Assembly: GCA_016839705.1 (NCBI GenBank) | Contig: JAEOTR010000027.1 | Span: 1-26,094, forward strand | DNA length: 26,094 nucleotides | Source: Promethearchaeota archaeon | Lineage (GTDB): Archaea; Asgardarchaeota; Lokiarchaeia; Sigyniarchaeales; SOKP01 | Direction of reading: 5' to 3' | Shown: positions 1-26,094 of the stretch, in pieces | Numbering within the stretch: the stretch's first letter is position 1 | Layout: every line of letters begins with the position of its first letter | Position numbers and translations under genes: made by a program | The notes under the pieces: generated by a model | The model's database searches: none | What the model was told of the DNA's origin: nothing | What the model saw: the letters and a program-made list of their open reading frames with translations, nothing else

Positions 1-73
1 ATGCCAAAATTTAAGAATTTGAAAATATTTTATATTCATAGTATAAATATCAAATAGAGATGATTAGTAAAAA

Positions 74-277
74 ATGCCTGGTTCTCATGGTTCGCTAACT
101 AAAGCAGGAAAAGTTAAGCAACAAACTCCAAGAATTGAAAGAAGTGGAGTAAATTCTCATAAGAAAAAACCTCCAAGAATACGATTCCGAGAATTGTATA
201 AAACACGGTTTCTTGATGAGAAATTTGGAGGTCAACAAGACAGTCTTGGAGCTAAACGATCACGCTTTAAACGATAA
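74..277 (+). CDS. rps30e: 30S ribosomal protein S30e
   Basis: N-terminal HGSLTKAGKVKQQTP is the S30e signature (HGSLxxAGKVxxQTP); short and very basic. Confidence 0.92.
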   Translation: MPGSHGSLTKAGKVKQQTPRIERSGVNSHKKKPPRIRFRELYKTRFLDEKFGGQQDSLGAKRSRFKR

Positions 278-292
278 AAAAGATTTTTACTT

Positions 293-2179
293 TTATTTAT
301 TTACTCCAATGGTATGGAGTTGGCTTTTCAATTTCTGGCTTTCTTTTACATAAAATTGTGCTTTTTGACGATTATTTTCTAAACTATTATAATAATCACT
401 CATCAATAGATTCCACCTTATCGCTCTGTTAATGGTATTTATCTCTTTGGGAGAAAGATGATTTTCTAAGCTATTTAGAAAATAAAGGGCTTTTCTGGAA
501 TCTTTTCTATGATGGATATAGAATTCAGCCAATTCTAAAATAAAATCAATTAAGACATTTTGGTGATCGTTGTTAAAGCTTATTTCATTAACATTTAAAC
601 CAGCTTTTAAGAATCTTTGAGCTTGGGAGAGATTTCCCTGATTTTTGAAGTGGATTGCACGAGTTAAAAAGTACTTTAATCTAATTTTAATAGAGTTGTT
701 CCCAATTTCAAGTACTCTTTTAAAGCATGCTTTCGAATCAACAATTCTACTCTGTTCTAAATAAATTAATCCTGTATAAAGATAAGTCATTCCCAGATAA
801 CTTGTTTTGGTAAGTGAGATTTTCTCTTTTTCCAAGAAGTTTCTAATAATCTTGAAATGATCTAGAGCTTTTTCATAATTCTTATTTTTGAAATAGCTAA
901 TCCCTATTTTTTGATGAATTTTGATTATATATTCTATTGGTACTTCGCCTGATTTAGCAATACTTAAAGCACTCTGTAAATAATTAAGTGCTAATTCTTC
1001 ATTACCTAATAAATTGGCTATTTTTCTTAACTTCAATAATATTGAAACGACAACCTTTTTTTGTTGATTCTTGTTGAATACTTTTAATGATTCATTTAGT
1101 AATTTGGTAGCTTCCTCAAAACGATAATTTTTAATAAGCTCTTCTGCGCCTGAATAATGGTTGATGGACTCTATTACCTCAAAATTGTTAGGAGGTTTGT
1201 TGAATAAATCGTTATGAAAAGGAAATAACTCTTTTGCTATTGAACTCTCATAACACAATGGAGAAAAGGGGAAATTATTCTCATCAAAGACAAAATTCTT
1301 ACTTCGATAAACGAGTTCTTTTGATGGTCTGAAATTGAGAAGTTCACTTTGCATTATATTTCCGTTTTCAATTACTTCAATAATCGAATTTAAAATTATC
1401 CTGCTAAATTTAATCCAATTTTCTATTAATAATTCTAATTTAAATTCAGGATTATCGTTGAACAAATCAACTAAGATATGAGGGGAATAACTATCAAACG
1501 AAGATCGAATGTAAAATTTCTTATATTCCAGATCTTTAAAAAAAGTAAAAAATCCTTTTTCTAGAATAAAAAATTCATCAAATTCCTTTTCATTTGAAAA
1601 AAATAGTGTTTCAGATGTTCGAAGTTTGGGTACCCCATTATTTAATTCCCAAGGTAAATTAAATGTAGGTTCCAATCCGAGCTTTATTAAAGATCCTACT
1701 AGATTTCGATGTTGATCGTCAGATAAATCTTTCAATTGCTCTCTTTTATTCATGAGAGAGATTCTGATACGATTTATCCAAGTATTTTCATTTTCATCTT
1801 TTATTGGCTCTGGCATTACTAAATTTAATAAGTCAATGAGTATAGGTTCTTTTCCTTTTATTGGAAAATTATGTTCTAAAGTTAGAGATATCGCAAGATT
1901 TCGAAGAGCTTTCATTATATAAAGAATTTTAGTGTAAGCATTCTGATTCAGGTTCCAAAATTGAAAAGCTAATGAAACCCGAAAATTTACAACTTCAAAT
2001 GGAGCATTAATCCTTATCGGAAATGTAATTGGAAATTTTATTGTAAAAATTAGGATTTTTTCCTTTTTTATACTATATCGAAAATAATTTTCTATCGATC
2101 CATTAATTTTCCAACCATTTTTCTCTAAAACTGTTCGAAGATTTTTTATTTCATTTGATGAAAATGGGTTAATTGACAT
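293..2179 (-). CDS. TPR-repeat protein (C-terminal TPRs, uncharacterised N-terminal half)
   Basis: 628-aa ORF; repeated TPR-like helices (EEATKLLNESL, ELALNYLQSAL, IGISYFKNKNYEKALDHF, TGLIYLEQSRIVDSKACFKRVL). Confidence 0.75.
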   Translation of the reverse strand: MSINPFSSNEIKNLRTVLEKNGWKINGSIENYFRYSIKKEKILIFTIKFPITFPIRINAPFEVVNFRVSLAFQFWNLNQNAYTKILYIMKALRNLAISLTLEHNFPIKGKEPILIDLLNLVMPEPIKDENENTWINRIRISLMNKREQLKDLSDDQHRNLVGSLIKLGLEPTFNLPWELNNGVPKLRTSETLFFSNEKEFDEFFILEKGFFTFFKDLEYKKFYIRSSFDSYSPHILVDLFNDNPEFKLELLIENWIKFSRIILNSIIEVIENGNIMQSELLNFRPSKELVYRSKNFVFDENNFPFSPLCYESSIAKELFPFHNDLFNKPPNNFEVIESINHYSGAEELIKNYRFEEATKLLNESLKVFNKNQQKKVVVSILLKLRKIANLLGNEELALNYLQSALSIAKSGEVPIEYIIKIHQKIGISYFKNKNYEKALDHFKIIRNFLEKEKISLTKTSYLGMTYLYTGLIYLEQSRIVDSKACFKRVLEIGNNSIKIRLKYFLTRAIHFKNQGNLSQAQRFLKAGLNVNEISFNNDHQNVLIDFILELAEFYIHHRKDSRKALYFLNSLENHLSPKEINTINRAIRWNLLMSDYYNSLENNRQKAQFYVKESQKLKSQLHTIGVNK

Positions 2180-2370
2180 TGCTATAGTAGTTTCTAGGAA
2201 CTATGAACTGTTCGATATTATATTCTAATAAATTCTTAAATATCTAGTAGAGAATCGAAATAAAAACTTAATTTTTAACGAATCTAATTTTATGATAGAA
2301 GTTGAATAAATATTTAATAACTTGAATTGACATGTTAAACTTGTAATTTAAAGAAGATGAGATTGATTCA

Positions 2371-3042
2371 TTGATGGATATTACAAAATTTAACGAGGAA
2401 TTAAAATCAAAAGTTGCATTGGCAAAGAGCTACGAGAACAGAAATGAAATTGAGATTGCTATCAAACAATGGTTAGAAATTTCGGAGATGACACTTAAAT
2501 ATTCTAAATCAAGAGGAATTATTAACCCTACTTATAAGAATATGCTGATAAATAGAACAAAGGGTATCATCGAACACATTAAAAAACTAAAAGCTGGTCA
2601 AGTAGAAAAAGTTCTATTTGAAGACGATGTTTACATACCAGATGAGGACGTTCAAGAAGAAAAACCATCTGAAGGTATTGAAGGAGAAAAACCGATACCC
2701 CAAAAAAATGATATAGAGGGAATAGGACCATCTGATCCCGTTGAAGTAAAAGAAGCGAAACCTATAGAAGAATCTAATTTTAAGAACATCCCTAAGGGAT
2801 TTAAAGAGATTCAACCATCATCAGAATTTAATATTGTAACTCCTCATGATGAAGACTATATAAAAAAGCATCTGAGTCAAGAAAAAAACTTATCTCAAAA
2901 TCAAAAGCCTCTCCCCAAACCTGAAAGATTTGATTTTGAACAACCAGAAGATAGTGAAAATCTGATTTGTTTCGCATGCGGATATGATAAAAACATGAAA
3001 GGTGCGAAAACTTGTAAGAGTTGTGGAACAATCCTCAACTAA
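2371..3042 (+). CDS. MIT-like three-helix domain + acidic/Pro-rich linker + C-terminal zinc ribbon protein
   Basis: N-terminal ~75 aa resembles an MIT helical bundle; middle is E/P/K-rich; ends CFACG-x9-CKSCG. Start may be TTG 2371 or ATG 2374. Confidence 0.6.
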   Translation: MMDITKFNEELKSKVALAKSYENRNEIEIAIKQWLEISEMTLKYSKSRGIINPTYKNMLINRTKGIIEHIKKLKAGQVEKVLFEDDVYIPDEDVQEEKPSEGIEGEKPIPQKNDIEGIGPSDPVEVKEAKPIEESNFKNIPKGFKEIQPSSEFNIVTPHDEDYIKKHLSQEKNLSQNQKPLPKPERFDFEQPEDSENLICFACGYDKNMKGAKTCKSCGTILN

Positions 3043-3144
3043 AAAAGCTCTATTTTTGTTGTTTAATCTTATTGGAAAGATCAAAAAATGATTCGGCTTT
3101 TTCATCAGAAATATAAAGAATTAAGAGAAAACTTAACCAATAAA

Positions 3145-3702
3145 TCAATAACGTCTATTTTTTTTTGAATTCTTTATTTTTTCAAATTTCTCTATGGCTC
3201 GATCTCTCCAAACCGTATTCCATTTCTTAAATCCTGATTTTACAAACTTCTCTCTTTTAGGGAAATTGTAACAAACCCAGTTAAAGAGGACAAAAAACCG
3301 TTTAGCACCACTTTTCATAGTTAGACTCTTTGATCTTACACCTAAATCATTTCTGAGGTGTTCAACTAATTTACCCTCCACGGTATCTTGTAACTTCCCT
3401 TCAACAACTGCATCTTCATAATTTATTCCTTCCTCTAAAAAGTATGCTCGAACTTGATCAAAAATGTTCCCACGACACAGATGTATTATTTCAGTATCTT
3501 TTTGGAAGTTCATCTCACTTAATCCTTCCTTTACTACTTTCACAGCTTCATAAAATGGTTTTTTGTTTTTCCAATTTTCCCCCTTAAATAAATCTAGGGA
3601 GAGAGTCTTAACAATTAACTCTCCGGTCTCTTTTCTTAAAAATCCTATAAAAACGTCTCCTACTAAGTCACCGGTTCCCGCATCATCGATTTCTATTGTC
3701 AT
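3145..3702 (-). CDS. RNase HII-like fold protein (archaeal hypothetical family)
   Basis: N-terminal IEIDDAGTGDLVGDVFIG resembles the RNase HII GIDEAGRGxxxGP motif; the rest is divergent. Confidence 0.55.
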   Translation of the reverse strand: MTIEIDDAGTGDLVGDVFIGFLRKETGELIVKTLSLDLFKGENWKNKKPFYEAVKVVKEGLSEMNFQKDTEIIHLCRGNIFDQVRAYFLEEGINYEDAVVEGKLQDTVEGKLVEHLRNDLGVRSKSLTMKSGAKRFFVLFNWVCYNFPKREKFVKSGFKKWNTVWRDRAIEKFEKIKNSKKNRRY

Positions 3703-3830
3703 ATCGCTTCGAAATTATTAAATCTAGCTGTTGGTATTAATGTAAATTAATAAATACATATCAAGTTTTATAAAACTAAATTATATAGAAAAGAAAATGA
3801 TTTTAATTATACTTATGTGATGACTAAACG

Positions 3831-4625
3831 ATGGATGTTGAATTGTTAATCATTGGAAATGAAATTTTAATAGGAAAAACGCTAGATAGTAATTCAAATT
3901 GGATGGCAAAAAGGGTTACTCGATATGGTCATAGATTAAGAAGAATTACAACAGTGGGAGATGACTTGGAAATCATTTCTAGTGCACTACAAGAAATTAT
4001 AAAACGAAAACCAGATATAATTATAACTTCAGGTGGCCTAGGTCCAACTTTTGATGATATGACTTTAGAGGGCATAGCAATGGGTTTAAATAGGAAATTA
4101 GAACTAAATAAACACGCCTTATCTTCTATTAAGAAAGTATATAAGCACGCTTACGATAGGGGAATTTTAAAGCTTGAGGGGATGACAAAAGAACGAGAAA
4201 AAATGGCTTATCTTCCCCAGGGTTCCATACCTTTACCAAATACTATAGGGACTGCACCAGGGGTCAAAATTAATGAGGGAGATATACGGCTATATATTTT
4301 ACCGGGAGTACCTACAGAATTAAAATCAATGTTTAGAAATGTGATATTGCCCATTTTGAAAGAGAGACAGGGAAAATTCATAGAAAAGGGATTCCTGTTT
4401 TCTGGAATTGGAGAAAGCCAGATTGCTCCTTATACTGGTGAATTGGAAAAAAAGTATCCGCAATTGTGGATTAAGACTCATCCACACATTGGCCTATCCG
4501 TTGAGGTTGAGATTTCTATAACAGCTTTTAATGTGGAGAATGGAGAAGAACTGGTTGATAAAGTTTTAGATGAAATAAAAGAGATAATTTTAAACCTAAA
4601 AGGTGAAATTATTAATAGAGAATAA
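3831..4625 (+). CDS. CinA-like molybdopterin-binding-fold protein (COG1058, ADP-ribose/FAD pyrophosphatase-like), no NMN deamidase domain
   Basis: IIGNEILIGKTLDSNS, SGGLGPTFDDMT, GTAPG, LPGVPTEL and GIGESQIA motifs. Confidence 0.88.
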   Translation: MDVELLIIGNEILIGKTLDSNSNWMAKRVTRYGHRLRRITTVGDDLEIISSALQEIIKRKPDIIITSGGLGPTFDDMTLEGIAMGLNRKLELNKHALSSIKKVYKHAYDRGILKLEGMTKEREKMAYLPQGSIPLPNTIGTAPGVKINEGDIRLYILPGVPTELKSMFRNVILPILKERQGKFIEKGFLFSGIGESQIAPYTGELEKKYPQLWIKTHPHIGLSVEVEISITAFNVENGEELVDKVLDEIKEIILNLKGEIINRE

Positions 4626-4644
4626 TTATTTATTAAATTCATAT

Positions 4645-4713
4645 CTCCAAATTCCCTTGCTAGGAAGTCATTTTGCGACTATCATTTCTTCACAAAATTC
4701 ATACGTTTTGGAG
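4645..4713 (-). promoter_or_regulatory. SECIS-like element in the 3' UTR of selD copy 1
   Basis: Minus-strand RNA directly after the stop: CUCCAAA-ACGU-AUGA-AUUUUGUGA-AGAAAUGAUAG-UCGCAAAAU-GA-C-UUCCU-AGCAA-GGGAA-UUUGGAG. Helix I 7 bp, AUGA/GA core, helix II 9 bp, A-rich apical loop. Confidence 0.85.
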
Positions 4714-5742
4714 TTATAGTTTGGTAATTTCTATATTTTCTACGTTCTCTGAAATTCTCACAAGACCAGGAGAAACTGCATCAATTGTGCCTAGGATCCA
4801 ATTCGAAATTCCATTATCCGAAAGAATATTAGAAAATTCCTCTGCTTTTAAAGGTTCTATGGCCATAAGCATACCACCCGCTGTCTCAGCACATTTACAT
4901 TCATCAAAATCATAACCTAAATCTTTTGATAAACGATCAGAGAGTTTAATTGATGGTATCGTTTCAATAATCGCTGATAAATTAGAGTTCTGGAGAATTT
5001 CAGATAGATGCCCTGCTAGACCGAAACCTGTAATATCTGTCATAGCATGAATAAATGAAAAATTATCGAAAGAGTGAATTGTTTTCACAACATCCTGGTT
5101 TGGAGTAGTCATTATCTTTATTGCTAGATCAATTGATTTTTTTAGTTGGTTTTTGGAATAAGCTTCAAGCATCTCAGGAAAGTCTTTTAATAATCTATAT
5201 GCTGCCATAACAGGTTGAATTCCGATTGGTTTAGTTAATATCAGTCTATCACCTTTTTTCACTCCTTGTTTTCTAATTATCGCATCCTTATGAACAAATC
5301 CAGAAGCTTCACCACCTATTAATGGCCACTCCGAGTATATTGTATGACCTCCCACTACTTTAGAATGAATCTTCTTTTCCATATAATATTTGATTCCCGC
5401 TAAAATTCCTTCAGCAACCTCCATTGGAGTGTTAGTACTTATTCCTAAAAAGATTAGCATCCCCGAGATGTCCGGAACATTCATTGCAAAAATGTCGTTT
5501 GTTACATTGCACGCGGCTATTTGTCCCATTACTTCGGGTTCATCAACAATGGGGGTAAAGATATCCAAATTTTTTACTTGAACTATATCAGTATTAGGAA
5601 CATGCACAATAGCAGCATCTTCAATATCTCCAGCTAACCCAGTTTTCTCAAGCAAATCATTTAATTCATTAGAGCCAAGTTTACATGATCAACCGAAAAT
5701 CTTTACTTGTTTCGTTAACCTATACTCTATTTTTTTAGGCAT
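4714..5742 (-). CDS. selD: Selenide, water dikinase (selenophosphate synthetase), selenocysteine-containing, copy 1 (342 aa)
   Basis: ATG 5742 after GAGGTGA reads MPKKIEYRLTKQVKIFG-U(TGA 5691-5689)-SCKLG, in frame with ORF 4714..5655. Motifs EDAA, DIFTP, NVTND, GGHT, TDITGFGL, ETAGG. Confidence 0.93.
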
Positions 5743-5744
5743 AC

Positions 5745-5751
5745 TCACCTC
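5745..5751 (-). promoter_or_regulatory. Shine-Dalgarno site of selD copy 1
   Basis: GAGGTGA just upstream of ATG 5742. Confidence 0.7.
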
Positions 5752-5977
5752 ACTTTTGCATAAATTTCTTTTTTATTAAAATAGTAAGCGTTTTCTTAAT
5801 TAATTTAAAATATTAAGCAAGCAAAAAAATTGTGTTTATTTATTAAAATTTTCGATTTAATTTATCGAAGAAATAGATAAGTCTCATTAATTGTCTTAAT
5901 TAAGGTGTACATTAAATTAAAGCAGTATAAATCTAAATCAAAAAATGAGAGAAAACTAAAATTTCTAGCAAATTATA

Positions 5978-6049
5978 CGATGCCGCCTTGCAACGGATTT
6001 CTCAATAAGCGTCCGCATTGCTGCATTTTTGCTTATTTCATTGACATCG
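5978..6049 (-). promoter_or_regulatory. SECIS-like element in the 3' UTR of selD copy 2
   Basis: Minus-strand RNA directly after the stop: CGAUG-UCA-AUGA-AAUAAGC-AAAAAU-GCA-GCAA-UGC-GGAC-GCUUAUU-GA-GAAAU-CCGUU-GCAA-GGCGG-CAUCG. AUGA/GA core, perfect 7-bp helix II, apical A-run with mini-stem, closing helix I. Confidence 0.85.
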
Positions 6050-7081
6050 TTAGATATTTGTTATTTCAATATATTCAACATCATCAGAGATGCGAATATT
6101 CTTAGGTTTTTTAATGTTATCGATTGTACCAACAATCCAATTAGAGATATCGTTCTTGGTTAATTTTTCTGAAAATTCTTCTGCTTGTCTATGATCAACG
6201 GAGATAAGCATACCTCCCGCAGTTTCTGGCATTTCAGCTGTATCAAATTTATAACCGAATTCATACGCTAATTCTTGTGTAAGTCTAATAATAGGTATCC
6301 TATCAAGAATGGCTGAAAGTTTAGAATTTTGAAGCATTTCTTTCAGATGTCCAGCTAAACCAAATCCGGAAACGTCGGTCATTGAGTGTATGAAATGCAC
6401 ATTTGGATACGAATGGATTGTTTTTACAACATCTTGAAGCGGTGTGGTCATAAGGTTAATTGCGGTTTCAATGGAAATATCAAGTTCTTTTGATGAAAAG
6501 CTTTCCAACAGAGCGGGGTTGTTTTTTTGTAGACGATATGCTGCCATAATGGCTTGATTGCCAACTGGCTTAGTTAGGATTAATTTATCTCCTAATTCAA
6601 CATAATTTTTCCGTATTATCTTGCTTTTCTCAACGAATCCAGATGCTTCACCACCTATCAACGGCCATTCGGAGTATATTGTATGACCCCCTAAGACTTT
6701 GGAATTTATTTTATGTTCCATGAAATTTTTAATTCCACGAAGTATGCCTTCTGAAACATAAGTTGGCATGTTCTTCTTGATCCCAAGGAAAACGAGCATA
6801 CCGGAAATTTCAAGAACATTCAAAGCAAAGACATCATTTGTAACATTAGCAGCAGCAATCTCTCCCACTATCTCTGGCTCATCTAAGATTGGTGTGAATA
6901 TGTCAAGGTTCTTTACCATGACAAGGTCGGTATTAGGCACAGGAATTACCGCAGAATCTTCAATATCTCCTTTCAAACCAACTCTAGATAAAAGGTTCTC
7001 TAGCTTTTTCGCTTCAACTTTACAATTTCAACCAAATAGTTTCGTTTGGAGCGTCAATCGATAACTCTCTAACTCTTGCAT
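6050..7081 (-). CDS. selD: Selenide, water dikinase (selenophosphate synthetase), selenocysteine-containing, copy 2 (343 aa)
   Basis: ATG 7081 after GAGGTGA reads MQELESYRLTLQTKLFG-U(TGA 7030-7028)-NCKVE, in frame with ORF 6050..6976. Motifs EDSA, DIFTP, NVTND, GGHT, TDVSGFGL, PETAGG. Confidence 0.93.
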
Positions 7082-7084
7082 CCT

Positions 7085-7091
7085 TCACCTC
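7085..7091 (-). promoter_or_regulatory. Shine-Dalgarno site of selD copy 2
   Basis: GAGGTGA just upstream of ATG 7081. Confidence 0.7.
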
Positions 7092-7221
7092 AAATCTGTT
7101 TTTTTCTTCTTATATTAGTAGGTATAAATATAAAATGCGAATATATTAATTTTTTCTATATAATTTATTTAAAAAATGAATAAAGCTAAGAAAAAAAGTA
7201 AGAAAATTTGTTATAAAAAAT

Positions 7222-10200
7222 TTATGGTAAAAATATTTCAATATGCTTGGTTGTCTTTCTCATATTATCGTACTGGTCTCTATAGAACAATTCTAATTTA
7301 ATTTCATCGGCAGTAGGGTCAAATAAATTCTTTTTAAGTTCTTCTTGCTTATCAACTTTTAACACATAATTAAATTTAAAAGATGTTCCAGGTTTTAATT
7401 CGTTTAGCTGGAGATATTTTGGAAAGCTTTCTTTTCTTTGTAGATTAACGTAAGTAGGTACTTTTAAAGAAATCTGAAAGTCTCTAAAATCAAAATTTGA
7501 AGGATTAGTAAGTTTACAATTTAGATATATGTCATTTCCAATGGTTTTTATATTCTTGAAAAAGGATACTTCTTTTGAATCTATGATCTCAGATTCAAGT
7601 TCTTGATAATACAGTTTATCATTTATGATTTTAGCATTTAATTTTTTTTTGTTGATAAATCTAAGAACTAATTCCTTTATTTGCTCTTTTTCTAAATCAA
7701 GATAGGATGAGAGTAATTCAAATTTAATAGGATTAATAATTCTCCTATAATATTTAATCTGGTTAAGATGGAGTTTATTCTCACTTTTCCGAACGAAATT
7801 ATTTAACCTATTTATCAATAATTCTTTTGAAGCATTAAATTTGTTAATATAAGGTCTTACGTATAAATTGAATATATTATTATCTTCTAAAACCTTCTCT
7901 TTCCCAATAACATTTTCTATTTGTATTTCAGTCTCTTCTATGTAATTTTGGATTTGTGTAGAATTTAGTTTAATTAATTTCTTCACATCTGAGAATTCAT
8001 TTTTTTTAATTAGAAATTCTAATTTCGAAGTTAATGAACTAAAGTTATCATTTAATTTCTTAATACCTTCAATCCTCTCAGTTATAATAGATTGGATATG
8101 GCCTTGTAATAATTGAAATCTTAGTTCATTATTCATGCCTGCAATTCCAAGCTCGTTGGAGAGTTTACTAACCTGCCCACTCTGAAAAACTTGACCAACT
8201 AAACTATCTTTAATAGTTTTAATCTGTCGATCTAAATTAATCAAGTATTCTTGAATTTCAATTTTAGTTGAGACCCATTTTCTTAGTAGATCTTTAAAAA
8301 GTTCGTCAAATTCCACATTGATTACTAATAATTCTCTTATTTCTCCATCCAACTGGAATGTCTTTTTTCTTATTTGAGTTATATAAGCGAATTTTTCATT
8401 TTCTTCATCATCTTCATCCTGTTCAGAGATTTCTGAATCTACATCCATTTTAAACTTATTTTCTTTTATATAATCAAACTCCGCTTTTAAAATACTAATA
8501 CGATTATCCAACAACTTAATTTCTTCTTGTAACTTGAATATAAATTCGTTTTTTTTCTCTTCACAGATTTCAGAGATAAAACTTTTTATGATACTCAATT
8601 CCTCAATAATTTGAACTTTAATATCCTCCCACTCTTCAATTAAATCAAATACTAATCTTTTATATTCAAATCTATTAATAACATTATCAAATTTTTTTAT
8701 TTTTATTAGAATCTTGCTATATTTTTTATTCAACTGAATTTCAGTATCATTAAACTTAAAATTGTTAATATATGAGTTTAATTTCTCTCTAAATTTTGCA
8801 GGTAATTTTTGAAATTCGAGCATTTTCTCATGAAATAATGCTAAATCATTATTAATCCTTTCAATAGTAGAATCGGTGTTTTTAAAATTTACTTTAATAT
8901 TCTCTAAAGTATAAAGGATTTCATTTTTAACTTCTGGATCTTTTTCAATCTGTAAAGATTTATTCAGTTCAATAATAATCCAAACTGCCATTTTATGATC
9001 TTTTAAAATAAAGCATATAAGGTTAAGCAAATTGATAGTTCTCTTTCTTTCACGCCAATATCGTGATTCTAATTGATATAAGATTCGAGTTATTTCATTT
9101 TCCATTTCTATTTGAAATTCCTCAAACAAACGTTTAAATACTAAGGAAATTCCCTCCCTAATTGTTTCAGATGGGTTTTCTAATTCTTCAAATAAATAGG
9201 GAAATATATTCGTAATATTTTTTTGACTGAGTTGATATAATGCATTTATTAGTGAATTTCTATAATATAATTGCTCAGTTTCTACTAAAGAATGCAATAA
9301 GTTCGCCCATATCTGATCAAAGTTATTTTCTGCTATATTGACGAGAGCTTCAATCACTTTTAATTGAATACGGTAATCTTTTTCCTTTAAGAGATTTATC
9401 AATTTTGGGATAATAGAGATAATTTCAGATGATTTTTCTTTACCAATCTCACCAAAAAGCCAAATTATTAATTCTTTAACCCTACTCTCTTCGTTATAGA
9501 GAAGGTTAAGAAGGATATAAAATAGTTTTTCTTTAGAGAGGAAATATGTACCATGAATTTTTAACAGTTCAGCAGCAGCTTTCGCAACGTCTTCATCTTC
9601 GTCTCTAAGATTAATAATAACCATTGACAATAATGGTTCTAAATTTTTTATTTTGGTGTAATCTTGATTTAATATCTTCTGAATAATTTTAATTACATTT
9701 AGTTTAACTTTCCAGTCATTATCCATTAATTTTTCCGTATATTCTACAATAATTTCGTGTAATTCCTCTACATCAATATGCAGTGATAAAATTAAATTTC
9801 CAATAATTTTTACTGTAAGTCTTCGTACTGTGGGATCTTGATCATATAATCTTGCCCGAATTTTGCCGATCAAATTTATAAATAGATTAGGTCTGAATAA
9901 ACTAATTTGATACAATATTTCTAACGTAACTAACCGTATCCAAGAATCTGAATCATTGATATAATGTTGAACGTATTTTACTGTTTTTAATGAAATTGAG
10001 GGAGACTTATCACAGATTAAGTTTAATAAACTAAAACATCTATAAAGGAGTTCAGTATCAGCATGATTTTGATATTTCTCGATAACGTTAAATATTTCTT
10101 CAGCGGCTTTTTCATTATAGCCATTTAGAATCAAGCTTTCAATTTTTTCAGTGTCTAAGGTTAGAGTTGTCAATGGTCTTGGAATTTTTCGGTTATTTTT

Positions 10201-10230
10201 AATTTTTATCTCAATGATCTTTTCTATCAA
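7222..10230 (-). CDS. Large HEAT-repeat protein with coiled-coil middle, PCI-like winged helix and C-terminal beta-sandwich
   Basis: HEAT motifs (INDSDSWIRLVTL, LYDQDPTVRRLTV, LMDNDWKVKLNVI, LRDEDEDVAKAAA, LENPSETIREGI); PCI-like IKFELLSSYLDLEKEQIKELVLRFINKKKLNAKII; beta-rich tail. Start uncertain (TTG 10230 or TTG 10173). Confidence 0.75.
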   Translation of the reverse strand: MIEKIIEIKIKNNRKIPRPLTTLTLDTEKIESLILNGYNEKAAEEIFNVIEKYQNHADTELLYRCFSLLNLICDKSPSISLKTVKYVQHYINDSDSWIRLVTLEILYQISLFRPNLFINLIGKIRARLYDQDPTVRRLTVKIIGNLILSLHIDVEELHEIIVEYTEKLMDNDWKVKLNVIKIIQKILNQDYTKIKNLEPLLSMVIINLRDEDEDVAKAAAELLKIHGTYFLSKEKLFYILLNLLYNEESRVKELIIWLFGEIGKEKSSEIISIIPKLINLLKEKDYRIQLKVIEALVNIAENNFDQIWANLLHSLVETEQLYYRNSLINALYQLSQKNITNIFPYLFEELENPSETIREGISLVFKRLFEEFQIEMENEITRILYQLESRYWRERKRTINLLNLICFILKDHKMAVWIIIELNKSLQIEKDPEVKNEILYTLENIKVNFKNTDSTIERINNDLALFHEKMLEFQKLPAKFREKLNSYINNFKFNDTEIQLNKKYSKILIKIKKFDNVINRFEYKRLVFDLIEEWEDIKVQIIEELSIIKSFISEICEEKKNEFIFKLQEEIKLLDNRISILKAEFDYIKENKFKMDVDSEISEQDEDDEENEKFAYITQIRKKTFQLDGEIRELLVINVEFDELFKDLLRKWVSTKIEIQEYLINLDRQIKTIKDSLVGQVFQSGQVSKLSNELGIAGMNNELRFQLLQGHIQSIITERIEGIKKLNDNFSSLTSKLEFLIKKNEFSDVKKLIKLNSTQIQNYIEETEIQIENVIGKEKVLEDNNIFNLYVRPYINKFNASKELLINRLNNFVRKSENKLHLNQIKYYRRIINPIKFELLSSYLDLEKEQIKELVLRFINKKKLNAKIINDKLYYQELESEIIDSKEVSFFKNIKTIGNDIYLNCKLTNPSNFDFRDFQISLKVPTYVNLQRKESFPKYLQLNELKPGTSFKFNYVLKVDKQEELKKNLFDPTADEIKLELFYRDQYDNMRKTTKHIEIFLP

Positions 10231-10416
10231 AGTAGTATAAATATCTTTTAAAATAATTATGGCAAATGCATCTTAATCATAAATCTATGGACTGTAAGTG
10301 AACCATAAACTTTATGCTCATAGCTACTGAAAATGTAAACTATAAAAATTATTTAAAGAAAATTAATTTGGAAAAAAGTGGCATATCAAAAAAAGAATAA
10401 AATTATAAAATTTCAT

Positions 10417-10965
10417 TTATTCAAAAAGTTCTATAATTGCATTGCCGGGAATTGCAATTCTCTCTCGATAGGTTAATGTTCCTTCCGCGATGTCTTTTGT
10501 TTTTACTAAACCGCGTTCAATGTCTTTATCACTAATATACCCTCTTTCACCTGCTTCAAATTGTTCAACTATATTACCATTATTATCTTTTATATCAACC
10601 TTAGTAATACTAGTTTGAGTTACTTTAAAAAAAACTCTTTTCCCCTCTATCTTTTCAATTATTGCTTCCGTCACAAGTTTATCACCGACTCTGACCATCC
10701 CTCTCATTTCGACAGTAAATTCAATGATTTTCCCATATTTTCCATGTTCAAGAAGATCTTCAAATAGTTTACTAATAAAACCGAATGAGAATAATCCATG
10801 AGCAATAACTCCCTTCAATCCTGCTGCCTCTGCTACAGCATCGTTAACGTGTATGGGATTAGTATCTCCTGAAGCTTTAGCATATTCTTTTAACAAATCC
10901 CTTGTGAGAGCATCAAATTCGTTTTTAAAAACTTGACCAATCTTTAATTCTGATAGTTTAACCAT
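10417..10965 (-). CDS. MaoC-family (R)-specific enoyl-CoA hydratase/dehydratase, catalytic subunit
   Basis: Hydratase-2 motif YAKASGDTNPIH followed by GVIAHG. Confidence 0.9.
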   Translation of the reverse strand: MVKLSELKIGQVFKNEFDALTRDLLKEYAKASGDTNPIHVNDAVAEAAGLKGVIAHGLFSFGFISKLFEDLLEHGKYGKIIEFTVEMRGMVRVGDKLVTEAIIEKIEGKRVFFKVTQTSITKVDIKDNNGNIVEQFEAGERGYISDKDIERGLVKTKDIAEGTLTYRERIAIPGNAIIELFE

Positions 10966-10969
10966 TGCA

Positions 10970-11488
10970 TTAATAACCTCCTTTTCTAATTCCCGCAGTT
11001 ACTACTACATTACATACAGTTTCATCATTTTGGTTTTTTATTGTAGTTATTAATTCCGCAAATAACATCATATTTGCTTCTACTAACCACACATTTCCCC
11101 ATTTTGCAGTAGCTGTTAATTTATCCCCTGGTTTTACCTCTACGCAACCTTCCCAATTGTATTTATTACCCGCGTGAAGTATCATTCTTGGATTTTTAAC
11201 AAGCATACGTTCCTCACCATCCTGAACTAACCTTGCTCCTGGAACTAATGTGTACAGCCCTTTTATAGTATAAGCATTAGCATATGCGTGACAGGCTACA
11301 ATCTCTTCCTCTTCAGGTCCAACGTATTTTGGATCGGTTATGCCGAAGCAATTTGCGAAGTTTACTAAATTCTTATATCGTACACTAATTTTTGCACTAC
11401 CGGGTACAACTTTCCCGGGGAGATTCTCCATTAAGAATTCAGCATTTTTCTTCATTTCTTCAATACTTGACATATTGATTTCACTCAT
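10970..11488 (-). CDS. MaoC-like hot-dog fold partner subunit (MaoC_dehydrat_N/HadA-like)
   Basis: FANCFGITDPKY, ILHAGNKYNW, VKPGDKLTAT, IKNQNDETVC; lacks the D-x4-H catalytic pair; ends 4 nt before the catalytic MaoC gene. Confidence 0.75.
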   Translation of the reverse strand: MSEINMSSIEEMKKNAEFLMENLPGKVVPGSAKISVRYKNLVNFANCFGITDPKYVGPEEEEIVACHAYANAYTIKGLYTLVPGARLVQDGEERMLVKNPRMILHAGNKYNWEGCVEVKPGDKLTATAKWGNVWLVEANMMLFAELITTIKNQNDETVCNVVVTAGIRKGGY

Positions 11489-11565
11489 TTAATAATGTTA
11501 ATTATAATTTAGTTTCAACCTAATTAAAACTTTAATTTCATAAATATGATTCGGGATATTTTAGA

Positions 11566-13539
11566 TTATTTTTTGAATTGAGGTATATTCCCTGCAAATA
11601 TATCCGTAATAAATGCCTCGAGGAAAGGGAAATCTTTGAATTCAATGACTTGGCTTGTCTGGTAAAATTTTTCAAGGGTTTGCCAAATTAAAGCGCTTTT
11701 TTGAATTTTTTCTACAAAATATTTTAATTTTTGTTTTGCCGGATAGGTTTGCCCTTTATATACATAACCTATGGAAAAATTATCTACCGTTTCCATGAGT
11801 ACTGTGTATTGGCCAAATTTTACACGATCAAGCCCTTCAGAGAAAAATTCATCACTGAAAGAGGTAAAAGCAGTTAAAAAGCTTCCAAAAAGCTGATTAT
11901 CTCGTTTCCATTCATCTGTAAAAGGATATGAAAATAATAGAACTCCTCCTTCTGCCAGAATCATGAGAAGTATAGGGTCTTCTTCAATAACTTCTGGGGG
12001 ATCTGTCGTACGTGTTTCTAATAAACGTTTAATTACTCCCTCAAAAGAAGAGAGCTCAATACGTTCTGATAATGGTGGCTCCTTTTCTTTCATATTTTTC
12101 CACTTACTTAATTGTTCTAATAAGATGTCATGTTCATTTGATATCTTTTGAGCTAATAATCCAAGTCCCTTATTATCAGCGATTTCTTGAGCTTGTGTTA
12201 AAAATTTCCTAGCTTCTCCCATATTCATTTGAATAAATGCTAATTTAGCTTTTAAAAGATAAGTTTCAGCTAATTTCCAAGAAGAATTTTGTTTTAATGC
12301 ATGTTCACTCAACAGATTAATTATGGGATTTATCTCATCAAATAAGTTCATGTCGTTAGATCGTAGTAATTCAGCCAAGAGTAAATCACATAATTGGATT
12401 AAAGCCCATTCATTCGAGTGCACATCGAGGGAGTCTAACTTAATGAAATCTTTTAAAATCATTTCAGCTTTAATACGATCACGAATATTAGCACTAGATT
12501 TTAAAACTATAGCTTTTGAGAGCTGAAATTCCCTTTTTAATGCCTCATTGTTAGAATTATCAACAATTTGTTTGCTAATGTTTAAGTAATTATTTACCTC
12601 TTCAAAGTCTTCTTTTTCTATATTAATCTCAATTAAAGTGAGTAAGACTGTCAGTTTAAGTTGTGGGAAAACCGCTATTTTAAAACTTCGCTTACCAAAT
12701 TCGAGAGCGCGATCTAAATCACCCTTCATTCTAGACATTTCACTGGTCATTCTAAACGATGCTGCTAGACAAGGTTTATAGTTTATTTCCTTAGCAAACT
12801 TTTGCCATTGCTTATTAAATTTTATGGCACGTTCTAAATCTCCCTTGTTTCTTAGAGCATACACTAATCTACCAAATGCTTTGCATTTATATATCTTTGG
12901 GAATTCATTATTCGCAATTATCTGCACTGAATACGTTATAGATTCATCTAAATCTCCTTTGAAATAATAAAGACGTACAAATGACATAAGAATCTCAGCA
13001 ATACGCGATTTATTACCTAGTTTCTCTTGGATCATTAGAGCTTTGTTGAAATGTTCAATAGCTTTAGTAAATTCTTTTTTAACATAATAATATATGATTC
13101 CTTTAAGATGCATCAGATCTGATTCTCTGTTCATTAACTCTGTAGGAGGAATACCTTTAAAATTAGTAAAAATGTTTTCCAATTGTTCCGTTAATTGAAG
13201 TACCGTCTTTTCTTCAATTAAAGAACCGAATTGATGTACCGTCCATTTGATATAGTATAACAAAACCCAAATTTTGGCAATGAGAGCATCAAAAACATGC
13301 AATTTGGATCCTAGGGTTTTGCTTTTTTGGTACGCTTCTTGGGTGATTTTTTTAGCTTCTTCAGGATATCCAAGAGCACTATACACTTTGCCCTTTAGGA
13401 TTAACCATTCAAGGTGTTCTTCAGGAGGAATTAGTTTTTTACCTTCGAATTCCTCAATAACTTGAAGTGATTTATCGAGTTTTCCGTTATCGTAAAGATC
13501 TTGTGCTTGCTTCAAATCAAGAATTGTTGAAATTGACAT
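11566..13539 (-). CDS. TPR-repeat protein with C-terminal longin-like domain
   Basis: Many TPR helices (KAIEHFNKAL, KGDLERAIKF, KGDLDRALEF); tail ILLMILAEGGVLLFSYPF...QLFGSFLTAFTSFSDEFF...LDRVKFGQYTVLM fits a longin-like pattern. Confidence 0.75.
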   Translation of the reverse strand: MSISTILDLKQAQDLYDNGKLDKSLQVIEEFEGKKLIPPEEHLEWLILKGKVYSALGYPEEAKKITQEAYQKSKTLGSKLHVFDALIAKIWVLLYYIKWTVHQFGSLIEEKTVLQLTEQLENIFTNFKGIPPTELMNRESDLMHLKGIIYYYVKKEFTKAIEHFNKALMIQEKLGNKSRIAEILMSFVRLYYFKGDLDESITYSVQIIANNEFPKIYKCKAFGRLVYALRNKGDLERAIKFNKQWQKFAKEINYKPCLAASFRMTSEMSRMKGDLDRALEFGKRSFKIAVFPQLKLTVLLTLIEINIEKEDFEEVNNYLNISKQIVDNSNNEALKREFQLSKAIVLKSSANIRDRIKAEMILKDFIKLDSLDVHSNEWALIQLCDLLLAELLRSNDMNLFDEINPIINLLSEHALKQNSSWKLAETYLLKAKLAFIQMNMGEARKFLTQAQEIADNKGLGLLAQKISNEHDILLEQLSKWKNMKEKEPPLSERIELSSFEGVIKRLLETRTTDPPEVIEEDPILLMILAEGGVLLFSYPFTDEWKRDNQLFGSFLTAFTSFSDEFFSEGLDRVKFGQYTVLMETVDNFSIGYVYKGQTYPAKQKLKYFVEKIQKSALIWQTLEKFYQTSQVIEFKDFPFLEAFITDIFAGNIPQFKK

Positions 13540-13661
13540 TTCGCATCGATTATGATCAGTTTAAAGATTAGATAGATTGGGCATTCTGATTAAAGAAATT
13601 AGTTTAGTTTTATATTTAAATAATACTGAAAAAAAAGTTTGAAGACCTTAATAACCAGAGA

Positions 13662-14939
13662 TTACTTTAGTGAAAGAAATTTTCCTGATTCCATCATTTC
13701 ACAGGGTTTAAAATAAGATTTACCTGTTTTTTCTGCGATTTTGTAAAGAAGTGGGATCCATTCCTTATATTTATCCTTACCTGTTTCAAAAGGTCCTGGA
13801 GAGTAGGTTCCTTTAAAGATAATCTTATCTATTAATTCATAACTTTTTACTGCTCCCTCCTCCAACACTCTGCAAGCTTCGTTGAAAGTTAATGCAGGAA
13901 AAATCTCGGGGTTAAGATTTTCTGCTAAGAGTCTAAACGCATTTTGATCTATTGAAGGAAGGTTTATTATTGAACCATCTTCATTGTACTCATAGATTCC
14001 TTTTCCAACTTTTTTTCCCAGTCTCCCAGATTTCATTAGATCTTCCATATATTTTGCTGGGGCAAAATCAGGTGATACATACTTCTCAAAGTAGATCAAG
14101 ATATTATAAATTGTATCTATTCCAATATTATCGGCGAGTTCAAAAAGCATCTGAAGAAAACCTAATTCCTCAAAAGTAAAACCATTCTTATTTGCAGTAT
14201 CAACAAGCCAACCCATGTAAATTAGAATTGGAAGAGAGATTCTATTTCCTATTAAACCGTCAATTTCTTTTTCAAGGCGAACCGTAAATCTCTCACCAGT
14301 TATACATGGAAATTTTTGCGCAACCATTCGACCAATTTCAAGAGCGTCATCTGCGGATTTTTCCCCCGGAGTGATTTCGATTAACATTCCAGCTATGGGG
14401 AAAAATGTGTGAAAATGCAACCCGATTACTTTTTCGGGGCGGTTACATAATTCAGCAATTTTGGTTATACTTATTGATGATGTATTTGAAGCTAAAACCG
14501 CTTGAGGGGGTGCAAATTCTCCGAGCTGTTTAAATATCCTTTTTTTCAACTCTAATTTCTCAGAAACGGCTTCTATTACGAAATTAGCATCTCTAATACC
14601 TCTTGAAATATCTGTGTCTGTGTTTAATCGACCCATAATAGTTTCTGTATCAACACCATTAGCTAATATACCAATTGATGCAAATTGCTCTAATTTTTTC
14701 TTGAAATCCACATTTTTTAACTTCTCATTAGATGCAAAATATTCCTTTAACTTCTCCTCAGATTGGATTAATTCCATTCTTTCTAGAATTAATTTCTTTG
14801 TCTTCTCGAGAATTTCAGAGTTAAGATCGATAACGGTAACTTTTTCGTACCCGGAAAGTAAGGCAACCTGAGCAATTCCTGAGCCCATAATACCACCCCC
14901 GATAACGGCAATATTTTTAATTTTATCTATATCAACCAA
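13662..14939 (-). CDS. 3-hydroxyacyl-CoA dehydrogenase family protein, copy A
   Basis: IGGGIMGSGIA Rossmann motif, IEAVSE, ASNTSS, GLHF, GLIGNRI, GRLGKKVGKGIY; TTG start after AGGTG. Confidence 0.88.
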   Translation of the reverse strand: MVDIDKIKNIAVIGGGIMGSGIAQVALLSGYEKVTVIDLNSEILEKTKKLILERMELIQSEEKLKEYFASNEKLKNVDFKKKLEQFASIGILANGVDTETIMGRLNTDTDISRGIRDANFVIEAVSEKLELKKRIFKQLGEFAPPQAVLASNTSSISITKIAELCNRPEKVIGLHFHTFFPIAGMLIEITPGEKSADDALEIGRMVAQKFPCITGERFTVRLEKEIDGLIGNRISLPILIYMGWLVDTANKNGFTFEELGFLQMLFELADNIGIDTIYNILIYFEKYVSPDFAPAKYMEDLMKSGRLGKKVGKGIYEYNEDGSIINLPSIDQNAFRLLAENLNPEIFPALTFNEACRVLEEGAVKSYELIDKIIFKGTYSPGPFETGKDKYKEWIPLLYKIAEKTGKSYFKPCEMMESGKFLSLK

Positions 14940-15096
14940 TTACAAACACCTTTAGTAGTATTATTATTTTTTTTATTATGAATATACTATTTATTTTATA
15001 TTATCTTATGAATACTATATTAAGTACAGTATATAAAATCTTTGATTATTTTTCTTAATTCTTAATGTCTATTATGATGAAATTAGCTAAAAAAAG

Positions 15097-16386
15097 TTAT
15101 TTGTAAGATAAAAATTTTCCTGACTTCATCATTTCACAGGGTTTTAAGTAAAGTTTTCCAGTTTTCTTTACTATTTCGTCAAGGATGGCTACCAATTCCT
15201 TGTATTTATCTTTACCTCGTACAAACGGTCCTTGCATGAAAGTTCCCTTCAATATAACCTTATCGAGAAGTTCACAACTGTTTACTACTCCCTCCTCTAA
15301 TAATCTACACCCTTCATTTAAGCTAATTGCTAGAAATATATCCGGTTTAAAATTTTCTTGGATGTATTTAGTAGTCTTCTCTTCTACAGGTTCTAAATCT
15401 TTAATTGGCCCATTTTCATTCCACTCATAATATCCCTTACCCACTTTTATTCCTAGTCTTCCGGCTTTTACAAGATCTTCAACCCTTTTACTAGGAGCAA
15501 AATCAGGTGATACATTTTCTTCAAAATATTTTGCTGTATTATAGATGGTGTCTACACCTATGTGATCAGCGCCTTCAAAAGAAATGCCTGCAGCTTCTAA
15601 TTGTTTAAGAGTAATTCCATTTTTTATCGCCTCTTCTAAAAACCAACTATAATATAGAGAACCTGCCATGGCGATTCGGTTAGCGATAAATCCAGGAGAC
15701 TCTTTCTCAAGTTGGACAGTAAATCTATCACCAATAAGACATGGGAATTTTTGTGCGATTTCATAACCTAATTTTAGAGATTTATCTATAGTTTTTTCTC
15801 CAGGTGTTAGCTCAATTAACATACCAAATATAGGGAAAAAGGTATGAAAATGCATTCCTATAACCTTTTCTGGGCGTTCAGAAAACTTGGCTATTTTAGT
15901 AATGCTTATTGTTGATGTATTTGATGCAAGTAATGTGTGAGGGGGAGAATATTTACTTAATTGTTTAAAGACTTTTTGCTTTAGATCTAATACCTCTGAA
16001 ACAGCCTCGATTAAAAAATCTGCATCGTTGACACCTTTTGAAATATCAATTTCTGTTTTTAATCGACTCATTATTGATTCTGTATCAACACCATGAGCAA
16101 TTACTCCTACGGATTTAAACTCATTCATTTTCTGTTTAAAATCTATGTTTTGCCTTGCCTCTGAAGTATTTTCATATCTAGAAATAAATTTCTTAAATTT
16201 TTCTTCGGATTCGAGGGACTCAATTCGGTATTCTATTGTTTGCCTTGATTTTTCAAGAATTTCTGTATTAAGATCTATAATAGTAACCTTTTCATACCCA
16301 GAAAGCAAAGCGACCTGGGCAATTCCTGAACCCATAATGCCCCCACCGATTACGGCAACATTTTTTACGTTATCTCCTTTAACCAA
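15097..16386 (-). CDS. 3-hydroxyacyl-CoA dehydrogenase family protein, copy B
   Basis: Same motifs as copy A (IGGGIMGSGIA, IEAVSE, ASNTST, GMHF, PGFIANRI, GRLGIKVGKGYY); TTG start after GGGAG. Confidence 0.88.
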   Translation of the reverse strand: MVKGDNVKNVAVIGGGIMGSGIAQVALLSGYEKVTIIDLNTEILEKSRQTIEYRIESLESEEKFKKFISRYENTSEARQNIDFKQKMNEFKSVGVIAHGVDTESIMSRLKTEIDISKGVNDADFLIEAVSEVLDLKQKVFKQLSKYSPPHTLLASNTSTISITKIAKFSERPEKVIGMHFHTFFPIFGMLIELTPGEKTIDKSLKLGYEIAQKFPCLIGDRFTVQLEKESPGFIANRIAMAGSLYYSWFLEEAIKNGITLKQLEAAGISFEGADHIGVDTIYNTAKYFEENVSPDFAPSKRVEDLVKAGRLGIKVGKGYYEWNENGPIKDLEPVEEKTTKYIQENFKPDIFLAISLNEGCRLLEEGVVNSCELLDKVILKGTFMQGPFVRGKDKYKELVAILDEIVKKTGKLYLKPCEMMKSGKFLSYK

Positions 16387-16443
16387 TTTAAACTCCCAAT
16401 TCTAAATTTAAATGTTATTTATTTTAGTTCAAATATTTTAAAA

Positions 16444-17172
16444 TTAATATTTTATTATTGAAAAGATTTTTTCAGAATTAGATTTTGATACATCGAAATA
16501 TTCCTTTATTCTTTGATTAGTAGCTTTACCGTTTAAAATCACACATGAGATTTTCCACTTTTCAATTAAAGATAACAAATAAGAATCAATGGGTTTAGTT
16601 TGGTTTTTCAACTCTCCTTCACTAGTTTTAAATTCGCGTAACTTTCCAGAATGCTTCATTTTCTTGTATTCAGAGGTATTAAGTTCTTTTATGACTTGAT
16701 TGTCTTTGTTGAAGATCCCCTCAACATCTTTTATTAAGAAACAATGGGGAATTTCTAACTCTTTTGCTAAAAAAAGAGTTATAGAATCAGAGGTAACATC
16801 CCAACTGTGTGGTAATCTATCAATTTCTTTTAAGAATCGGTAGGGAAGAAAGATACTAAAACTTCTATCTAATTTTTTTAATCTATTTACGTTTTCAATA
16901 ACATCTAATTCTGGAAATTTCTTGCCTAATTCGATGCCATTGTAATTCATTGACATTACTCCCATCCAGTGTCCAAGATCCTCTGTGAACTTAAGTTCAC
17001 TATATACCTTTCTAATGAAATTTGCAAGTGTCCCTCCACCAGGGATTAAAATAATCTTCTTTACACTTCCCTTATCATACAACTGTGTTAGTTGAGAAAT
17101 GGTAGAATTTAGATCTTCAAAATTCTCTAAAATCTTGCCTCCAATTTTAAATATTACATTATTATATCCCAT
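16444..17172 (-). CDS. mfnE: Amino-acid-kinase-family protein, [5-(aminomethyl)furan-3-yl]methyl phosphate kinase-like
   Basis: KIGG, IPGGGTLANFIR, LPHSWDVTSDSI, KDVEG; next to an mfnF-like gene. Confidence 0.75.
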   Translation of the reverse strand: MGYNNVIFKIGGKILENFEDLNSTISQLTQLYDKGSVKKIILIPGGGTLANFIRKVYSELKFTEDLGHWMGVMSMNYNGIELGKKFPELDVIENVNRLKKLDRSFSIFLPYRFLKEIDRLPHSWDVTSDSITLFLAKELEIPHCFLIKDVEGIFNKDNQVIKELNTSEYKKMKHSGKLREFKTSEGELKNQTKPIDSYLLSLIEKWKISCVILNGKATNQRIKEYFDVSKSNSEKIFSIIKY

Positions 17173-17183
17173 TATCCTCAGTT

Positions 17184-18263
17184 TTAGTATAATTGTTGAT
17201 ACAATGCTCCTGCTACAGCAAAAGCAGATAAACTTATTTTATCTGGGATCTGAGTTATTTCTTCATAAGATAAAATGTTTTGATATCCTAAATTTTTCAG
17301 AGGGATTTTGATTAAAAAATCGGCAGATAACCCAGTAATCACAAATTTTGGATCTGTTTTAAATTCATTATATCTTTCCGTTAAGGCTTCTAAAAATGCT
17401 TTTATTTCTTGCATAATTATATCTAAATGCTTTTCATAAATGAAATTAGCAATGATATTCAAATCTTCTTTTGAAATCGTTTCAATATCCATGCAAATCA
17501 CTCGTGAAAGACGAGCATAACAATCTTCTAATGATTTTGAGCGATTATCAGCAGTATCATTTATATAATCTTCCTCTGATATTAAATTCAAAATTCTATA
17601 AACATCAGAAATTAATGCAAATTTTTCAAATGAGACTCGTATTTTATTACCTTTATAGGGAACGTGGTGGGTGATCGAGGGAATAGTAGCTCTTAAACCT
17701 CCTGTATAAATCAATTCATGATTTATCAGACGTGAAGTATCATCTCTTCCTTTTGGTATAGGTAATGATTCAAATATCGGAATAATGTCAATTGTTGTAG
17801 AACCCGCGTCAATTAAAATGCATGTCGAAGCAAATTTCCCTAAGAATAAAGCCGTTGATGCCCAATTAGCGGCTGCAATTGTAATATAATCAGAATAAAC
17901 CTGTTCAAATTTAATGAATTCACAGTTATTAGTGATAAATCTCAATTTGGATTGATTGAAAACTTTTTTTAAAGCATTTACAATTGTTAATATTCCCTCT
18001 CTCTTAGTTCGAAATGCATCAGATAATTCCGCAGTTATGGTAACCGCAATGTAATCAACCTTTTTAAGTGTAAAGCCGTATTTTTTGACTAGATTTTTTA
18101 TTATTCTTTGGAACAATTCATGGATTTCAGTAAGAGTTCTTTCCCAGAATGGAAAATATTCTATGTAAGAAAATGATTCCATAATTGTTTTTTCATTATA
18201 GTGAAGTAGTGCAGCTTTTGTATTGGCACCACCAATATCTAAACCAAGAATTATATCGGAAAT
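17184..18263 (-). CDS. mfnF: Hydantoinase-A-like methanofuran biosynthesis protein; true N-terminus extends beyond the ORF-track ATG at 18182
   Basis: In-frame upstream ILGLDIGGANTKAA; ITAELSDAF, AAANW, IDAGSTTIDIIP, ELIYTGGLRA, TADNRSK, ARLSRVICMD. Confidence 0.78.
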   Translation of the reverse strand: MSDIILGLDIGGANTKAALLHYNEKTIMESFSYIEYFPFWERTLTEIHELFQRIIKNLVKKYGFTLKKVDYIAVTITAELSDAFRTKREGILTIVNALKKVFNQSKLRFITNNCEFIKFEQVYSDYITIAAANWASTALFLGKFASTCILIDAGSTTIDIIPIFESLPIPKGRDDTSRLINHELIYTGGLRATIPSITHHVPYKGNKIRVSFEKFALISDVYRILNLISEEDYINDTADNRSKSLEDCYARLSRVICMDIETISKEDLNIIANFIYEKHLDIIMQEIKAFLEALTERYNEFKTDPKFVITGLSADFLIKIPLKNLGYQNILSYEEITQIPDKISLSAFAVAGALYQQLY

Positions 18264-19303
18264 TATTCATTCCCCCTATATCTCTCCTTTAATGTGTCTA
18301 CTAACTTATCTAAATTCTCGCCACTAAGAGCATTAGTTAAGTAAAAATCCTGTTTACTAAGGTGTAAAGATTCTTTTAAAAATTCAATCTCAGAATCTTT
18401 AGCTAAGTCCACTTTATTGAATATTATTACAATTTCTATTTCTCCATCTCTAGAAAAATTATCTTTTATTTCATTAAAGAGGTCAATTTGAGACTCTACA
18501 CCGTATCCACATGCCGGAGTAGGGTCAAATACAAAAAATATTAAATCTGATATTAATCGTAAAGCTAAAATAGCCTGTAATTCGATACTATTCCTTTGTG
18601 ACATTGGGCGATCTAATATTCCGGGAGTATCTAAACACTGAATTTTAATTTTTTCAAACTTTCTATCAAGATCTAAATGCCCCATTTTCAATTGTTTAGT
18701 AGTGAACGGATATTCCTTGACTTCTATCTTTTTATTAGTTGATATATTTTTTACAATGCTACTTTTACCTACATTTGGATACCCCGCAACAACAACACAT
18801 GGCATTGCATAATCGATTGAAGGGATTTGTCTTAAACTCCCTCTTATTTTGTTTAAATATTCGAGATTTTTATTTTGCTTATTGATTATTGAAGAAATTC
18901 TTCCAAATGCAGCTCTCCGCAGGCGATCCCCATCTTTCGGGGTTTCAATTCTGTTCAATTGCTGAATATGTACTCGCTCGATTTTTCGAAGAATAGGTAA
19001 TATCCCATTCAGCTTACCAAGAGTTAACTTTAATTCATCGACATCAACTAAAACGGATGCTAGTTCTTTATAGAAGTCGGGGAGATCATCAATAATTGGC
19101 ACGGTTTTAATTATTTTAAGAATTCGATCAATAAGTTCTTCAATGGACACTTTAATACGTTTAGACTCTTTTTTCTTTGCCTTAATAAGAATTGGAGCAT
19201 TTTTTGAGACTTGAGCTGAGCTCTTCATCCCTCTTTTAAAAGCGATGTCTAGCAATTCTTTTGAATTGGGAACGTGATAAAACTCGTTAAATGGATTTTT
19301 CAT
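18263..19303 (-). CDS. NOG1-family (nucleolar GTP-binding protein 1-like) GTPase
   Basis: GYPNVGKS (G1), YPFTT (G2), DTPG (G3), NKVD (G4), LDRPMSQRNSIELQAILAL; helical N-domain with PDFYKEL. Confidence 0.92.
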   Translation of the reverse strand: MKNPFNEFYHVPNSKELLDIAFKRGMKSSAQVSKNAPILIKAKKKESKRIKVSIEELIDRILKIIKTVPIIDDLPDFYKELASVLVDVDELKLTLGKLNGILPILRKIERVHIQQLNRIETPKDGDRLRRAAFGRISSIINKQNKNLEYLNKIRGSLRQIPSIDYAMPCVVVAGYPNVGKSSIVKNISTNKKIEVKEYPFTTKQLKMGHLDLDRKFEKIKIQCLDTPGILDRPMSQRNSIELQAILALRLISDLIFFVFDPTPACGYGVESQIDLFNEIKDNFSRDGEIEIVIIFNKVDLAKDSEIEFLKESLHLSKQDFYLTNALSGENLDKLVDTLKERYRGNE

Positions 19304-19351
19304 AAAAATTCAATATGTAATTTCAATTTATATAATGAGGGAAAAATACAG

Positions 19352-19882
19352 TTATTTTTTTGATTGTAGCAATGCAATTTTTTTTTCAATTTCATTTACT
19401 TGGGGTGTGAAATCTCCTATTTCCTTTGGGATAGAATTATACATCTCTAAAATATATTCATATCTCCCGATGACTCTAGAGTCTTTACCTAATTTTTCTT
19501 CTTTTTCAGCTTTTTCTATTAATAAATGGATCTTTTCTAGCTTCTTCTGTATTTCTGGGGGAAGCGCTCTTTGCTCAGCTAATTTTTTTTCGGTGTATCT
19601 TTGCTTTTCTTTTGTGGCATCATCAACACGTTTTTGAAAATCTTCTTTACCCTTGGTCTTTATGGCTGAATCTTCTTCCTCAAACTTGACTAAATTATTT
19701 AACCGAGTGATTCTTTGATCAATCATGCTAATTTTCCCTTGAAAACCAAGTTTTGAATATAAGTTTTTTGCTTGCTCTAGTAAAGAAATTGCTGAGATAA
19801 AATTTTTCTTGCCAAACTCGGATTTAGACTCTTTTTCTAGTTTTTCTGCTTCTTTTTCTAGCTCATCATAGGGTCCTGGCAT
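19352..19882 (-). CDS. Hypothetical all-helical protein (two TPR/MIT-like helical units joined by a charged coiled coil)
   Basis: 176-aa K/E-rich ORF; AISLLEQAKNLYSKLG and VIGRYEYILEMY helices. Confidence 0.65.
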   Translation of the reverse strand: MPGPYDELEKEAEKLEKESKSEFGKKNFISAISLLEQAKNLYSKLGFQGKISMIDQRITRLNNLVKFEEEDSAIKTKGKEDFQKRVDDATKEKQRYTEKKLAEQRALPPEIQKKLEKIHLLIEKAEKEEKLGKDSRVIGRYEYILEMYNSIPKEIGDFTPQVNEIEKKIALLQSKK

Positions 19883-20080
19883 ATCTTACACATCATATAA
19901 TATATTTTAGCTTCTTAAATAAGTTCATAAATACGATATACATTAAAGAATATAATAAATAAAAATGTAACAAAATTCAAAAACTTTAGACAAAAAGTAG
20001 GAAAATTAATTAAATCGAAATCTCAAACTAAATAAAGATACATATATTTAAAATTTTAAATAATATAGGAAGGTTTTCTC

Positions 20081-21169
20081 ATGAAGAGATATAAGATAGG
20101 CATACTAGGTGCTACTGGAATTGTAGGTCAAAATTACATAAATTTATTACAAAATCATCCTTGGTTTCAAATAATTGATGTAGCAGCATCTCCGAGATCA
20201 GCAAATAAGATATATAAAGAAGCTGTTAAAGCAAAATGGCAGATGTCTATTTCGATTCCTAGCTCAGTTAAAGATTTAATTGTAAGGGACGTTCAAGATA
20301 TTGAGAAAATACCCCCAGATCTTAGCTTTGTATTCTCTGCTATAAACATGCCCACAAAAGAGCAAATTAAAGAAACTGAAGTAAATTACGCTAAGAGAGG
20401 AATACCTGTAATTAGCAATAATTCTGCTCATCGCTGGACTCCGGATGTTCCTATGATTATTGGTGAAATCAACCATGAGCATGTAAATATCATTCCCATT
20501 CAACAAAAAAATCATGGTTTCAAAAAAGGATTTATCGTTGTGAAACCTAATTGTTCGCTTCAAAGTTATCTAACACCGATTTATGCCTTAGAGCAAACAG
20601 GATATAAAGTAGATAAGTTAATTATAACTACTTTACAAGCCGTTTCTGGAGCAGGATATCCTGGTGTTTCATCTTTAGATATGATTGACAATATTGTACC
20701 TTATATTGAGGGGGAAGAGGAAAAAACAGAAAATGAGCCATTTAAAATTTTAGGAAAAATTGGCAACAATGGTATAGAAAATGATAATTCAATCAAAATA
20801 AGTGCAACATGTACCAGAGTTCCCGTATCTGATGGTCATACTGCTAGTGTAAATATAAAATTTAAAGATAAAATACCCTCAAAAGATGAAATAGTTAATA
20901 TTTGGAATTCATTTAAATCCGCACCTCAGGAACTGGATCTACCATATGCCCCCAAACAACCAATAATCTATATGGAAAACGTGGATCGTCCTCAACCTAA
21001 AAAGGATAGGGATAAAGATAAAGGAATGGCAATAACTGTTGGCCGATTAAGAGAAGATACTGTATTCGATTTTAAATTTATTGCTTTGAGTCATAACACT
21101 GTAAGAGGGGCTGCAGGAGGGGCCATATTAAATGCTGAGTTGTTAGTAAACAAGGGCTTCATAAATTAG
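20081..21169 (+). CDS. asd: Aspartate-semialdehyde dehydrogenase (archaeal/fungal type)
   Basis: LGATGIVGQ, PNCS catalytic Cys, QAVSGAG, RVPVSDGH, HNTVRGAAGG. Confidence 0.95.
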   Translation: MKRYKIGILGATGIVGQNYINLLQNHPWFQIIDVAASPRSANKIYKEAVKAKWQMSISIPSSVKDLIVRDVQDIEKIPPDLSFVFSAINMPTKEQIKETEVNYAKRGIPVISNNSAHRWTPDVPMIIGEINHEHVNIIPIQQKNHGFKKGFIVVKPNCSLQSYLTPIYALEQTGYKVDKLIITTLQAVSGAGYPGVSSLDMIDNIVPYIEGEEEKTENEPFKILGKIGNNGIENDNSIKISATCTRVPVSDGHTASVNIKFKDKIPSKDEIVNIWNSFKSAPQELDLPYAPKQPIIYMENVDRPQPKKDRDKDKGMAITVGRLREDTVFDFKFIALSHNTVRGAAGGAILNAELLVNKGFIN

Positions 21170-21228
21170 TCTGATTAACTTCTCTAGTAATTTTTCTATT
21201 ATTCTCATCCAAACTTACTTAATCTTTA

Positions 21229-22809
21229 TTAAAATTCATGTTTGTCAATTATAATAGGGAGAAGAAGTTTTATGAGAGAAATGGATCCTTTCTCCTTAAT
21301 TAATTTATAAGCAGGAATTTCAGGGAACATGTAGAAGAATTTCTGTTTTTTAAGCATCTTCAAGGTTCTTATTTTGGAGCGTGGTGCAATCTTGGAGTGT
21401 TCAAAAATAAAATTCTTTATTAAACCTTGAAGTAAAAGCTTATCGATGATAATTATATTTGATACATAACCAAACTTTTCCGATAATCTTAATCTAATAG
21501 GTTCTAACGACTTGATTTCTACCTTAAAAGTTAGATCTTCCTTTTTTAGTGAATGGATTTGAACCAATGAATCATTCTTAATCTCAATAATGACCAGCTT
21601 TCTAGCTACTTTTTCTAAATAGTTAAAGTTGCTTAAATCAATTTTTTTGATCTTAGTTATATCTGAAAATATTAATAATATCTTTGAATTTAATCCTACA
21701 TTATTTCTAATTGTATTAAAGATGAATTCAGGCATAGCCCAGTGAGAAAGTTTTCGAAGATTTAAATTAAATCCGATAAGTCTTAGGAGAAATCTTACTA
21801 GAGTATTATATATTAATGGTTTTGGCCTTAAATGCCAATGTGTCTCAAAGCTTCTAAATCCGAATAATATTTTCTGGATTAATAAGCTTAGATTTTCTTC
21901 CTTTAATTTAACTGGTAAATTTATTATATCCGTTATAAGTGAAATTAGATCGATTTGATTTAAATAATAGGCTTTATCCGTTTGTAAATGATGTTGAATA
22001 AGCCTGATAATTTCATTCTTATCTGATATATCCTTGCTAATTCCAATCTCGTCTGGAATCATTAATTTAAGCCTTAAATAAGGTGTTTGAGATTTTGATA
22101 CCACTAACTTTTGTAAATGTAAAATTATCGTTAAATTTTGGGCGACCAATATAAATGCGATATTGAATTCAGGTAATAATGCATAAGTTAATCTAAAAAT
22201 ACTACTTAATTGTCTTCCGCTTAGAAATGTTATTAATTCCTTTAAGTATTCAAAAAGATGAGGTTCAGGATAAATCAAAATTAAATCCTGCTCAAATAAC
22301 TTTTGAATCAAGTCAAAACCTTTCGATAATAACAAATCAAAAGGAGAATCTTCAATGTCGACGCAATATTGATTGATATAATTTATAGCTTTTTCTTTAA
22401 ATATCCGAATTGATGAAAGTCTTATTCCTTTCTTCTTTACCATACCATCTAAAATTCTGCTATAAAATTTGTTAATATCTACAAGATCTTTTTTATGAAA
22501 CTTAACAATATCGTGCGGTAGTTTTTCGATTGACTCATGAATCCCTGCCTTTTTAGTTTCATACAAATATAAGTTAATTACGTTCTGTCCATCGTCAGAT
22601 ATTATTATATCTAAAATGTTGTTATGATCGTTGATAAATTTGGGATATAAAACCTCAAAAAGGTGATACAATAGGTATGGACTAACTTCTATAGGCGTCA
22701 ATGGTATTCTTATATTTGTGTCAGTGGTTTTGAATTCATCTTCTAGATTAATATGTGAATTATAAGTAAGCATTCTGAGCCAATTATCCTTAAACTTCTT
22801 ATTTATCAA
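21229..22809 (-). CDS. Hypothetical protein (526 aa)
   Basis: Long ORF with GGAGGTG upstream of the TTG start; no family recognised. Confidence 0.7.
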   Translation of the reverse strand: MINKKFKDNWLRMLTYNSHINLEDEFKTTDTNIRIPLTPIEVSPYLLYHLFEVLYPKFINDHNNILDIIISDDGQNVINLYLYETKKAGIHESIEKLPHDIVKFHKKDLVDINKFYSRILDGMVKKKGIRLSSIRIFKEKAINYINQYCVDIEDSPFDLLLSKGFDLIQKLFEQDLILIYPEPHLFEYLKELITFLSGRQLSSIFRLTYALLPEFNIAFILVAQNLTIILHLQKLVVSKSQTPYLRLKLMIPDEIGISKDISDKNEIIRLIQHHLQTDKAYYLNQIDLISLITDIINLPVKLKEENLSLLIQKILFGFRSFETHWHLRPKPLIYNTLVRFLLRLIGFNLNLRKLSHWAMPEFIFNTIRNNVGLNSKILLIFSDITKIKKIDLSNFNYLEKVARKLVIIEIKNDSLVQIHSLKKEDLTFKVEIKSLEPIRLRLSEKFGYVSNIIIIDKLLLQGLIKNFIFEHSKIAPRSKIRTLKMLKKQKFFYMFPEIPAYKLIKEKGSISLIKLLLPIIIDKHEF

Positions 22810-22813
22810 TTTC

Positions 22814-24282
22814 TTAAAGCACCTCCATGTCTCTCAAGTTTTTCTTATCCTTTGGATTAAACCAAGTTTTAAGAATTTCTTTATGAAAAGATAAATTGGG
22901 TAAATTACTCTTTTTGTAATACTTCATAAACATACTCATGGTTTCTAAGATATCAGGCGGGCATCCTGGAAATTCTAAAATTTCTTTATTAGGTTTGGAT
23001 TTAATTTTCGGCTTTTTCTTTGACTTCTGTTTCTTTTTCTTTTTCTTTTCTTCTTTAACTTTTTTTTTTTTGATTCCTTTATTATCGTTCTAAATTCACT
23101 GTTTTTAGTGGTATTTATAGCACAATCGCCAAATACTAATATATTTCCGAAGTTTTCTGGGGCTACCGGATTTTGACCTACTAATAAAACGTTGTTAGGA
23201 TTATATTTAAGATCTTTTACCATATTTGTTTTCATGAAGTTTAACAAATGATAGGCAAGTTCAAAACACCCAGAGCAATATTGTCCAGAATTTACCCTGA
23301 AATTCTTCACGCTAATATCTTCTAGTTTAGACTTACATAAAGCGATATTTACATTGGTATCGTCTAAGTTTTCACCATAAATTGTAATTTTCTCGAGATC
23401 AATTATACCTAAATTTCTTTTATAAGCCTCGTTTACTAGATCGTAATCTTTAGTTTCTATATTTAATAATTTTAGTGTTATTAAATCAACCGATACCGCA
23501 TTTTTCCCAATTACAGATAAATTTGTTTTTTTTAAGTTAGAATCTTTAAAGATAAATGGTCCAGCTCCTTCCAGCATATAGAATAAATCATTAATTACTA
23601 GATCTGGTTTCTTAATTGCATAAATATCAAGAATATTTGATAATAAGTTCGTTTTATAATGATCAAGTGATATATCCTGACTCTTATCAGTTTGATTAAG
23701 TCCAGATTCTTGATACCTTGGAGAAACAATTGAAGATAAATTTAAAAGAGAGCTATTTATTTGGAATATAGGATTTACATTAACTTGATTAATAGAAATA
23801 ACTTTATCCGAATTTAAAATGATTTTAGGAACTAAATATTCTCGATCGTTAATATTAAACATTGAAAATGATTCAGATTTTATTGTATCTAATTGTTCCT
23901 TCTTTATACTCTTCCCTTCAAATAAGTTGCTATTATCTAGAAAAACCAATTCAGCCCCAAGATTTCTAAAGTAATCTTCTAAATTAAGCAAATCAGAGAC
24001 TTTCTTGGTTGATATGCCCTTTAAAGGAAAACTGCCAAGATATATTTTCTCTGCTTTTGCTTGTTTACATAACTTAATTACTGCTGCAAGAACATCAAAA
24101 TTAGTGTTTGTGGGAAAACCACAAGGTAAGTTCAAATTAAATTTTATAAAAACTTTATCTCCCTCTTCAATAAAGGTAGAGATACCACCAAGCATTTCAA
24201 TGCCTTTCATAACGCTTTCTTGTGGTGTATCGCCTTTTATTATAGCCACTTCAGAGTTCTCTAAATTTATTTTAGTATTCAT
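22814..24282 (-). CDS. DUF362-family protein with C-terminal Fe-S module, frameshifted at an A12 run (23071-23060)
   Basis: N-part: GGISTFIEEGDKVFIKFN, KPDLVINDLFYMLEGAGP, NAVSVD, CSGC, GDCA. The -1 frame after the run gives ...LEFPGCPPDIL...MEVL* ending at 22814; the uncorrected frame stops at 22975. Confidence 0.75.
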
Positions 24283-24365
24283 AGAAATGTTTTACAAAAT
24301 TCAATCATTTAATTAATAATATTAAATAATGAATGAATTGAATTTTAAGTTAAGTGATGTAGTAG

Positions 24366-25235
24366 ATGTTAAACATAAACATAGATACTTCTAACGTGAA
24401 AATTCCGGAAGATACAATTGGGTTGGATATGGGACAAACGCTCTCTAAACTTGCTTATTTAGAAAAAAATGAATTGATATTGTCATATTTTCCAACTCAA
24501 ACGGATCTAAAATCACTCGAAAAAGCCATAGAAAAGAAAATAGGACAATTTAAAAAAATTAATTTCACTGGTGGAAAGAGTTTTAATTTATTCCAAACGT
24601 ATTCGAAAAGCTTGGAAACGAATTTAATAAATGAATTTGAAGCTAATGTAAAAGGAATTGAGTTATTACATTTTATGGAAAAAAGTACAGTATTACCTCT
24701 GTCATTAATCGTTACAATCGGAACTGGAACTTCCATGGTTTCTAATCAAGATTCCTATAAGCATCTGGGAGGTACCGCTATGGGAGGAGGTTTTTTTATG
24801 GGAATTATTCAAGTACTATTCAATATAACTAATTTCCAAGAAGCTATGGAGTTAAGTAAAAAGGGAAATAGATATAATGTAGATTTAAAAGTTTCTGATA
24901 TTTATGCTCCTGAAGATAATAGAGTAAATTTATTGTTTAGGGAGTTTACTGCAGCATCATTAGGGAAGATTGATCTGAATTTTAATATGGATATGCTAAA
25001 AGAAGAAGATTTAATTAACTCACTTATATCCATGATCGGAGAAAATATAGGAACAATAGCAAACTTGATGGCAGATAAAAATGGGATTTCAACCATTGTA
25101 TTCTGTGGTGGTTTTTTAAAAGATAACAAAATAGTCAGAAAAATATTATCACTTATGTGTATGGTTAATCAGAAAAAAGCGATTTTTTTGAAAAATTCAG
25201 AATTCAGTGCCACAATTGGGGCCCTAGTCTTATAA
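24366..25235 (+). CDS. Type II pantothenate kinase (Fumble/CoaW family)
   Basis: GLDMGQTLSK, TGGKS, EFEANVKG, IGTGTSM, LGGTAMGGG, GNRYNVDLKVSDIY, TAASLGK, FCGGFL, ATIGA. Confidence 0.88.
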   Translation: MLNINIDTSNVKIPEDTIGLDMGQTLSKLAYLEKNELILSYFPTQTDLKSLEKAIEKKIGQFKKINFTGGKSFNLFQTYSKSLETNLINEFEANVKGIELLHFMEKSTVLPLSLIVTIGTGTSMVSNQDSYKHLGGTAMGGGFFMGIIQVLFNITNFQEAMELSKKGNRYNVDLKVSDIYAPEDNRVNLLFREFTAASLGKIDLNFNMDMLKEEDLINSLISMIGENIGTIANLMADKNGISTIVFCGGFLKDNKIVRKILSLMCMVNQKKAIFLKNSEFSATIGALVL

Positions 25236-25239
25236 AGTG

Positions 25240-25305
25240 TGCGCCGATTTGGAGATTTTTACTCATCGAATATAATTCTTGTAAAAACACTAAAAAATCG
25301 GCGCA
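25240..25305. repeat. Intergenic inverted repeat / long hairpin between convergent genes
   Basis: TGCGCCGATTT (25240-25250) and AAATCGGCGCA (25295-25305) form a perfect 11-bp IR; inner TTTTTAC/GTAAAAA and GAAT/ATTC pairs. Confidence 0.75.
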
Positions 25306-25355
25306 TGGTTATAATAAGACAAAAAATCTACTAATATAATAATTCCATCAAATTT

Positions 25356-25985
25356 CTATGTGTTTTGTGAGTGTTTTTCAAGCATCTCATCATTTGTTTT
25401 ACCCATCTTAATAGCCAGTTCCGCGATAATAGCATCCAAGTATACAAAAGCCGCTATTTCAAATTGCGTGCCCTCGGGAGTGAGGACAGCAGTGTCTCCT
25501 ATTGCCTTATCCCGTTTAGTTCTCCCTTTAAGTTTAATTGTTATATCCCCTACTCTACCAATGATCGTTTCGGGATGAGATGTGATCGTAACAATACCAT
25601 ATGGCTTAATTGTGTTTACATAGTTATTAAGCAAACTTACAACTATACTTGTAGTTCCTGAACCGGATAGAACAATGATTAAATCCTTTTTACGCAATGC
25701 GGGTATCGAAGCTAAATTAGTAACAATGTAAACCTCAGCACCCAAATGAACTAATCTTGTAGCAAAACACTGTAATATAAATGCACTTCTACCAGAAGCT
25801 AATAGGAAAAATCTACGATTGTTTAATAATCCATCGTGAACTAAATTAATAAATTTTTGTGTGTATTTAAAATTCTTATCCAAATGATCAATGTTAGCTT
25901 TAATATTATTCATTATAAGCTCCATTGATTGAAAAAGAATCCTCTTAGCTTCCCCATTTACAACTGCTTCATTAGATTTAGTCAT
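25356..25985 (-). CDS. hxlB: SIS-domain 6-phospho-3-hexuloisomerase-like protein
   Basis: ASGRSAFILQCFATRLVHLG, SGSGTT, ITSHPETIIG, PEGTQFE motifs of the PHI family. Confidence 0.8.
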   Translation of the reverse strand: MTKSNEAVVNGEAKRILFQSMELIMNNIKANIDHLDKNFKYTQKFINLVHDGLLNNRRFFLLASGRSAFILQCFATRLVHLGAEVYIVTNLASIPALRKKDLIIVLSGSGTTSIVVSLLNNYVNTIKPYGIVTITSHPETIIGRVGDITIKLKGRTKRDKAIGDTAVLTPEGTQFEIAAFVYLDAIIAELAIKMGKTNDEMLEKHSQNT

Positions 25986-26094
25986 TTTAAATTGTTGATC
26001 AATTTTTTAATGTATAATTTAAATAATCATTAAAGTAAAATATACATTGTTACTCCCAATTTTGAAAGAGAATTTTTAAACTCCGTTATCAAAC

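Follow-up and report, generated by a model that had tools for sequence, protein, structure and literature searches.

SECIS elements of Asgard archaea have been described as close counterparts of the eukaryotic ones. LokiSECIS was presented as a eukaryote-like hairpin, with an SPS form that carries an extra apical stem (Mariotti et al. 2016, PMC4989117), and the Asgard eSECIS-like structures of types I and II were later given, below the core, an internal loop and a lower stem with no conserved nucleotides (Huang, Xiao and Zhang 2024, PMC11227280). In the available text of these papers, the models consist of core, upper stem and apical loop, and neither a helix that closes the core from below (here the C helix) nor a third arm appears. 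The available text of the second paper cites the k-junction paper solely for GA/AA pairing, and that of a 2026 review restates the published picture with no mention of an arm. Nor did we find the arm described in the accessible text, figures aside, of the literature on three-way-junction SECIS elements, on L7Ae and kink-turns in Asgard archaea, or in recent preprints. Eukaryotic SECIS elements (types I and II) resemble those of Asgard archaea in the RUGA/GA kink-turn core, helix II, apical adenines and optional ministem, but have a longer helix II and an open internal loop that is favoured by SBP2 (PMC1874613). SBP2 is published as absent from Asgard archaea, and how an archaeal SECIS in the 3' UTR is linked to UGA without it has been posed as a question (PMC11881835).

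We analysed 26,094 nucleotides of a Lokiarchaeia (Promethearchaeia) genome (contig JAEOTR010000027.1, positions 1 to 26,094; hereafter the window). Two selenophosphate synthetase genes lie in tandem on its minus strand: selD-a (6050..7081, 343 aa) and selD-b (4714..5742, 342 aa), each with AIRS/AIRS_C domains and selenocysteine (Sec) at codon 18 (TGA 7030-7028 and 5691-5689, respectively). The selD-a paralog, with its one TGA, is conserved throughout the genus. The tandem duplication (4714-7081) is common to most of the genus and to genus g28, and the Sec motif distinguishes the paralogs (G-U-S-C-K versus G-U-N-C-K). The source genome also codes for tRNA-Sec and an EFSec-like protein. An AUGA...GA SECIS core lies 3' of each selD and starts 7-12 nt past the stop codon. 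An Rfam search of the window returned no SECIS match. Both elements have the attributes of Asgard eSECIS-like structures, namely a Sec-UGA gene with the element near its stop, an AUGA + [G/A]A core, a stem of 7-15 bp, unpaired adenines and the type II ministem. They share the AUGA/GA core, helix II, apical adenines and 3'-UTR position with lokiSECIS, its SPS form and the eSECIS-like elements, and they represent two published Asgard classes: SECIS-a belongs to the SPS/type II form, and SECIS-b, with its 11-nt loop, to type I. As Sec signals these elements are thus known and eukaryote-like; what is apparently undescribed, in the published text available, is their third arm. Metatranscriptome contigs from one study overlap the selD coding sequence and do not reach the SECIS elements.

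SECIS-a follows selD-a (5978..6049, minus strand) and was aligned to 71 homologs of its family. Its kink-turn and helix II occupy 6000..6044. The core pairs AUGA 6041-6038 with GA 6003-6002, with tandem G-A pairs (G6039-A6038 with G6003-A6002) above a 3-nt bulge (6042-6040) and a C helix of 2 bp (U6044/C6043 with G6001/A6000). Helix II (6036-6031 with 6010-6005) leads to the apical adenines (6030-6026) and a ministem (6025-6022 with 6017-6014), so that the upper part reads as 7 bp, with the core-adjacent A-U included, then AAAAA and a 4-bp ministem. The third arm (5983..5996) is CCGUU-GCAA-GGCGG, 5 bp with a GCAA loop. It adjoins, without a gap, the 3' strand of helix I (5978..5982), whose 5' strand is 6045..6049 (pairing with 5982-5978). 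The single-sequence minimum free energy (MFE) fold of SECIS-a (z -1.33) did not yield the three-way junction, and its fold therefore rests on covariation and comparison.

SECIS-b (4645..4713, minus strand) follows selD-b and has 29 nt between its core motifs. Its kink-turn and helix II span 4667..4704, with the closing pair G4704-C4667, a bulge at 4703-4701, AUGA (4702-4699) facing GA (4669-4668) and tandem G-A pairs formed by G4700-A4699 with G4669-A4668. Helix II (4697-4690 with 4678-4671) belongs to an upper stem of 9 bp and is capped by an A-rich loop of 11 nt (4689-4679). The third arm (4652..4666) is UUCCU-AGCAA-GGGAA, 5 bp with an AGCAA loop, and again the 3' strand of helix I (4645..4651) adjoins it without a gap, its partner being 4707..4713 (pairing with 4651-4645). 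Here the three-way junction is itself the single-sequence MFE (z -2.95). Both side hairpins thus lie where the preliminary description had placed them, between the 3' GA of the core and the 3' strand of helix I.

Is the arm particular to these two elements? We assembled 210 distinct Asgard elements (135 selD, 22 vhuD, 5 prxL, and 48 of two further UGA-containing families). For locating them, only helix II and the published core were used. The sampling takes in the window's family, other orders of Lokiarchaeia and, from other classes, at least five families; in 16 the core was placed manually from the core motif, and four weak matches were left out. The arm descriptor fits 206 of the 210; among control windows moved 45-135 nt downstream the figure is 23-25 of 210, and among shuffles 27%. 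With a closing helix I required as well, 168 of 210 elements fit, against 6-13 of 210 shifted windows and 13% when the 5' strand was foreign. The MFE test gave the arm in 179 of 210 real elements, against 15-42% of dinucleotide shuffles; these shuffles, of 42 nt, are a lenient null, which is why the shifted-window and foreign-partner controls were added. By gene family, the arm is present on vhuD (21/22) and prxL (5/5) elements, including those of other Asgard classes, and also on vhuU and two further selenoprotein families. The comparison with other selenoprotein genes that the preliminary description proposed gives the same answer within the source genome, where all nine SECIS elements examined carry the arm: those of both selD genes, two hdrA-vhuD, vhuU and two prxL, and two further elements. 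The arm is, by sequence comparison, a general part of the Asgard SECIS, conserved over the Sec-using Asgard lineages sampled.

Covariation supports the arm as well. The 72 selD elements of the window's family were aligned with MAFFT; the window row of alignment A1 is missing its first 5 nt, and this concerns no more than a few cells of helix I. Pairing in the arm reaches 96.6%, two-sided changes are seen at every one of its five pairs, and none of 500 shuffles matched its score; no slid register came near it in this alignment. In a 29-element alignment of another class, probably Thorarchaeia to judge by its GUGA cores, it is 97.2% paired, and unconstrained RNAalifold recovered it in all three alignments. 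On the SelD tree of the window's family, the arm shows 15 joint compensatory branches against 1.2 expected, comparable to the accepted helix II (11 against 1.7), although the arm's count may be inflated by SECIS exchange between paralogs; in a single-copy class, the tree-aware count is 7 against 1.6. The two top-scoring alignment pairs by MI-APC are arm pairs, and the same analysis found no covariation of the arm loop with any other part of the RNA, as a tertiary or pseudoknot partner would show. Helix I covaries too; its 3' strand returns to a partner strand 5' of the core, so that the arm lies enclosed within it. The third arm that had been proposed from two sequences is therefore real, conserved and covarying.

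The junction differs from that first drawing, which had missed a short helix, itself covarying, that lies between core and arm and closes the kink-turn. In 208 of 210 elements, the nucleotide immediately 5' of the 3-nt bulge is paired to the one that follows the 3' GA, in all four Watson-Crick types (C-G 97, G-C 53, U-A 46 and A-U 5, with U-G 7). This first pair is 99% paired in the 3-nt register, against 21-60% in other registers, and shows 8 compensatory branches against 1.1 expected on the SelD tree. A second C-helix pair is present in 171 of 210. The C helix measures 1-4 bp in all, the bulge ends in A-U, and the arm is a hairpin of 3-6 bp that begins at a fixed 0-8 nt from the core GA; it adjoins helix I directly in 115 of 179 parsed folds and lies at most 1 nt away in 146 of 179. 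Comparison of the aligned elements indicates a core that forms a standard kink-turn, closed by a short C helix beneath it, with the three-way junction below. Standard kink-turns of the box C/D and U4 type, the sites of L7Ae and 15.5K, have the same 3-nt bulge, U at L3, tandem G-A/A-G pairs and Watson-Crick closing pair; the Asgard form departs from them in its C helix of only 1-4 bp, which ends in the three-way junction. In both window elements the 3b-3n pair is Watson-Crick, and kink-turns of this kind are predicted to kink only when protein is bound (PMC4382518).

The loop of the arm is conserved differently from what the window alone had suggested. GCAAGG, taken as a shared mark, is indeed present in both window elements, but family-wide it occurs in only 26 of 210, and its presence in both arms is largely coincidental and partly chance. 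In SECIS-a the GG supplies the two G-U wobble partners and is AA in most orthologs. A GNRA loop does not hold up as a conserved feature either, since of 26 homologous tetraloops only 9 fit GNRA and GCAC is the commonest, and many arms have loops of 3 or 5 nt. What is constant is G-Y: every element of the two alignments has the loop G (72/72 and 29/29), and a pyrimidine follows, giving loops of G-Y-N-N type.

We consider it probable, though by no means assured, that the Asgard SECIS works as a three-armed RNA, with arm and helix I as a scaffold, a kink-turn bound by L7Ae or L30e, and contacts to EFSec or the ribosome. The arm would stack coaxially on helix I, clamp the very short C helix and so hold the projecting helix II at a set angle. 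The closed kink-turn, with its U at L3, would be bound and kinked by a free-standing protein of the L7Ae family (L7Ae or L30e), which would thereby replace the reportedly absent SBP2; the apical adenines and the invariant arm-loop G would contact EFSec or the ribosome and lead to UGA recoding. PF01248 has just two matches in the source genome (93% complete), both short ORFs, of 125 and 137 codons, and the two proteins resemble L7Ae and L30e, names read from the sequences. L7Ae binds nearly any kink-turn, so binding alone would be no proof of a role. A human SECIS is bound by archaeal L7Ae at 35 nM, and loop closure favours Snu13-type binding, whereas SBP2 prefers an open loop (PMC1874613).

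Unlikely as the whole account, but deserving some weight, is a role of the arm mainly as a docking site: EFSec, the ribosome or a factor specific to Asgard archaea would read its G-Y loop, and the stem would just present that loop. This extends to all selenoprotein mRNAs the suggestion of the preliminary description that the arm could recruit SelB or another archaeal SECIS-binding factor. The invariant loop G and following pyrimidine, set on a stem whose sequence turns over freely, would fit such a role, as would the retention of the arm where helix I is weak. In the Sec-Sec family described below, the arm is present in 25 of 25 elements and a helix I containing G+C in none of the 25; stacking on helix I is therefore not universal, which leaves room for docking. 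The available text of Huang 2024 (PMC11227280) also notes an Asgard-specific hypothetical protein encoded near Sec machinery genes. Loop length and the remaining loop bases, however, vary widely. Docking is compatible with the three-armed scaffold that we favour and may be part of it.

It is very unlikely that the arm serves the mRNA 3' end, protecting or defining it through stability or termination, and is linked to the SECIS by position alone. Selenoprotein mRNAs often end soon after the SECIS, and by inspection U-rich tracts lie downstream of many elements. Yet the arm is enclosed by the covarying helix I at its fixed distance from the core GA, and the control windows farther 3' seldom contain such a hairpin. 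An intrinsic terminator was rejected: 4500-7300 contains no site where a G+C hairpin precedes a U run, the arm being followed by the helix I strand.

More doubtful still is a true k-junction, in which A1n would be followed at once by the arm as T helix, while the arm's 3' end would pair with the bases 5' of the bulge. The k-junctions of the TPP riboswitch and DUF-3268 (PMC4005666, PMC10573300) do share with the Asgard element the kink-turn architecture and a third helix on the non-bulged strand, 3' of A1n, and the alternative pairing is often possible as G-U in the window's family (67/72 and 54/72). That register, however, is Watson-Crick in only 6/72 and 36/72, against 67/72 and 69/72 for a C helix directly under the core, and the closing pair covaries across all families. 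On the Watson-Crick counts we reject the strict k-junction pairing; the Asgard third helix differs in that it branches below the closing C-helix pair and not after A1n, opposite the loop. Finally, that a GCAAGG or GNRA arm defines a selD-specific SECIS subclass and gives selD its own regulation, as the preliminary description suggested from the GCAAGG common to both selD copies and as the apical ministem that sets selD SECIS apart (PMC4989117) might encourage, is scarcely credible given the arm on the non-selD elements counted above, the rarity of GCAAGG and the fact that SECIS-b is itself a vhuD-type element.

The core of SECIS-b is identical at 29 of 35 positions to the vhuD SECIS core of the same genome, and its form is normally found on vhuD, vhuU and prxL; 74 of 78 parsed selD relatives have another form, nearly always the SPS type. 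The two arms of the window are therefore not copies of one selD element. The same replacement of an SPS by a type I SECIS that is seen at selD-b was observed at loci L214, L239, L267, L292, L084 and L086, and this recurrence suggests repeated SECIS exchange among selenoprotein genes. Some selD-b genes (L016, L020, L026 and L100) carry an arm in the style of selD-a, pointing to gene conversion between the 3' UTRs of the tandem paralogs.

With the structure corrected, L7Ae or L30e becomes a candidate binder, and the full RNA for reporter, binding and structural work is defined. A Lokiarchaeal vhuU SECIS, listed at -6.9 kcal/mol, was inactive in a Methanococcus reporter (PMC11881835). By our energies, hairpins of the core only range from -3.5 to -10.0 kcal/mol and whole elements from -10.8 to -27.8 kcal/mol; the listed value lies within the first range and outside the second, which hints at a construct without the arm. 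The three-armed form also alters the proposed path from archaeal to eukaryotic SECIS: relative to the eukaryotic element, the Asgard one has a third helix in addition (206/210), and its loop is narrowed by closure to a bulge of 3 nt (208/210). We offer only tentatively, as a possibility that we would sooner doubt than assert, that the pre-eukaryotic SECIS was three-armed, that plain L7Ae or L30e recognised its closed kink-turn, that the arm, through its invariant loop G, served in RNA as the bridge to EFSec or the ribosome for which eukaryotes use the extra domain of SBP2, that the eukaryotic form arose by arm loss and loop opening as SBP2 appeared, and that the failed Methanococcus reporter may have been an armless construct.

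The closing pair and arm also sharpen searches. In the source genome, adding them reduced 169 core-like matches to eight, six of which follow UGA-containing genes; three true elements were missed at that stringency. SECIS scanning of this genome brought out two selenoprotein families to add to the seven that have been published for Asgard archaea. The first, the Sec-Sec candidate P0004 (L101; ~155 aa, G000:C73:86757-87266, plus strand), has two in-frame TGA side by side, in a HAD-U-U motif, and an armed type I SECIS, lies near an ACR3-like permease and has no match in a Pfam search; its homologs occur in 132 of 161 genomes of the class, nearly all with two TGA. The second, P0005 (L102; ~307 aa, G000:C29:41635-42558, minus strand), has a single in-frame TGA in its N-terminal part; its type II SECIS is armed, and Pfam assigned the protein no family. 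Its homologs occur in 137 of 161 genomes of the class; the TGA is retained in the window's family and mostly missing from the matches of other families.

In some elements the SECIS overlaps its gene. In the vhuU SECIS of the source genome (G000:C70:36131, minus strand), the core is AUGA/AA and its UGA doubles as the stop codon, in agreement with published work; this element, too, has the arm, together with a strong helix I. In family f31 (L056-L080 and L113-L119), which probably belongs to Thorarchaeia, selD ends on the UGA of the core, and helix I and the C helix extend within the coding sequence. Several selD matches of other classes (L060, L067, L107-L112 and L214), as well as G233, contain additional in-frame stops within the gene or short insertions, which are possibly introns.

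Follow-up and report, generated by a model that had tools for sequence, protein, structure and literature searches.

The window analysed here, a stretch of 26,094 nucleotides from a Lokiarchaeia genome, carries two selD genes in tandem, and the sequence establishes both as apparently intact genes for selenocysteine (Sec)-containing SelD, with two types of SECIS element and two predicted promoters that share a rare box. The reading that we regard as probable is that they encode two selenophosphate synthetase isoenzymes that belong to one selenium regulon, share a regulator and respond at different thresholds.

Two Intact selD Genes With UGA at Codon 18

The gene pair comprises the following features:

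7081-6050, minus strand: selD-A, derived paralogue of 343 aa with Sec18, start ATG at 7081, stop at 6052-6050; the A clade is monophyletic (SH-aLRT 99)
7030-7028, minus strand: UGA Sec codon of selD-A, codon 18, within FG-U-N-C-K
7091-7085, minus strand: Shine-Dalgarno sequence GAGGTGA of selD-A, kept in 52/53 A genes
5940..5955, minus strand: T-rich tract, possible archaeal terminator of selD-A, judged from sequence only
5742-4714, minus strand: selD-B, 342 aa with Sec18, start ATG at 5742, stop at 4716-4714; ancestral-type copy, orthologue of the single selD in other Lokiarchaeia
5691-5689, minus strand: UGA Sec codon of selD-B, codon 18, within FG-U-S-C-K
5751-5745, minus strand: Shine-Dalgarno sequence GAGGTGA of selD-B, read from the sequence

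The original prediction of a tandem selD pair with UGA at codon 18 of both genes was confirmed by these coordinates, by the NCBIfam selD model TIGR00476 (175 bits for selD-A and 202 bits for selD-B, both passing the cut-off of 125), by the homologues and by public contigs; against PRK14105 the scores were 261 and 274, respectively, both below its 291. The genome has no selD genes other than these two, which share 63% identity (212/337), slightly less than the two-thirds first estimated. TGA is the Sec codon in all 155 full-length homologues of the class that were analysed, including 53/53 A and 95/95 B genes; the set was chosen on a G-[U/C]-x-C-K motif, which admitted Cys, yet none had Cys. 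UGA at codon 18 is thus not due to chance. The N-terminal motif Sec/Cys-x-x-Lys reads U18-x-C20-K21 in both proteins, and the replacement of Sec/Cys by another residue that marks the SPS1 type was found in neither. Contigs of a public DNA run, possibly from the source sample (run X3, records 13 and 14), showed no differences at both TGAs and the A-B junction, and an RNA-library contig from another study (X6 record 29) covers the selD-A TGA, likewise without differences. Exact matches among RNA-library contigs were obtained for selD-A and not for selD-B; such contigs cannot rank genes, and this was not counted as evidence. An assembly artefact, or a pair of pseudogenes in which the UGAs are true stops, might be suspected from the 6.8% contamination of the metagenome-assembled genome, but the same pair, in the same order and with UGA, recurs in about 60 genomes, of which two consist of one contig each, contigs span the A-B junction, both genes are under purifying selection and their SECIS elements are conserved. 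This conservation refutes such a reading, to which we assign next to no probability.

Both host proteins retain K21, D42, D60, N79, D83, D236 and the G-x-G-x-x-G loop, and their Asp/Asn residues align to D69/D87/N106/D110/D265 of human SPS1. SelD needs four metal-binding Asp and a conserved Asn (PMC4210487), and the set D42, D60, D83 and D236 together with N79 is present in both host SelDs. Among the 53 A and 95 B genes, the catalytic residues except N79 are at least 98% invariant. SelD-A and SelD-B are probably both active enzymes.

Sec Machinery and Selenium Sinks of the Host

That Lokiarchaeia use Sec, as previously stated, is borne out by the host genome. SepSecS was found above the model cut-off, homologues of PSTK (E 1e-42) and EFSec (E 1e-69) under their cut-offs, and a tRNA-Sec with UCA anticodon shows the archaeal 9/4 fold, a 7-bp D stem and a long variable arm once a 33-nt insert in its D loop is removed. 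The ends of host contigs C16 (G000:C16) and C87 (L006, L007) overlap across this insert, so that EFSec, tRNA-Sec and SepSecS are probably neighbours. Further selenoprotein genes in the host genome are two hdrA-vhuD pairs, prxL and one gene for a Sec-Sec protein. SelU and SenB were not found in the host genome, which is 93% complete, and YqeB was found in none of 135 genomes of the family; Sec synthesis is therefore the only detected selenium sink, in accordance with the report for Lokiarchaeota of Sec synthesis as the only sink, with no SelU or YqeB (Mariotti 2016, PMC4989117). The suggestion that the two enzymes serve different selenium sinks is consequently unsupported, and the remark that each needs its own product for its synthesis holds as it does for every Sec-SelD.

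The Sec-Sec protein is encoded by an ORF with adjacent UGA-UGA codons (HAD-U-U-ADV) at L164:1291-1770 (G000:C73, plus strand), which adjoins an Acr3-like permease gene and has a perfect type I SECIS 8 nt 3' of its stop. The UU pair is kept in 30/30 top homologue loci, a SECIS was detected at 28 of them, and the family is none of the seven Asgard selenoprotein families in the literature. At L216 (G093) and L221 (G063), short ORFs that contain G-G-G-G-U motifs and have a type I SECIS 14-21 nt past the stop possibly represent another small selenoprotein family. Elsewhere in the window, at 16444-18182, MfnE- and MfnF-like genes of methanofuran biosynthesis lie side by side.

SECIS Elements

As had been proposed, each selD gene has its own SECIS, and the two belong to different types:

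6050-5977, minus strand: type II (selD-type) lokiSECIS of selD-A with helix I, AUGA/GA core at 6041-6002, A-rich bulge, mini-stem and 3' hairpin
4713-4645, minus strand: type I lokiSECIS of selD-B with 9-bp stem and 11-nt loop ending in G, core at 4702-4668; folding z -2.6

The type II combination of a short stem, an apical mini-stem and a conserved helix I behind selD was found at selD-A and not at selD-B. Since single-sequence folding of the selD-A element was not significant (z about -0.5), conservation was used instead, and its pairing is kept in 85-100% of the 53 A orthologues. Down to its flanks, the selD-B element has the form that prxL and vhuD use, whereas most selD genes use type II. 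All pairs of the type I stem covary (9/9 across 14 elements), far above slid controls, the rows having been picked by the same pattern, which favours pairing. The Rfam search gave no SECIS match, Rfam being without a model that fits these elements, and genome-wide pattern searches yielded 329 matches with a loose pattern, mostly chance, and 5 with a strict one against 0-1 in shuffles.

Type I elements follow 7/95 B genes, and on the B protein tree this distribution needs five changes, at least four of them forced by strong branches, which indicates that type II was swapped for type I on selD-B at least four times. A single origin of the type I element was rejected (p-AU 3e-57). Among the genes of other selenoproteins, no near-identical donor of the selD-B element was found, the best scores being 47-51 of 74. 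Huang 2024 (PMC11227280) describes selD as 'mainly' type II, mentions minor forms of SECIS and proposes that SECIS elements were acquired from already existing genes, a process of which the selD-B element is a concrete case. The repeated replacement shows that type II and type I are interchangeable on one gene, and it tempers that paper's proposal of the selD type II element as a fixed bridge to eukaryotic SECIS.

Origin and Divergence of the Two Copies

Among the 161 genomes of the class, the A-type copy is present in about 38 of the 54 of the host genus and about 23 of the 42 of a second genus; no genome outside these two genera has it. Two complete single-contig genomes of another family (G016, G021) each contain one selD. 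Wherever both copies lie on one contig, selD-A is upstream of selD-B in the same orientation, either next to it or separated by one inserted gene, and the locus is flanked by a HEAT-repeat gene on one side and a cinA-like gene on the other. The A genes form one clade in the tree (SH-aLRT 99) on a long stem branch of 0.31, and B groups with single-copy selD genes; tree and locus point to one old tandem duplication that produced the derived copy A beside the ancestral copy B. Many genomes of the same two genera have the syntenic locus without A, which shows that A is dispensable and was often lost. The dN/dS values of 0.105 for A and 0.109 for B did not differ (Wilcoxon p = 0.38, 16 independent genome pairs), and A and B are thus under equal purifying selection.

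About 30 sites are diagnostic for A versus B, and the fixed substitutions in A include N215L, V13T, S19N, C78A and C284M. Position 215 is Leu in 53/53 A proteins, whereas its equivalent is Asn in B (95%), in 7/7 outgroup Lokiarchaeia, in human SPS1 (N248) and in Aquifex; moreover, SelD-A is without two conserved Cys (Cys78, Cys284), and its N-terminal loop is highly conserved. Such substitutions could mean a changed activity. The main rival to the regulatory reading, and one compatible with it, is that SelD-A is biochemically specialised, with a different selenium donor such as a TusA/DsrE carrier, a different affinity or an SPS1-like second role with Sec kept. The long A stem, the diagnostic sites with Leu215, the lost Cys and the conserved loop argue for it, as does a split-YedE/TusA/DsrE cassette that occupies the same slot only in genomes without A. 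However, SelD-A retains Sec and the known catalytic residues, its dN/dS is the same as that of B, unlike the unequal rates after SPS1/SPS2 splits, no further selenium sink was found and the predicted operator is the one that B has, so that we consider such a change unlikely.

Several relatives show further events at the locus. At L069 (G057), selD-A and selD-B have 96-97% nucleotide identity across alignment codons 80-120, apparently a sign of local gene conversion in this one relative. The selD-A orthologues at L078:4011-4041 (G077) and L079:4281-4311 (G075) contain differing 31-nt inserts one base past the Sec codon, both of which fit a bulge-helix-bulge intron and whose excision restores G-U-N-C-K; the host's own genes are without such an insert. 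Bulge-helix-bulge inserts of 30 nt are also present at codon 141-142 of selD-B orthologues at L085 near 7272 (G105) and at L135 (G092). A double-cubane reductase gene (NF040772, above cut-off) lies between selD-A and selD-B at L073, L074, L084, L088, L101, L102 and L105, and a LysR-type box precedes the inserted gene, which suggests a selenium-linked role. The cassette of split YedE, TusA, a DsrE-domain protein and TusA fills the slot upstream of selD-B at L118, L123, L124, L126 and L138 (partly L130), in each case where the genome is without selD-A. Full-length YeeE is patchy (45/135 genomes), with no evident link to the presence of A.

Promoter Box and LysR-Type Regulator

Predicted regulatory sites were located at both selD genes and at a third locus:

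7142..7184, minus strand: predicted promoter/operator of selD-A, weaker version of the LysR-type box, overlapping a BRE/TATA-like element; 37.4 bits
5839..5881, minus strand: predicted promoter/operator of selD-B, with a LysR-type box close to consensus that overlaps a BRE/TATA-like element; 40.3 bits, core match 12/12
L225:7900-9614 (G000:C9): lysR and divergent dsrE-tusA (split YedF-like pair), box in the intergenic region

The box has the layout ATC-N9-GAT-N7-ATC-N9-xAT, and its end overlaps the BRE/TATA-like element about 110 nt before the selD-B ATG. LysR operators are laid out as tandem T-N11-A, and a candidate operator of this kind was found at the divergent lysR promoter and at selD-A and selD-B. 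The scores of 37.4 and 40.3 bits were obtained with a matrix built without the sites of the host genome, which gave exactly three matches above 14 bits genome-wide, namely selD-A, selD-B and the lysR/dsrE-tusA intergenic region; with the first 28 matrix positions only, i.e., with the TATA part removed, these sites rank 1, 2 and 5. A matrix from B sites alone matched the same sites in the host genome (selD-B, lysR/dsrE-tusA intergenic, selD-A) and exceeded 15 bits at 30/30 genus-level lysR loci as compared to 0.3% of shuffles. Reciprocally, a matrix from lysR sites returned both selD promoters as the next-best matches in the genome. The exact box pattern occurs 72 times in 135 genomes, the reversed control not once: 15 matches at selD-A, 8 at selD-B, 48 in the dsrE-tusA/lysR region and 1 at the double-cubane gene between A and B. 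Because the pattern was derived from such sites, its informative part is the absence of matches elsewhere, and in the second genus most matches were assigned by their position next to lysR. The box stands upstream of 48/51 A orthologues, a core match of at least 11/12 was found in 33/52 paired B genes and in 0% of shuffles, and the split-YedE/TusA/DsrE cassette is likewise preceded by the box. One genus has lysR-dsrE-tusA-selD as an uninterrupted run. In most other genera of the family, the one with lysR beside selD among them, no box was detected though LysR is present. A sigma-70 promoter scan, with a model unsuited to archaea, stayed at chance level.

The two selD boxes are different versions. 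Of the 43 B sites, 33 retain G16 and 42 retain C28 of the palindrome, none of the 48 A sites has G16, and the selD-B box fits the palindrome better than that of selD-A; under the lysR-trained matrix, A scores above B in 34/47 genomes, so that which site is 'stronger' depends on the yardstick. This reciprocal matrix rules out a decayed A box: A carries a conserved variant.

The LysR_Se-like gene at L225 (G000:C9:101666-102613) encodes the only LysR detected in the host genome. Its best model is LysR_Sec_metab NF040786 (E 2e-62, 210.8 bits, cut-off 250), and the next model scores 115. On the basis of motif, rarity and position it was assigned to the boxes at selD and dsrE-tusA, and a LysR_Se/HrsM-like regulator likely binds them. 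No LysR box was found at L289 (G000:C70:36000-44000) at tusA-yeeE-dsrEFH-like genes, which lie there head-to-head with a hydrogenase operon, upstream of hypE/hypD.

Proposed Role of the Gene Pair

We propose that each SelD is made by UGA recoding via its own 3' SECIS, a step strongly indicated by the data, and that both would feed Sec-tRNA synthesis by PSTK and SepSecS, the only sink detected. The promoters of selD-A, selD-B and dsrE-tusA, the latter coding for a YedF-like selenium relay, would carry the predicted site of a single LysR_Se/HrsM-like regulator. Binding is most likely repressive, given that the BRE/TATA element and the second half-site overlap, and repression in selenium sufficiency is somewhat favoured over other modes; HrsM of Methanococcus represses under selenium sufficiency according to the literature, which states the sensing mode of HrsM/LysR_Se as unknown (PMC11097638). 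Linkage of LysR_Se, YedE, YedF and selD was described by Lin 2015 (PMC5322559), with selenophosphate proposed as effector. If selenophosphate is the effector here, as the literature proposes for HrsM, a feedback loop on the product of SelD would be closed. With its near-perfect palindrome selD-B would be the tightly controlled copy and selD-A, with the weaker site, the leakier baseline copy, the least certain step of the proposal. We lean slightly towards control that differs between the genes, and the earlier idea that they serve different conditions has gained support from separate promoters with differing versions of the box. The pair would be retained for the range of regulation and the capacity to capture selenium that it provides, rather than to supply different end products.

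Plain gene dosage, in which interchangeable enzymes raise the flux for a large selenoproteome and the differences in protein and operator are drift, would agree with the absence of A from intact loci in many genomes of the same genera, with equal dN/dS and with the local gene conversion in one relative. Nevertheless, the A and B clades stay apart across about 60 genomes, their differences in protein and operator are fixed and their promoters are separate, and we hold dosage to be improbable. SelD acts as a dimer whose active sites are shared, and among the intact loci none had A without B, which would suit a mainly heterodimeric enzyme in which A tunes B; their promoters are separate, however, and B works alone in most relatives, leaving this a very slim prospect. 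Returning to two isoenzymes under one regulator, a more elaborate version is rather doubtful at present: a selenophosphate feedback circuit in which a LysR_Se/HrsM-type regulator controls two biochemically specialised Sec-SelDs and a TusA/DsrE relay through one operator with graded affinities, the recoding efficiency of the ancestral copy being retuned by repeated whole-SECIS exchange. With a candidate site, its two natural variants and a predicted regulon of three members, binding in the presence of selenophosphate becomes directly testable.

Comparison With Known Systems

The rarity of the pair had been overstated. According to the available part of Huang 2024 (PMC11227280), at least two selD genes are present in 51 Loki-/Thorarchaeia, and the published tree includes _U, _U_2 and _U_3 copies, the second Sec copies forming, as here, a well-supported long-branch clade; in that part, tandem order, stable A/B orthogroups, promoters, operator and repeated SECIS replacement are not described. 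The SPS/SelD of Lokiarchaeota reported by Mariotti 2016 (PMC4989117) likewise has Sec at the homologous codon, the full archaeal Sec machinery and no SelU or YqeB, and its lokiSECIS is a type II element directly behind the stop, like that of selD-A. By contrast, that gene is single-copy, whereas two are present here and selD-B has a type I element.

The contrast with animals drawn in the original prediction is correct in that metazoan SPS1/SPS2 also arose by duplication of a Sec-SPS, with SPS1 losing Sec and rates becoming unequal (Mariotti 2015, PMC4561486), unlike the retained Sec and equal dN/dS found here; it was incomplete: in marsupials, two Sec copies that have SECIS elements, SPS2a and SPS2b (PMC3316567), are retained, as in the present host. 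Being restricted to two genera within a single Lokiarchaeia family in a tree without eukaryotic sequences, the duplication is unlikely to be ancestral to eukaryotic SPS1/SPS2.

In literature searches, thin on subscription papers, no paper on an Asgard operator of this kind was found. The gene neighbourhood resembles that of LysR_Se (Lin 2015, PMC5322559), in which lysR is linked to selD, a YedF-like protein (SirA + DsrE), split YedE and a hydroxyacyl-CoA dehydratase-like gene. Known targets of HrsM are operons of Cys-isoform hydrogenases (PMC11097638), whereas the targets predicted here are both selD genes and dsrE-tusA, in an Asgard archaeon and with a defined box. Taken together, Sec-SelD, lokiSECIS and multi-copy selD in this group are already published and the pair itself adds little; the apparent novelty is a separate promoter for either copy, in which the site for a probable selenium-sensing regulator is matched differently.

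Follow-up and report, generated by a model that had tools for sequence, protein, structure and literature searches.

A three-armed RNA behind an archaeal selD gene, a probable eukaryote-like selenocysteine insertion sequence of type II

Introduction

How is the UGA codon at the catalytic position of an archaeal selenophosphate synthetase (selD) marked for selenocysteine (Sec), and do two copies of the gene in tandem rely on the same kind of signal? These questions are raised by a stretch of 26,094 nt (hereafter, the window; contig JAEOTR010000027.1 of assembly GCA_016839705.1, contig C5 in our numbering) from a Promethearchaeota archaeon, which carries the genes selD-1 and selD-2 on its minus strand. 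A first-pass annotation, made from the letters of the sequence, had placed a Sec insertion sequence (SECIS) behind each of the two genes; we refer to these elements as SECIS-1 and SECIS-2.

The text of Mariotti et al. (2016; PMC4989117) describes a lokiSECIS specific for the selenophosphate synthetase (SPS) gene, in which the main stem is shorter and the apex bears an additional stem. According to the text of Huang et al. (2024; PMC11227280), the elements behind Asgard selD genes are mainly of type II, with the core AUGA_GA and, in Lokiarchaeia, an AAAAA run, and at least two selD genes occur in 51 Loki/Thor genomes; the same text proposes selD as an intermediate in the transition from archaeal to eukaryotic Sec insertion, with the Asgard SECIS as the link. 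Here we describe the 72-nt RNA at 6049-5978 of the minus strand, which is very probably the SECIS of selD-2, a selD-specific, eukaryote-like element of type II. This assignment is based on the covariation of its fold, the invariant unpaired bases of SECIS type, its placement behind selD, the UGA codon of that gene, the Sec machinery of the genome, and the literature.

Results

Tandem selD genes and the Sec machinery

The source genome (G000) has 3.36 Mb, is 93% complete and has about 30% GC. The selD-1 and selD-2 proteins are 62% identical, and both contain the Pfam domains AIRS and AIRS_C. A protein search found selD in 137 of 151 genomes of the same order, with one in-frame TGA in nearly all of the matches listed, and the tandem pair proved to be common in the genus of the source genome. 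The relatives are MAGs labelled Promethearchaeota or Promethearchaeia, i.e., Lokiarchaeia-type Asgard archaea. The in-frame TGA of selD-2 occupies the same aligned position in the orthologues, and the AUGA core of SECIS-2 follows it at a distance of 987 nt. The coordinates of the pair and of both elements are collected in Table 1.

Both tRNA-SeC (C18:39386-39471, found by ARAGORN) and SepSecS (380 bits) are encoded in the source genome. Another candidate for tRNA-Sec, of 99 nt on contig C49, had matches to Rfam RF01852 below the threshold only and was rejected, the ARAGORN gene on C18 being taken instead; the 99-nt match resembles an intron-containing tRNA. For a genome that is 93% complete, ARAGORN at its default settings reported few tRNA genes, only 12, and many tRNA genes may carry introns.

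The gene directly upstream of selD-2 (7222-10230, minus strand) encodes a HEAT/Arm-repeat protein of 1002 residues with a weak match to condensin Cnd1, and TPR-rich proteins are encoded at 293-2179 and 11566-13539 of the window. On the opposite strand, an open reading frame (ORF) of 66 codons (5905-6105, plus strand) spans the selD-2 stop codon and SECIS-2; it is probably spurious, the covariation pattern at SECIS-2 fitting an RNA structure. We take the U6 run downstream of SECIS-2 to be a possible archaeal transcription stop of the oligo-T kind, in which case SECIS-2 would lie in the 3' UTR of the selD-2 transcript.

Table 1. Positions of the selD genes, SECIS elements and neighbouring features in the window
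Feature	Position	Strand	Description
selD-2 (selenophosphate synthetase) CDS	6050..7081	-	ATG 7081-7079; stop TAA 6052-6050; translated with TGA=U
selD-2 Sec codon UGA	7028..7030	-	codon 18; motif F-G-U-N-C-K; catalytic position
SECIS-2, whole element	6049-5978	-	72 nt, directly 3' of the selD-2 stop TAA (6052-6050)
Helix I, 5' strand	6049-6045	-	CGAUG; outermost pair co-varies (CG 24, UA 16, AU 12)
5' internal loop	6044-6042	-	UCA; precedes the AUGA core
Core AUGA	6041-6038	-	G6039 and A6038 are presumed sheared G.A partners
Helix II, 5' strand	6037-6031	-	AAUAAGC; perfect pairing with 6010-6004
Apical unpaired A-run	6030-6026	-	AAAAA; matches the published Lokiarchaeia pattern (PMC11227280)
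Ministem, type II apex	6025-6022 with 6017-6014	-	UGCA/UGCG; GCAA loop 6021-6018
3' bulge	6013-6011	-	GAC; between ministem and helix II
Helix II, 3' strand	6010-6004	-	GCUUAUU
3' core	6003-6002	-	GA
Linker	6001-5997	-	GAAAU; between the 3' GA and the side hairpin
Side hairpin (third arm)	5996-5983	-	CCGUU-GCAA-GGCGG; stems 5996-5992/5987-5983, loop 5991-5988; on the strand without the bulge
Helix I, 3' strand	5982-5978	-	CAUCG; adjoins the side hairpin with no linker
U6 run	5945-5940	-	33 nt after SECIS-2; seen in the sequence only
selD-1 CDS	5742-4714	-	UGA 5691-5689; in tandem with selD-2
SECIS-1, type I	4645..4713	-	behind selD-1; helix I CUCCAAA/UUUGGAG; AUGA 4702-4699
SECIS-1, GA and side hairpin	4669-4668; 4666-4652	-

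The fold of SECIS-2

The first-pass annotation had built SECIS-2 from an AUGA, the helix AAUAAGC/GCUUAUU, a GA, and an apical AAAAA followed by the mini-hairpin GCA-GCAA-UGC. Each of the first four parts lies exactly where it had been placed, and the mini-hairpin is present as well, longer by one U.G pair (UGCA-GCAA-UGCG, 6025-6014). The element indeed begins at the first base after the stop codon, as had been noted; 67 of 72 related elements share this start, a stop codon filling the three columns before helix I. The same 72 nt also contain two parts that had not been described, helix I (CGAUG/CAUCG) and the side hairpin; helix I can be extended by pairing of A6050, from the stop codon, with U5977.

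Energies calculated from the single sequence do not favour this fold. On 96 nt, the minimum free energy (MFE) structure is a different one, with an unremarkable z of -0.41; helix I is retained there, but 6015-6011 has 5997-5993 as its partner. When the calculation is confined to the exact 74 nt, the MFE structure is no more stable than the proposed fold (-18.3 kcal/mol for both), and the pair probabilities of helix II are about 0.45. The comparison of orthologues leads to another result. Alignment of the 3' ends was easy for 29 selD-2 orthologues (proteins 70-81% identical), and RNAalifold returned all four helices of SECIS-2 from the 30 orthologous 3' ends. In the MAFFT alignment of the 30 sequences, pairing is seen in 94.9% of the cells and double changes in 11 of the 21 pairs, which was equalled in none of 500 shuffles; slid controls on the same alignment had 25-50% of cells paired. 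The MFE structures of 20 of the 30 orthologues contain at least 15 of the 21 consensus pairs, and the alternative pairing 6015-6011/5997-5993 is not kept in orthologues.

A covariance model, R1, was built from the orthologues and gathered 74 elements, 72 of them distinct, located after either selD paralogue or, within the family, after selD genes present as a single copy. Over the 72 distinct sequences, 94.0% of the cells in the four helices are paired, with double changes in 16 of 21 pairs; this alignment was fitted to R1 and is thus biased towards the structure, the MAFFT result being the independent one. In the larger set, double changes occur in five of the seven pairs of helix II, in three of the four pairs of the ministem (e.g., CACA/UGUG and CGUA/UACG), and in all five pairs of the side hairpin, where 96.9% of the cells are paired.

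The unpaired positions are conserved to a similarly high degree in the 72 sequences. In the AUGA core, the G and the final A are invariant, the U is found in 71 and the preceding A in 67; in the 3' core GA, the G is found in 69 (A in the other three) and the A in all 72. The last three adenines of the apical run are present in every sequence, and the loop of the side hairpin starts with G in 71. The AUGA/GA core, whose absence from homologues had been named in the first-pass annotation as grounds for dropping the element, is therefore kept in them. The other such ground was lack of folding support for helix II: the single-sequence energies do not provide this support, whereas the orthologue comparison recovers the helix. 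Since this comparison settles the matter, where the single sequence is not convincing, we accept the fold as real; covariation shows SECIS-2 to be a three-way junction, with helix I at its base, one arm that carries the AUGA/GA core, helix II, the unpaired AAA and the ministem, and the side hairpin as the other arm.

Specificity and association with selenoprotein genes

In the 3.36-Mb source genome, the R1 search returned the SECIS-2 site (92.6 bits, E = 1.3e-19) and no other comparable match, the next best having 20.8 bits and E = 0.64. A sample of 151 genomes of the phylum yielded 30 matches in 23 genomes, all in one family (f1), and their coordinates put every one of the 30 no more than 13 nt from where a selD match ends. 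No R1 matches were obtained beyond f1 in this sample, because the model is too sequence-specific, and elements outside f1 were located through the selD protein and then read by eye or by MFE folding. The Rfam SECIS families also gave no match, either at the gathering score or at E <= 10 on 4550-6150; for SECIS-2 this agrees with the remark of Mariotti et al. that standard SECIS tools fail on Loki (PMC4989117).

Both strands of the whole 3.36 Mb were also scanned for a strict motif (A/G-UGA, a perfect helix of 7-9 bp, an A-rich start of the loop, and GA or AA). Among the 11 matches, six are SECIS-like. Five of these stand behind UGA-containing ORFs of recognisable selenoprotein families, namely two selD genes, two VhuD/FrhD genes with two UGA codons each and a peroxiredoxin-like gene with one UGA, and the sixth stands behind an ORF of 159 codons with two UGA codons. 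A third VhuD/FrhD element, on C3, was noticed by eye outside the strict scan, its helix II being interrupted by a bulge. Thus, apart from selD-2, elements of the AUGA/GA kind are found in the genome behind three VhuD/FrhD genes, one peroxiredoxin-like gene and selD-1.

The 159-codon ORF (G000:C73:86790-87269, i.e., L102:1191-1670, plus strand) has both its UGA codons in frame and has no Pfam match. Directly after it comes a SECIS of type I, whose side hairpin has 6 bp, and the ORF may encode an unassigned selenoprotein.

As a negative control, a clean selD gene of the Cys type with no element behind it was looked for, and none was found among the relatives examined. Two candidates were rejected. 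The selD matches of family f18 (L152, L153) show no in-frame TGA in the aligned part, but this starts at residue 26, and they have a full three-armed AUGA/GA element after the stop codon; their Sec codon is probably located further towards the N-terminus, in the part left unaligned. The selD-2 gene of genome G015, at first taken to have no TGA, does contain the UGA, followed by a frame-breaking insertion of 31 nt (L106:488-518) right after the Sec-Asn-Cys codons. Its SECIS is nonetheless the best-scoring one (102 bits), and the insertion is either an assembly error or the mark of a recent pseudogene.

Class of SECIS-2 and comparison with known elements

SECIS-2 is the published selD-specific element of Asgard archaea, that is, the SPS lokiSECIS of Mariotti et al. 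and the type II eSECIS-like element of Huang et al. Its kind is already known, and this locus contributes one more member, well supported and strongly co-varying. In the type II definition of Huang et al., the core is 5'-GA...[G/A]A-3', usually AUGA_GA, and SECIS-2 has AUGA and GA; the upper stem is of 7-15 bp with at most two mismatches, here 7 bp with none; the ministem of 2-8 bp and the apical loop of 2-6 nt are represented by 4 bp and the 4-nt GCAA; and the bulge of 4-12 nt by AAAAA plus GAC, 8 nt together. As to placement, the definition asks for the 3' UTR of a gene whose in-frame UGA encodes Sec and for Sec machinery in the genome; here these are represented by the UGA of selD-2, and by tRNA-SeC and SepSecS. 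The initial identification of SECIS-2 as a SECIS-type element serving selD-2 is supported by covariation and by the placement behind selD.

Compared with the SPS lokiSECIS and the Asgard type II elements, SECIS-2 has the same location in the 3' UTR after selD, the AUGA...GA core, the short main stem, the A-run and the ministem. It differs on the 3' side of its internal loop, where a co-varying hairpin with a G-C-R-N loop makes the element a three-way junction. The type I lokiSECIS elements (PrxL, VhuU, HdrA-VhuD; Mariotti et al. 2016) share the AUGA/GA core and the A-rich start of the apex, and in the source genome they have the same basal helix and side hairpin as SECIS-2. However, type I is characterized by a fixed stem of 9 bp and an 11-nt loop ending in G, and SECIS-2 does not fit this pattern, having 7 bp and a 20-nt apex with the ministem.

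The likeness to the eukaryotic SECIS of form 2 (Rfam RF00031, SECIS_1), to which the first-pass annotation had drawn attention, is borne out by the type II apex with its AAAAA and ministem, and it extends to the location in the 3' UTR, from which the element would act at a distance, the AUGA/GA quartet and the unpaired adenines. Helix II, with its 7 bp, is indeed much shorter than in eukaryotes, as had also been pointed out, and the hairpin in the 3' internal loop is a further difference. For SBP2, the eukaryotic binding protein, no homologue is known in archaea (PMC4989117, PMC9723677). The SECIS of Euryarchaeota (Methanococcales and Methanopyrus) is likewise an archaeal Sec signal in the 3' UTR; in contrast to the core of SECIS-2, which is of the eukaryotic type, it has a GAA_A bulge, a GC-rich stem of 10 bp and three GC pairs. 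Inspection of the sequence and of the consensus fold revealed no GAA_A arrangement in 5978-6049 or its flanks.

SECIS-1 belongs to another class

Helix II of SECIS-1 has 9 bp (AUUUUGUGA/UCGCAAAAU) and is closed by an 11-nt loop ending in AG, which agrees with the type I criterion; a single compensated pair separates the element from that of a VhuD gene of the same genome on contig C15. SECIS-1 and SECIS-2 are therefore of different classes, and not co-varied versions of one fold. In the first-pass annotation, selection on structure had been deduced from the fact that the stems of SECIS-2 differ from those of SECIS-1 with pairing kept. The selection is real and is established by the orthologues; the argument from the paralogues does not hold, the two elements being of different classes. 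The first-pass annotation had also suggested that the two elements may differ in the efficiency of read-through.

All 18 selD-1 orthologues with the 3' end within the loci taken have a type II element. Type I is found behind selD-1 in the nearest relative as well (G122, 83% identical selD-1; L100:1108-1180). The SelD phylogeny, which is a quick tree only, places these two type I cases in the selD-1 clade, inside a well-supported and otherwise type II group, and in the same tree all 34 rows of the selD-2 clade are type II; type I is also found in genus g6, and the more distant families are type II. Since both the orthologues of selD-1 and the distant families have type II elements, the form of SECIS-2 appears to be ancestral, and SECIS-1 appears to be a type I replacement of a type II element, common to the lineage of the source genome and G122. 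The replacement possibly involved a transfer of the 3' end. Helix I is similar (CUCCAnA) in SECIS-1 of both these genomes and in genus g6.

The third arm

The side hairpin is present in all seven SECIS candidates of the source genome, of both types. Behind selD, a third arm was also found in families f2, f4, f9, f10, f15, f18 and f21 (35-43% protein identity); in f9, f15 and f18 the three-way junction was obtained from unconstrained MFE folding, and the third arms in f10, f21, f2 and genus g6 were read by eye only. An automatic filter for three-way junctions missed nine of 20 distant loci, seven of them having no passing fold and two (L144, L145) giving an irrelevant fold in the coding region. 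The loops of the third arms are usually G-C-R-A or contain GC or GU.

The text of the Asgard SECIS papers (PMC4989117, PMC11227280), figures aside, does not mention the side hairpin, and that of Huang et al. also considers an 'internal loop' and a 'lower stem' (PMC11227280). A full-text literature search for SECIS together with 'three-way junction' returned nothing relevant.

Discussion

We propose the following mode of action for SECIS-2, derived from the eukaryotic model and from the association of the element with Sec genes. The tandem G.A pairs would form a kink-turn-like core, and this core, together with the apical adenines, would recruit EFSec with Sec-tRNASec, either directly or through an adaptor. 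The complex would deliver Sec-tRNASec at the UGA codon 18, 987 nt upstream, so that Sec is inserted instead of termination. Each of the two selD paralogues would be served by its own element.

A different job for this three-armed 3' UTR RNA, such as stabilisation of the transcript, formation of its 3' end or regulation of selD by an L7Ae-type protein, would require that the Sec signal be located elsewhere, and no alternative signal, e.g., the euryarchaeal GAA_A, is seen in the 3' UTR of selD-2. The position of the element is compatible with such a job, as it sits at the stop codon and 33 nt before the U6 run; moreover, kink-turn motifs are general protein-binding sites (PMC5061560), and the literature searched contains no functional test of any Asgard SECIS. 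On the other hand, stability or termination alone would not account for the strict conservation of unpaired bases, and the invariant ones (AUGA, GA and the apical AAA) are the signature of a SECIS. In addition, the motif occurs in the source genome almost only behind UGA-containing genes. All in all, we regard a function other than Sec insertion as unlikely.

A two-state switch, in which the SECIS fold and the isoenergetic MFE alternative would alternate and tune the expression of selD-2, is suggested by the tie of both folds at -18.3 kcal/mol on 74 nt and by the helix II pair probabilities near 0.45. Yet the stabilisation by G.A pairs is left out of the energy model, orthologues do not conserve the alternative pairing, the MFE structures of two thirds of the orthologues (20 of 30) share at least 15 of the 21 consensus pairs, and covariation backs the three-way fold alone; we consider the switch very unlikely. 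Finally, a chance origin of the AUGA...GA pattern and its short, AU-rich helix in a genome of 30% GC, as the 7 bp of helix II and the unremarkable single-sequence z might suggest, is a negligible prospect, already refuted by RNAalifold, the pair counts with their compensatory changes over 72 distinct sequences and the R1 search (E of 1e-19 in its own genome), the strict pattern having moreover only 11 matches on both strands of 3.36 Mb.

With SECIS-2 read as the Sec signal of selD-2, the locus shows that tandem selD paralogues can bear different classes of SECIS through class replacement, the class change in selD-1 apparently being a case of one class replaced by another within the lineage of the source genome. 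The three-armed shape supported here is not stated in the text of the published Asgard models. The class difference of the paralogues and the third arm are useful details, and not a new kind of element.

In the topology of its secondary structure, SECIS-2 resembles a k-junction, a kink-turn whose strand without the bulge carries an extra helix and whose C and T helices stack coaxially (PMC10573300). At this level, the two have in common tandem G.A pairs (presumed for SECIS-2) and a third helix that is inserted between A1n and the C helix, opposite the bulge (k-junctions as in Wang et al. 2014, PMC4005666, and Li et al. 2023, PMC10573300). They differ in the bulged-strand loop (5 nt in SECIS-2, 3 nt in k-junctions) and in the connector (5 nt and 2 nt, respectively). 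The third helix of SECIS-2 directly adjoins helix I. Given this adjoining position, coaxial stacking of the C and T helices, as in k-junctions, would be possible. The known k-junctions belong to riboswitches and the DUF-3268 RNA, and not to recoding signals. We tentatively suggest, as a possibility we hold to be rather doubtful, that the third arm, whose loop nearly always begins with G and a pyrimidine, makes the Asgard SECIS k-junction-like and docks an archaeal SECIS-recognition factor or the ribosome, that it is an ancestral part which eukaryotes lost with the takeover by SBP2, and that the selD paralogues combine this common platform with two apices for separate control.

Two features lend themselves to mutation in reporter work, namely the third arm and the spacing of zero that is constantly kept to the stop codon. 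Because helix I begins at the stop codon, the terminating ribosome would have to unwind it in every round, and the element would refold between ribosomes. The 3' ends of the selD genes in family f9 (L136-L141, L154, L155), which is GC-richer, show a still closer arrangement, where the stop codon UGA doubles as the UGA of the AUGA core; with GAGACCG, the 5' strand of helix I, still within the coding sequence, the SECIS there overlaps the end of the gene.
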